From an uncultured bacterium (lineage in GTDB: Bacteria > Acidobacteriota > HRBIN11 > JAKEFK01), in contig CAVZQN010000003.1 in NCBI GenBank assembly GCA_963777505.1, positions 352,001 through 416,000 of the forward strand: a stretch of 64,000 bases of DNA, read 5' to 3'. This document shows, piece by piece, positions 1 to 64,000 of the stretch. The translations under genes were made by a program, and so were the position numbers. Each line of letters begins with the position of its first letter. Positions within the stretch are counted from its first letter, which is position 1. The notes below the pieces were generated by a model, which saw only the letters and a list, made by a program, of their open reading frames with translations, did no database searches and was not told the DNA's origin.

Positions 1-1149
1 CGGATCAACGCATTCGATTACATACGGAAGCCATTTGCACGTGAGGAAATTCGAGAGGTTTTGCGAAGAGCCATTTCGGCGGGTGCAAGGTCTGATGAGG
101 AAATAAAGCGAGAGAAGACGGGGAAGACGCTGCCAATAATCGGCCAGAGTTTCGGCATGGTCGAAGTGTACAAAGCAATTGCGCGTGTTGCTCAAACGGA
201 TTCGACAGTTTTAATTACAGGTGAAAGCGGCACAGGAAAAGAACTTGTTGCGCGCGCGATCCATGAAAATTCGCTGCGTGCTTCAAAACCATTTGTCGCT
301 GTCAATTGTGGCGCTTTAACCGATACGCTGCTAGAAAGTGAATTATTTGGTCACATGAAAGGAGCATTTACCGATGCTAAGACTTCGCACCGTGGAATTT
401 TCGAAAGTGCAACCGGCGGTACAGTTTTTCTTGATGAAATCAGTGAGACTTCTGCAGTTTTTCAAGTCAAACTCCTGCGTGTATTACAACAGCGGACAAT
501 CCGTCCAGTTGGAAGCAGTGAAGAACGTCCAATCGATGTACGAGTTATTGCAGCTACAAACCGTCCAGTCGATCATTTATTGGCTTCATCGTTCCGGAAA
601 GATTTGTTGTACCGGTTGAGTGTAATCAATATTCATATACCAGCACTTCGTGCGCGAATTGATGATATCCCTTTGCTGGCTACAAATTTCTTGCGGAGGT
701 TTAATAAGAGGCAAGGGAAGTCTGTCGTGATGGCTCCAGCAACAATCGAATGGATGAAAACACTTCCATGGTCCGGCAATGTCCGCGAGTTAGAAAATGC
801 GATTGAGCGTGCAGTTACGATGAAAGGAACGGGAGAAATTTTGCCGGAAGATCTTTTACAATTCGGTTTGATTTCACATACTCCTGATGGTGTTATTTTG
901 CCGGAGCCTCAGCACGCAAGACCTGTTGAGCCGGTTTTAGAACCAGGCCCCCCTTCGTCACTCAAAGATGTGATCCGCAAACATATTTTGGATGTTTTAA
1001 CGTATACCGGGGGCAACAAACTTCAGGCTGCAAAAATCCTGGGTGTGGGACGCTATACGCTTTATCGTATGGCGGAACGGTTTGGAATTGATCCTGCAGA
1101 GCTTGGGCTATCGCGCGTTAAAAAACGGAAGACCGGCAGCGATAAATAG
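1..1149 (+). CDS. Sigma54-dependent response regulator (NtrC family), 5'-truncated by window edge
   Basis: Frame open from base 1 (receiver end AFDYIRKPF). Walker A GESGTGKE, GAFTDA loop (GAFTGA variant), FLDEI, WSGNVRELEN, C-terminal Fis-type HTH (GNKLQAAKILGV). Confidence 0.95.
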   Translation, partial: RINAFDYIRKPFAREEIREVLRRAISAGARSDEEIKREKTGKTLPIIGQSFGMVEVYKAIARVAQTDSTVLITGESGTGKELVARAIHENSLRASKPFVAVNCGALTDTLLESELFGHMKGAFTDAKTSHRGIFESATGGTVFLDEISETSAVFQVKLLRVLQQRTIRPVGSSEERPIDVRVIAATNRPVDHLLASSFRKDLLYRLSVINIHIPALRARIDDIPLLATNFLRRFNKRQGKSVVMAPATIEWMKTLPWSGNVRELENAIERAVTMKGTGEILPEDLLQFGLISHTPDGVILPEPQHARPVEPVLEPGPPSSLKDVIRKHILDVLTYTGGNKLQAAKILGVGRYTLYRMAERFGIDPAELGLSRVKKRKTGSDK

Positions 1150-1157
1150 CCGGGAGT

Positions 1158-1186
1158 TTGACATCTCGGGAGTGCTCCAATAAGCT
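1158..1186 (+). promoter_or_regulatory. Putative sigma70 promoter of the kinase operon
   Basis: TTGACA (1158-1163), 17-nt spacer, TAAGCT (1181-1186), about 30 nt before ATG 1216. Confidence 0.6.
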
Positions 1187-1215
1187 TTTCCAATTACGGT
1201 ATCGAGGGGCGTGGG

Positions 1216-2583
1216 ATGAAATCGTTGACTCCGGGGACACATCTCGGCCGTTTTAAGCTCAGCAACCTTTTAGGCCGGGGCGGGATGGGAGAAGTTTGGA
1301 AGGCGCAAGACGTGCGTCTCGGGCGTGAAGTTGCAATTAAGATTCTTCCCCCTGAGCTGGCAACCAATCCGGAATTACAAATCAGATTCGATCGCGAAAG
1401 TAAAATTCTTGCCGCTCTCAATCACCCTGGAATCGCTCAAATTTATGAAGCAAACGAAGAATATCCAGAAGCCCCGGATCATTCAAAGTCGACGACCAAA
1501 ATCTCATTCCTTGTTATGGAATTTGTTGAAGGAAGAAGTTTATCTGAAATTTTGGCCAATGGTTCGTTGCCTGTCTTAACGTCAGTCCGGTTGGGACGGC
1601 AAATTTCAAAGGCTCTCCACGCAGCACATGAAGCGGGAATTATTCACCGCGATCTCAAACCTGCAAATATCATGGTTACGACACGCAATCAAGTGAAAGT
1701 GCTCGATTTCGGATTGGCGCGGCCCCTGATGCAGCAGACTCACAGCACGAAGCAAGCTCTTCCGGAAGTAACTACGTCCGGAATGGTTTTGGGTACTGCG
1801 GCTTATCTAGCGCCTGAACAAATCAAAGGAATGTCAGCAAACATACGCAGCGACATCTGGTCACTCGGCTGCGTTTTATATCAAATGACATCAGGAAAAA
1901 GGCCTTTTCCTGCAGATTCAATTCCGGAAGTTCTTGCCTCTGTATTGCGCGATGAACCTTCAGACGTTTCCACCTTAAATTCATCTGTAACTCCACCTTT
2001 AAAAACCCTCATAGAGAAATGTCTGGATAAGGACCCTGAGAGAAGACCAAAGGATGCCAAAGAAGTGAGTATCGCCTTAAAAGAAATTCTTCAGGAAATG
2101 CGTAATGGTCAGCCTTCATCGCCTTCAATGGAACCAGTGCCACTCTCTGAACTTTCAATAAGCCCATCGATTCAATTGATAAACCGCTACTTGCATATGA
2201 TTGATTCCACTTTCCCCCAAATTACTGGCAAAGATGGCAAAGTTGGTTCGATTGAGCTGCAACATCACGGTACGAAGATGGGGCTTCTTGTAGTGCCAAA
2301 ACCATCAGGGGATAAAGTTATGATCGTGGCTCCGCTTTGCGGTTTGCCTGAAGGAAACTTGCTGCGCGCCTTTGCAAAACTTCTTTCATTGAATAACGGA
2401 CACACCGATGTAGCTCGATTTTCAATTGATCAAGAAACCCGAACAATAAATCTGATTTGCATTCGAAATTGTTCTTCGCTAGACACACGTCAATTGAGAG
2501 CGGTGCTCGATACGATGAGCACGTCAGCGCAGCGCCTGGGAATTCCTTTCATGAATGAATTCGGTCTGAAAGAGGAGAATTAG
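1216..2583 (+). CDS. Hanks-type Ser/Thr kinase with C-terminal CesT/YbjN-like chaperone domain
   Basis: LGRGGMGEV, VAIK, HRDLKPAN, DFG, APE and SDIWS motifs; no TM. C-terminal ~140 aa contain LLSLNN..ARFSID..INLICIR..LD, typical of the T3SS class I chaperone/YbjN fold. Confidence 0.9.
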   Translation: MKSLTPGTHLGRFKLSNLLGRGGMGEVWKAQDVRLGREVAIKILPPELATNPELQIRFDRESKILAALNHPGIAQIYEANEEYPEAPDHSKSTTKISFLVMEFVEGRSLSEILANGSLPVLTSVRLGRQISKALHAAHEAGIIHRDLKPANIMVTTRNQVKVLDFGLARPLMQQTHSTKQALPEVTTSGMVLGTAAYLAPEQIKGMSANIRSDIWSLGCVLYQMTSGKRPFPADSIPEVLASVLRDEPSDVSTLNSSVTPPLKTLIEKCLDKDPERRPKDAKEVSIALKEILQEMRNGQPSSPSMEPVPLSELSISPSIQLINRYLHMIDSTFPQITGKDGKVGSIELQHHGTKMGLLVVPKPSGDKVMIVAPLCGLPEGNLLRAFAKLLSLNNGHTDVARFSIDQETRTINLICIRNCSSLDTRQLRAVLDTMSTSAQRLGIPFMNEFGLKEEN

Positions 2584-2585
2584 AA

Positions 2586-3050
2586 ATGCCCAGGTATGAA
2601 TCCAACCAGGCAATCATTGGACATCTTCGGCGTACGAAGGCAACGTTTGATGGATTCACTCCTCAGTCTGTTTCGATGGGTGGACAATCCGTCTCCATGC
2701 TTCACGGAAAAGTTGAGTATCGTAATTCAAAAGTTCATCTTGCACTGCTTACAAGACCTGGCGAAACACATGACACTCTCATTTTTTCACTTCCTACTTT
2801 TCGTGTGAATGTTTCAACGGCTGCTGAGATATTTGAGCAACTGCTTTCCTGGAATAACGGATCAACAGGCTCGGCACATTTTGCACTGGATGAGTTACTG
2901 AACTCGATTAACCTAGTTTGTGTACGAGCTGTTGAAGGTTTGGATCTTCATGAATTTCAGAATTGCATGGATCAAATGCTGAACGTCCGCTTGAATGCAT
3001 TGAGTCAGCTGCGAAAGAACTTTGCGGCTTCTTCATTGGAGGAGTTATGA
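2586..3050 (+). CDS. CesT/YbjN-like protein, paralogous to the kinase C-terminal domain
   Basis: LLSWNNGSTGSAHFALD..INLVCVR..LD aligns by eye with the kinase tail. Starts 2 nt after the kinase stop. Confidence 0.75.
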   Translation: MPRYESNQAIIGHLRRTKATFDGFTPQSVSMGGQSVSMLHGKVEYRNSKVHLALLTRPGETHDTLIFSLPTFRVNVSTAAEIFEQLLSWNNGSTGSAHFALDELLNSINLVCVRAVEGLDLHEFQNCMDQMLNVRLNALSQLRKNFAASSLEEL

Positions 3051-3829
3051 AGAAAGCCCTTCTGTTCGCTATCATTCTTTCCATTTGTTCAATCGCATTC
3101 GCTGAGATGACTGTCTTTTTCAAAGACGGCACATCAGTTACTGTAACGAAAATCGTATTCAAGGGAAATGTAGCTGAACTTTTTCTCATGAATGGAAAGA
3201 CCCGCAATGTTGCAGCAGACAAAATTGATTTGAAAGCGAGCGGTATTCCTAAAGCTGAAGGAAGTTATGGACAGGCAGGCCTTTCTTCCAATGCACGCGA
3301 AACGCGTACTGCAACCCCGCCACTTATTGGAGATTCAAAACAACGGCAACTCGCGTTAAAAGAAGAATGGGACAAAGCTGAACAATCGGCTGTGGCCTTA
3401 AAAACAATTGGTTCAATACGACAAGGAGACATTGTCAGGATCGTTAACCGGGCCGCTTCAGGCTCGACTCCTGCTCCTCCTCCTTCTGATTATGAATCTC
3501 TTGAGGATTTTGATGTAGAGTCGCTTCAAGAAGGTACCTTCATGCAAACGAAGGATGAACCCTTCCTGGTAATCTTCAAAACTGCGGAAGGAATTTATGG
3601 CAAGAAACTCTTTGACACGGCAACCTTCCATTCCAACTTTAGTATCAATGAAAAGGCCACTGAACCTCCGCCTGCGATCGTTAAAGTTCCTGAACCGACA
3701 ATAAAGATTCCGAATCCAGAAGAAACTCCTGTTAAGACTGAACCTTTGCCCTCACCGGAGCCATCGATACAAGAAGAAGAGGCAGCAACAACGGTGCCTG
3801 AAGAAACAGAAACACTCAAACAAAAGTGA
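3047..3829 (+). CDS. Exported hypothetical protein with Pro/Glu-rich C-terminus
   Basis: ATGA overlap with the upstream stop, RBS GGAGG, signal peptide MKKALLFAIILSICSIAFA, 'VFFKDG' beta start. May be fused to the next ORF. Confidence 0.75.
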   Translation: MKKALLFAIILSICSIAFAEMTVFFKDGTSVTVTKIVFKGNVAELFLMNGKTRNVAADKIDLKASGIPKAEGSYGQAGLSSNARETRTATPPLIGDSKQRQLALKEEWDKAEQSAVALKTIGSIRQGDIVRIVNRAASGSTPAPPPSDYESLEDFDVESLQEGTFMQTKDEPFLVIFKTAEGIYGKKLFDTATFHSNFSINEKATEPPPAIVKVPEPTIKIPNPEETPVKTEPLPSPEPSIQEEEAATTVPEETETLKQK

Positions 3830-4440
3830 CGACGCGCAGTTTCTCGATTGCTCCGCTTTTAATTGGTATTGCAGGGATCGTTCTTGCAGGCGGTGCATTG
3901 TTCGTATATTCGAGAAATCGGAAAAAGCCTTTTGTGAACACTTCACAATTTAAACAATATGAAAACGAACTGCGTGATTTTGAGTTGGAGGTCTGGCTGA
4001 AGCACGGACGTACATTGGATCAACTTATCGAAATTTGTCTGAAGAAGTTTTATCAAGACCAACCTGCCGCGCTGGGGGTTGCTATTAAAATTCAAAAAGG
4101 TGCTGATCGTTCAAGTGTCATCCAGTCAATTGCCAGACAAAGTGGTCTGACCATTGGTTCTGCTGAAGATATTTACTCCGAAATGTTTCACAGAATTAAT
4201 TGGATTCGTGAAATGATACGCCAGGTTTCTGAAAAAGTCGGGAAACAACCTCTGACGCATCCTGAAAGTGTATCTGCACCTGCGCAACCGGTTTCACATC
4301 CAAAACCTGAGACATCTACTCCGAAAGTGTCAGATCCTAAACCAGAAACCTCCGCAAAGCCATCTCAGGCCGTCGCCACAACCGGCTTACCTGTCTATCT
4401 CCGCAATGCCCTCAAACAGCTCGGCGAGCTATCGGATTGA
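3826..4440 (+). CDS. Membrane-anchored hypothetical protein
   Basis: GTGA overlap with the upstream stop. N-terminal TM (IAPLLIGIAGIVLAGGALFVY) followed by RNRKK; Pro-rich tail. Confidence 0.65.
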   Translation: MTTRSFSIAPLLIGIAGIVLAGGALFVYSRNRKKPFVNTSQFKQYENELRDFELEVWLKHGRTLDQLIEICLKKFYQDQPAALGVAIKIQKGADRSSVIQSIARQSGLTIGSAEDIYSEMFHRINWIREMIRQVSEKVGKQPLTHPESVSAPAQPVSHPKPETSTPKVSDPKPETSAKPSQAVATTGLPVYLRNALKQLGELSD

Positions 4441-4467
4441 TTCTTTGCGTTTTGTAGTTAAAGGTTC

Positions 4468-6990
4468 TCACAAGATTTTCAGCTGATGATCTTTTTGTTT
4501 CAACGCAAAACCGCTCGCAACTAGAAATACGACTGTAAATAGAACGAGAACGACCTGATCCCTTATTTTGGAATCTGGATGGTCGATCCATACGAAGAGC
4601 CGCGCATTATTCCTCAATCGTCTTTCAGATCGTTGCAATTCATCGCGAGCGTCTTCCATGTTCTGCTGTTCGTGTTTCAAGTCTCTTGAAATTCTGTCGG
4701 CATCGTATCTCAGCGTATTCAGTTCCACAAAGTCGGCGACATCACCCATCTTCTCAAGAATTTCATCTAATTCATTTTGCAATGAGCTGATCCGCTCTTG
4801 TGCTTCTTCCATTTCGTTTTGGCTCAGATCGATTGATTGCTCAAGGCTGTCTTTTAGTTGCAAGGAAGGAAGTTCAAATTGCTTCTTCATGAGGTTATAA
4901 GACCATTTGCTGATCATGACTTCGCCAAATATTTTTTGAGTTCCTTTCAGTTCGCCGAATATTCCGGAAAACAAGACCTGAGGAATCAGGAGAATCGGAA
5001 CAAGAGCAATCGCTTTGTCAGGCGAATTTACAATTGAGCTAACCAGGAGACCCAGCGAGACGCCAGCTACTCCACAAAGAAGCAGAGGCCAGTATGCATG
5101 AAGGAATTTATCCGGTGTTAGTAATGCAAGAACAACACATTGCAATGCGAGCAAAATCGAGAGCACAACAAATTTTGAACTCAGATATGGAACAATCCCC
5201 AGGTTCACCATTCGTTCTCGCCGATACAGCGGAAGTTCTTTGCAGATTTCACGAGCCGAGTTATTGCAACCAAACCAAAGAGCGGCAAGCGCCATCATGA
5301 ACAACCGGCTGCTGAGATTTGTTGTGGCTATATAAATAAAAAACGTAATTAATGGTGCTTGAGCAAGCAACAAGCCTGTATTCTTGCGATCTCTCAGTAT
5401 GATTTCCAGATATCGTTTTGCCAGAGTTATGCCCTGATGAACAGGATGTGATGGAGCTTCAGGCAGCCGTTCTGTCGATTGGGATGTTGAGCGCTTTGAT
5501 GGAAGTATCTGATCGCGCGCAAGATTGATGTCATTGCGATGAGTTTCGGTCTTTTGAAATTCATCCTGCCATTCTTCTGCAGGACGGTTTTTGATTCGCG
5601 AATAAAGCGCGCTCAGTGTATTAACTTGAAAAAAGTTCATTGCGTCTTGAGGGCTGCCAAAAAAGATGACACGTCCGGAATGCATCAGAACAATTCGTGA
5701 AAACATCATTGCATGTTCAAGAAGGTGAGTTGTTAGAATCGTAATTCTTCCATCCTGAGAAAGCTTTTTGAAAAGCACCATTAGCTTTTCATCCAATGCC
5801 GGATCCAACCCGGAAGTCGGTTCATCAAGGAAAAGAATTCCAGGTTTTGTAAGAAGCTCAATTGCAATATTGACCCGCTTGCGTTGTCCGCCGCTCAATC
5901 GATGAACGGGTAAACGTTCCTGATCTTCAAGTTCGAGTTCGATCAAGGTTTCCTTCACCCGGATCTTGCGTTCTTTTTCCGACATATCAAGAGGCAGCCG
6001 CAACTTCGCCGCATAACGAAGCGTTTGCTCAACTGTTAGTTCGCGATGAATAATGTCGTCTTGAGGTACAAATCCAATATTTCTTTTGAAGAGATCGAAG
6101 TGTGTGAATACATCCAATCCGTTTAGTTGAACTCTACCTGCTGATGGCAAAATCTGTCCGCTTAAACATTTCATCAACGTCGTTTTTCCTGATCCACTTG
6201 GACCGATCAGGCCGATCAGTTCATTGGAATTACAGACAAGCGTTCCACGATCGATGATTCTTTTTTCGCCGGCAGATACGCTGATTTGCCATCCGATCAA
6301 CTGGCTTTGCTGCTGCAGTGTATAAATGTTGAGGAATTCGCCGGTGAATAGCAGCATGTAAGGCATGATCAAAACAGATTCCCCAGGTGAAAGTGGAGTC
6401 CGATGAATGAGCCTATCGTTTACATATGTACCGTTGGAACTTCGTAGATCTTCCAGGTAGAGGATGCCGTTATTTCGTTCCAACCTTGCATGCATAGAAG
6501 AAACCTGCGGATGATTGAGCACAACGTCACAGCCTTCATTTCTTCCGATAAGGAGTGGAAAACGGGTCAGAAGTTTTTGGCTGACAAATCCTGAAACCTG
6601 CATTTCACCAAGACTTGGTGCCTGGGCAGCATTAGATTTTTGGGCTTTTTCTGCTGTGAGATGACGTCCGAATGAACCAAGTTCAGTTCGTTCAGAAGAC
6701 GGAATTCGTCGACACAAGAATTCAATCCCATCGATTGAAAAAGTTTCACCATTTTGCAGGAGAGCTTGATGGCATAGATTTTCGCGATATTTGAACAGAA
6801 TGTCGGGTTGAGCTGAACGCACCGAGAGACCTTCACCGGAAGGTTCTATATTCAAATGGTGTGAACGCACATGGGGTGAACTAATTCGAATGTGGCTCTG
6901 AGGGCCACTTCCAAGGACGTTAATGCCTGTTGTTAAAGGAATAACCCGTTCTTCAGACTTGCCGGGAGCCTGGACCAGAACAAGATCCAT
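4468..6990 (-). CDS. FHA-domain ABC transporter (2 FHA + ATPase + ABC-2 permease, Rv1747-like architecture)
   Basis: Degenerate N-terminal FHA plus canonical FHA (GR..S.MHA..DLRSSNGTYVN); GPSGSGKT, LSGGQ, LDEPTSGLD; TM helices; coiled coil before the last TM. Confidence 0.92.
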   Translation of the reverse strand: MDLVLVQAPGKSEERVIPLTTGINVLGSGPQSHIRISSPHVRSHHLNIEPSGEGLSVRSAQPDILFKYRENLCHQALLQNGETFSIDGIEFLCRRIPSSERTELGSFGRHLTAEKAQKSNAAQAPSLGEMQVSGFVSQKLLTRFPLLIGRNEGCDVVLNHPQVSSMHARLERNNGILYLEDLRSSNGTYVNDRLIHRTPLSPGESVLIMPYMLLFTGEFLNIYTLQQQSQLIGWQISVSAGEKRIIDRGTLVCNSNELIGLIGPSGSGKTTLMKCLSGQILPSAGRVQLNGLDVFTHFDLFKRNIGFVPQDDIIHRELTVEQTLRYAAKLRLPLDMSEKERKIRVKETLIELELEDQERLPVHRLSGGQRKRVNIAIELLTKPGILFLDEPTSGLDPALDEKLMVLFKKLSQDGRITILTTHLLEHAMMFSRIVLMHSGRVIFFGSPQDAMNFFQVNTLSALYSRIKNRPAEEWQDEFQKTETHRNDINLARDQILPSKRSTSQSTERLPEAPSHPVHQGITLAKRYLEIILRDRKNTGLLLAQAPLITFFIYIATTNLSSRLFMMALAALWFGCNNSAREICKELPLYRRERMVNLGIVPYLSSKFVVLSILLALQCVVLALLTPDKFLHAYWPLLLCGVAGVSLGLLVSSIVNSPDKAIALVPILLIPQVLFSGIFGELKGTQKIFGEVMISKWSYNLMKKQFELPSLQLKDSLEQSIDLSQNEMEEAQERISSLQNELDEILEKMGDVADFVELNTLRYDADRISRDLKHEQQNMEDARDELQRSERRLRNNARLFVWIDHPDSKIRDQVVLVLFTVVFLVASGFALKQKDHQLKIL

Positions 6991-7006
6991 GGATGTATTA
7001 TAGCTC

Positions 7007-7035
7007 GATACACGATTCAGGATACAGGATTCAGG
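7007..7035. repeat. Short heptamer tandem repeat (GATWCAG-like x4)
   Basis: GATACAC GATTCAG GATACAG GATTCAG. Confidence 0.6.
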
Positions 7036-7110
7036 TCGGTTTCACGAGCGATAAAACTGGCTATGGCAATCCGTGTCAATGTTTTCTCTGTGTCTTTGTG
7101 GTTAAATAAT

Positions 7111-7138
7111 TGTAAACGTTCAGGACCACTCCCACGTC
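7111..7138 (+). promoter_or_regulatory. Putative ECF-sigma (autoregulatory) promoter
   Basis: TGTAAAC-N17-CGTC directly upstream of the ECF sigma ATG, matching the AAC/CGT ECF pattern. Confidence 0.6.
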
Positions 7139-7154
7139 CCATTATCGAGCAAGT

Positions 7155-7751
7155 ATGGTCGGCGATGAGAAAGAACTGTTATATCGAGCGCAACAAGGGG
7201 ATGAAACTGCATTCCAACAGATTGTCGAGAAGTATAAGCGGCAAATGTACTACCTCGCCCTCGATCTTACAGGAAATCATTATGATGCCGAGGATTTGTC
7301 TCAGGAGGCTTTCGTGAAGGCGTATACATCGATTCAAGGTTTTCGTGGGGATGCGAAAATTAGTTCCTGGCTTCATCGGATTGTGGTCAATGCCCATCTT
7401 GATGAACGCCGGAAAAAATCACTTACACTCCTGCGAACGAGCGATGAATTAAATGAAAGCCTGACTTTGCATTCAGCTGGCGGAAGCGGATTTGAAACCA
7501 ATCCGGAAAAGAAGATGGAACAATCCAAAATGCAGGAGCACATCGAAGAAGCCCTCAAAACGTTAACACCAAGAGAGCGTTCCATTTTTGTTTTACGTCA
7601 TTATCAGGAACATGCTCTAAAGGAAATTGCGGAGATGCTGGAACTCAGTGAAGGAACTGTAAAGAGTTTCTTATTTCGTGCGATTAAGAAGCTTCAAAAG
7701 GCCCTTTCCAAATATGAATTCCGATTTGAAGCGAGGAGTTCCAATGAATAA
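7155..7751 (+). CDS. ECF RNA polymerase sigma factor
   Basis: GDETAF, DAEDLSQEAF, SWLHRIVVN in region 2; LTPRERSIFVLRH..EIAEML..GTVKS in region 4. Confidence 0.96.
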   Translation: MVGDEKELLYRAQQGDETAFQQIVEKYKRQMYYLALDLTGNHYDAEDLSQEAFVKAYTSIQGFRGDAKISSWLHRIVVNAHLDERRKKSLTLLRTSDELNESLTLHSAGGSGFETNPEKKMEQSKMQEHIEEALKTLTPRERSIFVLRHYQEHALKEIAEMLELSEGTVKSFLFRAIKKLQKALSKYEFRFEARSSNE

Positions 7752-8562
7752 CTGCGAGAAATTTGAAGATCAATTCGTTGATGCTTTGTATGACGAACTA
7801 AAATCTCAGCCAAAGGAAGATTTCGATTCACATTTAAAGGAATGTGCACAATGCAGAGCTCTTTATCAGACAATGCAAAAGACGCTTAACGTGATGGATG
7901 AAAGGATTCATCCGGAACTTTCACCAGAATATTGGCAGCAATATGATGCGTCATTGCAGAATCGTCTCTCTGAGGTGAAGTCGAAAGATAAAGACAAAGG
8001 GAAAGTCATATCATTCAATAAAATTCCTGGTTGGGCTCTTAAAGCGGCAGCAGCATTCATTCTTGTAGGGCTTGGAATATTGATCGGACGTTATTATATG
8101 GCGCCTGAACCAGCGAAGATCGTAGTTAAAGATGCACAGCCGGCACTTCCAGTACACAGGGCTTCATTGGATCCTGAAACAAGACGGTTTTTGGAACGAT
8201 CTGAAATCTTACTTGTAGGGATTGTGAATTTAGAACCAGAGGAAGATAGCACTTATTCAACAGATTTAACAGCTCAAAAGAAAATGTCACGGGAATTGAT
8301 TCAGCAAGCCCCGGTAATTCGAGCAAATCTAAAAGGCCCGGAACGCCGGCGTCTTACACAATTGGTTTCCGATCTTGAATTGATCATGCTTCAAATTGCA
8401 AATCTTGAAGCTGAAAGTGATGTGCCTGAAATTGAGCTTGTGAAAAGCGGCGTAGACCGCAAAGGGGTCTTGTTCAAAATTAATGTGGAACAAATGCGTA
8501 TGTCGGGTGCCGCCGAAAGTAAACCGGATCAAAACAAAACATCCGGTGAGAAGAAACTATAG
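7744..8562 (+). CDS. Zinc-binding anti-sigma factor (zf-HC2), single TM
   Basis: MNNC...HLKECAQC (HxxxCxxC), TM AAAAFILVGLGILIG; overlaps the sigma stop. Start set at ATG 7744. Confidence 0.88.
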   Translation: MNNCEKFEDQFVDALYDELKSQPKEDFDSHLKECAQCRALYQTMQKTLNVMDERIHPELSPEYWQQYDASLQNRLSEVKSKDKDKGKVISFNKIPGWALKAAAAFILVGLGILIGRYYMAPEPAKIVVKDAQPALPVHRASLDPETRRFLERSEILLVGIVNLEPEEDSTYSTDLTAQKKMSRELIQQAPVIRANLKGPERRRLTQLVSDLELIMLQIANLEAESDVPEIELVKSGVDRKGVLFKINVEQMRMSGAAESKPDQNKTSGEKKL

Positions 8563-8578
8563 TGGAGGAAATGAGACT

Positions 8579-10171
8579 ATGAAAGGTGGAGGAAAGAAAA
8601 TAATGGCCATTGCGTTAGCATTTTTCGCGATGGTTTTGGCGGCTCAACTAAATGCAACAACGATAGCGTATTATGCCGATGGTACTCCCGGCGGTAAGGA
8701 CGAAGCATCAAAAGCTTATAGAGTTGCCTACGATTTGTTTTTAAATGAAGAATGGGACAAGGCAATTCCAGCTTTGCAGGGAGTAGAAAAACAGTTTCCA
8801 AAAAGTTCAGTTGCAGATGACGCTGCATTTCATGCCTGTTATGCATTGGACATGTCTGGCAAATCACGAGAAAAAACATTCGCATGCTATGACCAGTTTG
8901 TAAAAAAGTATACGAGCAGTAATTTTCTCGGTGATGCAACTCAAAATATGATCCGGCTTGGTAATGATTTGGCGGGAACTGATCCAAAGTACAAAGCAAT
9001 GATTGAAGGATTCAATAACAGCAAAAACATAGAATTGAAATTGCTTGCGTTACAGGCATTGTTGGATTCTGAGGGAGATGAGCAAGCTCTTCCCATGATC
9101 ATCAATTTGTACGACAAACTTGAGAAACCGGCAGATCGTGAAAAAGTTTTATGGATCATGAATGATATTGAAGATCCAAAGGTTATCGTTAAGATGTCAA
9201 CAATCATTCAAACAGATCCATCTGTAGAGATCCGCAAGAAAGCAGTCTATGCACTTGGGGATCGTGGGCCAGAGGCTACACCAGAATTGAAGAAGGTTCT
9301 GGCTTCTAAGAATGATCTTGAAGTTCGTAAGGCTGCATTACATGCGCTTTCGAACACAGAGGATCCAGGCGTGGTCAAAATTTTAGGAGATGTTGCATCA
9401 ACAGAATCGAATGAAGAACTCGCCAAGGCTGCAACGTATGCTCTTGCTGACGTGGAAAATCCTGACGCAATAGTTGCCTTGCAATCGATCTTAAAATCTC
9501 AAATCAGTGTTGAAGTTCGAAAAGCAGCGCTTCATGCGCTGGCTGATCATGGTGGTGGAACGTCTGTCGCCACGTTGAAGCAAGTCGCATTAAATGATTC
9601 GACTGGAGAGTTACGCAAGACCGCCACATATGCGATTGCCGATGATGATACAAAGGAATCATTCGAAGCATTAAAAGAAATTTTGGCGACAAGCAAAGAT
9701 CCTGAAGTGCAGAAGGCCTCCTTATACGCAATTGCCGACAATGTAGGGCCAGGAGCGGCAGACATATTAATGCAAACTGCAATTAACAATCCGCAAGAGG
9801 AACTTGCAAAAGCGGCAGTTCATGCACTTGCAGAAGCAACGGAAGGCGATACGGCTCTACTGCTTCAGGTATTTCAGAAAGGGAAATTTCCTGACGTAAA
9901 AAAAGTTGCTCTCTATGCAATTGGCGAGCGCAAAGGAAAAAGTGCCATTGATTCACTTTCTAAGATTTTGAAAGAAGAAAAAGAAGAAGAATTTCGTGTT
10001 GTCGCTTTGTATGCTCTAGGAGAAGTTGGCGATGCTGCAGTGCCAATCTTGTTGCATACAGCAACCAATGATCCAAGTACTAGAATCCGTACGACTGCTG
10101 TTCAGATGCTTGGAAACATTGGAACACCTGCAGCGAAAGATGCATTGATGAAAATTCTGGAAAAAGAATAA
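8579..10171 (+). CDS. Exported TPR (BamD/YfiO-like) + HEAT-repeat protein
   Basis: RBS GGAGG, signal peptide, FPKSSVADDA.F motif, about 10 repeats of EVRKAALxAL. Confidence 0.88.
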   Translation: MKGGGKKIMAIALAFFAMVLAAQLNATTIAYYADGTPGGKDEASKAYRVAYDLFLNEEWDKAIPALQGVEKQFPKSSVADDAAFHACYALDMSGKSREKTFACYDQFVKKYTSSNFLGDATQNMIRLGNDLAGTDPKYKAMIEGFNNSKNIELKLLALQALLDSEGDEQALPMIINLYDKLEKPADREKVLWIMNDIEDPKVIVKMSTIIQTDPSVEIRKKAVYALGDRGPEATPELKKVLASKNDLEVRKAALHALSNTEDPGVVKILGDVASTESNEELAKAATYALADVENPDAIVALQSILKSQISVEVRKAALHALADHGGGTSVATLKQVALNDSTGELRKTATYAIADDDTKESFEALKEILATSKDPEVQKASLYAIADNVGPGAADILMQTAINNPQEELAKAAVHALAEATEGDTALLLQVFQKGKFPDVKKVALYAIGERKGKSAIDSLSKILKEEKEEEFRVVALYALGEVGDAAVPILLHTATNDPSTRIRTTAVQMLGNIGTPAAKDALMKILEKE

Positions 10172-10187
10172 CCAGATACGCAGCAGA

Positions 10188-10274
10188 AAACGCCGAGGCG
10201 CTTGGAATTTCTAGAATTCCTGGCGTACTCGGCGTTTAGAATTTTAACCGCAAAGACTCTGAGCCTCTGCGGTA
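10188..10274. repeat. Two palindromic repeats between convergent genes (AAACGCCGAG...CTCGGCGTTT; AACCGCAAAG...CTCTGCGGT)
   Basis: Inverted repeats at 10188-10237 and 10246-10274; members of the dispersed ACCRCA family. Confidence 0.7.
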
Positions 10275-10282
10275 AGAAAACT

Positions 10283-11023
10283 CTACCGTAAGCCGAATTT
10301 TGGGTTCAGTTCGACACGATCGGTACCATTTCCATAATAAATACCCCAGCGGATATCGCCATTGATGTGTCGAATTTTTACAGGCGCATAGTGACGTCGT
10401 TGTGGAAGATTCAATTCTTTTTCAATTCTATTAATGAAAGAAACAGTATCACCTTTCACAAGACTATTTTTTTCAATTGCCTTTTTGTTCGGATCTTTCA
10501 ATTCGAGATGACGATGTGCGAGTTCATGCAAAAATATCATCCCAATATCGAACGCCTCTCGTGGAAGATCGCGGAATACAATTTCTCCGAGATCACTAAA
10601 ATCAAGTTCGATGTAATCGGTTGAAGTCACACGTCCTAAATCAGCATTCCGGTTTTCTCGCACCTTATAAACACTCGAGTTCCGCAAGGCACTCAGTAGT
10701 AATTCTTTTCCAGTTGACGAGCATCGCCGATCTGCAGGAATAGCTCTTTCAAGTCTGTAAACTGATGCCAGACTTGCATACAACGATCTTGGAGGTTCAT
10801 ACAATCTCAGATAATGATTCTTGACCTCTAGAGAAAGACAAGTAATCCTTTCAAGAGATTGAATTAATTCTGAGGATCTTGACTGCGTGCTGGCAACAGC
10901 CACGACACCGGTATTATTTGCTTCTGTGGTTTCGAAATAAATGAAGCCTTCTAAGGTATCATTTATGAAGAGGAATGAGATTGCGACTAAAGCAATAAGG
11001 CCTGAACTTACTTTTAGGTTCAT
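10283..11023 (-). CDS. Putative exported zinc metallopeptidase (HExxH; M91/NleD-like)
   Basis: N-terminal hydrophobic segment, FLHELAHRH, downstream INRIEKELNLPQRRHY resembling the M91 'NxIRxExGLPxRxxY' motif. Confidence 0.6.
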   Translation of the reverse strand: MNLKVSSGLIALVAISFLFINDTLEGFIYFETTEANNTGVVAVASTQSRSSELIQSLERITCLSLEVKNHYLRLYEPPRSLYASLASVYRLERAIPADRRCSSTGKELLLSALRNSSVYKVRENRNADLGRVTSTDYIELDFSDLGEIVFRDLPREAFDIGMIFLHELAHRHLELKDPNKKAIEKNSLVKGDTVSFINRIEKELNLPQRRHYAPVKIRHINGDIRWGIYYGNGTDRVELNPKFGLR

Positions 11024-11170
11024 AGCAAAACTCTCCTGAATGTTGCATGGTTTGCTATTACGTGCCGTTTGATTTACTCAAATCAACACGCGGTGAACCG
11101 TAAAAGAGAGCTGCTATAATTAGAGTTTGTCTTTCGTAAAAAAGTTTACATATTAAATAAACGAGGTAAC

Positions 11171-11653
11171 ATGGCAAATCGTTCCGCAGTTATTGAAACC
11201 AACAAAGGAAATATCAAATTCGAACTTCTGGAGCAGGATGCTCCCAAGACGACTGAGAATTTTATTCGTCTTGCAGAAAAGGGTTACTACAATGGGATCA
11301 TTTTCCATCGGGTCATCAAGGGGTTTATGATTCAGGGTGGTGATCCAACGGGTACCGGCCGCGGCGGCGAATCCGCATGGGGTGGACGATTTGACGATGA
11401 AATCAATTCAAAGTCAGATGTCTATGTCCGGGGATACAAAGCAGGAACTGTCGCGATGGCGAACGCTGGTCCGAATACGAACGGTTCGCAGTTTTTCATC
11501 ATGCATAACGACTATCCCTTGCCTCCCAGTTACACAATCTTCGGCCGCGTTACCGAAGGTCAACAAGTAGTTGATGAAATCGCGAATACACCTATAGGGC
11601 CAAATGATCGGCCACAAGCTCCTATAACAATGGCCCGTGTAACGATAGAGTAA
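11171..11653 (+). CDS. Cyclophilin-type peptidyl-prolyl cis-trans isomerase
   Basis: FHRVIKGFMIQGGDPTGTG, AMANAGPNTNGSQFFI. Confidence 0.97.
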   Translation: MANRSAVIETNKGNIKFELLEQDAPKTTENFIRLAEKGYYNGIIFHRVIKGFMIQGGDPTGTGRGGESAWGGRFDDEINSKSDVYVRGYKAGTVAMANAGPNTNGSQFFIMHNDYPLPPSYTIFGRVTEGQQVVDEIANTPIGPNDRPQAPITMARVTIE

Positions 11654-11682
11654 TTTTTACCGCAAAGACTCAAAGCCTTTCT

Positions 11683-11711
11683 TGTAAACGCGTTCCGTCC
11701 TGAGACTCGTC
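11683..11711 (+). promoter_or_regulatory. Possible ECF-type promoter of the DUF5916 gene
   Basis: TGTAAAC-N18-CGTC: same boxes as upstream of the ECF sigma, spacer one nt longer. Confidence 0.4.
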
Positions 11712-11800
11712 TAATCTGCAGGTAGGGGATAAACCTTTTCGTGACAAAAGGCGGTCTACTGGGACGATCCCGCATATTTGGGATGCCATAAGGAAGAGAC

Positions 11801-14449
11801 ATGAAACGCGTACCGTTCACATTTATGATCCTGGTCTTTGGATTTACAGGAGCACTTTTTTCTGAAGAATCACCATCAACTGAACTGCAGGTACTGGCAG
11901 TGCGCTCAATTCAAAAAATAGAGCTTGATGGAAAACTGAATGAACCATCCTGGAAAGATGTATATGCCATCTCACGGTTTGTTCAAAGGGATCCAAAAGA
12001 AGGATCAGAAGCGTCTGAAAAAACATTAGTAGATGTTCAGTATGATGATGATGCCATTTATATCGGCGCCCGGATGTACGATTCCGATCCAGCCAAAATT
12101 GAAGCACGATTAGGTCGCAAAGATGGAGTGCTTTCTTCTGATTCATTCTATGTTTACATCGATCCGTTCCACGACAAGAGAACAGGCTATTACTTCGGCA
12201 TTAATGCAGCAGGGACTCACTACGATGGCACATTGATGAATGATAGCTGGAACGACAGTTCATGGGATGGAGTTTGGGAAGGCAAAGCATCAATCGATGA
12301 AAAAGGCTGGACTGCCGAAATACGGGTTCCTTATTCACAATTGAGATTCAAAAAAAATAACCAGTACGTTTGGGGAATTAATTTTAAGCGCGAAATTTCA
12401 CGAAAAAATGAAATTGATTATCTTGTCTATACTCCAAAAAACGGCAGCGGTTTTGTTTCAAGATTCCCAGATCTTGTTGGCATTGAAAAAATTGAACCAA
12501 AACAAAGCATTGAAGTCATTCCCTATGTCACTTCTCGCGGCGATTTTTTAGATTATGAGCAAGGAGATCCATTCAATGATGGAACAGGTTATGACATGGG
12601 AGTCGGAGGCGATGCACGAATTAGTCTCGGCACAAACTTAACGCTGAACGCAACCGTGAATCCCGATTTCGGACAAGTTGAAGTCGATCCCGCAGTAGTC
12701 AATTTAAGTGACGTTGAAACGTTTTATCCCGAAAAACGTCCATTTTTCGTTGAAGGTTCCAACAATTTTGCTTTTGGGGAGGGCGGGGCTACGAATTATT
12801 GGGGATTTAACTGGATGGGTCCAGATATTTTTTATAGCCGCCGTATCGGACGCGCTCCTCAAGGAACGGTCGATGAATACGATTATCAGGAGTTTCCGGA
12901 TGGCACTCAAATTTTGGGCGCGGCGAAACTGACCGGCCAGGTTGTTAATGGATGGAACCTCGGAACTCTACACGCTCTAACTGGAAGCGAAACGGCACAG
13001 CTGGCTAGCTCTGACACGATCTTTGAACAAGAAGTAGAACCATTGAGTTACTACTCTGTTTCACGCATGCAAAAAGAATTCAATGGCGGCCGTCAGGGAA
13101 TGGGATTTATCAACACAATTACAAGCCGTAGTTTCAAAGATCAAGTATTAGAGGACCAAATCGCAACCAATGCAGTGGTTCTTGGATTGGATGGCTGGAC
13201 ATTTCTGGATGAGGAAAAGAAATGGGTTGTTACTGGATTTACGGCAGCATCTCGTGTAGGTGGAAACGAATCAGCAATGACAGCTCTTCAAGAGAGCTCA
13301 CGTCATTACTTTCAACGGCCGGATCAAAATTATCTGAGCGTAGATGAAGATGCAACATCGATTAATGGTGGAATCGGCCGCGTTTGGTTAAATAAAGAAA
13401 AGGGCAATTTCATTTTTAATTCTGCAGTCGGTTTTATTTCTCCCGGCTTCGATGTCAACGATCTCGGATTCATGTTTCGCGCAGATCAAATCAATGGCCA
13501 TGTTGGTGGCGGCTATAAATGGACCACACCTGGAAAGTACTTCCGATACGCTGAGGTGATCGGTTCCGTTTTCAGAAGCTATGATTTCGATTTGAACGAT
13601 ACCTGGAATGGTTTATGGAATCTTGTTTATCTGGAATTCCCGAATTATTACACATTGGAAACAACATTTGCTGTAAATCCTGAAGAGACAATCAACAATT
13701 CTCGCACGCGGGGCGGGCCATCAAGTCTTAACCTTCCAGGTTTCGAAGTCGGAATGATATTGAAATCCGATCTTCGTAAGAAATGGGTCTTTGGCGGAAC
13801 ATTCAATTCTTATGAGGCAGATACCGAACGGTACCGCGCGATTGGCGGAAGCGTTGAATGGAAGCCGGTAGCAAATGTCTTAATCAGTGCCGCACCAAGG
13901 TATGAATATGCCCTGAATCCAGCCCAATATATCGATACATTTGAAGATTCATCTGCATCTTTTACCTATGGGAGCAGATATGTTTTCGGCGAATTAGATC
14001 AAAAGACATTTTCAGCCGGTTTGCGGCTGAATTGGACGTTTTCGCCAACGCTGAGCCTGCAACTTTATGGGCAGCCTCTTGTTTCAGCCGGAAAATATAC
14101 CGATTTTAAAGAACTCGCCATCCCACGAAGTTTTACATTCAATCACTATTCCGAAACCGGACACATTCAATTCGATGGCGAAAAGTATCTTATTGATCCG
14201 GATGGACCTGGACCAGGATTACCGGTCGAATTCGATAATCCTGACTTTAATTTCAAGTCTCTGAGAGGAAATGCAGTTTTACGATGGGAATATCGTCCTG
14301 GTTCGACACTTTACTTCGTTTGGACTCAAACCCGTGAGGAAGATGTCCCGGTTGGAGATTTTCAATTCTCACGCTCTGTAGGAAAGATTTGGAATATCCC
14401 TGCAGATAATATTTTTATGGTGAAATTTACATATTACTGGAATTTTTAG
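11801..14449 (+). CDS. CBM9-like/DUF5916 outer-membrane protein
   Basis: Signal peptide, LDGKLNEPSW, WTAEIRVPYSQLRF, TVNPDFGQVEVD, YPEKRPFF, FYSRRIG; C-terminal aromatic beta-signal (KFTYYWNF). Confidence 0.9.
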   Translation: MKRVPFTFMILVFGFTGALFSEESPSTELQVLAVRSIQKIELDGKLNEPSWKDVYAISRFVQRDPKEGSEASEKTLVDVQYDDDAIYIGARMYDSDPAKIEARLGRKDGVLSSDSFYVYIDPFHDKRTGYYFGINAAGTHYDGTLMNDSWNDSSWDGVWEGKASIDEKGWTAEIRVPYSQLRFKKNNQYVWGINFKREISRKNEIDYLVYTPKNGSGFVSRFPDLVGIEKIEPKQSIEVIPYVTSRGDFLDYEQGDPFNDGTGYDMGVGGDARISLGTNLTLNATVNPDFGQVEVDPAVVNLSDVETFYPEKRPFFVEGSNNFAFGEGGATNYWGFNWMGPDIFYSRRIGRAPQGTVDEYDYQEFPDGTQILGAAKLTGQVVNGWNLGTLHALTGSETAQLASSDTIFEQEVEPLSYYSVSRMQKEFNGGRQGMGFINTITSRSFKDQVLEDQIATNAVVLGLDGWTFLDEEKKWVVTGFTAASRVGGNESAMTALQESSRHYFQRPDQNYLSVDEDATSINGGIGRVWLNKEKGNFIFNSAVGFISPGFDVNDLGFMFRADQINGHVGGGYKWTTPGKYFRYAEVIGSVFRSYDFDLNDTWNGLWNLVYLEFPNYYTLETTFAVNPEETINNSRTRGGPSSLNLPGFEVGMILKSDLRKKWVFGGTFNSYEADTERYRAIGGSVEWKPVANVLISAAPRYEYALNPAQYIDTFEDSSASFTYGSRYVFGELDQKTFSAGLRLNWTFSPTLSLQLYGQPLVSAGKYTDFKELAIPRSFTFNHYSETGHIQFDGEKYLIDPDGPGPGLPVEFDNPDFNFKSLRGNAVLRWEYRPGSTLYFVWTQTREEDVPVGDFQFSRSVGKIWNIPADNIFMVKFTYYWNF

Positions 14450-14486
14450 TGGGATCAGGAGTCTAACTAATTGGAGACAAGTGTTA

Positions 14487-14512
14487 GGAACTTTTGTCCC
14501 GTCTTTTGCGTA
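14487..14512 (+). promoter_or_regulatory. Possible ECF-type promoter upstream of the LytTR regulator
   Basis: GGAAC-N17-CGTA. Confidence 0.45.
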
Positions 14513-14577
14513 TTTAGTTTGTTCACCCAAAAACTAAATCTCTTAACTTCGTTAAGGTTAACCTCAACGGGGAGGGA

Positions 14578-15375
14578 ATGTTGATGGTTCCGTTGAGTGT
14601 GTTGAGTGGTGATACGGGATTGCTGGACAAGGATAGCCGGGAACGCATCAGGGTATTAATCATTGATGCTGAACGCGTCGAACGTGAACGTGTTGGCGAA
14701 ATGCTTAAAGAAGACCCGGGTGTAGAAGTTATTGGTGAATATGACAACGGTATCGAAGCTCTAGCTGCAATCCGAAATCTTCATCCTGATCTGATCATTC
14801 TGGATATCCATATTCCAGGAATTGACGGATTTTCACTTCTTGAATCTATTCCAAGGGATCGTCTTCCCGCTGTCATTTTTGTCACCGCTTTCGACCGGTA
14901 TGCCCTTCGAGCATTTGAAGTTTCTGCTCTTGATTATCTTTTGAAACCGTTTGGTATCGATCGATTCCGTAAAGCAATGCGTCGAGCAAAAGTTCAAATG
15001 AAAAGGGGAAAAGTTGAAGAAGAAAAGAGAGAAATTGACCGAATTGCAATCAGAACAGGTAAGAAGGTCTTTTTTCTAAAGTCGGAAGAAATTGATTGGA
15101 TTGAAGCTGAAGGGAATAGCGTCAGGTTACATAGTGGACAACAATCTCACGTGATTCGCACTTCTATCAGTTTGTTGGAATCGGAACTAGATTCCGAAAA
15201 ATTCGTAAGAATACATAGATCAACAATTGTAAATGTGGATCGAGTTCGATGGCTTGAACCATCAGCTCATGGAAACTACCGCGTAATCCTGCACGATGGT
15301 ACTCAGTTGGTTCTAAGCAGGAAGGACAAGCTTTCTCAAGTAACGGGCAATTCGCTTCGGGATCATGCAAGATGA
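14578..15375 (+). CDS. LytTR-family response regulator (orphan; start may be ATG 14584)
   Basis: Receiver with LDIHIPGIDG, FVTAF, DYLLKPF; LytTR domain FVRIHRSTIVN. Confidence 0.93.
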   Translation: MLMVPLSVLSGDTGLLDKDSRERIRVLIIDAERVERERVGEMLKEDPGVEVIGEYDNGIEALAAIRNLHPDLIILDIHIPGIDGFSLLESIPRDRLPAVIFVTAFDRYALRAFEVSALDYLLKPFGIDRFRKAMRRAKVQMKRGKVEEEKREIDRIAIRTGKKVFFLKSEEIDWIEAEGNSVRLHSGQQSHVIRTSISLLESELDSEKFVRIHRSTIVNVDRVRWLEPSAHGNYRVILHDGTQLVLSRKDKLSQVTGNSLRDHAR

Positions 15376-15405
15376 AAAGGATTGAATTGCATCTTCCATG
15401 ATCCG

Positions 15406-15474
15406 GGAGCCTCATGGCTCTTTCTTAGAAGAGAGAAATTTTAGCGGCGGTCCGAATGGGCCGCCGTTTTTTTT
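15406..15474 (+). ncRNA. Candidate antisense sRNA, sibling 1 (3' of lytTR)
   Basis: GGAGCCTCATGGCTC-N5-TAG-AAGAGAGA plus terminator, shared with 18774-18836(-). 15411-15431 is complementary to the TBDR RBS/start. Confidence 0.55.
15444..15474 (+). terminator. Intrinsic terminator
   Basis: GCGGCGGTCC-GAAT-GGGCCGCCGT followed by a T run. Confidence 0.85.
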
Positions 15475-15495
15475 ACCGCAGAGACTTTGAGTCTT
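15471..15495 (+). repeat. 25-bp direct repeat, copy 1 (ACCGCAGAG family)
   Basis: TTTTACCGCAGAGACTTTGAGTCTT, identical to 16558-16582. Confidence 0.85.
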
Positions 15496-16532
15496 TAGGC
15501 GGGTTCAGCTTCAACGATACTATATGGTGATTTTGTCGGAACTATTCTTGTTAGACTGAAACCGGATGTTGCAAGCAAGTTGCTGTACTCACTTGCGGTG
15601 CGTTCTTTTCCGCCCTCCATGACAAGCATCAGAAGGTCAAGTGCTTTAGCCGGACTAGGCTGGTTGTCTTCAGGAACGACCATTTCAATAATTAAGACTT
15701 TACCCTTTCCACTGATAGCAGCACGGATATTCTGAAGGATTTTGATGCTTTGTTCGTCGTCCCAGTCATGGATTATGTGTTTCATCATATAGGCATCCGC
15801 ACCTGCCGGAATTGTTTTGAAAAAGTCACCTGATGCGAGTTCAACGCGCTTGCTAACACCTTCCTTGTTGAGCAATTCCTTAGCTGCGTCAATGACATGA
15901 GGCAAATCAAATAAGATTCCATTCATGTGGGGATTCATTTTCAAGATTCTGGCTAGGAGGAGTCCATGACCGCCAGCTATATCAACGAGTTTATGAACGT
16001 CAGAAAAATTGTAGGCTTCGACAATGGCAGGCATTACATTTTGCGATATATTTGTCATCGCGCGATAAAAAATCTGTCCGGCTTCCGCGTTTTGTTTGAA
16101 ATACTCAAAAGAACTCATGCCCTGAACTTTATCGTGTGCAATGCCGCCAGTTCTCACGCTATACATCAGCTCGCCCCAGGCACTCCAAAGCCAATGTTCG
16201 TCTATCATAATCGCAAAGTCGCGCATTGAATTAGGTACATCACTTCGCAACAATGTAGCAACCGGTGTCAATTCAAACTTCTGTTTGGAGGTTTCCGAAA
16301 AGATGCCGACGCTTGCCAAAGTACGAAGGAGGCGGTACAAAGACGGTTCGTGTGCTTCTGTTGTGGCTGCGAGTTCCGCGATGGTTTGAGGGCCTTCGGC
16401 GAGTAAATCGGCAATCCTGAGTTTTGCAGCAACACAAATGCTTTTCTGCATTAACGCTCCAAAGAGCAGTTGCATCAAGATCGCGTCAGGCGGTGGCGCA
16501 TTTACATCACTATTTTGATTCTGATCAATCAT
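15495..16532 (-). CDS. SAM-dependent O-methyltransferase (dimerisation domain + Methyltransf_2)
   Basis: LYRLLRTL, VDIAGGHG, FDLPHV, GDFF, KHIIHDWDD, GGKERT. Confidence 0.94.
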   Translation of the reverse strand: MIDQNQNSDVNAPPPDAILMQLLFGALMQKSICVAAKLRIADLLAEGPQTIAELAATTEAHEPSLYRLLRTLASVGIFSETSKQKFELTPVATLLRSDVPNSMRDFAIMIDEHWLWSAWGELMYSVRTGGIAHDKVQGMSSFEYFKQNAEAGQIFYRAMTNISQNVMPAIVEAYNFSDVHKLVDIAGGHGLLLARILKMNPHMNGILFDLPHVIDAAKELLNKEGVSKRVELASGDFFKTIPAGADAYMMKHIIHDWDDEQSIKILQNIRAAISGKGKVLIIEMVVPEDNQPSPAKALDLLMLVMEGGKERTASEYSNLLATSGFSLTRIVPTKSPYSIVEAEPA

Positions 16533-16557
16533 GTCTTACCCCCACATTTGAATATTA

Positions 16558-16582
16558 TTTTACCGCAGAGACTTTGAGTCTT
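16558..16582 (+). repeat. 25-bp direct repeat, copy 2
   Basis: Identical to 15471-15495. Confidence 0.85.
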
Positions 16583-18656
16583 AGCGGTTGAGTTTTTGAC
16601 GGGCGGATTCGATTCGTGCTGCATGAATATTCGGATCGGCATAAGTAATGAAATTTTGATATGCCTGTTTAGATTCATCAGTTCTTCCCATGCGTTCCAA
16701 AATAATTCCAAGATTGTAATAAGCTTCAGCAAAATTAGGATTTTTTTCCAGCGCTTTTCGCAGTAATTCTTCCGCTCCACTCAAATCACCTTGTTGGCCT
16801 TTTAATATTGCCAGCGAGTAATATGGGTGTGCCAGGGATGGATTAAACTGAATTGCACGTTCAAATTGTTCGGATGCGCCTACAAGGTTCCCCAAATTCC
16901 GGTATGTATTTCCCAGTTCGTACGCTGCAGCCGCATTTCTAGGGTCCAGTTCCAAACTCTTTTGTAAATATGGAATCGCTTCTTGTGGCCTTCCGGATAC
17001 TGTTAAGGTTTCACCCAAATTTACAAGTGCTTCTTGCATTTCCGGATCAATTTGTAACGCAAGTTTTTCTTCCACTATCGATTTTTCAATATCACCGATT
17101 CGTTTAAAGCCAAGAGCTAACCTGTGATGGATTTTGTTATCTTCTGGTGTGAGCTGAAGCGCCTTCTGCCAATATTGAACCGCTTTTTCGGGATTTTCTT
17201 TAATTACAAATTGACCCAGCGTATCGAGTAAAACTGGATTACTGGCATCCATTTGCGAGGCTCGCTCCAAAAGTTCAATTGCCTCATTCTGTTTTCCTTC
17301 CATACTCAGAAACGTTGAACGTTCGTATAACTTCCACACCTCAATTTTACTTTTCGGATCAGGAAGATTCTCCAGGTTCTTTGGCTTAGTTGTGCCAGAC
17401 AAATATCCCAGGCTGCGAAGGTTTTCTTCAAGTGCTGGATCCATCTTTGTATCCTGGGCCGGCGGCTGGATCTTTTTGTACTTTTGCAATTTATCCGCAA
17501 TGCTTCGCACAGCTTGATTATTTATTTCTTGAATGTTGGTTTTTTCATGAGGATCTGCTTTGAGGTTGTACACTTCAGGCTGTGGAGCATCAATCACTTT
17601 CCATTCTGTTGTTCTTGCCGAATGCAAAGGACTCCAACCAATTCCAAGCGGATAATGCGTTTCAAGAATAGCGGGAACTTCACCCAGGGATTTTCCTGAA
17701 AGCATAGGCACTAATGATCTTCCATCAAGACCTTGAGGCTTTTCACTTCCAGCAAGTTCCAGGAGTGTTGGTGCAACATCAATCAATTGAACTTGCTGAA
17801 GTATTTCTTTGCCCGAGGTTATGCTTGGACCCGCCATTACAAATGGAATCTGAATTGTAGAATCATACAAAAAAAGGCCATGACCTAGTTCATCATGATC
17901 TCCCAATCCTTCCCCATGATCGGCAGTGATGAGAATGATTGTTCTATTTCGAACAGCGTCCAGCGATTTGATAATCTTGCCGATTTGTTCATCGACATAT
18001 GCAATTTCACCCAGATACTGATTCGAATAATTCGAACGGTATGGCTCAGGAGGGTTATATCTTGCATGAGGATCATAAAAATGAATGAACAGAAAAAAAG
18101 AGGATTGCTGATTGGAAGACAGCCAGTTTATTGCTTCCGAAGCTGTCGTATCAGCAAGGCGTTCATTTTGTGGATTGTTTGAATCCTGCGCGCCGTACTG
18201 AATGAAGTCGTCGTAAAATTCAAATCCGTTAGAAAGTCCAAACCTGTGATCCAGCACGATGCTGCTTACAAATCCGGCAGTCTTGTAGCCTTTCGACTGT
18301 AACAATGAAGGCAAGGTTGCAACAGTTGGATTTAAGCGGTAGCCATGGTTGTCGCGAATTCCATGTTTTGCTGGTAACAGTCCAGTCAGCAGTGATGCAT
18401 GTGATGGAAGAGTTAATGGTACGTGTGCTATGGCATTTTTGAAAACGATTCCGGATCGACCTAATGCATCAATGTTTGGAGTTCGAACTTGCTGATTGCC
18501 ATAAATTCCAATCGAGTCGGCTCGCGTCGTGTCGATTGAAATGAGTACAAAATTCAGTTTTGGATTTTCGGCAGCAGGCTGTGGCTTTTTCCAATAAAAC
18601 AAAACCGCAAAGACGGCAATCAGAATAAAAAGAATTAGCGCAATCTTATTTCGCAA
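16581..18656 (-). CDS. Sulfatase/alkaline-phosphatase-superfamily protein with C-terminal TPRs
   Basis: N-terminal TM, ISIDTTRAD, PLTLPSHASLLTG, YDPH, ADHGE, LRSLGY, then TPRs. TTG start. Confidence 0.92.
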   Translation of the reverse strand: MRNKIALILFILIAVFAVLFYWKKPQPAAENPKLNFVLISIDTTRADSIGIYGNQQVRTPNIDALGRSGIVFKNAIAHVPLTLPSHASLLTGLLPAKHGIRDNHGYRLNPTVATLPSLLQSKGYKTAGFVSSIVLDHRFGLSNGFEFYDDFIQYGAQDSNNPQNERLADTTASEAINWLSSNQQSSFFLFIHFYDPHARYNPPEPYRSNYSNQYLGEIAYVDEQIGKIIKSLDAVRNRTIILITADHGEGLGDHDELGHGLFLYDSTIQIPFVMAGPSITSGKEILQQVQLIDVAPTLLELAGSEKPQGLDGRSLVPMLSGKSLGEVPAILETHYPLGIGWSPLHSARTTEWKVIDAPQPEVYNLKADPHEKTNIQEINNQAVRSIADKLQKYKKIQPPAQDTKMDPALEENLRSLGYLSGTTKPKNLENLPDPKSKIEVWKLYERSTFLSMEGKQNEAIELLERASQMDASNPVLLDTLGQFVIKENPEKAVQYWQKALQLTPEDNKIHHRLALGFKRIGDIEKSIVEEKLALQIDPEMQEALVNLGETLTVSGRPQEAIPYLQKSLELDPRNAAAAYELGNTYRNLGNLVGASEQFERAIQFNPSLAHPYYSLAILKGQQGDLSGAEELLRKALEKNPNFAEAYYNLGIILERMGRTDESKQAYQNFITYADPNIHAARIESARQKLNR

Positions 18657-18688
18657 ATCTAAAGCTTAAGTCAAAGATGCCATAGGTG

Positions 18689-18761
18689 GTAGGGGCGACC
18701 CTTGTGGTCGCCCGTGTGCTCGTGTACATATCTTAAGGGCGGCCACAAGGGCCGCCCCTAC
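18689..18761. repeat. Inverted pair of GTAG-family REP elements (REPIN/BIME-like)
   Basis: GTAGGGGCGACCCTTGTGGTCGCCC (18689-18713) and GGGCGGCCACAAGGGCCGCCCCTAC (18737-18761). Confidence 0.85.
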
Positions 18762-18773
18762 GAGTGCGGTAAT

Positions 18774-18803
18774 AAAAAAAGGGCGATCTAGAAGATCGCC
18801 CTT
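18774..18803 (-). terminator. Intrinsic terminator
   Basis: On the minus strand: AAGGGCGATCT-TCT-AGATCGCCC followed by T7. Confidence 0.85.
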
Positions 18804-18836
18804 AGTCTCTCTTTTACGTTGGAGCCATGAGGCTCC
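18774..18836 (-). ncRNA. Candidate antisense sRNA, sibling 2 (3'-UTR of TBDR)
   Basis: Minus strand GGAGCCTCATGGCTC-N5-TAA-AAGAGAGA plus terminator. 18811-18831 is complementary to the TBDR RBS/start. Confidence 0.55.
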
Positions 18837-18884
18837 TGAGACATACAACCCTGTATGCCTCAGGTGCTTCGTGGTTTTAAGAAG

Positions 18885-18912
18885 CGGGAGCACCTGGCGC
18901 GATGCTCCCGCC
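18885..18912. other. GC-rich hairpin just after the TBDR stop
   Basis: GCGGGAGCA...TGCTCCCGC; only a weak U-tract on the minus strand. Confidence 0.6.
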
Positions 18913-18922
18913 CAAAAACAAC

Positions 18923-21838
18923 TTAGAAGCTGTAACGCAAACCAACGCGCAGTGCGCGCGGTGAAATTAATTCGTCGATACGGTTCAAGTTCTGTGAAGT
19001 AACTGTCCGTGTGCGTCGAATAATTGTGTTGGTGTTCGTTACGTTAAATAAATTGGCCGAAAGAGCTAAACGCCCGTAGTTACCAAATTCGAATCCTTTT
19101 TCAAACTGTAAATCCAGAGTGAAAATATTTTCGAAACGGCGGCTGCCGAACGGTTCGACAAGAATCAAATGAGTTTGGGTGCCAAGCGAAGGCAAAGTTG
19201 GATCGCCAATAGGTGCCATCAGCACGAATGGATAACCTTGCTGGTACCGTCCGAAAGCGCCCGCTGTAATATCCCAGCCGAACTGATACACACCACTCAA
19301 TTTAAATTGCCATTCTGAATATGGATATACGCCCGATTTACCGCTGCCACCTGGAGCAAACGCATAAGCTTGATCATTCAGGAAAGGCAAATTTGTTGGA
19401 TCAAACGGGAAGACCTGGCCATTCAATCCGCCATCTCCGATGTAGAAGGCGAGGGAATCGCCGCCATCGTAATTCGCTTTTTGTCGTTGCAGAGTAACTC
19501 CACCATTGAGCATGAAGTTATTGCTCATGCGTTTGCGAACTGCGATGTCAACTCCATCATATTTTGTCTTGTAGTCGTTTGCGTTTGTCAGGAGAAGATC
19601 CCCATTGTCAACGCCGCCATAAACAAAATATGGAACGTTAAATGATCCGAGAGTTGTATCGGCCGTAAAAACTCCTCCTGGTACAAAATCAGCAGCTGAT
19701 ACTCCATTCGAAACGATAGTCGTTGCATCACGATAGTCACGATGTGTGTATGTCGCGCTTACCGAAATATCCTGCGCGAGCTGTCGTTCGAATCCCACCA
19801 AGTATTCCCAGGAACTGGAATTCTTAAAATCTGAGTCGATTACGTTGTTATCTACAAACGATTGGAGGTCAAAGATCGGTCCGTTTAAACCACCGAAATA
19901 CCTGGGTGCGCTAGTAATTTCATCAGGAGTAATGACACGATCACCATTTAGGTTTACGAAATCCATAATCGCGCCGTTATACACATAGGTCGGATTTTGA
20001 AGTTGCACAAAAGCCGGATTAAATCCATCGTAATAACGTGCGAAATTTCCGCGAACAATTGTCTTTCCATCGCCAGACATATCATAGGTCGCACCGATGC
20101 GTGGAGAGAAATCGTTGAAGGAGATTCCTGGATCTCCACCTGGATATTCCAGAGGGCCGACTATGTTTTCAAATCCTGGTACTCCAGGAATTGATGATGC
20201 TATGTTCGATCCTGTTTGGTTATCAAAGCGGAAACCAAGATTTAAGGTCAAACGGTCTTTACGGAAAGTATCCGTAACATAGAAACTTGTGTGATTCAGA
20301 TCCACACGTCCATCAATTGCGTGTTGAGCTTTCACATACCCAGAAGTTAGAGGACCACGCGGAGAAGTCTGGTTGTAATCAACGATCAATACACCATTAC
20401 CGTAAGAGCTAAAAGTGTGAAGTTCGGACGTTTTGTATTCGAATCCAAACCTGAATTCATGATCACCACCCATAACATTTTCTGAGAAGTAGTTTGCGTC
20501 TACAACAAAGTCATGTGATGGACGATCGATCGGCGCAACATAAAACAGGGTGTCTTCATAACGTGGAATGGACGCTAAATACACCATCGGGATGTCCTTT
20601 CCGCCAACCGGCTTCAAAGTAAATCCGAGACCGATATACCCATAACGTCCGGTTACGATCGTATGATCGTTGGGAATCCATGTATGCTGACCGGTCCAAA
20701 TTCCTGGTGTAATGGTATCTGTCCCAGCCTGATCCCATAATGTTTCAGGAGCTTGCAAGGAGATTGCAATTCCTGCGCGACCGGTCTTTGATTTTTCACC
20801 CTGGAAGTAACCAAATTGCGATTCATGCGCAGTTCCCCAGTTCGCATTCGCTTTGAAGTTGAAATCTTCAAGTTCGGTGAAATCAAATGTATTTGCAGTA
20901 GTAATCAATCCGATTTCGTTTTTGCGATACGCGCCCCAGACAAATAATTTGTCTTTGATGATTGGACCACCGATATCGAAACCATAGTCTTTTACCTCAT
21001 CGAGGCGATTCGACCTGGCGCCGATTGCAGCGAGTTCATCAGGAGTGTTGTCACCCTGCAGGCTATCGCCAGCGTAAAAATAGGAGGCGGCGCCTTCCCA
21101 TTTATTGCTTCCGCGCTTGGTGACAATATTGACAATTACACCGCCTGTCGGTGCTGATGCATCATTACCGCCTGTAGAGATTTGCAATTCCTCAAATGCA
21201 TCGAAATCGAAATAGGTTGGCGATGCTCCTAATGCGCCTGGATCGGTTGCATTAACACCGTCATAGTTCCATACGGTGTTGTCGTCGTTTCCACCACGCG
21301 CAATAAAAGATGCTTGCTGACCCGATTCGGAACCTGCTACGTTGTAACGATCCGAATCGACTCCTGTGGTTTGATCGATGATCGTCCACGGATCACGTGC
21401 ACTTGGTACATCTTCCAGATAATCACGATTAAATGATTCTGACGTTCCTGTCTTTTTTGTGTCCACTACCGGTGTTTCACCGATAACTGTGAACTCTTCA
21501 GCCAGCGAAGGTCTCATCGTGATTTCGAGTTGTACCTGACTGCCGGTACTAACTCGAACTTCTTCCTGGCGTACTTCTGTGAAACCTTCAATTGCAAAAT
21601 TCACAGAATAAATTCCAGGAGGTAAGTTAGCGAAACGGAAACTGCCGGAAGCTCCAGACGTCGCGCTTTGCGGTGGCAGTGACGTCGATTCCAGCGTGAT
21701 GCTTACACCAGGTAATGGGCCGCCTTTATCATCAATCGTCTTTCCATAGATTGACCCTGTTTTCATCGACACTTGCGCGAAAACAGGGATTGTAAAGGCG
21801 AGGACCAGAACGAGAGCAAGCAGAAGCTTATTTCTCAT
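18923..21838 (-). CDS. TonB-dependent receptor (Oar-like, CarboxypepD_reg N-terminus)
   Basis: RBS GGAGGAG, signal peptide, GGPLPGVSITL..G.FRF.NLPPG.Y, plug NIVTKRG, FSPRIG, C-terminal GLRYSF. Confidence 0.94.
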   Translation of the reverse strand: MRNKLLLALVLVLAFTIPVFAQVSMKTGSIYGKTIDDKGGPLPGVSITLESTSLPPQSATSGASGSFRFANLPPGIYSVNFAIEGFTEVRQEEVRVSTGSQVQLEITMRPSLAEEFTVIGETPVVDTKKTGTSESFNRDYLEDVPSARDPWTIIDQTTGVDSDRYNVAGSESGQQASFIARGGNDDNTVWNYDGVNATDPGALGASPTYFDFDAFEELQISTGGNDASAPTGGVIVNIVTKRGSNKWEGAASYFYAGDSLQGDNTPDELAAIGARSNRLDEVKDYGFDIGGPIIKDKLFVWGAYRKNEIGLITTANTFDFTELEDFNFKANANWGTAHESQFGYFQGEKSKTGRAGIAISLQAPETLWDQAGTDTITPGIWTGQHTWIPNDHTIVTGRYGYIGLGFTLKPVGGKDIPMVYLASIPRYEDTLFYVAPIDRPSHDFVVDANYFSENVMGGDHEFRFGFEYKTSELHTFSSYGNGVLIVDYNQTSPRGPLTSGYVKAQHAIDGRVDLNHTSFYVTDTFRKDRLTLNLGFRFDNQTGSNIASSIPGVPGFENIVGPLEYPGGDPGISFNDFSPRIGATYDMSGDGKTIVRGNFARYYDGFNPAFVQLQNPTYVYNGAIMDFVNLNGDRVITPDEITSAPRYFGGLNGPIFDLQSFVDNNVIDSDFKNSSSWEYLVGFERQLAQDISVSATYTHRDYRDATTIVSNGVSAADFVPGGVFTADTTLGSFNVPYFVYGGVDNGDLLLTNANDYKTKYDGVDIAVRKRMSNNFMLNGGVTLQRQKANYDGGDSLAFYIGDGGLNGQVFPFDPTNLPFLNDQAYAFAPGGSGKSGVYPYSEWQFKLSGVYQFGWDITAGAFGRYQQGYPFVLMAPIGDPTLPSLGTQTHLILVEPFGSRRFENIFTLDLQFEKGFEFGNYGRLALSANLFNVTNTNTIIRRTRTVTSQNLNRIDELISPRALRVGLRYSF

Positions 21839-21957
21839 GGCTCCTCCATAAAAGGATTATTGGTTAAATACAGTTCAAATTTTTCCGGGTTTAGCTGATT
21901 CACCTTGTGACGGTTGGGCTGAATCATCCGGAATTCGGAACAAACGTTACCGTTTGG

Positions 21958-21973
21958 AGCAAGAGATATGCCA
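21958..21973 (-). promoter_or_regulatory. Sigma54 (-24/-12) promoter of the TBDR
   Basis: Minus strand TGGCATATCTCTTGCT = GG-N10-GC with TGGCA and TTGCT boxes. Confidence 0.8.
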
Positions 21974-21990
21974 CTGAGGACAATTAGATT

Positions 21991-22003
21991 TAAGTCGTTT
22001 ATT
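21991..22003 (-). promoter_or_regulatory. IHF-like site upstream of the sigma54 promoter
   Basis: AATAAACGACTTA versus WATCAANNNNTTR (1 mismatch). Confidence 0.45.
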
Positions 22004-22187
22004 TCGTGGTAGTTACTGGTATTCGGTTTCGTTTAGCAGAATGGCTGCACGAAATTTTCGTATAGGTGAATTTGGGGCATTGAAGTGCAAAAACGGAGAT
22101 TCATTGCTGATACGTACGTATTAGTGCCATAAACATACAGTTTCATCACAGGTACGAAAATTTGAAGTGAGGAATGAAATCGACGAA

Positions 22188-24524
22188 TTACGGGATCGAA
22201 ATACGGTAAATTGGGTGGATTCCGAGAAGCGGATCACGAATTCGAATTTGTCTGTTAAACCAACCTCCATTTTGAGGCGTAAACGGGATATCCAGACGCG
22301 TAAAAATCCAGAAACTTAATTCATAATCGCCGGCCAATTCGTTTGTCGTTAATGGTATTTCAATCGGGATCTCGTGTCCTGCTTCTACAACAAATTCCTG
22401 CATATCACTTCCGATTTGATATGACTTCCAGGGCTGAGATTCGCCAACATCGCTCAAGAATGCTTCAACGTGACCGGTAACTTTCCGTTTGCTGCGGTTG
22501 ATGAGCTCGCATTTCACTTTCAAAGGAGCTTCCTTGTCGAACAAAACAAAGGGTTGAAATTGTTCAGCACGCGTTATTTCTCTTTCCATTCTGACACTAA
22601 GAATTTCTAGAGGCGGACGAATTTCCGCTACCTGAACTCCATCAGGAATTCCTTTCCATTCAAACTGAACATGTTGATTTGGTGTGATATCTGTCTGTGC
22701 GCGGCTGAACAAAGAAAATCTTGAATCTAACCGCACAGGTAAAATTGCAAATGGAAAATATTCAGAATTTTTTTCCGCGGCAGATAAAGCGCTCATGCTG
22801 GATTTTTCCAGAATTGTTTCATTTAATTTCAAGTTTCGTACCTGTACATAAAACGAAGCATTCCTTTTTTCCGGAATTTTTAACGAATAGTATCCCGGCG
22901 GAAGCGACAGAGCACTGCCTGATTTCGTGAGGCGATATTCATCGTTTTGATCTTCTTTGATGACTGCCTGTTTAAATCCCGGTCTCACATGTAAACGATT
23001 CGTAGAAAAAACTTTGATTCTGTAATCAGGAATGAGTGTAGGGTGGGTGACTAAATCTAAAATGAGAGCTCCTTCTGCCGGAGCCTGCTGAAAGAATGTC
23101 TCGAAATAGTCTTTGAATTTTTTAGCTTGCGGACCTTCAGTGTAATAACGCATGTATTGTCCGCTTGAAACAACAACATAATCAAATCCCTCTTTAACAA
23201 ACCATTGAAAATCTTTCTTGCCGACATAATCTCGCGGCGCAAAACTTTCAATTTCAAAATAAGAAGGATCAAGTTCTATTTGATGAAATTGAAGTAGAGC
23301 GACTTTTGATCCTTGCGGAAGATGATTCACCATCCACAATTCTGCCTTGCTCCGGTTGTCTTCTTTTGAGTATAAGTAAGCCCTTGTTAGTGCCCGCTGA
23401 TATGGGAAAAATAAAGCTGCAAAGATTGCGAGTGCATATCCAATCGTTACGATCTGTGATCTTCGCGTTTGCCAGCCAGCATTCCAAATTAGATCGAATA
23501 AGATTCCAGACCACAATCCTATAAAGGGATGTAAAGGAAGTAATTCATGAACGCGCCGAACATCATATGAACAAAGCCAAACAAAGATGAAGATTGGATA
23601 GACTGAAAGCAGCAAGCCTTTAGATCTAAAACGCCACAATGTAAATACAAAACCTGCAATACCCGAAATCGTGAGCGGCAGATGATAGTTGTATCGCGTT
23701 AAGTATTCTGCGTAGAAGTAAGCAACATTTTTTCCGTAATAATCCTCTGCCGGAGAATAGAAGGCATCCATTTTACGAACCCAGTGAAATAGACTTGAAG
23801 GGTCACTGATGAGGGAAATATTCGTTGCAAAAAAGATGAGAAAAAAACCGGCAGGAGCAGCTAGGAAAGCCGAGATGGGCAAAGCTTTCCGGTTTAACCA
23901 GAGCGCGAATCCTAACGTAAATAAAAATGGTAGTCCAATGTTGTACTTAATTGAAAATGCAGCTCCCGCCAGCAATCCGGCAATAAGAGCTCTCCGTGCT
24001 GTTGGCGTTTTGCTTAGAGAAAATGCTGCACAATGTGCAGCAACAACAAAGAACAGGGCAGGGACTTCAGGCCGGAGCATATGACTGAATTCAATATGTT
24101 GAGGCACTGTAGCAAGAATTGCCATTCCGATGAGCGCAGCTACTTTCCCAAAATGAAGTCCGAGTTTGTAGATGAGTACAACTGTGCCCGTTCCCAGCAT
24201 CGCGCACATAAAGCGTCCAATAAAAATGAAAGAGGATTGTGGGATTGAGGTAACTTCATTGAAATATCCGGTCCAAACTCCAATCCAATAAAAAGCGTAC
24301 AGAAAAGGCAAATGAATGTAATAAGAAAGGCCTGGATAAATAAATTGTTGCGGAATTAAGTTCCCTGTGTACAACATACGTTGAAGGACAAGAAGAGTAT
24401 CGTTTTCGCCGTAAAGTGTGTGCAGGGGAAGTCCGGATGAAAGTCCTTTCAAACGTACCACTGCAGCAAAAGTCAGGATGATCCAAAATGCAAATCGGTG
24501 AAGGTCGGGCCGTTCACTGTTCAT
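22188..24524 (-). CDS. GT-C fold membrane glycosyltransferase (ArnT/PMT_2, GT39-like) with large periplasmic C-terminus
   Basis: Multiple TMs; FIYP, GRFMCA.LG, SHMLRPE, IKYN and DNRSKA..W motifs. Confidence 0.8.
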   Translation of the reverse strand: MNSERPDLHRFAFWIILTFAAVVRLKGLSSGLPLHTLYGENDTLLVLQRMLYTGNLIPQQFIYPGLSYYIHLPFLYAFYWIGVWTGYFNEVTSIPQSSFIFIGRFMCAMLGTGTVVLIYKLGLHFGKVAALIGMAILATVPQHIEFSHMLRPEVPALFFVVAAHCAAFSLSKTPTARRALIAGLLAGAAFSIKYNIGLPFLFTLGFALWLNRKALPISAFLAAPAGFFLIFFATNISLISDPSSLFHWVRKMDAFYSPAEDYYGKNVAYFYAEYLTRYNYHLPLTISGIAGFVFTLWRFRSKGLLLSVYPIFIFVWLCSYDVRRVHELLPLHPFIGLWSGILFDLIWNAGWQTRRSQIVTIGYALAIFAALFFPYQRALTRAYLYSKEDNRSKAELWMVNHLPQGSKVALLQFHQIELDPSYFEIESFAPRDYVGKKDFQWFVKEGFDYVVVSSGQYMRYYTEGPQAKKFKDYFETFFQQAPAEGALILDLVTHPTLIPDYRIKVFSTNRLHVRPGFKQAVIKEDQNDEYRLTKSGSALSLPPGYYSLKIPEKRNASFYVQVRNLKLNETILEKSSMSALSAAEKNSEYFPFAILPVRLDSRFSLFSRAQTDITPNQHVQFEWKGIPDGVQVAEIRPPLEILSVRMEREITRAEQFQPFVLFDKEAPLKVKCELINRSKRKVTGHVEAFLSDVGESQPWKSYQIGSDMQEFVVEAGHEIPIEIPLTTNELAGDYELSFWIFTRLDIPFTPQNGGWFNRQIRIRDPLLGIHPIYRISIP

Positions 24525-26179
24525 CAGGAAATACTCTTTGCATCTTTGTGGTTAGATTCTACCGCAGGCAGATGAACCTCGAATCGTGTCCCTTTCCCAG
24601 GGTGAGAATTGACGCGGATGCTGCCTTGATGTTCGGTGATGATTCTCTGGACAATTGCGAGCCCCAGGCCAGTGCCTGTAGGTTTTGTCGTGAAATACGG
24701 AGTAAAAATATGGCGTTGAACCTGTGCATCCATTCCAGGTCCATTGTCTTCGATACTTAGAATTGCTTCTAGTGGTTCATTTGTTCCAAGCGAAGTACTC
24801 ACTCGAACACTCCCTTCACTGCCGGCAGCTTCCACTGCATTTCGAACGAGATTGTGGATGACTTGCGAAATCTGTTCGTGATCAAATTCTATAGAAGGCA
24901 AATTTCCAGCATTAAATTGAACAGTTGCGGAACCATTCGCCTGATACAGCAACAAACACTTTTGTATAACCGCATTGAGATCGCCTGATTTTCTTGATGG
25001 AGATGGAAGTCTGGCAAATCCGGAAAATTCATCTGCAAGATGCCGGAGTTTTTCGACTTCTTCCAAGATGCTCTCACTTGATTCTTGAAAGACTTCATTA
25101 AACCGCGAAGGGACTTTTTCAAGACAAACCCGTAGATTCATGATGGACGTCTTGATCGGGGTTAATGGATTTTTGATTTCGTGTGCAAGATGGCGCGCAA
25201 TTTCCTGCCATGCAGCAACTCGCTCAGCTTGCAACAACAAACGTTGCTTTTCTTGCAGCTCGCTGGTCATTCTGTTAAATGCGCGAATTAAGTCTTGAAC
25301 TTCTTCACCGCCACGTTCCTCGAGTTGCATTTGCGAAGCACCTGAACCCATTCGATTCGCTGCTTCTGTCAGTTCCGCAAGCGGCGCGGTGATCCAGCGA
25401 GAAAGAAGGTGGCCGGCAGCCACGGATATCAAAAGAAATAGTACTATGAATATAGTACTATAAAAAATCAAATCCCGTTTCTCCTTTTCCATTGTCCCTG
25501 CGGATGTGGCTACAGAGACCCATGCAATGGGAACGCCATTGAAGTCTTTGACGTCGATGACCTCAGCGAGCATTTTTGGAGCCGTATTGTTCACCGGAGG
25601 ACGCGACTTGAGTACTGCGATTTTTGTTCCCGGATATGGAATCCGCGTTATTTCGTCCGCAAGAAAGTAGCCGCCTTGCAGGAATACTTTTCGGTTTCCA
25701 AACTGTGCTGCGCGTCGAAATTGCAGAGTCAATTCTGGAATCGCAACAACAACCGGTTCACCTTCTTTAATTGCCGGTTGTGAAAGAGGCTTTCCGAATA
25801 AAGCAGGCTGGCGGCTATCGCTTAAAATGATTCCTTCAGGCGAAACAATCATTAAGAAACCTAACGGAGTTCTTCGCTTAATCCGTTCTGCAAATGCGAT
25901 AACTTCTCGGTTGAATTGAGGCGGCTGCGACAGCATGGCTGCAAGAACAGGTTCCTGTTCAATAAACAAACCGGCGGCCAACTGATCCATTTCAAGCTTT
26001 AAACTGCGGCGCAATGATTCCAATCGGAAATTCAACAACTCTATACTTTGCTGCAACCGCTCTTTCGCTTGCCTTTCATAACTCGCGCTGATTCTGTCGT
26101 AGAGAAAAATAGCTGTGCCGGCTATGAATATGGAAACAGTGATAGCAAGCAGCAGAGTAATTTTTACGGGTAGTCTCAT
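24524..26179 (-). CDS. Sensor histidine kinase (NtrY-like, HAMP)
   Basis: Two TMs, HAMP, AWQEIARHLAHEIKNPLTPI, NLVRNA, DNGPG, GTGLGL. Confidence 0.95.
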   Translation of the reverse strand: MRLPVKITLLLAITVSIFIAGTAIFLYDRISASYERQAKERLQQSIELLNFRLESLRRSLKLEMDQLAAGLFIEQEPVLAAMLSQPPQFNREVIAFAERIKRRTPLGFLMIVSPEGIILSDSRQPALFGKPLSQPAIKEGEPVVVAIPELTLQFRRAAQFGNRKVFLQGGYFLADEITRIPYPGTKIAVLKSRPPVNNTAPKMLAEVIDVKDFNGVPIAWVSVATSAGTMEKEKRDLIFYSTIFIVLFLLISVAAGHLLSRWITAPLAELTEAANRMGSGASQMQLEERGGEEVQDLIRAFNRMTSELQEKQRLLLQAERVAAWQEIARHLAHEIKNPLTPIKTSIMNLRVCLEKVPSRFNEVFQESSESILEEVEKLRHLADEFSGFARLPSPSRKSGDLNAVIQKCLLLYQANGSATVQFNAGNLPSIEFDHEQISQVIHNLVRNAVEAAGSEGSVRVSTSLGTNEPLEAILSIEDNGPGMDAQVQRHIFTPYFTTKPTGTGLGLAIVQRIITEHQGSIRVNSHPGKGTRFEVHLPAVESNHKDAKSIS

Positions 26180-27360
26180 TTTTGTTCAGGTATGATCCAG
26201 GTGTCAGCCAAATCCAGAGAATCTCCATTCACTCCCAAATTGACTACATTTTTGCGAGCAGCAATTCGTGTTGTATGGATCAATACAGGTACAAGTTTTC
26301 CTGAAGCTTCCATTTCATCCCAAATTTCAAACCAGGGTCGCGAGCCACGTGGATGAAATTTTGTACGAAGCAAGTTGTATCGAAATAAATCCTGATCTTT
26401 TTCTGAAACTTTCTGAGCAGCGATCTCAATTTTAGGATTTCCGGAAGCGCCTGATGCTGCAGCAGTGAATCCCAGTTCCTGCCATTCCAAAACCAGGCGC
26501 TCCCCAAGAAGGCGGTATGGATCTTCGTCCGGCACCTTAAACTCCACAGCTTTTTGGGCACCGGAATGATTTGAAGATTGCTGAGCCATCATGACTTCCG
26601 CGTGGTCATTCAAAACAGCTTTTGCGATTTCTCCAACGCTGGTTTCTAGAGTGAGTCTTGCAATTTCTTCAGGCTGTAATCCTGAAGTGATGAGATAAAC
26701 AAAATACGAAGGCCCCTGAACGACATTCAATTCCGAGTCGGAATTAATTTGCTGAAATCTTTCTTCAGGCACAGGCAGCACATCCACATCATTAAGTTTG
26801 AACGATAAGTATGGATTGGCAGGATCCACAGGTGTGGGCGTAATTGAATCCAGAAAAGGTCTCCCTGAAATGCAGTTTGCATTTGCCTCAAATCCAAATT
26901 GAGTTTTTCGATAAGCTTGAAAGGGTTCAATATCTGAAGGAGGCAAACATGGAGAAGTGAGAATTGCCTGAAGATACTCTGCTTCCTCGCTCTGGATTAT
27001 TAAGATTCCAGATTCCATTTGGAATTGATTGGGATGGCGATGATCGAAAAACGGGTAGTCTAAAATCCAGTGGCAGGAATTTTCGTGATCCTGAATGGAA
27101 GCAACAGACTTTTCAATATCAATAAGCCATTCTGGATTCAAGCCAGAAAAGTCCAAGCGGACTTCTTTATCGCGAATTTCGGTTGGAACAGGAATCAACG
27201 CTTTGATTTCTTCACCGTTAACGTTAAAAATCGCTCGCCTGTTTATTGTCTCGATGAGTGTATCTGCGATACGAAGATTTCCACCGAAATGTGGCTTTCG
27301 CAGTGAATAAACAGGAGAGGCTAAAAGCAGAATAAGAAGAATCAGCAGGAAGCGTTTCAT
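26176..27360 (-). CDS. Divergent family-5-like solute-binding protein
   Basis: Signal peptide, PHFGGNLRI, GRPFLDSI motifs; no permease genes nearby. Confidence 0.6.
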   Translation of the reverse strand: MKRFLLILLILLLASPVYSLRKPHFGGNLRIADTLIETINRRAIFNVNGEEIKALIPVPTEIRDKEVRLDFSGLNPEWLIDIEKSVASIQDHENSCHWILDYPFFDHRHPNQFQMESGILIIQSEEAEYLQAILTSPCLPPSDIEPFQAYRKTQFGFEANANCISGRPFLDSITPTPVDPANPYLSFKLNDVDVLPVPEERFQQINSDSELNVVQGPSYFVYLITSGLQPEEIARLTLETSVGEIAKAVLNDHAEVMMAQQSSNHSGAQKAVEFKVPDEDPYRLLGERLVLEWQELGFTAAASGASGNPKIEIAAQKVSEKDQDLFRYNLLRTKFHPRGSRPWFEIWDEMEASGKLVPVLIHTTRIAARKNVVNLGVNGDSLDLADTWIIPEQK

Positions 27361-28532
27361 CAAAATAATTCCAGAACGTCGATGTAAATTTGATCCTTGG
27401 TTCGAATTGTAACCAGAAGTTCTGAAGTACCATCTTGATTAAGATCCGTTAGGGCAAGATCCAGAATCTCTCCAGCAACCTCCTTTCTGGAAGCCAGGGT
27501 AAGAGACGAGTTTTGGTGGACGAACTTCAATACTGAATCAGGTTGATCGGGCAGCGACGCAGAAGATGTGTAAATCGCAGGCCAGTTCACTGCAAGTGAA
27601 CATCCAACAATTTCATTCGCTGTAGTTAATGTGCCTGCACCGATGCTGAGCGTTTGATTGTCTTGAACAACAGCCATTCCTTTGGGGATTAAGAGTTCGA
27701 AGTCATAAAATCGTCCGTTCATCAGCATGAAAGTATTCAAGCCTGGTGCAGGTTTCGGAATATATGTTGCGTGTTCCGTGGGAGATGATTGATCGAAGTT
27801 TGAATCATATTTCAATGGATAATTGAGGTTGTTACTAAGAATCAAAAACTCGCCGCTTAATGCAAGTATTTTTCCGGAGGGTGCTCTCGAACGAACATTT
27901 AAGAAATGTTCGGCTGCGATCGAGACTTTTTTCTTGTTGCCGGTTTTCCAATCAATCCTCTCCACTGCGTCATCATATAGGACAATAATTTCGCAAGACT
28001 CCTGATTTTCAGGGCAGACTTGATTTACATCCAGCGGTGCTGATTGTAAGAACGCAACAGGTGTTGGAATTGCGACTTCTTTATGATGATGCATCGATGA
28101 ATGATCAGTTTCTTCAGGAACTTTTGGTGATTCTTTCGGAGGTTGAGTCCACAAAATTGCAGTCATACCTGTGAGCTGTCCTTGAGAGGGATCTGTTGTT
28201 TCCCATAAGAACTGTAACTGTCCATCTGCGTATAGAAGGACTCCGTTCACGGTCAGTGGGATGGAATCAGGAGTTTTGCTTTTCCAGATTTCATTTTCAA
28301 GGGCACCGCGGAAATAGTGTAAGGAAGAATCGGGTAAAGATGCTTGATTTTCTATTTTGCCAATTTTTGCTGCAGCATTTCCGATTCGGGAGTTGATCTG
28401 TCGGACGGCATCCCATGCCAGGCGCTGTAAAGGATCTTCGGGTTGCGACAGAGCTACTTTAATAGGCTCTGGCTTTTTCTGACACGAGAGGCATGTCAGC
28501 ACAAGAATGGCGACCCAAATTGTTCGTTTCAT
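27360..28532 (-). CDS. Lipoprotein with C-terminal FG-GAP/VCBS-like motif
   Basis: Lipobox CLS-C, His-rich linker HSSMHHH, DLNQDGTSELLV. Confidence 0.7.
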   Translation of the reverse strand: MKRTIWVAILVLTCLSCQKKPEPIKVALSQPEDPLQRLAWDAVRQINSRIGNAAAKIGKIENQASLPDSSLHYFRGALENEIWKSKTPDSIPLTVNGVLLYADGQLQFLWETTDPSQGQLTGMTAILWTQPPKESPKVPEETDHSSMHHHKEVAIPTPVAFLQSAPLDVNQVCPENQESCEIIVLYDDAVERIDWKTGNKKKVSIAAEHFLNVRSRAPSGKILALSGEFLILSNNLNYPLKYDSNFDQSSPTEHATYIPKPAPGLNTFMLMNGRFYDFELLIPKGMAVVQDNQTLSIGAGTLTTANEIVGCSLAVNWPAIYTSSASLPDQPDSVLKFVHQNSSLTLASRKEVAGEILDLALTDLNQDGTSELLVTIRTKDQIYIDVLELF

Positions 28533-28590
28533 AAAATAAGGAGGCCTTCAATTCGAGGTTGCAAAGTTCCTACCTTATATAATACAGCGT

Positions 28591-29925
28591 ATGTTATTTC
28601 GAAGTACCACAGGTAAAACGGAGCCGGTTTCATTTCGGGAAGCGATGATGAGCGGTCTTGCTCCTGATGGCGGGTTGTATTTGCCTCAGTCAATTCCCAG
28701 GTTGGCAGAGAACAAGATAGACGCTCTGCAGAGTTTAACCTTTCAGGAACTTAGTTTTGAGATAGCATCCCTCTGGCTTCAACATGAGGTTTCAATCCAA
28801 TCACTTCATAAAATTATTGACACAGCATTCTCATTTGATGTTCCGCTTGTACACGTAAAAGACGGTATATATTCGCTTGAATTATTTCATGGTCCAACTC
28901 TGGCATTTAAAGATTTTGGCGCGCGGTTTATGGCCCAGCTCATGGGCCATTTCAGCAGCGCGTCTGCGCGTGAACGAACGATCCTGGTCGCAACTTCGGG
29001 CGATACAGGAAGCGCAGTTGCGAACGGCTTTCATAAAGTTGAAGGAACCAGAGTGATTCTGCTTTTTCCAGCAGGAAAAATCAGCGAGATTCAGCGCAAA
29101 CAAATGACAACTCTGGGCGAAAATATCACCGCCCTTGCTATTGAAGGATCGTTCGACGATTGTCAAAAACTTGTAAAACAGGCATTTTCGGACGCTTCGA
29201 TCCGGCAAGTTGTGAACCTAACTTCCGCGAATTCAATCAATATTGCTAGGCTATTACCGCAATCGTTTTACTACTTTTATGGTGTAGGACAATTGGGCGA
29301 TTCAGAACTTCCAGTTGTCGCTGTGCCTTCTGGAAATTTTGGAAACTTAACCGCAGGTTTGCTTGCAAAACGGATGGGATTGCCCGTGGCTCGTTTCATT
29401 GCAGCGACAAATCGCAATGATGTCATTCCAGAATATTTGAATACTGGAATTTTTAAGGCTCGTTCATCTGTGCAAACCATTTCCAATGCGATGGACGTCG
29501 GGAATCCGAGCAATTTTGAGAGAATGCTGACATTGTATGAGGATCACACCTCTATGCAGCAAGATATTTTTGGCGCGAGTTTTGACGATAATCAAACACG
29601 AAATAGTATTCGTGAAGTCTACAGGGATACTCATTACGTGATGGATCCTCATGGTGCCGTAGCTTTTTTGGGCATTCAGCAATATCAGAAAGACCATCCG
29701 GACTCAAAGAGCGATCCAGCCATTTTTCTTGAGACCGCACATCCTGCAAAATTTCCAGAAGTCGTTGAAGCTGAAATCGGTAGAAGTTTAGAAGTGCCTC
29801 CCAATCTGGCATCGTGTCTGAGTCTCAAAGAAAGCTGGATTTCCATGAGTTCAGATTTCCAGGAATTTAAGTCGTTTTTGTTAAGCAATACTGGCGGGTC
29901 TAAGACCCACCCTACTACACTTTGA
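28591..29925 (+). CDS. thrC: Threonine synthase
   Basis: GLAPDGGLY, ELFHGPTLAFKDFG, ATSGDTG, SANSINIARL, VPSGNFGN, TAHPAKF. Confidence 0.97.
   Translation: MLFRSTTGKTEPVSFREAMMSGLAPDGGLYLPQSIPRLAENKIDALQSLTFQELSFEIASLWLQHEVSIQSLHKIIDTAFSFDVPLVHVKDGIYSLELFHGPTLAFKDFGARFMAQLMGHFSSASARERTILVATSGDTGSAVANGFHKVEGTRVILLFPAGKISEIQRKQMTTLGENITALAIEGSFDDCQKLVKQAFSDASIRQVVNLTSANSINIARLLPQSFYYFYGVGQLGDSELPVVAVPSGNFGNLTAGLLAKRMGLPVARFIAATNRNDVIPEYLNTGIFKARSSVQTISNAMDVGNPSNFERMLTLYEDHTSMQQDIFGASFDDNQTRNSIREVYRDTHYVMDPHGAVAFLGIQQYQKDHPDSKSDPAIFLETAHPAKFPEVVEAEIGRSLEVPPNLASCLSLKESWISMSSDFQEFKSFLLSNTGGSKTHPTTL
29893..29915 (-). repeat. GTAG-family REP inside the 3' end of thrC
   Basis: Minus strand GTAGGGTGGGTCTTAGACCCGCC. 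Confidence 0.75.
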
Positions 29926-29940
29926 TAGAATAAGGAGCTT

Positions 29941-30489
29941 ATGAAGGAACTGATCGAAGAGCTGCTTCGCAGGTTAGGAGAAGATCCGAATCGGGAGGGG
30001 TTGGCGCGTACGCCAGAACGCGTAGAGAAGGCACTCAAATTCTTTACGAAAGGTTATCAAGATGACCCTGCCGAAATTCTGAATAACGCCCTTTTTGTAG
30101 AAGATTATGATGAGATGGTCATCGTGAAGGACATTGATCTATTTAGCCTTTGCGAACATCATCTGCTTCCATTTTTTGGAAGATGTCATGTTGCATATAT
30201 ACCGCGCAATAAAATTATCGGTCTGAGCAAGATTGTGCGGATTGTGGAAGTCTACAGCCGGCGATTGCAAGTTCAGGAACGTCTAACATCGCAAATTGCC
30301 GAATTTATATCCAAGTCCTTGAACCCGTATGGAGTAGGAGTTGTGATTGAAGCTCAACATCTTTGTATGATGATGAGAGGTGTTGAAAAACAAAATTCTC
30401 TTGCAATTACATCTTCGATGTTAGGTTCATTTCGAACCGATGTTGAAACGCGCATGGAGTTCATGGAATTAATCAAAGGAAAACGATAA
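29941..30489 (+). CDS. folE: GTP cyclohydrolase I
   Basis: [44 protein letters not shown]. Confidence 0.98.
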
Positions 30490-30538
30490 GGGAGCGCGGA
30501 CGTCTCGTCCGCATAAGGGAACGCAGGCGTCTGCCTGC
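30490..30538 (+). repeat. Two tandem GGGARCGC-type palindromic REP-like units
   Basis: GGGAGCGCGGACGTCTCGTCCGC and GGGAACGCAGGCGTCTGCCTGC, each preceded by ATAA. Confidence 0.6.
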
Positions 30539-30565
30539 TATAAAATGAATTGATGGTGGGGTGGG

Positions 30566-30919
30566 ATGGATTTTCCGGGACCTGATGATCTGAGTGAGAA
30601 CCAGGACGGCATCGAGCGCAGCGATGACGATCTGTATGAGCCTTATTCTAAGCTGATCCCCATTTATTATCAGGGAAAAGAATATATGGTCCCTGAAAAC
30701 AATACTCTTCTTCGAGTGCTGCAATATTTGAATCCTGAAGTTGCATACGGAAATTATTGTTGGAATGGGGACTGCCGCAACTGCATGATCACAATCAGAC
30801 GAAGTGATGATAGTCAGGAAGTAACAGCCGTAGGGTGCCTTACGAAAGCTGTTCCTGGTTTGCAGATTGTTCGTTTACCTCTTGGAGTTAAGATCAGCAA
30901 AGCTCCGAGATTGTATTAG
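30566..30919 (+). CDS. 2Fe-2S ferredoxin-type domain protein
   Basis: CWNGDCRNC...GC (CX4CX2C...C). Confidence 0.8.
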   Translation: MDFPGPDDLSENQDGIERSDDDLYEPYSKLIPIYYQGKEYMVPENNTLLRVLQYLNPEVAYGNYCWNGDCRNCMITIRRSDDSQEVTAVGCLTKAVPGLQIVRLPLGVKISKAPRLY

Positions 30920-30933
30920 CGAATCAAATACAA

Positions 30934-31440
30934 TCAATGCTGATGTTCGTCGTATTCTTTCTCTAGTCTTTCCTCAATTTCTTCAATATCCAGTGGCTTC
31001 ATCATTTCAGCAATTTCAGGATCTTCTTTGGCGTCTTTCTTTAGAGTTCGATAAATTGCAGAACACATCTGCATAATCTTTGTAATTTCTTCTTCAGACA
31101 CCATGTTAATTTGAAGATCAATTTCTTGACGTAAGTCCGCAATTTTTGCTTGCCTGTTTTGGCTGATCAAAACAAAAATGGCAAGGAAGATTGCTTCTAA
31201 GGATACGGCTGTCGTTAACAGCGGAAATGGGAAAGGATCAAAGGGCTTTATTCCGGGAAAAAATCCAACATTAATAATGATCCACGAGAAAAACCAAAGC
31301 ACGTTCGCAATCAGAAAGCCGATACTGCCGCTAATTGCGGTCACACGATCGGCGACTTTTTCAGACGCTGTCATCCGTTGATTGTGCTTCGCTTGAAAAC
31401 TATGAAACCTCTTGAGTCTCTGAGTATAACGAGAAGCCAT
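30934..31440 (-). CDS. DUF1003 membrane protein
   Basis: ADRVT..SGS, FDPFPF.LL, SLEAIFL..FVLISQNRQ. Start placed at ATG 31440 behind AGGAGG. Confidence 0.9.
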   Translation of the reverse strand: MASRYTQRLKRFHSFQAKHNQRMTASEKVADRVTAISGSIGFLIANVLWFFSWIIINVGFFPGIKPFDPFPFPLLTTAVSLEAIFLAIFVLISQNRQAKIADLRQEIDLQINMVSEEEITKIMQMCSAIYRTLKKDAKEDPEIAEMMKPLDIEEIEERLEKEYDEHQH

Positions 31441-31539
31441 AACCTTATTCCTCCTAAGTCGTGTCATTAAAAGATATACCGTTAATTCGAAAATTGAATT
31501 CCCCTCTATTTCGAATAGTTTCTAGTCAGGAGAACTCAG

Positions 31540-32100
31540 ATGAATGTAAATGACTTACTCATGACAGTTGTGCGCAGTATTGGTCTCTACGTAATAATGC
31601 TGGTGGTAATTCGTTTACTCGGTAAAAAGACCATTGGTAACTTCACAGCCTTTGATCTTCTTGTTGCATTGATGCTTGGCGAAGTGGTTGACGAAGTGAT
31701 CTATGGAGATGTGAGTTTCATTGAAGGTACTGTGGCAATCATTGTTATCGCGGTGGCTAAATACTTCACTACATACCTTTCTTTCGCATCACCAAGACTC
31801 GCTAAAATTCTGGAAGGCACACCTACAATCCTGGTCAAAGAAGGTCAGCTCAATGAAAAAGTGATGAAAAGTGAATTAATGAGTAAAGGAGAGGTCCATG
31901 CTGCGCTCAGGTTGAGGGAGATTGAAGACATGAGGGAAGTGAAACTCGCAACACTCGAAGTGGACGGAGAAATCAGCGTTATTAAAGAAGATTGGGCTGA
32001 ACCACTGCAGAAAATGGATCTGGATCGCAAGAGTACTAAAGAAATTATTCCGCCGGATAAGAATACGATGGCTGAACTGATGCCGGGTTTCGAGTCTTAA
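31540..32100 (+). CDS. DUF421 (YetF) membrane protein
   Basis: RLLGKK, FDLLVALMLG, EGTP, LEVDGEISV. Confidence 0.9.
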   Translation: MNVNDLLMTVVRSIGLYVIMLVVIRLLGKKTIGNFTAFDLLVALMLGEVVDEVIYGDVSFIEGTVAIIVIAVAKYFTTYLSFASPRLAKILEGTPTILVKEGQLNEKVMKSELMSKGEVHAALRLREIEDMREVKLATLEVDGEISVIKEDWAEPLQKMDLDRKSTKEIIPPDKNTMAELMPGFES

Positions 32101-32102
32101 CA

Positions 32103-32591
32103 ATGGACGTTTCCATCATAGCGGTTCGAGTATTTTTTACGTTTGTTGTTTTATTGGTGTTACTCCGTTTATCCGGAAAACGGATTGTTGCCGAAAGTAC
32201 GGTTTTTGATTTCATTCTTGCACTGATTGTTGGTGATCTGGTTGATGATGTGTTTTTTGGAGAGCAGCCTGTGAGCATGTTCATTGCTGCCTTAGGGACT
32301 CTAATCGTTCTTGAGGTTGTCATGAGATTGTTTTCTCTTGCCTATCCGAAATGCGCAAATTTGTTAGAAGGTAAACCGGTTCTTATCTTGAAAGATGGCG
32401 TTCCGAACCGTGCAAATTTGAAGAAGACACTTCTGGCACACAAGGAATTACGCGCTATGCTTCGCCTGGATGGGTTTCTCGTCCGTTGCTGGAAGGAAAT
32501 CAGAGTCGCTTTTCTGGAACAAAATGGTCATGCGTCTCTGTTTCTAAAGGATCAATACAAAAAAGCGCAGAAAGGTGATTTAGAAAAATGA
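32103..32591 (+). CDS. DUF421 (YetF) membrane protein paralogue
   Basis: RLSGKR, FDFILALIVG, EGKP, LEQNGHAS. Confidence 0.85.
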   Translation: MDVSIIAVRVFFTFVVLLVLLRLSGKRIVAESTVFDFILALIVGDLVDDVFFGEQPVSMFIAALGTLIVLEVVMRLFSLAYPKCANLLEGKPVLILKDGVPNRANLKKTLLAHKELRAMLRLDGFLVRCWKEIRVAFLEQNGHASLFLKDQYKKAQKGDLEK

Positions 32592-32986
32592 AGCGGTTAG
32601 CCTGGCTTTTAATCGTCGTGGCAGTCATATCAATTTTTTTGTTTGTGGATGTTTATTATTTAAAGGACAAAAGAGTATTTGTTCCATCGCCTGGTAATGT
32701 TGCGGCATCTTTTTTTGAATTCTTGTATTCAGGTCATTTCAACCAGGCGCGTCATCTTCTTTCCAGCAATCTGCAACAAAAGACCAGTGTTGAGGACTTA
32801 AGGGAATTTAAGAAAACGCTTGAATTAAGATGGGGAAAAATCCAAAGAATTACGGATAAAAAATCGGAGTACAATTTGTCTCAAGCTTTAGCGACGGTAA
32901 AGTTAAGGACGGATAGGGGAAGATTCCAATTGCAGTTGCCTGCAGTGCGAGAGAGTGGCCTCTGGCGCATCTCAGGTTTACAATAA
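32588..32986 (+). CDS. Exported NTF2-like hypothetical protein
   Basis: N-terminal TM, A..LLS, C-terminal ESGLWRI; ATGA overlap. Confidence 0.65.
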   Translation: MKRLAWLLIVVAVISIFLFVDVYYLKDKRVFVPSPGNVAASFFEFLYSGHFNQARHLLSSNLQQKTSVEDLREFKKTLELRWGKIQRITDKKSEYNLSQALATVKLRTDRGRFQLQLPAVRESGLWRISGLQ

Positions 32987-33001
32987 AACCTTCACAAATC
33001 A

Positions 33002-33026
33002 GTAGGGACGGGTCTAAGACCCGCCT
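33002..33026 (+). repeat. GTAG-family REP
   Basis: GTAGGGACGGGTCTAAGACCCGCCT. Confidence 0.8.
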
Positions 33027-33055
33027 GGACCACGGATTGGGTGGGGAGTGGTTAA

Positions 33056-36000
33056 TTGAATCAGGATCAAGAAACAATCCTATTGACGCTTGCTTTGAAG
33101 AAAGGCCTTTTGAACGAAAAGGATGTTCAAAATGCTGAGGGTCAGGAAAATGCTGGGCAACGTGTTGATTGGCTTGTTAAACAAGGACGAATCGATCGTT
33201 CTACAATCGACCTCTTGCTGAATTCTGGCGAATTTAAGGCAGAAACAAAGCAGCCTTCAGCCGGCGCAATTTCAATCGAAAATTTTCGGGAACCGGGTGC
33301 GCCAGCTTTCCCTGTATCAAATTGGGATCGATATGAATTCGAAAAATATCTGGGCGAAGGAGGTATGGGACGTGTCTTTAAAGCAGTCGATCTACGTCTG
33401 AAACGGAATGTCGCACTGAAGTTCATGATGAGCACTGCTGGTGGAAGAACGAAACGATTGATCCGCGAAGCACAAGCTCTTGCGCGAATTCATCACGATA
33501 ATGTGTGCCAGGTTTATGAAATTGGTGAAGTTGAGGGCAACCTTTACATCGCCATGCAATATGTCGAAGGTGTGACTCTGGATCATGCAGATGTCGATTC
33601 ATTTTCACTGCAAGAAAAAGTGCGGATCATGTTGGAGACAGCAGAAGGGTTACATGCAGCTCATCAAACCGGAATCATTCATCGCGACATCAAACCAGCA
33701 AACATCATGATTCGAAAAAGTGAAGAAGGCACATGGCATCCTGTGTTGATGGATTTCGGATTAGCCCGCGAAACAGAAGATGAAGGAATTACGGGGACTG
33801 GTTTTATCGTAGGTACGCCTGCATACATGGCCCCCGAACAAGCAACACTTGAAAGCGAACAACTCGATCGTAGAACTGATATTTACAGTCTTGGCGCGAC
33901 CATGTACAACCTTTTCACCGGGCAGGCTCCATTTTCAGGGACAACTCCATTGGAGATCATCCGTAAAGTCAATGAAAAAGATCCTGAACCGCTTAGCAAT
34001 TTAAATCCACAAATTCCTGCAGATCTTCAGCGCGTTGTAATGAAGTGTTTGGAGAAGCAAAGGGAACGCCGTTATCAATCTGCTAAAGAATTAGCAGAAG
34101 ATCTGCAACGTTTTCTCCAGGGTGAGCCTGTTCTTGCACGCCCGATGCATTCGATTCACAGAAAATTTCGTCGAGTTGTACGGAATAAGATTGCAACCGC
34201 TGCGCTCATTGTGCTTGCGGCTGCTGTGTTGATTTATCTTGTTGTCACAATCCGTAGCCGCGCGGAAATTCAAAATCGTTTGCGTCTCGCCAATGAATTT
34301 GTTCAAGAAGTACGATACGTCGACGAATTTATGCGTCATGCACTGACAGCTCCATTGCATGACATTCGCCCGGAACGACAAAACGTCAGGGAAAGATTGA
34401 AGCAATTTGAAAAACGTGTCATTGAATCCGGTGCCGCGGGAGCCGGACCTGGTGCTTACGTAATGGGAAGAGGTCATCTTGCATTGAAAGAGCCGGAAAC
34501 GGCACGGAAATGGTTAGAAAAAGCGATCGCTGCCAATTATAAAGTTCCTGAAGTTGACTACGCGCTTGGCTTAACACTTGGCGAATTGTTTCAAAAAGAA
34601 TCAGAAGAAGCCGATCGAATTCCGAATAAGCAACTTCGAGAATCACGAAAAAAGGAATTGGAAAAAGAATTCAAGGAGCCTGCAATTGCGTTGCTGAGAT
34701 CAACTCAAAAACTTCAAGTGGAATCTCCGGAATATGCAGAAGCGTTGATCTTGTTTTACGACCGGCAATATTCAAAAGCTTTAACGAAACTTTCGGAAGC
34801 CCTTATTCGCGTGCCATGGTTATATGAAGCGCAAGTTTTGCAAGGCAAAATCTATTCCGCTCAAGCTCAGGATGCGCGGGATCGCGGATCGAACGATACT
34901 GCTATGGAACTTTTCTTAAAGGCAGATGAATCCTATCGCAATGCGATGGGGCTCGGACGCAGTGATCCATCTCCATATTCTGCAGCCTGCGGATTGTGGG
35001 TGCAGGTGATGAACTTGAATTTGTATGGAGCCGGAGGCGAACTCGAACCTCATCTTCAAAAAGTAAGAAAGAATTGCGGGCTTGCATTAAAAGCAGATCC
35101 TGATCTTGAACTTGCGTACCTCGAACAATCACATGCGTTGAAGTTGATCAGTGAGTCTCGAATCGGACGCGGCCTCGATCCATCGGAGTATCTCAAGGAA
35201 TCTGAAGATCTTGCGCAGAAAGCTCTAAAGTTGTCACCGCGAAATGCAAGAGCTTACAATCAAATCGGAATGACTCTGACAATGCGCGGACTTTATGAAT
35301 ATGAAATTGGAAGCGATCCGACAGAATCTTTAAAAAAGGCGCGAAACTATTTGCAATCTTCGATTTCTGTGAACCCTACATATGTGTATGCGCACAATAA
35401 TCTTGGCATCTGCAATCTATATTATGGGGACTATCTTCTTTCGCGCAGCGAGGATCCATCACCGCCTATTAAAGATGCCATTCATGCGTTTGAGCAAGCA
35501 ATTCAAATTAAGCCTGATTACAGCGGTGCTTTCAACAATATGGGCAATGCCTATTTATCGCTTGCTGAATGGGATTTCACGCATGGAAAGGATCCATTTC
35601 CGTATGCACAGAAAGCTGTCAGTAGTTATCAGAATGCTGTAAAAGCAAATCCTGCAGAATCATACACACTGCAGAACCTGGGTCTTGCTTACACTCAGCT
35701 TGCCAGTTATGAAATCGAAAAGAATATTGATCCGACTCCGCACACGACACAAGCGATTGATGCATACGAGCAGGCAATTCAAATCAATCCAGAAAATACA
35801 GGCGGTTATGTAAATCTGGCGGTAACATTTTTGTATCGTGCTGAATATGACATGGAACATGGAAAGAATCCGGAAACAGATTTAAACTCAGCAATCAAGA
35901 GTTCACTTAAAGCAGTTGAGATCAATCCATCTGAATTCCGCTCACTGACAAACATCGGCAGCGCATATAAGAATCGCGCAGAATATTTTTTGATGACTGG

Positions 36001-36671
36001 GAAATATTCCAGTGAAGATTTCAGCCAGGCTGAAAAATATTATCGAAAAGCTCTTTCAGTACGGCAAGGACAAGGTTCAGCCCAGAGAAGATTAGGCCAT
36101 CTTTATATTCTGCAAGCTCAGCATGAACTTGAATCCGGAGGCGATCCGCGCGGCGCGATCCGCAAAGCTGAAGAAGCTTTAAAGAAAGCTGCAGAAATTG
36201 AACCGGATGAATATGAAGTGCTGGTATCTAAAGCTCAAACTGAAGTGCTGAAAGCTCGTGATGCAATCATTCGAGGCAGCAATCCCAATAAATATTTTGC
36301 TCAAGCCGACAAATTCTTTGAAGAGGCGTTGAAAATAAATCCAGATTATCCCCAAATCTTGCTGGCAAGATCTCAACGCGATTTTTTTGAAGCGGAATGG
36401 AAACTGAAGGCGGGTAAGGATGCAACAGAGAATGTTGTATCGCGGACTCACCACAACTGAAAACGTGCTGAATAAGGTCGGTGGCTCAGCTCAGGCGTTT
36501 TTGATTAAAGGTAAACTCTTGCTGATCAAAGCCCAAGCTTCCCAAAATCCAAAAGAGCGTTCTGAATTCGCACAAAGTGCTGTTGAATCTTTAGAAAAAG
36601 CTGTATCCGTGAACTCGAATCTCAAAAACGAGTGTGGCCCGTTGATTGTGAAATCACAGGGCTTGCTTTGA
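33056..36671 (+). CDS. Ser/Thr kinase with TM and long TPR region (frameshift near 36437)
   Basis: LGEGGMG, HRDIKPAN, DFG, APE; TM IATAALIVLAAAVLIYLVV; many TPRs. Removing one base near 36437 joins 33056-36460 to 36420-36671. Confidence 0.9.
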
Positions 36672-36675
36672 TGAA

Positions 36676-38742
36676 TTATGTTGTCGTGGGTGGCGGGTGG
36701 TTAAGCCAGTCTTTGTGGACAACGAATCTTCGAAATTCAGAAGACGTCATTAATCGAACTATGTAGCGGATCTTTTCCAGGGTGTAACTTACCCACATAA
36801 TTCTATGAACGGATAAAGGATCACGCTGGTGTGAGTGTCGTATCCAGATATAGAACATTTTAGGGAATCCTGAAAGTAACTTTATCAAATCAACGAACAA
36901 CTGCATTTTCCCCGGCATGTGTTGCGAATACTTCGTATATGAATCCGAAGCGCCCCAATTGCGAGACCAGTGTTTGAGATAAGCAATACTCATTCTGCGT
37001 TTTGGAATATTGTGGTGAACTCTTGCATCGTGTATGAAGCCGACATGCTTTCCATTTTGCCAAAGCTTGCGAAGTAAACCGGATTCTCCATCGCCAAGCC
37101 ATGTATCGCCAAAGGATTCAGGATTAAATCCCCCTAGTTCAAACAGCAATTTTTTTTCTATCGCCAGATTTACGCCAAAGAAAAAACAATCAGGAGTTAA
37201 ACGAAAGGTATTAAACGGCTTCATCAAACCAAGTGCCGGAAAGAATTTGCCATCTGAAATCAGGTTTGATAACCATTCCTCAGGATTTTCCTCCCACAGT
37301 GGTTCTACCGGTCCTCCCGCTGCATTCATCAATGGATGACTTTGGAAAGCATGCAGATAAGACTGAATCCAATTGGGATCGACACTCGCATCATCATCAG
37401 TGAATAAAACGATTTCGCCTTTTGCAGCCCTGGCGCCGGCATGTCTTGCGTTGTGCAATCCTAAATTCTTTTCGTATACATATCTGAGCTGCGGATTATT
37501 TGCAGACAGACTTGAAATGTATTCATGAGTCCGGTCAGTTGAGGCATTGTCCACCAAAATAATTTCATATGAATCAGGCGGGGCAGTCTGTTTAAAGTGC
37601 GATGGCAAAGTCGTTTTCAATCTCGGTTCGCCATTATGGGTGGAAATAATGACAGAAATTAATGGATGAGTTGAGTAAAATTTTTGCCTTTTTTTTAAAA
37701 ATTCCTGAACATTGGAATCTGTCGGCTGATCGACCTCATTTACTTTCGCAATTTTCCAATTTCCCCGATGCTGAAATAGTCTCTTTCTCAAAAGACGTCT
37801 GAAAGGATAAACAAGGAATCGATAGACCACTCCAGAAAAGCTGATTGCGCTTATGAACGAGGATAGGAATCTCATTTCTACGCTACGCGAATATTTCGAT
37901 GCCTGATCAAAAGCGCGGTGCGCTTCTTTCTTGAATCCTCGTTCCATTAATGTATCTGCGCTGAACAACATGAGACCAGCTAACGCATCGCTTCGATTTA
38001 CGGAGTTGAGGTTGTTTTCGTTGAGGTGATTCCAAACAAGTTCTGCGGCGTAACGTTTTGATTCTTCAAGGCGTGGTGTTGCGCCTAAATTAAAACTTCT
38101 TGGAAGATCATGATCCCGCATAAATTGGAGGATCAATGGAACAAAAACGTAATTGATCTCCTTACAGATTGCGCGAATATGAAATTCCCAATCATCGTAG
38201 CCAATTCCAAGATCCGTTTTCCAACCTCCTAAAGCTTCCAACGTTGAACGCCGCCAGAAGGCTGAGCCTGTATGCCAAACTGGATCGTCCCAAAGAAAAC
38301 GATCTAGATGAAATTCCGGTAATGGTGAATTCCATAAAACTCCGAAGTCTCCTGGAATGTTTTTGAAATACTCATCCAGGCTATAGCACATGTCCACCGC
38401 CGGATCAGAATCCAGTACCTCCTTACAGACTTCGATTTTTTTGGGATGCAATAAGTCATCTGAATCCAGGAATTGAATGTATTTGCCTAGAGCTTCCTGC
38501 ACACCTCGATTTCTAGCAATACAAACTCCAGCATGATCTTGCTTGATGAGGCGCGCACGGTCTTGAACATCCGGATGATTTATGATGGCTTCTATTTCAG
38601 TGAGTGTTTTCTGATCCGAACCGTCATCAACGATGATTACTTCTATCGCGGAATAGGATTGCTTTACTGCTGAGAGTACCGCTTCTAATACAAATTCGGA
38701 TCGTTGATAGGTTGGAATAATGATGGAAACGTCGGGCTTCAT
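36676..38742 (-). CDS. Tandem GT2-GT2 glycosyltransferase
   Basis: Two GT-A domains: VSIIIPTY..VDDGS..FLDSDD and ISVIISTHN..VDNAS..FTDDD. Confidence 0.92.
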   Translation of the reverse strand: MKPDVSIIIPTYQRSEFVLEAVLSAVKQSYSAIEVIIVDDGSDQKTLTEIEAIINHPDVQDRARLIKQDHAGVCIARNRGVQEALGKYIQFLDSDDLLHPKKIEVCKEVLDSDPAVDMCYSLDEYFKNIPGDFGVLWNSPLPEFHLDRFLWDDPVWHTGSAFWRRSTLEALGGWKTDLGIGYDDWEFHIRAICKEINYVFVPLILQFMRDHDLPRSFNLGATPRLEESKRYAAELVWNHLNENNLNSVNRSDALAGLMLFSADTLMERGFKKEAHRAFDQASKYSRSVEMRFLSSFISAISFSGVVYRFLVYPFRRLLRKRLFQHRGNWKIAKVNEVDQPTDSNVQEFLKKRQKFYSTHPLISVIISTHNGEPRLKTTLPSHFKQTAPPDSYEIILVDNASTDRTHEYISSLSANNPQLRYVYEKNLGLHNARHAGARAAKGEIVLFTDDDASVDPNWIQSYLHAFQSHPLMNAAGGPVEPLWEENPEEWLSNLISDGKFFPALGLMKPFNTFRLTPDCFFFGVNLAIEKKLLFELGGFNPESFGDTWLGDGESGLLRKLWQNGKHVGFIHDARVHHNIPKRRMSIAYLKHWSRNWGASDSYTKYSQHMPGKMQLFVDLIKLLSGFPKMFYIWIRHSHQRDPLSVHRIMWVSYTLEKIRYIVRLMTSSEFRRFVVHKDWLNHPPPTTT

Positions 38743-39650
38743 TCAGACTTAGCGGTGCCGGCCATGATTAACGAACGAAGAGGTTTTGTAATACGAAGCA
38801 AAAATCGGATTATTGCCACGATCGGCGTTGTCCATGGTTTGATGCGTGGCATCATATCAAGCTGCCGGATCATGACTTCTCGATTGAATGGACGCTTCAA
38901 ACCTCCAGAAGTCAAAGTGTGTGTTGCATCTTTCAGTGAAATTTCCCGCGCAGCCGCGCCTGCTAATTTTATGTTGTGATCTGCTTCCGGACCATCCCAC
39001 GTTTTGCCTGTTCCTTTTGGAATATGCTTGTAATCATGATTTTGATGCACGATTGAAATCGAAGACGTGGCATCAATGAGCGGATAGCCATCAGCTCTTG
39101 CAGAATATAAGAACCAGTTATCCCATGCAGGCCTTCCAATAATAAATGGCGGCATCCGCGTTCCGACTTTTTGAGTAAACACAAAGTAATCGATAGCCCA
39201 GGCTTCTTCAAGTATTCCAGATGCCTGAATCTCTTTTCTTAAACGATCCTGCCAGCCTTCTGAAAAATCAAGTGGTTCTACAATGTCAAGATTCCACCTT
39301 TGTCCGCAAAGCAAAAATTGTTTCTTCAGGTTCTGGGTTTGTTGAATCGACTTGACAAAATCAGCCATCAAAATGATATCGGAATTGATGTAACAGAGCA
39401 GCGGATCAGTAGACATTTTTCGCGCTTTTTGAAAAACATCTTGAATGATCGGAGTACCATATTCACTTGTTGCAACTTCCGGAACGTGTTCAAGATTCAT
39501 TTCTGCTGCAATCTCTTTAGTCCCTTCATCACTTCCAAAAAGGATCAATCGTGGCCGCGGCTGCAGTAATGTCCAGCTTCGAATAGCGTTCCGTTGGATG
39601 ATGTTAATGTGTCCACGAAAAGCTTTTGGAATTGCGAAGAGGGTTAACAT
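38739..39650 (-). CDS. GT-A fold glycosyltransferase-like protein
   Basis: QRNAIRSW, YINSDI, QRWN, DYFVF, GRPAWDNW, HQNHDY. Confidence 0.7.
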   Translation of the reverse strand: MLTLFAIPKAFRGHINIIQRNAIRSWTLLQPRPRLILFGSDEGTKEIAAEMNLEHVPEVATSEYGTPIIQDVFQKARKMSTDPLLCYINSDIILMADFVKSIQQTQNLKKQFLLCGQRWNLDIVEPLDFSEGWQDRLRKEIQASGILEEAWAIDYFVFTQKVGTRMPPFIIGRPAWDNWFLYSARADGYPLIDATSSISIVHQNHDYKHIPKGTGKTWDGPEADHNIKLAGAAAREISLKDATHTLTSGGLKRPFNREVMIRQLDMMPRIKPWTTPIVAIIRFLLRITKPLRSLIMAGTAKSE

Positions 39651-41753
39651 TTATGGTGTCTCAACTCTTGCAATCTCTGGCTCTGAAGATTTCAACAGCA
39701 CATATTTGCCATTCGAATTTCGCAAAAAGATTTGTACGTCATTGTGTCCTTTGACAAATGCTGATTCAGGTAACATCACGCGAAAACTATGAATTCCTTT
39801 TTTTCGCAAAGGGCGGGTTTGTCCTGTGGATTGGAATGTTCCATTTAATGCGACAGCAATATTCCTTTTTTCTGCACCAAGCTCTGTGGATTCAATTGTG
39901 CCTGATAACAAAGCTGGAATGAAGGTGGATTCCGGATCAACATTTCCTAAGCGTTCCTTTTTATGAATCTGGATCCGAGCGTTGGAGGTTGAAATGTTTG
40001 TAGTCGCTGGTTGGCGAATCAGCCATTGATCCGGACCTGCATAAAACAAATTTGCAGAATTCTCTTCTCCGAACCAGATAATCTTCCGGTCAACTGATCG
40101 TTGAATTTGTTTCAAATCAGAGGAGAAAGTCCTTCGGACTTTTTCGCCTGAAAGAAATGAGCGTTTATTTTGTCTTGAAGGTTCCTTTTTCACCAAGGAA
40201 AATCCATCTACTTGCCATGGAATCGAAAAATCCAAAACTTCAGCAATCGTTGGAAGTATATCGACCGTTTCCGTATTCCAGTCAACAATTTGTCCAGTCT
40301 TTTGATCCGGATATTTTATGAATAGAGGCACCCATAACATTTCAGGATAATTTTTCTTCTGAACTTTGCGGAGCTCAGCTCCTTCTGTTAAGCCAAGTCC
40401 GTGATCTCCCACAAAAACGATCATGGATGAATCATACAGGTTTTCTTCTTTTAACTTGTGAACTAATTCCCCGATTAATCCATCAAGAAATTGAACTTGA
40501 AGCAAAAGCCTTTGGTACGATTCCTTCACTACAGTTTCACTTTCCCAGGATGTCGTTTGAACCAGTGCGATATTTTCGATTTCAAATGGATCATATGTTC
40601 GCCCCGAAGGAAGAAATTCCCAAATTCTGTGCGGCAACAGGATATGTAGATATCGAAGTATTGGTTTGTTTTCGGATTCAAGCGAACTCAGAAAATCGTC
40701 AAACGTTTTTCTTCTTCCGTTTCGATGATTGGGAGAGCGAATCTGATTTTGTCGTACTTTAAAATTACCCCAATTGTTTTGAATCGAAGGTAAATTGCGG
40801 CTCAATGCTGATGGAAGCACCACATGCCCGTAAATGATCGATAAATCAGAAATAATTTCAGCAATATTGCTCGAGCTCTTCGAATGCGGGTCTTTGAGCT
40901 TTTCCGGAAAGAGTTGAGTCGCGAACTCAGTTGCTTGCATTGAATACGAATTTTGTAACAACGTGAAAAGGGTATTCGGGTAATCCAGGGGAACCGGGAC
41001 CGCTCCAGCATTCGCATAACGGCCTGTAAGCATCGTTGGAATCGAATAAGTAGTTTGATCTGCAGAGGTAGTTGTATTTCGGTAGAAGGAAGCTTTTTGA
41101 GAAAGGCTGTGAAAGTTTGGAAAAAGATGAGAATCAATTTTCAAGTCTTTATTCAAAAGAGCAACAAGCGGGAATTCGTCAAATACGACAACTATAAGGG
41201 GAGCCGGATTTTTCGGAACAACTGTTGTGCTGATGGGCGTCTCAGAGCTATAGAGTTTTTTGATTTGAGGATTGAGCAGAAGCAATGTTGGGACTATCAG
41301 AATCGCCGGAGACAAAAATAGTAAGTATGAAGAAATTACTTTTTTGTACCCAATCGAAAATAGAATCAGACTGAAAAAAAAGATACAAACCATGACGAGG
41401 ATTCCAATTGAAGGGCTTAATCCTCGCGCTATTTGCATCAAAATTGAAGTGAGCAGAACAGCAAAAACAAAAGCACGATAGCCTTGTTGAAAATGTTTCC
41501 CAACTTTTCCTGCGAGTAGATATAAAACAAAAAGTAAAAGAGGCGCAAGAAAACTGAGACAGAAAACAAAAAGCAGAAGTGATGTATTCCTTATGTCATG
41601 GAAAACAAAAAACTCTGGCGCTTTTACAAGGGTTGAATACAAAGATTGCAGTGCAAGGTTGAACAGCGCAAAAAACGGTAAAGCTTCTTTTATTTTGTTC
41701 GGGTTCGTTGGATGTTCTCCCAATTTAATATTGTTTCTTACCACGAAGTTCAC
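39651..41753 (-). CDS. Membrane sulfatase/LtaS-like phosphotransferase (start uncertain)
   Basis: About 5 TMs, VVFDEF, QTTYSIPTMLTG, LPH, GDHG, VPLFIKYP, DILPT. Annotated GTG start lies inside a repeat. Confidence 0.85.
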   Translation of the reverse strand: MNFVVRNNIKLGEHPTNPNKIKEALPFFALFNLALQSLYSTLVKAPEFFVFHDIRNTSLLLFVFCLSFLAPLLLFVLYLLAGKVGKHFQQGYRAFVFAVLLTSILMQIARGLSPSIGILVMVCIFFFSLILFSIGYKKVISSYLLFLSPAILIVPTLLLLNPQIKKLYSSETPISTTVVPKNPAPLIVVVFDEFPLVALLNKDLKIDSHLFPNFHSLSQKASFYRNTTTSADQTTYSIPTMLTGRYANAGAVPVPLDYPNTLFTLLQNSYSMQATEFATQLFPEKLKDPHSKSSSNIAEIISDLSIIYGHVVLPSALSRNLPSIQNNWGNFKVRQNQIRSPNHRNGRRKTFDDFLSSLESENKPILRYLHILLPHRIWEFLPSGRTYDPFEIENIALVQTTSWESETVVKESYQRLLLQVQFLDGLIGELVHKLKEENLYDSSMIVFVGDHGLGLTEGAELRKVQKKNYPEMLWVPLFIKYPDQKTGQIVDWNTETVDILPTIAEVLDFSIPWQVDGFSLVKKEPSRQNKRSFLSGEKVRRTFSSDLKQIQRSVDRKIIWFGEENSANLFYAGPDQWLIRQPATTNISTSNARIQIHKKERLGNVDPESTFIPALLSGTIESTELGAEKRNIAVALNGTFQSTGQTRPLRKKGIHSFRVMLPESAFVKGHNDVQIFLRNSNGKYVLLKSSEPEIARVETP

Positions 41754-41817
41754 GAAGTATCACGAAGTCGGTTTCTACAGCAATTGTATCTTCGTGCTTC
41801 TTCGTGATCTTCGTGGT
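41740..41817. repeat. Inverted repeat of 3x CACGAAG / 3x CTTCGTG
   Basis: ACCACGAAGTTCACGAAGTATCACGAAG ... CTTCGTGCTTCTTCGTGATCTTCGTGGT. Confidence 0.85.
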
Positions 41818-41823
41818 TTCATC

Positions 41824-42453
41824 TTATTCTTCCAGATGAACAAGGCCGCGTTGAAGAGCGGTAGTCGCTGCTTGAGTCCTGTCACTGACACCCAATTTTG
41901 TAAATATGATGTTGATGTAACTCTTGACTGTTCCCTCTGAAATATGAAGGGTTGCGGCAATTTCCTTATTGCTCATTCCTTTAACAATCAATTTTAGAAC
42001 ATCCATCTCGCGCGCAGTTAATTCAACTCCCGGAATTCTTGCTGCTAGTTTTTCTGCAACTTCAGGCGGAATCCTTCGGTGACCTGCATGCACGGCTCGA
42101 ATTGCTTCGAGCAATTCTTTTCTAGGTATATCTTTCAACAAATAGGCTCGTGCTCCGGCTTGAAGTACACGATAGATTTCCTCATCTGCATGGAATGTTG
42201 TCAGTACGATCACTTTTGCATTTGGAAAATCTTTGCGGATAGCAATGATGGCTTGCACTGCATCCATTTCGGGCATCCGTAAATCGAGGAGTGCAATGTC
42301 CGGACGATGCTTGCGATACGATTCTACTGCTTCGCGGCCATTCGAGGCTTCAGCCACAACAACCATATCCGGTTGAGTCTGAATAATTGCAGAAAGACCG
42401 TCGCGTACAACAGGATGGTCATCCGCGACGAGAATTCGAATTTGATTCTCCAT
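41824..42453 (-). CDS. NarL/LuxR-family response regulator (orphan)
   Basis: ADDHPVVR, LDLRMP, YLLKD, LTAREMDVL..GMSNKEIA..TVK. Confidence 0.96.
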   Translation of the reverse strand: MENQIRILVADDHPVVRDGLSAIIQTQPDMVVVAEASNGREAVESYRKHRPDIALLDLRMPEMDAVQAIIAIRKDFPNAKVIVLTTFHADEEIYRVLQAGARAYLLKDIPRKELLEAIRAVHAGHRRIPPEVAEKLAARIPGVELTAREMDVLKLIVKGMSNKEIAATLHISEGTVKSYINIIFTKLGVSDRTQAATTALQRGLVHLEE

Positions 42454-42490
42454 CGGCCTACAACAGAGTCGACAATCTAGTTAAGAGCAA

Positions 42491-42526
42491 TCAGCTCTCA
42501 GCACTCATTGCTCAGCACTCAGCACT
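42491..42526. repeat. Heptamer tandem repeat (TCAGCAC-like x5)
   Basis: TCAGCTC TCAGCAC TCATTGC TCAGCAC TCAGCAC. Confidence 0.7.
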
Positions 42527-42537
42527 TTTATTATAGT

Positions 42538-44157
42538 CTACTCGGACGATCCAAATTCTTCCGCTATATTTTGGTGTTTCCTGGCTTCTTCGAGCCGTCC
42601 AAGTTGTCGAAGCACATCAGCAAGGTTTCGATGAGCGGGGGGTGAGTTGTAGTTGCATCGAATTGCTTCTTTAAATTCGTTTGCAGCCTTTTCAAGCTGT
42701 CCCGATCTCTGATAAAAAATTCCAAGATTGAAGTGTGCGGTGTAATAGTCAGGGTTTATCGCGAGTGCTTGCTGGTAAAGTTTTTCAACATCTTCAGAAA
42801 TGTTTTTCGCCTGTTTTACTGTTGCCAGGTGAGCGTACAAAGCTGCGGCAATCGTGTTGTTCTTGTTAGGCTGAGAGAGTGCACTTTTGAACTCTGTTTC
42901 TGCTTGATCCAGGTCACCTGCTTGAAGATGAGCAACGCCAAGCCTGAAGAGAACTTTGCTGTCGTTCGGATTCGTCTCGGCGGCAGCGCTCCATAAGCTA
43001 AGATCATTTTGCCAATATAGTTGCCGGACAATCAGCACCGGTGAATAAATAAGCAGCACCAGGATTGCAAGGGTCCAAATTTGTTTTGAGTTTGGTGCCT
43101 CACCATGATTTCTATTTCGTAAATATCGTATAAGACAACCGGCCATCAACAAGCAAAAACTAACCGATGGAAAGTACAAGAATCGCTCGTCAAGTGTAGT
43201 TTCGATTTGAATGAAACCGAGCACCGGAATCAAAGTGATAAGCCATATTAAGGACCAGGACCGGATCTTTTTGTCCTGAACGAACCACAACCCGGCTCCG
43301 AACAGAATTGTCGCAAGTACAGTCAGCCAGACTGGAAGAATAGATGGTGGCGGTTCCAAATAGAGTGCGATCGGAGGCAAGATCATCAATCGTAAGTACG
43401 AAGGGATCAAGCTCAATCCAGATATGAACTTTTCAAAACTGAAAGAGGTGGGTCCAACGGTACCCAACGCGAAGTGGCGTATCAAAACGATGGATGCAAG
43501 TACGATTGCAAAAGGAATCATCCAAAGGAAAGCGGAGCGCCAGCTTTTTTCGCGTTCTTTCCAGAAAATTAATGCTGGTGTTGTTACGCTGATTTCTTTT
43601 GCAAGCAAGGCAAGGAAATATAACGGAGGCGCCAATACTTTGCGGACCGTAAAGGCAAGTAAACAAGAGAGTGCGAATAGAGTAGCAATTGCGTCTACAC
43701 GTCCGGAAACGAATGTTACTGAACTGACATGTGATGGGTGAACAGCAAAAATCGCCGCGGTTAAGAGTGCGAGGGCGATGTTGTCGAAAAGTTTGAGAAC
43801 GAGAAAGTAGAGAACGATCACAACTGTCACATGAATCATAAGGCTTGTAAGGTGATGACCGAAAGCGGTCCGTTCCCAGATTTGCCAATCAGTCCAATGT
43901 GTTAGCAAAGAAATTGGCCGATAGTATCCAAGTGAATATTGTGGATTTCCCTGGCCGTAATAATCTTCGGTGAAGCCTTCCAGGATTCCTTTTGCTGATC
44001 GCAAATGAAAGTTGTTCAGGATCAGGTAGTGATCATCAAAAACAAAGTCTGCGAAAAGGGAAGGAAGATAAATGAAGAAAGTACCGAAGATGAGAAATAA
44101 GACGTATTTTGAATGACCCTGTGACGGATGCATGATCCAGGGTACAGGATACATCAA
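42538..44157 (-). CDS. TMTC-like GT-C glycosyltransferase with C-terminal TPRs (start may be 44133)
   Basis: FVFDD..LI..N, YYRP, FAVHP, V.FVSGR, LAKE, ERFLYFPS, W.ND..LW, then TPRs. Confidence 0.85.
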   Translation of the reverse strand: MMYPVPWIMHPSQGHSKYVLFLIFGTFFIYLPSLFADFVFDDHYLILNNFHLRSAKGILEGFTEDYYGQGNPQYSLGYYRPISLLTHWTDWQIWERTAFGHHLTSLMIHVTVVIVLYFLVLKLFDNIALALLTAAIFAVHPSHVSSVTFVSGRVDAIATLFALSCLLAFTVRKVLAPPLYFLALLAKEISVTTPALIFWKEREKSWRSAFLWMIPFAIVLASIVLIRHFALGTVGPTSFSFEKFISGLSLIPSYLRLMILPPIALYLEPPPSILPVWLTVLATILFGAGLWFVQDKKIRSWSLIWLITLIPVLGFIQIETTLDERFLYFPSVSFCLLMAGCLIRYLRNRNHGEAPNSKQIWTLAILVLLIYSPVLIVRQLYWQNDLSLWSAAAETNPNDSKVLFRLGVAHLQAGDLDQAETEFKSALSQPNKNNTIAAALYAHLATVKQAKNISEDVEKLYQQALAINPDYYTAHFNLGIFYQRSGQLEKAANEFKEAIRCNYNSPPAHRNLADVLRQLGRLEEARKHQNIAEEFGSSE

Positions 44158-44161
44158 GAAC

Positions 44162-44186
44162 GTAGGGGCGGGTCTAAGACCCGCCC
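44162..44186 (+). repeat. GTAG-family REP
   Basis: GTAGGGGCGGGTCTAAGACCCGCCC, identical to 53096-53120. Confidence 0.88.
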
Positions 44187-44197
44187 GGTGATTAAAA

Positions 44198-45022
44198 TTA
44201 ACTTGCGGTACGGAAGCCGATTCCTGCGAGCCGATCTAGGCGTGAAAGACGTGCGCGATATGTTGTACGCATACGCCAATGGATCGACGAATAATCTCCA
44301 CCGCGAATGATCCCGAGTGTTTCACGACTGCGGCGTGAAGGCTCAAAAGGTGCATTCGGATACGGAGCCCAGGAATCTGCAACCCATTCAGCAACATTGC
44401 GTGCCATATCCATCACACCAAAAGGGCTTCTATCTTCTGGAATTGCGCCAACCGGTGTTGATGTTGAAGCTTGTTTGTCACCCCAGTTATCAATGACTTC
44501 GAGATTATTTCCCCATGGAAACATCCGGCCATCATTTCCGCGAGCGGAATATTCCCATTCGGCTTCGGTTGGCAATCGTAACTTTTTCCATCTGCAGTAT
44601 GCAGATGCTTCAAACCAGGAAATTCCTTCGACCGGGTGTGCATCTTTCCCTTCCGGGAATTTACAATTGCGCCACAACGCAGGGGATAGATGTGAAGTTT
44701 GATCGACAAATAATTCAATTCGATCAAATCCAACAAGATCTGTGTCTAAATCAGAAGTCAGGATTAATTCCTTCCACAATTCCTTCGTTCTGTATGCGCC
44801 GGAATCCACAAATTCTTTATATTCCGCATTCGTTACCTGATGCTTTGAAATGCGAAACGCCGGAACTCTTACATTATGTGCTGGAACTTCCGGATACAAG
44901 ATGTATGGATTGACATCAGCCTCTCGCGGAAAAAAATCACGGAAAAGGCGGTCTGCCGTTTCCCGAGAAAGTCCCATTTCGAATTCACCTGATGGTACAA
45001 AAAGCATTTCTTTGCTATTCAT
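44198..45022 (-). CDS. FGE-sulfatase/SUMF1-fold protein lacking the FGE catalytic cysteines
   Basis: F.MG, VTNAEY, HPV..ISW, RLPTEAEWEY.ARG, FPWG, NVAEW, RGG, GFR. Confidence 0.9.
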   Translation of the reverse strand: MNSKEMLFVPSGEFEMGLSRETADRLFRDFFPREADVNPYILYPEVPAHNVRVPAFRISKHQVTNAEYKEFVDSGAYRTKELWKELILTSDLDTDLVGFDRIELFVDQTSHLSPALWRNCKFPEGKDAHPVEGISWFEASAYCRWKKLRLPTEAEWEYSARGNDGRMFPWGNNLEVIDNWGDKQASTSTPVGAIPEDRSPFGVMDMARNVAEWVADSWAPYPNAPFEPSRRSRETLGIIRGGDYSSIHWRMRTTYRARLSRLDRLAGIGFRTAS

Positions 45023-45034
45023 TGTTCACCTTCC

Positions 45035-46837
45035 TCACTGTTTTTCCACGATTATGTCTTTCGCAAGCGCGTTGTAGTCTTCCATTCGCATTGATTCAAT
45101 TCCGTTAGCTCCATCTTCTACACGACGCGGTGGTTTACGATCCAATCCTGCAACATCTGCAGCATCTGTCTTGCCTACACCATCTGGTCCCCATGGATTG
45201 CGATAATAGACACGGCCATTTTCGATTTTTGTAATTTCAACTGCATGCATTCCGCCATCCCATGCAACGCCAGTGAATACAGGACCACGTCCGGCATCGA
45301 TTTCTTTTTTCGTGCGATTCAACAAGTCATCTGTGTGCCGGTTGAAATCTTTTCCGTGAAGACCTTTGAGCACTTTCATGTTGTCATCATATGTAAGGCC
45401 ACCACCGTTAGGAGGATATCCATCTAAACTTCGTGACGATGGATTTGTAGGATCCGCAAAGCCATCATCAGGCGTACCCCGCTTTCCATCTTTTCCAGGA
45501 TTCCAGTTTTGATAGCCTTCTCCGGGACGCGCATAATTCATCAACGCTGATTGAAGCAAACGTTCACTTGCCGTTCTACCGCCACGATCTTCCATGAATC
45601 CATCAGCAGGCGGCTTGATTGTGTCGCCATTTGTTAGTTTGGCTTCACCTTTCGTTGCAAGATCCGTGACAAGGCGCGAATATTCGCCGGGATTTTTATC
45701 GGCAACTCGGTGTGTCATGCTTGTCACCGTACATGTGCCGCGATCGCCTTGATTGATCGTTTGTGCAGGCGCATTCATTTCTTGCAATAAACCGGAGAGT
45801 ACTTTTGATTTATCTTCCGGTTTTCCAAAGGAAGTCAGCCGCTTATCGAGATTTGAATTTGCAAAACGATCTAAGTTATCGAGTGCAGTTGTGCCGTCTT
45901 TCGCTTTATCTAATAGGGCGGATTTCCCATTGATTTCTTTATCAAGCAATCCATTCAGCGCGGTTCTGCCTTCCGGAGTTGCTGTCCCGTAAACATTCAA
46001 AGTTTTTTGGCGCTCTTCCGGCGAAAGTTTTTCGAATTTTGGATTGTTACTTAGGCCATGTAAATCGGCCATGAATTCAGGACTCTTTCCTTTTGCTGCT
46101 GCCAGCTCCAACATTTTGCTTTTCGTGGCATCATCCAATTTCTTATTGGAAACCATGTCATTTACAAGAACGCCTTGTGCTTCACCTGGATTTTTTCCGT
46201 AGGCTCTGAGTGCATCTTGTTGTGCATCCGAAGACAATTTTTGAAGATCTGGATTCGTTGCAACCTCTTTCAAATGCTTCCGGCCTTCCTCACTATTTCC
46301 TACATGATTGAGTTGTTCACCGTATTGCAATTGAGCTTCGGGTGTTAATTTCTTGAAGTTAGGATCCTGTTCGAGTTTCAATCGCTCTTGAACGGCAGGG
46401 CTTGCGACACCATCTGCATTCATTGCATTCAGTTTTTGGAAATCGCGAACTGCGCCAGCTGTTTCAGGTCCATATTTACCATCTTGCTGAATTGCCGGTA
46501 ACTTTTGATCGCCGCGCCATCCATTGAGATCTTTTTGCAACGTCTCAACTTCTTCACCTTTGCTGCCTGGTTTTAAAGGCGCATTAAAGGTGGTCTCTGG
46601 TTGAGCTGTTTTTTCTGGTGCTTTTCCATCAATTTTTTGTTGAAGTTCCTTCGCTTGAGCTTGTTCGGCCATGGAATGTTCAGCTTTTTGCGATGCGCCA
46701 TCCGTTCGCGGTGCTGCAGGTGTTTCCACAACGGGCGGAGTCTGCTTCATTGTTTCTGTTTCTTTCGGTTTTGAAACGTCTTCTGCGGTTTGCGGCATAA
46801 CCGCTGCTGCCGTGCCGCCATTGACTTTACTTACCAT
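45035..46837 (-). CDS. Peptidoglycan-binding-domain protein with C-terminal papain/calpain-like cysteine protease
   Basis: Start ATG 46837 behind GGAGG. PG_binding_1 (GSKGEEVETLQ..DGKYGPET..AVRDFQ); triad QGDRGTC, GMHAV, RNPWG. Confidence 0.78.
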   Translation of the reverse strand: MVSKVNGGTAAAVMPQTAEDVSKPKETETMKQTPPVVETPAAPRTDGASQKAEHSMAEQAQAKELQQKIDGKAPEKTAQPETTFNAPLKPGSKGEEVETLQKDLNGWRGDQKLPAIQQDGKYGPETAGAVRDFQKLNAMNADGVASPAVQERLKLEQDPNFKKLTPEAQLQYGEQLNHVGNSEEGRKHLKEVATNPDLQKLSSDAQQDALRAYGKNPGEAQGVLVNDMVSNKKLDDATKSKMLELAAAKGKSPEFMADLHGLSNNPKFEKLSPEERQKTLNVYGTATPEGRTALNGLLDKEINGKSALLDKAKDGTTALDNLDRFANSNLDKRLTSFGKPEDKSKVLSGLLQEMNAPAQTINQGDRGTCTVTSMTHRVADKNPGEYSRLVTDLATKGEAKLTNGDTIKPPADGFMEDRGGRTASERLLQSALMNYARPGEGYQNWNPGKDGKRGTPDDGFADPTNPSSRSLDGYPPNGGGLTYDDNMKVLKGLHGKDFNRHTDDLLNRTKKEIDAGRGPVFTGVAWDGGMHAVEITKIENGRVYYRNPWGPDGVGKTDAADVAGLDRKPPRRVEDGANGIESMRMEDYNALAKDIIVEKQ

Positions 46838-46940
46838 CGGAATCCTCCAGGTGTTTGATCGAGCACTAGAATATGCCGTCCTGACTTCGCACACCTGTAT
46901 CCTGAGTATTGATTTGAACTAGGCCAGTGGTTGGCTGCAG

Positions 46941-46960
46941 TCTCTAACTTAAGTTAGAGA
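46941..46960. promoter_or_regulatory. Perfect 20-bp palindrome (candidate operator)
   Basis: TCTCTAACTT|AAGTTAGAGA in the divergent intergenic region. Confidence 0.5.
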
Positions 46961-47173
46961 GACTTTTGACGTCTTATCTCTCGAGAGGTTTTACATCTGC
47001 TGTCGGCCGCTCCCAGCGTATAGCTTGGCTTCGAAAAAAGCGGGGAAATTCTGATGCCTTTACCCTGATCCGTCGGGGCGAGAACTCCATATTTGAGTTA
47101 TACTTATGTAAGCAGAAATCTGGATGCCCATCCAGTCTGTGAACATATAAAATCATTTCTGGAGAATCTCTGA

Positions 47174-49009
47174 ATGTCTGTAAAGGAAAAGAAAGACCTA
47201 CAGGAAGTAACGATCCGGTTTGCTGGGGACTCTGGCGACGGAATGCAGGTTACTGGAACGCAATTTACGAATACTTCTGCCGTTTTCGGCAATGATATCA
47301 GTACTTTACCTGATTTTCCCGCTGAAATCCGGGCACCTGCAGGATCGCTTCCTGGCGTAAGCGGTTTTCAACTTCATTTCAGCAGCCGCGACATCCGAAC
47401 ACCAGGTGATGAACCGAACGTTCTGGTTGCGATGAACCCAGCAGCGCTCCGTGTCAATCTTGCGGATCTCGAATCAGGCGGGATCCTGATCGTAAATTCG
47501 GACGCATTTTCTGCGAACAATTTGAAGAAAGCAGGTTATACAGGCAATCCAATCGAAGATGGAAGCCTTTCAGGCTATCGATTATTTTCTTTGCCGATTA
47601 CCAGTCTGAATGCGAATGCGCTAACAGAAACAACGCTCGCGAAAAAAGAAATAGATCGATGCAAGAATTTCTTTGCCCTTGGAATTTTGTACTGGCTTTA
47701 CGATCGTCCAATGAAAGTCACTTTGGATTGGATCGATATGCGTTTCAAAAAGTCGCCGGAAATCGCAAAGGCGAATGCGCTTTCTTTGAAAGCTGGATAT
47801 TACTATGGCGAAACGACCGAACTTTTCACAACACATTATCGAGTTGAAAAGGCAAAGCTGGCGCCGGGTAAATATAGAAACATTACAGGCAATGAAGCGA
47901 CTGCGATCGGACTGATTACAGCATCGCAGCTTGCTGGACGTCCGTTATTTTATGCAAGTTATCCGATCACACCGGCGAGTGACATCCTTCATGAATTATC
48001 GAAGCATCAAAACTTCGGTGTAAAAAGTTTCCAGGCGGAAGATGAAATTGCTGCAATGGGAGCTGCAATAGGCGCTTCATTCTCCGGTTACTTGGGATTG
48101 ACTGGAACGAGCGGTCCTGGATTGTGTTTGAAATCGGAAGGGTTGAATCTTGCTGTGATGACGGAACTTCCGGTTGTTGTTGTTGACGTTCAGCGAGGCG
48201 GTCCAAGCACAGGTCTTCCAACCAAGACAGAACAAGCTGATCTTCTGCAAGCGATGTATGGACGCAATAGCGAATCACCTGTCGCAATTGTCGCGCCTTC
48301 AACTCCAAGCGATTGTTTCACGATGGCGATTGAAGCATGGCGGATTGCAATTAAGTATATGACCCCCGTTCTCTATCTTTCTGATGGATATCTCGCGAAT
48401 GGTTCGGAGCCATGGCAAATTCCAATAGTGGAGAATCTGCCCAAGATTGAAGTGAATTTCCGCACTGACCCCGAAGGATTTTTTCCATATTCACGTGATG
48501 AACAAACGTTAGCACGTCCGTGGGCAATTCCTGGAACTCCTGGTCTTGAGCATCGGATTGGCGGATTGGAAAAGCAAAACATAACGGGAAATGTAAGTTA
48601 TGATCCTGAAAATCACGATCTTATGGTTCGATTGCGAGCTGAAAAGATTGCCAGGATTGCAAACGATATTCCGGATATCGAAGTGCTCGGTGAACGTGAA
48701 GGCGAAGTTCTGGTTGTTGGTTGGGGAGGAACTTATGGCGCTCTGACTGCAGCAGTTGAAGAATGTCGTGGAAGGAATCTCTCCGTTTCAAGTATCCATT
48801 TACGTCATTTGAATCCGTTCCCAAAAAATCTTGGAGATATTCTTGGAAGGTTCGAAAAGATTCTGATTCCTGAATTGAATCTCGGCCAACTTGCACTGTT
48901 ATTGCGTGCAAAATTCCTTGTGCCTGCAATCAGTTTTACTAAAGTCAAAGGCAAGCCATTCAAAATTTCTGAAATTATCGATCAGATCGAAGAAACACTG
49001 GAGAAATAA
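47174..49009 (+). CDS. korA: 2-oxoacid:ferredoxin oxidoreductase subunit alpha
   Basis: [42 protein letters not shown]. Confidence 0.95.
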
Positions 49010-49011
49010 AT

Positions 49012-50034
49012 ATGAGTACGACAGCTGCGCCGCAGCCATTAACCCGAAAAGATTTTGAATCCGATCAGGAAATTCGTTGGTGTCCTGGTTGTGGTGATTA
49101 TTCAATTCTGGCTCAAACCCAGAAAGTACTTCCGGAGCTTGATGTGCCTCGCGAAAATTTCGTGTTTGTCTCCGGAATCGGTTGTTCAAGCCGCTTTCCG
49201 TATTATGTGAACACATACGGCTTTCACAGCATTCATGGCCGCGCTCCCGCGATTGCAACCGGAGTTAAAGCAAGCCGTCCAGATTTATACGTGTGGGTTG
49301 TTACCGGTGACGGCGATGGCTTAAGCATCGGTGGAAACCATTTAATCCACTGTATCCGGCGAAACGTGGATCTCAAGATCATCCTTTTTAACAACCGGAT
49401 TTACGGTTTAACAAAAGGGCAATATTCTCCGACTTCCGAATTCGGCAAAAAAACAAAATCAACACCAATGGGTTCGATTGACTATCCGGTGAATCCACTT
49501 CATCTTGCAATTGCTGCCGAAGCTACATTTGTCGCTCGCTCTTTCGATATCGACACAAAACATCTTCAAGAGATTTTAGTCCGTGCTGCAAAACACAAAG
49601 GAACGGCATTCGTTGAAGTATTTCAGAATTGCAACATCTTCAATGATGGTGCGTTCAAAGGATTTACTGATAAAGACGTTCGCGATGACCGTGTCGTTTA
49701 CGTTCAACATGGCAAACCACTCGTATTCGGTAAGAATCACGATAAGGGGCTAAGGTTGAATGGAACAGACCTTGAAGTCGTAACTTTAGGTAACGGCGTT
49801 AGCGAAGCAGACCTGCTTGTCTATAATGAAGAAGATCCAAGTCCTGTCATGTCTTATCTTGTTTCAGGACTCGAATTTCCACATTTTCCTGTGCCAGTTG
49901 GAGTGTTCCGCAGTATCCTTAAACCAACTTACGATCAATTGATGGAAGCTCAAGTTCAAAGATCAATTGAAATGCACGGGAAGGGAGATCTGGAAAAATT
50001 GTTCAACGCTGGCGATACCTGGACTGTAGAATAG
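49012..50034 (+). CDS. korB: 2-oxoacid:ferredoxin oxidoreductase subunit beta
   Basis: WCPGCGD, SGIGCSSR, HGRA, GDGD..SIGGNH, YGLTKGQYSPT. Confidence 0.95.
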   Translation: MSTTAAPQPLTRKDFESDQEIRWCPGCGDYSILAQTQKVLPELDVPRENFVFVSGIGCSSRFPYYVNTYGFHSIHGRAPAIATGVKASRPDLYVWVVTGDGDGLSIGGNHLIHCIRRNVDLKIILFNNRIYGLTKGQYSPTSEFGKKTKSTPMGSIDYPVNPLHLAIAAEATFVARSFDIDTKHLQEILVRAAKHKGTAFVEVFQNCNIFNDGAFKGFTDKDVRDDRVVYVQHGKPLVFGKNHDKGLRLNGTDLEVVTLGNGVSEADLLVYNEEDPSPVMSYLVSGLEFPHFPVPVGVFRSILKPTYDQLMEAQVQRSIEMHGKGDLEKLFNAGDTWTVE

Positions 50035-50048
50035 CTTTCGTTTTTTGA

Positions 50049-51236
50049 ATGAAACAATTCGCAATTGCAAGCCTGATCTTTTTTCTCTTTACAGGTTTTT
50101 TACACGCCACTATCCACGAGATTTCTTCTCCTTCTGGAAAAGACAGTCAGACTCCTTTTCTATTTGCGTCAGAAAAAAGCTTGTATATGACCTGGCTCGA
50201 AAAAACATCGAATGGTCATGCGCTGAAGTTTTCAAAATATGATGGCAAGAGTTGGAGTCAGCCATCTGTAATTGCATCCGACATTCCATTCTTTGTTAAT
50301 TGGGCTGATTTTCCGTCTTTGCTGGCTCTAGATGGGGGCATGCTCGCTGCACATTGGTTACAACAGAGTGGAAAAGGGAAATATGCATACGATGTCATGA
50401 TCAGTGTTTCAAAAGACGATGGAAAGACGTGGAGCAAGGGGATTTGTCCGCATCGTGACGGAGTGCAAGGAGAGCATGGATTTGTTTCTTTGATTCCTGC
50501 GCCGGCCGGTGGTTTTGAAGCGATCTGGCTGGATTCACGAAAGTTTAATCAAAGTGACACACATTCAATGGGAAATGAAATGCAGCTTATGAGTTCAATT
50601 TATTCGAATGGCGCATTTCAATCTGAGTCTGTATTAGACGCCCGTGTTTGTGATTGCTGTCAGACAGCGGCAGCAATTACCGATCAAGGTCCAATCGTAA
50701 TGTATCGGGACCGATCGGATACTGAAGTTCGCGATATCTCGTACGTACGGCGTGAAGGTGGTAAGTGGACTTCCCCCACGAGTGTGCATTCTGATCAATG
50801 GAAAATTGCAGCATGTCCTGTGAATGGTCCGGCAGTCGCTGCAAACGGAAAAAATGTTGCCGCTACATGGTTTACAGCCTCCGGAGATAAGCCGCAAGTA
50901 TATGTAAGCTTTTCATCAAATGCCGGTGCGACATTCGGAACACCGATCCGGATCGACAGCGGAAATCCAGGCGGCCGTGTTGATGTGAAATGGACTCAAA
51001 ACGGAAATGCATTCGTAACCTGGCTGGAAAACAAGAGCGGAAGCGGCGCGGATATTATGGTTCGAAAATTTATTGGCGAAAAGGCCGAGCGTTCTATTGT
51101 TGTTGCTCCTTCATCTTCAGCGCGGGCTAGCGGTTTTCCGAGACTCGCAGCATGGGGAAACGGCGTAATCGTTGCCTGGACTTATGTTGGTGATAACACA
51201 ACATCCATAAAATTGGCGCTAATCTCTGTGCCTTAG
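50049..51236 (+). CDS. Exported BNR/Asp-box (sialidase-like) beta-propeller protein
   Basis: Signal peptide, NWADFP, SKDDGKTWS, WLDSR, CDCC, CPVNGP, SSNAGATF. Confidence 0.85.
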   Translation: MKQFAIASLIFFLFTGFLHATIHEISSPSGKDSQTPFLFASEKSLYMTWLEKTSNGHALKFSKYDGKSWSQPSVIASDIPFFVNWADFPSLLALDGGMLAAHWLQQSGKGKYAYDVMISVSKDDGKTWSKGICPHRDGVQGEHGFVSLIPAPAGGFEAIWLDSRKFNQSDTHSMGNEMQLMSSIYSNGAFQSESVLDARVCDCCQTAAAITDQGPIVMYRDRSDTEVRDISYVRREGGKWTSPTSVHSDQWKIAACPVNGPAVAANGKNVAATWFTASGDKPQVYVSFSSNAGATFGTPIRIDSGNPGGRVDVKWTQNGNAFVTWLENKSGSGADIMVRKFIGEKAERSIVVAPSSSARASGFPRLAAWGNGVIVAWTYVGDNTTSIKLALISVP

Positions 51237-51247
51237 CGGTAAAAAAA

Positions 51248-51706
51248 ATGAAATTCGTAGCAGACGCTATGTTGGGCCGTCTTGCACGCTTTATGCGTTT
51301 TGCAGGGTATGACGTTGAATACGATTCAAAAGCGACCGACGATTTCCTGTTCAACCGCGCCCGCTATAGAATGCTTTTAACGCGAGACCGCGAACTTGCA
51401 ACGCGTGCTGCAAAAAGAAAGATATATTTCGTTGAAACTACAGGCGCAGAAAATCAACTCCAAGAAATTCAGGATCAATTTCCGCTGCGAAATGCCAGCC
51501 CTCGCTGCCTGATTTGCAATCACCCTATTCTGCGAATCTCAAAGGAAAAGGTCAGCCATCTGGTTCCTCCATTTGTATATCGAACTCAGCAGCAATTCTT
51601 TCGCTGCAGGCAATGCAATCGAATCTATTGGAAAGGAACGCATTTTGAACGCCTCTCACGTGTGATACAATTCGATCCGAAGCGCAAAGTCCAGCTCCAT
51701 GAATGA
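51248..51706 (+). CDS. Mut7-C RNase domain (DUF82) protein
   Basis: F.AD.MLGRLAR.MR..GYD, LLTRD, RCLICN, C..C.RIYW.G.H. Confidence 0.9.
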   Translation: MKFVADAMLGRLARFMRFAGYDVEYDSKATDDFLFNRARYRMLLTRDRELATRAAKRKIYFVETTGAENQLQEIQDQFPLRNASPRCLICNHPILRISKEKVSHLVPPFVYRTQQQFFRCRQCNRIYWKGTHFERLSRVIQFDPKRKVQLHE

Positions 51707-51735
51707 CTTTGAGCGGGGGAACTCAGATCTGAGAG

Positions 51736-53007
51736 ATGGCTCGCATCATACCGGTATCATCCGGAAAAGGTGGCGTTGGAAAAACGACGTTCGCAATCCA
51801 CTACGCTCTCGTTCTCGCCCGTTTCGGGCGCACAATCCTGATCGATCTTGATTTTGGCACATCCAGCGTTCGAAATAGTATCGACGTTCCCGTTCCAAAC
51901 GACCTTTATCATTTCTTCCGAAAAAATGTTCCGCTTCAAGATTGCATTACACCACTGAATTCTCGTCTGGATCCTCAGCAGCGTTATAGCAATTTTGGAT
52001 TCATCGCCTCGCCCAAAGGATTGATCGAAGACTTAATGAACTTTGATGAGTTCCAAAAAGGACGCTTGATCCGGGCAATTAACTCTCTTCAAGCCGACTA
52101 TATCGTGCTTGATTTAAAAGCGGGGGTCGATGCACGCGTTCTGGACTTCCTGCCACATGCAAATACAGGGGTGATCGTATTTACGCCGTTGGTGCCATCG
52201 GCAATCTATGCTGCTTCTGAAATGGTAAAGCATTTAATTTTGCGCAAACTAAAAGCACTTTTTAACTACGAATCATTTTTATTACGCAGCGGAATCTCGC
52301 AGCATCAAATTGCAAAATACTTGCATCACATTGAATCGATGGAAGACATCTATGAGGCGAAAGAACAAAACTTAGAGGAATTCCTTTCTCTTTTGCAGGT
52401 TGAAATAGACAATGAAACAGTTCTTGCCATGCTTGGAAATGTAATTCGTGATTTCAAAATCTATTACGTCCTGAATCGGTTCAATAGCGTCACCGACAGC
52501 GTTGAAAAAATTATTAGACCTTTTACAAAATCGATTCATGATGCAATTTCGCCCCATTTAAAGATGATCAACCTCGGTTGGATCATAGAGGACGATCGGT
52601 TTTTAAAATCAGCCACCCAACGTATTCCACTATTACTTCAGCAACCGGCAGAAGCTGCTCAGAAACCAGATGCTCGAAAAATGGAATTGACTATGCTGAA
52701 TCAATGGATGGCAGAACTTAAAAAAGAATTTGCACCACTTCCCAAACCGGCACGTTCAGGTTCCGGAACATCAGTCGTTGCAGCACAAAAAATAGCAGTT
52801 TCAAAGGATCCTCTGGAACAACAGTTGAATCTATTGAAAACGATGTTTGCAAATCAGGATCGAAAGGATTTTAAAATAAATTTTGACTACATTACCCAGA
52901 GGAGTCTCCATTTAATGCGGCATGGACGTTTTGATGATTTTGGCGATGTAAAACTATTTGCAACTCTTCAGGATCGTGCCGAGGCAATCTCCACCCGCTG
53001 GCACTAA
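51736..53007 (+). CDS. MinD/FlhG-like ParA-family ATPase with insertions
   Basis: SGKGGVGKTT, IDLD, DYIVLDL.AG; helical insertion and long C-terminal extension. Confidence 0.85.
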   Translation: MARIIPVSSGKGGVGKTTFAIHYALVLARFGRTILIDLDFGTSSVRNSIDVPVPNDLYHFFRKNVPLQDCITPLNSRLDPQQRYSNFGFIASPKGLIEDLMNFDEFQKGRLIRAINSLQADYIVLDLKAGVDARVLDFLPHANTGVIVFTPLVPSAIYAASEMVKHLILRKLKALFNYESFLLRSGISQHQIAKYLHHIESMEDIYEAKEQNLEEFLSLLQVEIDNETVLAMLGNVIRDFKIYYVLNRFNSVTDSVEKIIRPFTKSIHDAISPHLKMINLGWIIEDDRFLKSATQRIPLLLQQPAEAAQKPDARKMELTMLNQWMAELKKEFAPLPKPARSGSGTSVVAAQKIAVSKDPLEQQLNLLKTMFANQDRKDFKINFDYITQRSLHLMRHGRFDDFGDVKLFATLQDRAEAISTRWH

Positions 53008-53095
53008 CAATCCTTTGTGTCTTTGTGGTAAAAAGTTTGTAGCAATCTTTGAATAACGTATGACCTTGAGGGTAAGTAGTTTGTTATGCAAAGAT

Positions 53096-53120
53096 GTAGG
53101 GGCGGGTCTAAGACCCGCCC
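53096..53120 (+). repeat. GTAG-family REP
   Basis: GTAGGGGCGGGTCTAAGACCCGCCC. Confidence 0.88.
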
Positions 53121-53126
53121 AAAGAA

Positions 53127-54224
53127 TTACGGATTCTCGATCAAGCCGAATGAAGTTTCATTAGAAGACTGTTCTTGATGTCGTTCTAGACCAAGCTCCA
53201 ATAAACGATCGAGCAACTCTGCGAATGAAAGACCGCTCACTTCCCAGAGCTTCGGATACATGCTTATATTTGTAAATCCTGGAATCGTATTAATTTCATT
53301 CAGATAAAACTTACCAGTGCCTCGTTCCAGAAATAAATCGACACGACCCATTCCTGAGCAACCAATTGCGCGAAAGGAACGGATCGATAGTTCTTGTACT
53401 TTTGCGATTTGTTCTTCACTTAACTTCGCCGGAACAAATAATTCAGTGCTGTCTTCAATATATTTGGCAACATAATCGTAGAATTCTCTTTTCGGCGCGA
53501 TTTCGCCTGGCAGTGATGCTTTCGGTTGTTCGTTGCCCAATACAGAGCATTCAATTTCTCTCGCATCAATCCCTTGCTCAACAATGATTTTTGAATCATA
53601 ACGTGCAGCATCTTGAATTGCCCCATTCAGTTCTTCACGGTTATGAGCTTTTGTAATTCCTACACTCGATCCAAGGTTGACAGGTTTTGTAAAAACCGGG
53701 TAGGTTAAACTTTTTTCAATTGTATTGATGCAGTTCTCGGGAGATTGTTTCCAGTCACTTCTGTAAAACCACACGTAAGCTGCAACAGGCAAATCATTTT
53801 GCACGAAAAGCGCCTTCATTATGGTTTTATCCATTCCTGCAGCCGAGGCAGAGACATTCGCTCCAACATATGGAATCCCGGTACTTTCAAGAAGTCCCTG
53901 AATAATTCCGTCTTCACCAAACGTTCCATGAAGAATTGGAAATGCGATATCGATCTGAAGTTGAGCTTTTAATGTGCTCAGAGCCGGACGATCTATACCA
54001 GGATACAAAAAGACACGTTCTTGCGTCTTTACTGTGTTAGGCAGGGATTCAGTATGTTCGTCAACTCGCCACCAAAACCCTTGTTTATCAATGAAAATTG
54101 GAAACACACTGTGTGTCTTTCTCAACACAGCATGAATCGACCGTGCAGATCGGACTGAGATTTCATGTTCTCCTGATCTGCCACCATATAACAAAGCAAC
54201 TCGTAAAGGCTTCATTTGAAACAT
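53127..54224 (-). CDS. ddl: D-alanine--D-alanine ligase (start may be 54215)
   Basis: GGRSGEHEIS, LHGTFGEDG, GSSVG, REIEC, FYDY.AKY, NEINTIPGFT. Confidence 0.97.
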   Translation of the reverse strand: MFQMKPLRVALLYGGRSGEHEISVRSARSIHAVLRKTHSVFPIFIDKQGFWWRVDEHTESLPNTVKTQERVFLYPGIDRPALSTLKAQLQIDIAFPILHGTFGEDGIIQGLLESTGIPYVGANVSASAAGMDKTIMKALFVQNDLPVAAYVWFYRSDWKQSPENCINTIEKSLTYPVFTKPVNLGSSVGITKAHNREELNGAIQDAARYDSKIIVEQGIDAREIECSVLGNEQPKASLPGEIAPKREFYDYVAKYIEDSTELFVPAKLSEEQIAKVQELSIRSFRAIGCSGMGRVDLFLERGTGKFYLNEINTIPGFTNISMYPKLWEVSGLSFAELLDRLLELGLERHQEQSSNETSFGLIENP

Positions 54225-54271
54225 CCTCTCAGCAAAAACATTGCCAGAACTTTGCGTCTTTGTGGTTAGTT

Positions 54272-55219
54272 TTAGCTTTCCTGGTAGTAGCCCATTTTAC
54301 GAAATTTTTCGTATCGTATATGAGTTCGATCGTTCCACGGCAAAACGCTCACTTCATTTAAATGTCTGCTTAAACTTTGCTGAATCAGACTGGCGGCTTG
54401 ATCATAATCTGCATGAGCGGCACCAAGTGGTTCAGGAATAATTTCATCGATTAAACCCAGATTTTTCAAATCGATAGCTGTCAGGTGAAGATTGTGTGCA
54501 GCTTCTTCCGCTTTCCCTGCATCCTTCCATAAGATGGATGCGCACCCTTCGGGCGAAATTACTGAATAGATGGAATACTGTAGCATGAGCACACGATCTG
54601 TAACTCCGAGCGCCAGCGCACCGCCGCTTCCGCCTTCACCGATCACAACGGCGACTGAAGGGATTTTTAAACGTGCCATTTCACGCAGATTCAGTGCGAT
54701 TGCTTCTGATTGTCCACGTTCTTCGGCGCCGATTCCTGGATATGCTCCGGGAGTATCAATGAACGTAACCACAGGTTTTTTGTATTTTTCTGCCAGTTTC
54801 ATAAGTCGTAATGCCTTACGATACCCTTCAGGATTTGCCATTCCGAAGTTTCTGATAATCCGTTGCTTAGAATCGCGCCCTTTTTGATGTCCGATCACCA
54901 TGACAGTTTGATCCTGAAACGTTGCGAATCCACCGACAATTGCATGATCATCCGCAAAACGTCGATCACCATGAAGTTCCATGAAATCGGGAAAGAGCCG
55001 CTGAAGATAATCCAACGTATGAGGACGCTGCGGATGGCGCGCGACCATTGTAATTTCCCAGGGATTTAGATTTGAATAGATTTCACGTCTAAATCGGGCA
55101 AGCTTAGTCTTAAGCTTTTCTAGACGCTCAGCCGTGTCGGGTCTGTCGGAAAAAATGCTAAGTTGCTCGATTTCTTTGAGCAAATCGACAATTGGAGCTT
55201 CAAAATTATAATTACCCAT
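54272..55219 (-). CDS. accA: Acetyl-CoA carboxylase carboxyltransferase alpha
   Basis: ARHPQRP, ELHGDR, PEGYRKALR, DTPGAYPG, GEGGSGGALA. Confidence 0.98.
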   Translation of the reverse strand: MGNYNFEAPIVDLLKEIEQLSIFSDRPDTAERLEKLKTKLARFRREIYSNLNPWEITMVARHPQRPHTLDYLQRLFPDFMELHGDRRFADDHAIVGGFATFQDQTVMVIGHQKGRDSKQRIIRNFGMANPEGYRKALRLMKLAEKYKKPVVTFIDTPGAYPGIGAEERGQSEAIALNLREMARLKIPSVAVVIGEGGSGGALALGVTDRVLMLQYSIYSVISPEGCASILWKDAGKAEEAAHNLHLTAIDLKNLGLIDEIIPEPLGAAHADYDQAASLIQQSLSRHLNEVSVLPWNDRTHIRYEKFRKMGYYQES

Positions 55220-55227
55220 AGATTAAG

Positions 55228-55270
55228 AAACCGCAGAAAACGCCGAGTAGATCTGCGTTCTCTGCGGTTT
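55228..55270. repeat. Palindromic ACCGCAGA-family repeat
   Basis: AAACCGCAGAAAACGCCGAG...CTGCGTTCTCTGCGGTTT. Confidence 0.75.
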
Positions 55271-55304
55271 CAACCTATTTTACATCAACTGAGAGGGGGG
55301 ACGT

Positions 55305-58300
55305 TTAGAACTCAAAACAGCCAGGTCCCAGAAGCTCCTCGAGTGCAAACAGAAATTCACGCGTAGGAGATATCCGGAAAGTTGGACCTGCCTGCAGATT
55401 TGCGACAAATTCAGGCTTTTTGAGAATAAAAGTAAGGTTACATTCACCGCGATGCTGCTCAACTATATTCCTGAGCCGCTCAATCTTTTCATTTTCCATA
55501 CCTGGAAGATAAACATTGATCTTAAGCTGCTGCGAGAGCTTTTCTCTGGCATCTTTTAAGAGAATAATATCGGACGCAATCAGGTTCATTGAGTCTTCTT
55601 TTAAATCTAATCGGCCTTTCACTACCAATTCCGCCTCTTCTTCTATAAACATCATATTATTCTTATAGAGTTCAGGGAAAATAATGGTCTCAATCATTCC
55701 AGTTAGATCTTCGAGTTCAACATATGCCATGAGATCCCCTTTGCGGGTTCTAACCTGTTTGATATGACCTACGATTCCACCAACAAGGGCTTCACGGCCG
55801 TCCCATGTGTTATCAATCGATTCGATTGAAGTCGTAAATGTGTCAAGTGTCTCGCGATATTTATGCAGTGGATGTCCGGAAATGTAGAACCCCAGAGTTT
55901 CTTTTTCATGAGCCAGCTTTTCTTGTGGATCAAAATCATCAATTCCATAATTTACGGCTGAGCCTGAACCGATATCATCCATATCAAACAGGAAAGCCTG
56001 ATTTGCATTCCTTTCCTTTCTCGCAATATTTTCAAGAATGCGATCCAATTGTTGAGACATCCCTTTTCGTGGAGCTTTGAAACCATCCATTGCGCCGCAA
56101 CGAATCAAACTTTCAACTACACGTTTATTTACTGTGCGTGAATCTACACGTTCATAAAATTCTTCGAGTGATCGGAAGGATGCAGTGGAACGCGCTCTAA
56201 TAATGGATTGAATTGCTGAACTCCCTACATTTTTTACTGCAGCAAGCCCAAATCGAACTGCATCTTGCTCAACCGAAAATTTTTCCCCGCTATCATTAAT
56301 ATCAGGTGGAAGGATTTTGATGCCCATTAGCCGGCATTCGTTAAAGTACTTCACGATTTCCTGGCGCTTTTCAATCTGGCTCGATAGAAGTGCTGCAATG
56401 AAAGGAAGTGGATAATATGTTTTCAAATATGCAGTTTGATATGCGACGAGTGCATAGGCTGTTGAATGCGACTTGTTAAATCCATATTGGGCAAACTTTT
56501 CCATTAAATCGAACAACTCGCCTGCTTTTGCTGTATTGAGGTTTCTTTCCGCAGCTCCTTTTATGAACTTTGCGCGTTGAGCTTGCATTACATCCATCTT
56601 CTTTTTTCCCATTGCGCGGCGAAGAAGATCGGCTTCACCCAGGCTGAATCCGCCAATTTTGCTGGCAATTTGCATAACCTGTTCCTGGTACACAATGATT
56701 CCGTATGTTTCTTTCAGGATCGGTTCAAGTTCTGGAAGTAAATATTGAATTCGCACTTTGCCGTGTTTTCGAGCAATACAATCTTCAAGCATTTGCATTG
56801 GGCCAGGCCTGAAGAGGGCATTCAGCATGATTAAGTCTTCAAAACGTTCGGGCTTAAACTTCCGTAGAAGATTTTTCATTCCCGAACTTTCAAACTGGAA
56901 CACTCCGTTTGTTTTACCTTCCGTAAAAATTTGATAAACCTTCGGATCGTCTAAAGGAATATCGAGGATTTTTATTTCCTGGCCTGTGATTTCACGGATG
57001 AGCTGCAGAGCGTCATCGATGATTGTGAAGGTTGCAACGCCCAGAAAATCCATTTTGAGAAGTCCGAGCCGCTCAAGGACTTTCATGTCGTATTGAGTTG
57101 TGATGACATCTTCCTTGCTGCGGAATAATGGAACAAGCTCCATCAGAGGTTTTGGAGCGATCACAACACCACCGGCATGGATCGATGCATTGCGCACAAG
57201 GCCTTCTAGTTTTCGTGCTGTATCCATCCAATCCAATACTTTTTCATCTTTCATGGCATCTTGAAGTTGAGGTGTGTTATGAATGGCAGATTCGAGATTG
57301 ATATGCAGTTCGTTTGGAATCATTTTCGCAATGCGGTCACATTGTGTATATGGATATTCCATCGCGCGCCCAACATCTCGCGTCACAACACGTGCTGCAA
57401 GTGTGTTGAAGGTTATGATTTGAGCGACGTTTTCGCGGCCGTATCTTTGCGTAACGTAATCGATCACTTCGCCACGGCGTCTTCCGCAGAAGTCGATATC
57501 GATATCAGGCATGCTAATGCGTTCCGGATTCAAAAAGCGTTCAAAGATGAGATCGTATTGTAATGGATCGATGTCGGTAATTTGCAGACAATAGGCGACT
57601 AATGATCCTGCAGCCGAACCGCGTCCAGGTCCAACGGGAATGCCATGCTCTTTTGCATACTTAATGAAGTCCCAGACGATCATGAAATAGCCTTCGAACC
57701 CCATTTGCTTGATCATGTTGATTTCGATAGATCAAACGTTGCTCATATTCCCAGATTGCATGCCGCAATTTATTTGCGGCAGAGGTTTTTGCCAATTCAG
57801 CTTTTCGAAATTCAAATCCATCGCGAACTGTGTGTTCGAAATAATCCGAGAGTGACAAGCCTTCTGGTACGGGAAACAAGGGCAGATGATAGCCAGTGCT
57901 GCGAAGATCTACATGACATCGTTTCCCGATCTCAGCGGCTGTCATTAAGGCTTGTGGCAGATCTTTAAAGACACGCGCCATTTCTTCGGGCGACTTAATG
58001 TAAAAACCTTCGGAACCAAACTTCATCCGGTTTTGTTCATTAATCGTCCGGTTCGTTTGAATGCAAAGCAGGATGTCATGCGCGCGATGATCTTCTTTAT
58101 TGATGTAGTGAGAATCGTTGGTTGCCACCAACGGAATCTCAAGCTTGGAAGACATTTCTAAGAGGCTTGTATTAATTCTGGTTTGATCGGCTAATCCGTG
58201 ATCCTGAATTTCAAGAAAATAATTTCCGACACCAAATATTTCTTGATATTGACCGGCAACCTTCATCGCATTTTTGACGTTGCCGGCAAGAAGATTCACC

Positions 58301-58737
58301 GCAACTTCACCGCTCAAGCATGCGCTGAGTACAACGAGACCTTTGCTGTGCTCTGCAAGTAATTCTTTATCGACGCGGGGTTTGTAGTAATAGCCTTCTA
58401 AATTCGCTTTCGATACTAGCTTTAGAAGATTGTGATATCCCTCGTTATTTTCGGCAAGGACCACAAGATGATAATTGTTTTCTTCCGTATCACTTGGCTT
58501 TCCGGTTTTATCAAAACGCGACACGGGTGCAACATACATTTCGCAGCCAATAATCGGTTTAACGCCTTTCTTGATTGCGAGATCATGAAATTCAACAGCA
58601 CCAAACATGTTGCCATGATCGGTGACGGCGACAGATGTCATACCTAGAGATGCGACCTTATCAATCAAGCGTTCAATTTTGCAGGCGCCATCTAGCAAGC
58701 TGTAATCAGAATGAAGGTGAAGGTGAGTGTAATCCAA
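55305..58737 (-). CDS. dnaE: DNA polymerase III alpha subunit, apparent +1 frameshift near 57730
   Basis: PHP domain (HLHLHSDYSLLDG, TDHG, ATNDSHY) in 57661-58737; GPGRGSAAGS, PDIDIDF, YGFNKSH and OB fold in 55305-57716. Removing one base gives EYEQRLxxEINMIKQMGF. Confidence 0.95.
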
Positions 58738-58769
58738 TCTCTATCTCTCTTTGTGTCTTTGCGGTTAAC

Positions 58770-60302
58770 TTATTCCCATTCAATTGTACCGGGTGGTTTT
58801 GATGTGATGTCATATACCACACGGTTGATTCCGGGAATTTCATTCACAATGCGGCTGGAAATTGTTGCCAGTACATCATATGGCAAACGCACCCAATCGG
58901 CTGTCATTCCATCCTGACTCTGAACTGCACGCAATGCAACTACATTGCTATACGTTCGATTGTCTCCCATCACTCCAACACTTCGCACTGGAAGCAGCAC
59001 TGCAAAAGATTGCCATAATTGCCGATATAAACCGGCTTTCACGATTTCTTCTTTTACGACTGCATCCGCTTTTTGAAGCAGATCTAAACGATCGCGAGTG
59101 ATCGGTCCTAGCAAGCGTACAGCCAAGCCGGGTCCAGGGAACGGCTGTCGATATAAAATTTCATCAGGTAAACCCATTTCCAGGCCGATCCGTCGCACTT
59201 CATCTTTGAAGATTTCACGGAACGGTTCAATTAATTCAAGCTTCATTTTCTTAATCACATCTATTAAATTGTGATGTGTTTTGATGACTTGTGCTGTGCC
59301 TCTAAATCCGCCGCTTTCAATTACGTCCGGGTACAATGTTCCTTGAGCAAGATAATGAATTCCATCAGTTTCTGCTGCAATTTTTTCGAATATTTCCACG
59401 AAGGCACGTCCGATGATTTTGCGTTTATCTTCGGGATTCTCAACGTTTTCTAATCGTGAAAGGAAATATTCGGAGGCATCGTAGTATCGAACATTTAATC
59501 CGGCAGCTTGCAGCCGTTTGGTAACCTGCTCGCCTTCATTGAGCCGCAACAAACCGTTATCAATGAAGACTGGCACTAATGCGTCACCGGCGGCTTTCTT
59601 TAATAAAAATGCCATGACGGTGCTGTCGACTCCGCCGCTTAAAGCACATAAGATTTTGCCTTTTTTCACCTTCTCACGAACAGCATCACAGGTCTCTTCT
59701 ATAAATGAAGCAGGAGTCCAATCTCCTTTGCAGCCGCAAATTTCAAATACGAAATTCCGCAAAATTTCTTTACCATGTTTTGTATGGACAACTTCAGGAT
59801 GGAACTGAATTCCATAGAGAATGCCGCGTTCATCACAAATTGCTGCGACAGGTGAATTGGCCGTTGCCGCAATCGACTTAAATCCATGCGGACTCTCCAG
59901 AATTCGATCTCCGTGACTCATCCAAACATCTTGATGAGATTCGAGACCTTGAAAAAGCGGATCATTTTTGACTTCAATGGTTGCCGGGCCATATTCTTTT
60001 CGTTCGGCACCGGCGACTTTACCGCCGAGTTGGTATGTAATTAATTGCATTCCATAACAAATACCAAGCACAGGCAATTCCATTTTCAAAAGTGAAGGAT
60101 CGCTATGAAATGCGCCATTCTCGTAAACCGAAGCCGGACCACCCGAAAAAACAATTCCCTTCGCATTTCGTTCTCGAATTTCTTCAGGGGTGATTGTATG
60201 CGGAACAATTTCGGAATATACATTCAATTCACGAATCCGGCGGGCGATTAGTTGTGTGTACTGACCGCCGAAATCAAGAACAAGAATGGATTCTTTTTTC
60301 AT
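58770..60302 (-). CDS. guaA: GMP synthase (glutamine-hydrolysing)
   Basis: LDFGGQYTQLIARR, GICYGMQ, QFHPEV, SGGVDS, PFPGPGL, SKPPGTIEWE. Confidence 0.98.
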   Translation of the reverse strand: MKKESILVLDFGGQYTQLIARRIRELNVYSEIVPHTITPEEIRERNAKGIVFSGGPASVYENGAFHSDPSLLKMELPVLGICYGMQLITYQLGGKVAGAERKEYGPATIEVKNDPLFQGLESHQDVWMSHGDRILESPHGFKSIAATANSPVAAICDERGILYGIQFHPEVVHTKHGKEILRNFVFEICGCKGDWTPASFIEETCDAVREKVKKGKILCALSGGVDSTVMAFLLKKAAGDALVPVFIDNGLLRLNEGEQVTKRLQAAGLNVRYYDASEYFLSRLENVENPEDKRKIIGRAFVEIFEKIAAETDGIHYLAQGTLYPDVIESGGFRGTAQVIKTHHNLIDVIKKMKLELIEPFREIFKDEVRRIGLEMGLPDEILYRQPFPGPGLAVRLLGPITRDRLDLLQKADAVVKEEIVKAGLYRQLWQSFAVLLPVRSVGVMGDNRTYSNVVALRAVQSQDGMTADWVRLPYDVLATISSRIVNEIPGINRVVYDITSKPPGTIEWE

Positions 60303-60368
60303 AAAAGTTACGTGATTATATTAAATAAAACTAAAAATAAAAAATGAAAACTTTGAGTCTTTGCGGTT

Positions 60369-61118
60369 ATGGAACTAACTCGAGCGCAGAAAAAGTGAAA
60401 TCCTGCAGAAAGGGATTTGTAGTTCTGACGAGATTTGGTCCCACAGAAAAAAATAAATGTTTCTTTGCGTGCCATCAACCATTCTGTTGGTGAAGGCATG
60501 AATAAAGAGGACATAAAAGAGTTCAGATCACTATCGTTTTGTCCGGAGCTTCTCGGACAACCGCCGATATTGGATCTGCTTTATGAGGCGCCGGTTTGGT
60601 CGGCGGTACAATCGTTGATTGGAAAAAACAAAGTACAACTTTGGGGGAAGGGTCAGATAGCTTTACGTTTTCCTGTAATGGAAACACCCGGAAAAATGTT
60701 TCCTCATATCGATGGGATGTACAGCCCTGGTAATAAAGTTCAAAAAGGGACTTTAGAAACTTTTACAATGCTTGTGGGTGTCTTGTTGAGTGATGTACCG
60801 AATGAATATTGGGGAAATTTCACGGTTTGGCCTGAGTCCCATCATCTTCTTGAAGCGTATTTCCAGAAGCATGGTATTGATTCAATCAAAGATGAACTCC
60901 CACCTTTAAAGCCCCAGGATGCGCATCAGATAATCGGAAAAGCCGGAGATGTAATCTTATGCCACTATCAGCTTGCGCATACAGTCGCGATTAATGTATC
61001 GCCCTATATCAGATACGCAGTTTTCTTCAGGCTGAAACACACAGAACACGCTGCTCATAAATCAAAAGTGCTTACCGATCTGTGGATGGAATGGCCTGGT
61101 ATTCGCGAGATTATTTGA
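60369..61118 (+). CDS. Phytanoyl-CoA dioxygenase (PhyH)-like Fe/2OG dioxygenase; N-terminus disrupted by apparent indels
   Basis: HID facial-triad motif, G.AGDVILCH..LAH. ATG 60369 gives MELTRAQK, and removing three single bases restores SEILQKGFVVLRDLVPQ in frame with ORF 60435. Confidence 0.8.
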
Positions 61119-61156
61119 AGGGCCCACTCCTGTCGCCTATAAACAAAAAGAACCCT

Positions 61157-61185
61157 ATGACAGAATGGTATAAAAACGGTATAAT
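61157..61185 (+). promoter_or_regulatory. Sigma70-like promoter of the TA operon with GGTATAA direct repeat
   Basis: ATGACA-N17-TATAAT; GGTATAA at 61167 and 61178. Confidence 0.6.
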
Positions 61186-61194
61186 TTCTACCAG

Positions 61195-61470
61195 ATGAGG
61201 ATAAGATGGGAAGAAAGTAAACGACAGCAAGTGTTAGGAAAACGCCATATCGACTTTGCTGATTTGGAAGATTTGCTTTATTTACCATATATCGAGGATC
61301 AACGTTCGGAGAATCCGGAGCAATACCGAATAATTGGTTTCGCCGCTGGAAAATTTACAACCTTCATTGTTGAGTATCGGGAAGATTATGTTGGTGATTT
61401 TATCTGGGTTGTAACAGCTTGGAAATCGACAAAACAAGAAAGAGATACCTATGAAAAAGAAACTCGCTAA
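61195..61470 (+). CDS. brnT: BrnT-family toxin
   Basis: W.E.K...N/V..K..IDF, YRIIG, I.VVTAW.ST..E...YE pattern. Confidence 0.82.
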   Translation: MRIRWEESKRQQVLGKRHIDFADLEDLLYLPYIEDQRSENPEQYRIIGFAAGKFTTFIVEYREDYVGDFIWVVTAWKSTKQERDTYEKETR

Positions 61471-61717
61471 AACAAAACTTCAAGACATAGAAGATATTGC
61501 TGAAAAAGCACAGCGTGGCCAAGACGTATCAAAGTATTTCACAGCTCAACATACTGCAAAACAGCGCGTAAATATTGATTTCCCTTTGGAATTACTCAAA
61601 ACTATCGACGCTGAATGCAGACGAATCGGAATTACAAGGCAAGGTTGGATTAAGATGGCTTGTGATGAAAAGATTCGCAGGACTCAAGCAACACGAATCG
61701 TCAAGTCCATGCAGTAA
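61451..61717 (+). CDS. brnA: BrnA/CopG-like RHH antitoxin
   Basis: QRVNIDFPLELLKTID.EC.RIGITRQ.WIK; overlaps the toxin. Confidence 0.8.
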   Translation: MKKKLAKTKLQDIEDIAEKAQRGQDVSKYFTAQHTAKQRVNIDFPLELLKTIDAECRRIGITRQGWIKMACDEKIRRTQATRIVKSMQ

Positions 61718-61810
61718 GGCTAAAACTTTCTCTTTGCCAAAATCGGTGCTGACAGCTTTATGAATGTCTGGCTAATTTGAAGGAACCTTTTTAACGCCGA
61801 GGACGCCGAC

Positions 61811-64000
61811 TTAATTTGTCTTTTTTGCGACAGACTGATGCGTATGTGGATCCAATTCGAAAGTTGCGGGCCGGTGAATGCGTGGACGCCACTCTGTAAT
61901 TTTCTTCCAAAACTTTTGTTCTGATGCGTCATCAAAAAGTGAATACACGACCGGTGTAACAATCAATGTTAATAACAGGCATAAAGTCTGCCCACCGATA
62001 ACAACAACAGCGATCGCGCGACGCTCTTCAGCTCCTGGTCCTGTTCCCAAAGCCAGTGGAAGCATACCCGCAACTAGCGCCAACGTTGTCATTAAGATTG
62101 GACGAAGTCTGTCACGATTTGCCTGGATGATTGCAGTCTCACGCTCTATTCCTTTTTGCCTGAGCTGATTCATGTGATCGATCTGCAAAATTGCGTTCTT
62201 TTTCACAACACCAAACAACACCAGAACGCCCAGCGCTGAATACAAGTTCAAAGAATTGTTCGTAATCCACAGTGAAAATAATGCAAATGGAATGGACAGT
62301 GGCAGTGAAATCAGGATTGTTAAAGGATGAACCGTGCTTTCAAATTGTGATGCAAGAATCATGTACATGAAAATGATCGAAAGCAAAAATGCCCAGATAA
62401 ATTCTGAAAAAGTTCGTTCCAATTCACGGCCTCGGCCGGAAACATACGTTGAGTATGCGGGCGGCAAGTTCATTTTCTGCAGCCTCTTCACTCAACACTT
62501 TCAAACGATCGGCAAGAGCATATCCAGGTCCGACAGATCCACGTAAGCTGACTTGACGTTGTCGATCAAGTCTGTCAATTCGTGAGGCGCTATCGGCATG
62601 CACAATGCTTACAACATTGTCCAAACGAACTAGTCCTCCATCCCCACGAGGCACATACAATCTGGAAATCACTTCAGGATCATTTCGGTCTCTTTCGCTC
62701 AACCGAAGTTGAACATCATAGTTCTCATTCACAGAAGGGTCATAATAACGGGAAACTTCTTGATCTCCACCCACCATGATGCGCAAAGCATTTGCAATGT
62801 CCGATGTATCAACGTTCAAATCTGCAGCGCGTGCACGATCGATTTCAACCCGGAGTTCCGGCTTATCCAATTTTAGAGTTGTATCTGCATCTACGACTCC
62901 CAGATCAGGAGCTTTCACGCGCAGTTTTTCGGCATAAGCAGCGAGTGCTTACAAGATCCGGGCCTCTTAAAACAAAATCGATATCGTAGTTTCCACCTCC
63001 AATGTTAAATGATGGAGCATTTCGAACCGATCCTCTGAGATCTTTATACTTCAGTAGTTTCTGGCGAACTTCTTGCATCACTTCACGCTGCGAATAATTG
63101 TTTTGAAAAGCAGAGAGCGGTTTCAATGTGAATATGCCTTTTATGAATCGACCGATGCTGAAGATGCGCTCTTCATGGGGAGCAATCCGGACATAGGCAC
63201 GTCCTGCGTTCACATTTCCCAGAAAACTGCCTCCTACTTCTGTCAAAACAAGTCTGATGCCGCGAACATCTGCAAGATCCTTTTCGATGGAACGCATCGC
63301 ATCATCCATGGCCGCAAGACTTGCTCCTTCCGGTGCAGTTATATTGATATCGAACTCGGCTTCATCAACATTGCTTGGAATGTAGTCTTGCTGCACAAGC
63401 TGATACAGAGGAATCGATGAAAGAATGACAGCAATCGCAATTCCTGCGATCAACATTCGATGAAGCATTGAATATTTGAGAAGTGCTGTGTAACGTCTGT
63501 CAAGCCATGCATAAAAACCTGTACGACTTTTCGCTGATCCATGGCCTGCGTCTTCCGCTCTTAGCAAACGAGCGCTCATCATGGGTGTGAGCGTGAATGA
63601 AACAAGCAAACTTACTAACACCGCAACCGCAGCTGTGATGCCGAATTGAAACAGGAACCGGCCTGAAATGCTGGACATGAAAGAAACAGGAACGAAGATT
63701 ACTACCAGGCTAAAGGTTGTAGCCATAACGGCCAATCCGATTTCTGCTGTGGCTTCTTTTGCTGCTTGAAACGGTGACATTTTCTTTTCTTCAACAAAGC
63801 GGAAAATGTTTTCCAAAACAACAATTGCATCATCAATAACAATCCCGACCATCAGAACAAGAGCAAGCATCGTGACACTGTTTAACGTAAAATCCAGCGC
63901 CCACATAATGCCAAATGAAGCAATGACTGAAGTAGGAATTGCAATTCCGGCGATGATCGTAGAACGCCAGTTGCGCATAAAAAACAAAACAACCAGGCAG
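61811..64000 (-). CDS. RND efflux permease (AcrB/CzcA family), 5'-truncated, two apparent +1 frameshifts
   Basis: [43 protein letters not shown]. Three ORFs join after deleting one base near 62950 and one near 62478. Confidence 0.93.

What the first reader, a model, noticed from the sequence alone, without database searches (positions are those of the whole stretch)
15406..21854. Two sibling terminator-capped RNAs antisense to the ribosome-binding site of the TonB-dependent receptor
Seen: two 3' regions on opposite strands share one architecture, GGAGCCTCATGGCTC-N5-TAR-AAGAGAGA followed by a GC hairpin and U-tract. Copy 1 is 15406-15474(+), after lytTR; copy 2 is 18774-18836(-), directly after the TBDR gene. 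The TBDR leader (mRNA CUUUUAUGGAGGAGCCAUGAG, 21834-21854, covering SD and AUG) pairs with both over 21 nt. Copy 1 (CUCAUGGCUCUUUCUUAGAAG) gives 17 Watson-Crick, 3 G:U and 1 mismatch. Copy 2 (CUCAUGGCUCCAACGUAAAAG) gives 18 Watson-Crick, 1 G:U and 2 mismatches. The copies differ at 5 of these 21 positions yet both keep pairing, and 4 of the 7 deviations are G:U-tolerated, which suggests selection on RNA pairing. The core folds as GAGCC-UCAU-GGCUC, exposing an anti-AUGA loop. In copy 2 a 13-bp stem (18835-18864) lies just upstream, a possible processing site. Known: 3'-UTR-derived Hfq sRNAs such as OppZ and CarZ repress their own operons, and MicA/RybB/OmrAB repress outer-membrane proteins; ARN-rich tracts and poly-U bind Hfq. 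Inference: an undescribed sRNA family giving negative feedback (copy 2) and cross-regulation (copy 1) on a sigma54-driven TBDR.
Basis: partly seen in the sequence, partly recalled or inferred. Interest (0 to 1): 0.88.

Follow-up and report, generated by a model that had tools for sequence, protein, structure and literature searches.

The report
Anti-ribosome-site RNA family at receptor genes
The two look-alike RNA tails are real members of a small, lineage-restricted family of terminator-capped RNA elements whose conserved core is complementary to the ribosome-binding site and start codon of certain outer-membrane receptor genes, so they probably act as small regulatory RNAs, although no expression data exist yet.

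Summary

They are not a pair. A covariance model finds 5 copies in this genome and 18 in 5 genomes of two genera. It finds none at E<=1e-4 in the 147 other genomes of a 151-genome phylum sample. All 18 lie in TonB-dependent receptor (TBDR) or LytTR loci.

Only the core CUCAUGGCUC and the terminator are conserved. The proposed GAGCC/GGCUC hairpin is not.

Among 14,721 candidate start regions of the genome, all five elements pair best with one site. That site is the SD/AUG of a TBDR paralogue outside the window (T2, -34 to -44 kcal/mol). The window's TBDR (T1) ranks second for four of the five.

Element and target motif co-occur across genomes, and part of the pairing tracks a lineage-specific 4-nt indel.

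Best reading, about 0.6: a new multicopy base-pairing sRNA family that represses T2/T1 translation. It works like Bacteroides FopS or Caulobacter ChvR but matches no Rfam family.

No RNA evidence was obtainable. Mechanism, Hfq dependence and direction of regulation are inferred.

The parts
15405..15474 (+). Element copy 1, in the 3'UTR of the RR-LytTR gene. Seed CUCAUGGCUC at 15411-15420. In-frame TAG at 15426-15428. AAGAGAGA at 15429-15436. Terminator stem at 15443-15468 with a U-run to 15474.
   Evidence: Sequence. Terminator scan. Covariance-model hit E 1.4e-15. The G001 orthologue sits in the same position after the RR-LytTR orthologue.
18774..18836 (-). Element copy 2, in the 3'UTR of TBDR T1. 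Seed at 18831-18822. TAA at 18816-18814. AAGAGAGA at 18813-18806. Terminator stem at 18803-18779 with a U-run at 18780-18774.
   Evidence: Sequence. Terminator scan. Covariance-model hit E 2.0e-16. 38 of 39 positions are identical to the G001 orthologue.
18835..18864 (-). 13-bp stem-loop directly 5' of copy 2. It could be a protective 5' hairpin or a processing determinant.
   Evidence: Fold. It is kept in the cofold with targets. A stem is also present at the same place in G001, with different stem letters. An analogous stem precedes the T6-type elements.
18882..18913 (-). G+C-rich hairpin just after the TBDR stop codon. It is followed only by CUUCUUAAAA. Its role is unknown. If it terminates transcription, copy 2 would need read-through.
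   Evidence: Fold. Not reported as a terminator by the scan.
18923..21838 (-). TBDR paralogue T1 (971 aa; CarboxypepD_reg, Plug, OMP_b-brl_4). It is the host mRNA of copy 2 and the second-best predicted target.
   Evidence: ORF. Pfam. Contigs from RNA libraries of relatives cover only its coding part.
21834..21854 (-). T1 leader site CUUUUAUGGAGGAGCCAUGAG. It covers the SD and the AUG (start codon 21838-21836) and is complementary to all family seeds.
   Evidence: Rank 2 of 14,721 start regions for four of five elements. The covariance model hits its antisense at E 0.0067.
21958..21973 (-). -24/-12 (sigma-54 type) promoter-like motif TGGCAT-N5-TTGCT, about 120 nt upstream of the T1 start.
   Evidence: Sequence. 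The same motif is upstream of all six close paralogues. An rpoN homologue is present. Function is inferred from the consensus only.
14578..15375 (+). Response-regulator gene with a LytTR DNA-binding domain. It is the host transcript of copy 1.
   Evidence: Pfam. The LytTR link recurs: c207 follows a LytTR-only gene, and in genus g3 an element precedes a LytTR-only gene.

Best explanation
The two elements belong to a lineage-restricted, multicopy family of short RNAs. Each has a conserved seed, CUCAUGGCUC(C), then a variable linker or hairpin, then an intrinsic terminator.

The seed and its 3' extension are antisense to the Shine-Dalgarno sequence and start codon of a subset of sigma-54-type TonB-dependent receptor mRNAs. 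The main target is paralogue T2 (G000:C4:236629). The window's T1 is second.

When a host transcript is made, the terminator-proximal piece is released or acts in place. It base-pairs with the T2/T1 ribosome-binding site, blocks 30S binding and probably destabilises the mRNA. Host transcripts in this genus are the T1, T4 and T6 receptor mRNAs and two LytTR regulator mRNAs. In the sister genus the element is apparently a stand-alone gene, or lies between the -24/-12 motif and the RBS of a TBDR.

The result would be cross-repression of one receptor paralogue by expression of the others, plus self-limitation of T1.

Shown: the family, its conservation pattern, its genomic contexts, and the genome-wide uniqueness of the complementarity.

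Inferred: that a discrete RNA exists, that pairing occurs in vivo, that it represses, and that Hfq or RNase E take part.
For: 1. Family and selection.
- Model R2 finds 18 elements in G000 (5), G001 (4), G003 (4), G005 (2) and G006 (3).
- In a 151-genome phylum sample, only G000, G001, G003 and G005 had a match at E<=1e-4.
- The core CTCATGGCTC is invariant or nearly so in a 13-member alignment, while the flanks vary.
- The terminator stem is 90% paired, with changes on both sides in 4 of 8 pairs.
- Between G000 and G001 the element is a conservation island: 38 of 39 identical, with flanks diverged or with indels.

2. Target uniqueness.
- In an ungapped scan of all 10.4 million genome positions, the T2 or T1 leader is the best-scoring site that is not the element family's own antisense strand, for each of the four elements tested.
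- RNAduplex of 28-nt seeds was run against 14,721 candidate start regions. T2 ranks 1 for all five elements: -43.9, -40.4, -42.8, -34.3 and -33.7 kcal/mol.
- T1 ranks 2 for four of them and 5 for the fifth. The background mean is -11 to -12.5 with sd 3.2-3.8.
- With full-length folding, the net gain is -25.1 (copy 2 + T2), -15.8 (copy 2 + T1), -21.8 (copy 1 + T2) and -17.7 (copy 1 + T1) kcal/mol. The terminator stays intact.
- The model itself hits the antisense of the T2 leaders (E 4.6e-7 and 1.9e-6) and of the T1 leaders (E 0.007-0.01).

3. Co-evolution.
- The 14-mer GGAGGAGCCATGAG occurs exactly twice in each of G000, G001, G003 and G006. It occurs in none of the 8 class genomes without elements.
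- The T2-type leader is 4 nt shorter in genus g3.
- The g3 element behind a TBDR (G006:C10) carries the matching shorter linker. It pairs at -41.9 with the g3 leader against -32.5 with the g1 leader.
- 6 of 7 g1 elements prefer the g1 leader by 6-11 kcal/mol.
- Outside the degenerate c207 lineage, the three core substitutions are A>G, C>U and C>U. All keep pairing as G:U.

4. Context.
- All 18 elements lie in TBDR or LytTR loci. Eight lie 3' of a TBDR; for one of them (G003:C188) the TBDR is judged from the C-terminal codons only. Four follow a LytTR gene, two lie in a TBDR 5' leader, and four form divergent pairs upstream of a LytTR-only gene plus TBDR.
- The seed is always on the terminator's strand.

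5. Hfq, an RNase E/G homologue and rpoN are encoded.
Against: - There is no transcript evidence. The only RNA libraries found (two soil metatranscriptome contig sets from one study) cover only the TBDR coding region, from relatives 90-99% alike.
- The five or eighteen elements are homologous, so their agreement on T2 is not five independent tests. The complementarity could stem from an old inverted duplication of a leader.
- Lineage-matched extension is seen in only 1 of 7 g3 elements. The other six pair about equally, or better, with the g1 leader.
- G005 has two elements but no T2-type 14-mer. Its assembly is 83% complete in 940 contigs.
- In this genus part of the seed can be held in a 6-bp hairpin.
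- A strong hairpin right after the T1 stop could end transcription before copy 2.
- No sigma-70-like promoter is seen in front of either copy.
- The direction of regulation (repression or activation) and any chaperone dependence are untested.
Confidence: 0.6

Rival explanations
1. Cis-acting 5'-3' UTR pairing (icaR type). The anti-RBS sequence in the 3'UTR folds back on the Shine-Dalgarno region of the same TBDR mRNA. This limits its translation and perhaps creates an RNase III substrate. No separate sRNA is needed.
For: Copy 2 sits on the T1 mRNA and pairs with T1's own SD/AUG over 21 nt. That site ranks 2 of 14,721, with a cofold gain of -15.8 kcal/mol. In the icaR precedent a 3'UTR motif pairs with the SD of the same mRNA (abstract of PMC3868564). 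The T3 paralogue's 3'UTR carries a different anti-SD, GCUCCUCCAUGG, which is conserved in a metagenome relative.
Against: Copy 2 pairs better with T2 in trans (-43.9 against -32.7). The T4-hosted element ranks its own leader 391st. The T6-hosted element forms only about 8 contiguous pairs with its own SD-preceded start; this is a hand count on the sequences, and that start was not among the candidates scored. Four elements follow LytTR genes, and six in genus g3 are not in a TBDR 3'UTR at all.
Confidence: 0.12
2. A conserved 3'-end module with a function other than pairing to TBDR leaders. It could be a protein-binding or RNA-stability/termination element. Alternatively it could be an inverted copy of a TBDR leader spread by duplication, whose complementarity to leaders is historical.
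For: Leaders of all six paralogues share a homologous AUGGAG..AUGA ribosome site. An inverted duplication would therefore automatically be complementary. The terminator stems of many copies are themselves alike (GGCGATC...GATCGCC), which points to common descent. There is no expression or binding data.
Against: Neutral copies should decay. Instead the 10-nt core is invariant or changed only by wobble-compatible transitions in members from two genera, while the flanks are unalignable. The extension matches the T2 leader better than any other paralogue's leader. The G006:C10 element shares the g3 leader's 4-nt shortening. The core always has the same orientation and distance to a terminator.
Confidence: 0.18
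3. A translated mini-ORF (AUG plus three codons plus stop, for example MAPT*, MALS*) that acts as a ribosome decoy or stalling peptide at the mRNA 3' end.
For: In 9 of 15 elements listed, a stop codon lies in frame at codon 5. One of the nine starts with GUG. Some g1 copies have AGGAG 4-6 nt upstream of the start.
Against: Two of the 15 have the stop at codon 6, and 4 have none within the 28 nt. At least six copies have no SD-like sequence upstream. The encoded residues after Ala vary freely. The conserved TAR is equally explained by pairing with the UUA/CUA of the leaders.
Confidence: 0.03

Closest known systems
FopS multicopy sRNA family of Bacteroides thetaiotaomicron (PMC11697453; passages read)
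   Same: FopS has several paralogous copies per genome (14). [quoted passage not shown] Copies are intergenic, antisense or 3'UTR-derived.
   Different: There is no sequence or structure match: no Rfam family reaches its threshold, and the weak hits are other families. The phylum and sigma-factor context differ. Here 8 of 18 copies are embedded in the 3'UTRs of TBDR genes, some shown to be paralogues of the target, whereas 1 of 14 FopS copies is 3'-derived. FopS works with RbpB, and no such link was tested here. Everything here is in silico.
ChvR sRNA repressing the TonB-dependent receptor ChvT in Caulobacter crescentus (PMC6237742; abstract read)
   Same: A trans-acting sRNA whose target is a TBDR mRNA, repressed by direct base pairing. 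It is controlled by a two-component system. Copy 1 here is attached to a response-regulator gene.
   Different: ChvR is a single stand-alone gene with two pairing sites and is Hfq-independent. It is not a multicopy 3'UTR family, and there is no homology.
OppZ/CarZ autoregulatory 3'UTR-derived sRNAs of Vibrio cholerae (review PMC9438474; passages read)
   Same: The sRNA shares the parent operon's terminator and pairs with the parent mRNA, giving negative feedback at 1:1 stoichiometry.
   Different: OppZ targets an internal cistron junction and triggers Rho termination. Here the predicted site is the first gene's SD/AUG. The best target is a paralogue in trans, and most family members do not match their own host.
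icaR 3'UTR-5'UTR interaction in Staphylococcus aureus (PMC3868564; abstract read)
   Same: An anti-SD motif in a 3'UTR is complementary to the SD of the same mRNA.
   Different: See the cis-pairing rival explanation. That model fits T1 only, not the family.

Membership tests
3'UTR-derived base-pairing sRNA (OppZ/CarZ, CpxQ type) | Lies at the 3' end of a protein-coding transcript and shares its intrinsic terminator | tested here: met
   Copies 1 and 2 lie 30 and 86 nt after stop codons and end in 11-bp hairpins with a U-run. No sigma-70-like promoter lies in front of them.
3'UTR-derived base-pairing sRNA (OppZ/CarZ, CpxQ type) | A discrete short RNA released by RNase E processing or made from an internal promoter | not testable with these tools
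   Only RNA-library contigs over the coding region were available. An RNase E/G homologue is encoded.
3'UTR-derived base-pairing sRNA (OppZ/CarZ, CpxQ type) | Conserved seed complementary to a target mRNA, with the target ranking high genome-wide | tested here: met
   T2 ranks 1 for 5 of 5 elements and T1 ranks 2 for 4 of 5, out of 14,721 start regions.
3'UTR-derived base-pairing sRNA (OppZ/CarZ, CpxQ type) | Autoregulation: pairs with its own parent mRNA | tested here: inconclusive
   Met in silico for copy 2 and T1. Not met for the T4-hosted element (own leader rank 391). Weak for the T6-hosted element (hand count).
Hfq-dependent sRNA | Binds Hfq through the 3' U-tail and internal U- or ARN-rich sites | not testable with these tools
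   An Hfq gene is present (88 bits) and the elements have U-tails. The AAGAGAGA tract is also explained by pairing to the T2 leader.
FopS family (Rfam-deposited, Bacteroides) | Match to the family covariance model | tested here: not met
   No Rfam 15 family reaches its gathering score in the window. At E<=1 only SorY, MicX, mir-3170 and suhB appear, far below their thresholds. I could not verify that FopS is in this Rfam release.
FopS family (Rfam-deposited, Bacteroides) | Multicopy paralogues whose seed pairs with TBDR translation initiation regions | tested here: met
   5 copies per genome. The targets are TBDR start regions. This is a functional resemblance only.
icaR-type 5'-3' UTR interaction | The 3'UTR motif pairs with the SD of the same mRNA as the general mode of action | tested here: not met
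   This holds for T1 only. It does not hold for T4 or T6 or for the 10 elements outside TBDR 3'UTRs.
cis-antisense RNA | Encoded on the strand opposite its target | tested here: not met
   The elements lie 3 kb from the T1 leader or on another contig from the T2 leader.
High-copy repeat (REP/MITE) | Many dispersed copies unlinked to function | tested here: not met
   Only 5 copies exist in 5.2 Mb, all at TBDR or LytTR loci. The true REP-like repeat is the neighbouring 18700-18761 sequence.

The most novel reading that the evidence does not exclude
A paralogue-hierarchy circuit written into mRNA ends. Several sigma-54-driven outer-membrane receptor mRNAs, and the LytTR regulators linked to them, each carry a portable anti-RBS cassette (seed plus terminator). 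The cassette silences one hub paralogue (T2, and its sister T1). Switching on any one uptake system therefore shuts the hub receptor off post-transcriptionally. The same cassette has been redeployed during evolution as a 3'UTR tail, as a 5'-leader attenuator product and as a stand-alone gene.
Probability: 0.3. Interest if true: 0.75.

Novelty: new member of a known kind. Interest (0 to 1): 0.5.

Why it matters
If confirmed, this would be a first sRNA family, with a predicted target, for an uncultured soil lineage that is known only from metagenome-assembled genomes.

It would also show that the logic seen in Bacteroides (FopS) and Caulobacter (ChvR), where small RNAs gate TonB-dependent uptake at the ribosome-binding site, arose independently elsewhere. 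The twist here is that many of the regulators ride on the 3' ends of TBDR mRNAs, including paralogues of the target. That offers a simple way to prioritise between similar nutrient-uptake systems.

The prediction is concrete: a 10-nt seed, two named targets and defined compensatory positions. It can be tested in a heterologous reporter without culturing the organism.

Tried and rejected
- **Mismatch search in relatives.** A search for the 15-mer with 1 mismatch in 40 relatives gave hits at about the chance rate: 18 hits in relatives against 11 for the backwards-read control. It was uninformative and was replaced by covariance models.
- **Model R1.** R1 included the GGAGCC/GGCUCC hairpin. Because that hairpin is not conserved, it was superseded by R2.
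- **False positives.** The R2 hits in G007 and G009 are bare terminators without the core and were dropped from all counts.
- **Alignment A3.** A3 contained one reverse-strand terminator hit and was not used.
- **Expression.** One run search found only two soil metatranscriptome contig sets from one study, holding 0.09 and 0.06 of the sampled words. When laid, they cover parts of 18932-21882 only, with nothing over either element. This says nothing either way about the RNAs.
- **Metagenome and genome collections.** Scans with the T1 protein gave 5 loci (3 close) and 6 loci (all in G001). This was too few for a formal covariation test. One of them, L128, carries a T6-type element.
- **ORFs on the opposite strand.** These include the 82-aa ORF 15167-15415(-) and the 75-aa ORF 18666-18893(-). 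The antisense reading frames of the four elements share nothing beyond Met-Arg/Ser, so they were rejected.
- **A cis-antisense gene opposite the T2 leader.** No convincing terminator is present on that strand. This is a hand inspection of the and 82 sequences.
- **LytTR binding repeats.** I looked by eye for them upstream of the g3 stand-alone copies. Nothing was conserved between G003 and G006.
- **Literature.** Six searches found no description of this motif or family. The sequence-string search returned only unrelated primer matches in the 10 of 40 papers listed.
- **Closed or unseen sources.** Supplements were not consulted, so the FopS target lists in that paper's supplementary data were not seen.
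- **Taxonomy.** It was not established. Record titles say only 'uncultured bacterium'.

Full report
**What is in the window.**
Copy 1 (15405-15474, +) begins 30 nt after the stop of a response-regulator gene with a LytTR domain (14578-15375; Pfam). Copy 2 (18836-18774, -) lies 86 nt after the stop of a 971-aa TonB-dependent receptor (18923-21838; CarboxypepD_reg, Plug and OMP_b-brl_4 domains).

Both read GGAGCCTCATGGCTC, then 5 nt, then TAR, then AAGAGAGA. Both end in an 11-bp G+C hairpin with a T-run. The shared 15-mer occurs only at these two places in the 5.23-Mb genome.

They are 17 WC/3 GU/1 mismatch for copy 1 and 18/1/2 for copy 2, with 5 differences between the copies. The 13-bp stem at 18864-18835 folds as stated.

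**It is a family.**
A first covariance model was built from the two copies and two copies in the same-genus genome G001. A second model was built from 13 members.

In the 13 genomes of the class, 22 hits were found in family f1 at E<=0.01. Eighteen are elements: G000 5, G001 4, G003 4, G005 2, G006 3. Four are the reverse strands of receptor leaders (discussed below). Two further hits, in G007 and G009, are bare terminators and were discarded.

In a 151-genome sample of the phylum, only G000, G001, G003 and G005 had hits at E<=1e-4. G006 was not in that sample. One more copy was seen on a metagenome contig (L128).

The family is therefore confined, among the genomes searched, to two genera (g1, g3) of one family. 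It was not found in the family's third genus, g2 (G002 84% complete, G004 93% complete).

**Anatomy and conservation.**
In the 13-member alignment the block CT(C/T)(A/G)TGGC(T/C)C is invariant or nearly so. The sequence 5' of it is unalignable.

Its outer pairs fail in 7-9 of 13 members.

The terminator stem is 90% paired, and 4 of 8 pairs show changes on both sides.

Between G000 and G001 the T1 3'UTR is diverged and carries a 33-column alignment gap. The stretch GTCTCAGGAGCCTC(A/G)TGGCTCCAACGTAAAAGAGAGA is nevertheless 38 of 39 identical. The lytTR 3'UTR shows the same kind of island.

A stem-loop abuts the 5' side of the 3'UTR copies in g1. It is found at the same place in G001 with other stem letters.

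**What the seed matches.**
G000 has six close receptor paralogues, T1 to T6. All have a TGGCA(T/C)-N5-TTGC(T/A) motif upstream, and rpoN is present.

In an ungapped complementarity scan of every genome position, the family's own antisense strands were set aside. The T2 or T1 start region was then the best-scoring site for each of the four elements tested. T2 is at G000:C4:236606-236633 and reads TCTCTCTCTTTTACGGAGGAGCCATGAG.

RNAduplex of the 28-nt seeds was run against 14,721 candidate start regions. These were ORFs of 100 aa or more, taking the first two start codons of each. T2 ranks first for all five G000 elements: -43.9, -40.4, -42.8, -34.3 and -33.7 kcal/mol. The window's T1 ranks second for four and fifth for the degenerate copy c207. 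Background means are -11 to -12.5 with sd 3.2-3.8, and the best unrelated sites are -27 to -31.

Copy 2 pairs with the T2 leader at 24 of the first 26 positions. Copy 1 gives 25 WC + 3 GU of 30. The conserved AAGAGAGA tract is thus complementary to UCUCUCUU of the T2 leader.

When full-length elements and 100-nt leaders are allowed to fold, hybrid formation still gains -16 to -25 kcal/mol and leaves the terminator intact.

The elements hosted by T4 and T6 do not match their own leaders. T4's leader ranks 391. T6 gives about 8 contiguous pairs by hand count on the sequences; its SD-preceded start was not among the scored candidates.

**Comparative evidence for pairing.**
The T2-type leader is identical in G000 and G001. 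In genus g3 (G003, G006) it is the same from AUGGAGGAGCCAUGAG onward but 4 nt shorter upstream.

The 14-mer GGAGGAGCCATGAG is present exactly twice in each of G000, G001, G003 and G006. It is absent from the eight class genomes that lack elements, and also from G005, whose assembly is 83% complete in 940 contigs.

The g3 element that follows a receptor gene (G006:C10) has the correspondingly shorter linker. It pairs at -41.9 with the g3 leader against -32.5 with the g1 leader. Six of seven g1 elements prefer the g1 leader by 6-11 kcal/mol. The other six g3 elements show no such preference.

Core substitutions outside the degenerate c207 lineage are A>G (G001 T1 orthologue), C>U (G001 copy-1 orthologue) and C>U (G003:C127). 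Each turns a Watson-Crick pair with the leader into G:U. The c207 lineage carries disruptive changes.

The family model detects the reverse strand of the T2 leaders at E 4.6e-7 and 1.9e-6, and of the T1 leaders at about 0.007-0.01.

**Genomic contexts.**
- Eight elements follow receptor genes. For one of them, G003:C188, the receptor gene is judged from its C-terminal codons only.
- Four follow LytTR genes. These are copy 1 and its G001 orthologue, and c207 and its G001 orthologue. The last two sit behind a 128-aa LytTR-only gene and upstream of T5.
- In G005 two elements, with their terminators, lie between a -24/-12 motif and the RBS of a receptor gene. This is an attenuator-like or 5'-leader arrangement.
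- In G006 and G003 two elements are arranged back to back. One of them is followed by a LytTR-only gene (Pfam) and then a receptor gene with a -24/-12 motif. By eye, -10-like hexamers lie a few nt before the seed.

The same seed-plus-terminator cassette therefore appears in 3'UTR, 5'-leader and apparently stand-alone settings, always beside receptor or LytTR genes.

**Mechanism proposed.**
The most economical reading is a multicopy base-pairing sRNA family. Its seed occludes the SD and AUG of T2, and more weakly of T1, so that expression of other receptor paralogues or of the LytTR regulators lowers T2/T1 synthesis. Copy 2 would in addition feed back on its own mRNA.

Hfq and an RNase E/G homologue are encoded, but their involvement is inference.

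The cis 5'-3' pairing model (icaR type) fits T1 alone. A non-pairing 3'-end module, or a fossil inverted leader copy, is hard to square with the conservation island, the wobble-only core changes and the indel match, but it is not excluded. A mini-ORF is not a family feature: the stop falls at codon 5 in 9 of 15 members, at codon 6 in 2, and is absent within the 28 nt in 4.

**Comparison with known systems.**
No Rfam family matches.

The closest system in function is the FopS family of Bacteroides thetaiotaomicron. It has 14 paralogous ~65-70-nt sRNAs with a 5' seed and a terminator. They repress SusC-type receptors at the translation initiation region, and one member is 3'-derived (passages of PMC11697453).

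ChvR-ChvT in Caulobacter is a single-gene analogue (abstract). OppZ/CarZ are the autoregulatory 3'UTR precedent (passages of PMC9438474). icaR is the cis precedent (abstract).

The present family works like these but is not a member of any. It is a new sRNA family of a known kind. Its distinctive points are residence in the 3'UTRs of receptor genes, including paralogues of the target, and convergence on one hub paralogue.

**Limits.**
All functional statements are computational. The only RNA data obtainable cover the receptor coding region and come from relatives. The elements share ancestry, so their concordant target ranking is one observation repeated. Only five genomes carry the family, which limits covariation statistics. 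The start-region set is ORF-based, not a curated annotation. The organism is an uncultured lineage and its taxonomy was not named by any tool.

Noticed in passing
window 18700-18761 (minus strand), just downstream of copy 2's terminator: A palindromic REP-like repeat (TAGGGGCGGCCC..., with an inverted partner) has many copies in G000 and in family relatives. About a dozen G000 sites match query positions 340-401. It is distinct from the element.
   Followed up: partly
G000:C3, 3'UTR of paralogue T3 (gene start about 122442, minus strand); also L127 downstream of position 3105: The T3-type receptor 3'UTR carries a different anti-SD sequence, GCTCCTCCATGG, just before its terminator. It is conserved in a metagenome relative. 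This may be a second kind of anti-RBS tail.
   Followed up: partly
window 21838-21850 (minus strand), and leaders of T2, T3, T4, T6: The leaders contain a 4-codon upstream frame, AUG GAG GAG CCA UGA (MEEP*, MEKL*, MEEA* in the paralogues), that overlaps the main AUG. Equivalently it is a small AUGG/CCAU stem presenting the SD. Its meaning is unknown.
   Followed up: no
L041:3016-5939 (G001 orthologue of T1): The orthologous receptor gene reads as two ORFs of 509 and 423 aa, yet its 3' element is 38 of 39 identical to copy 2. This could be a frameshift, an assembly error or a pseudogene. If it is a pseudogene, the element outlives its host gene.
   Followed up: no
window 16581-18656 (minus strand) and L140:10755-13016: Both T1 and T2 are followed by a Sulfatase + TPR protein gene. 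The two loci are paralogous cassettes, which hints at a shared class of substrate.
   Followed up: partly
G005 loci L059:1420-1620 and L047:1450-1650 (minus strand): An element with its terminator lies between a -24/-12 promoter-like motif (TGGTATGGTCGTTGCA) and the RBS of a receptor gene. This looks like a transcription-attenuation or 5'UTR-derived sRNA arrangement.
   Followed up: partly
window 18932-21882: Contigs from two soil RNA libraries of one study, 90-99% alike, cover parts of the receptor coding region. Relatives of this gene are therefore present in those RNA libraries. Contigs cannot show ends or strand.
   Followed up: yes
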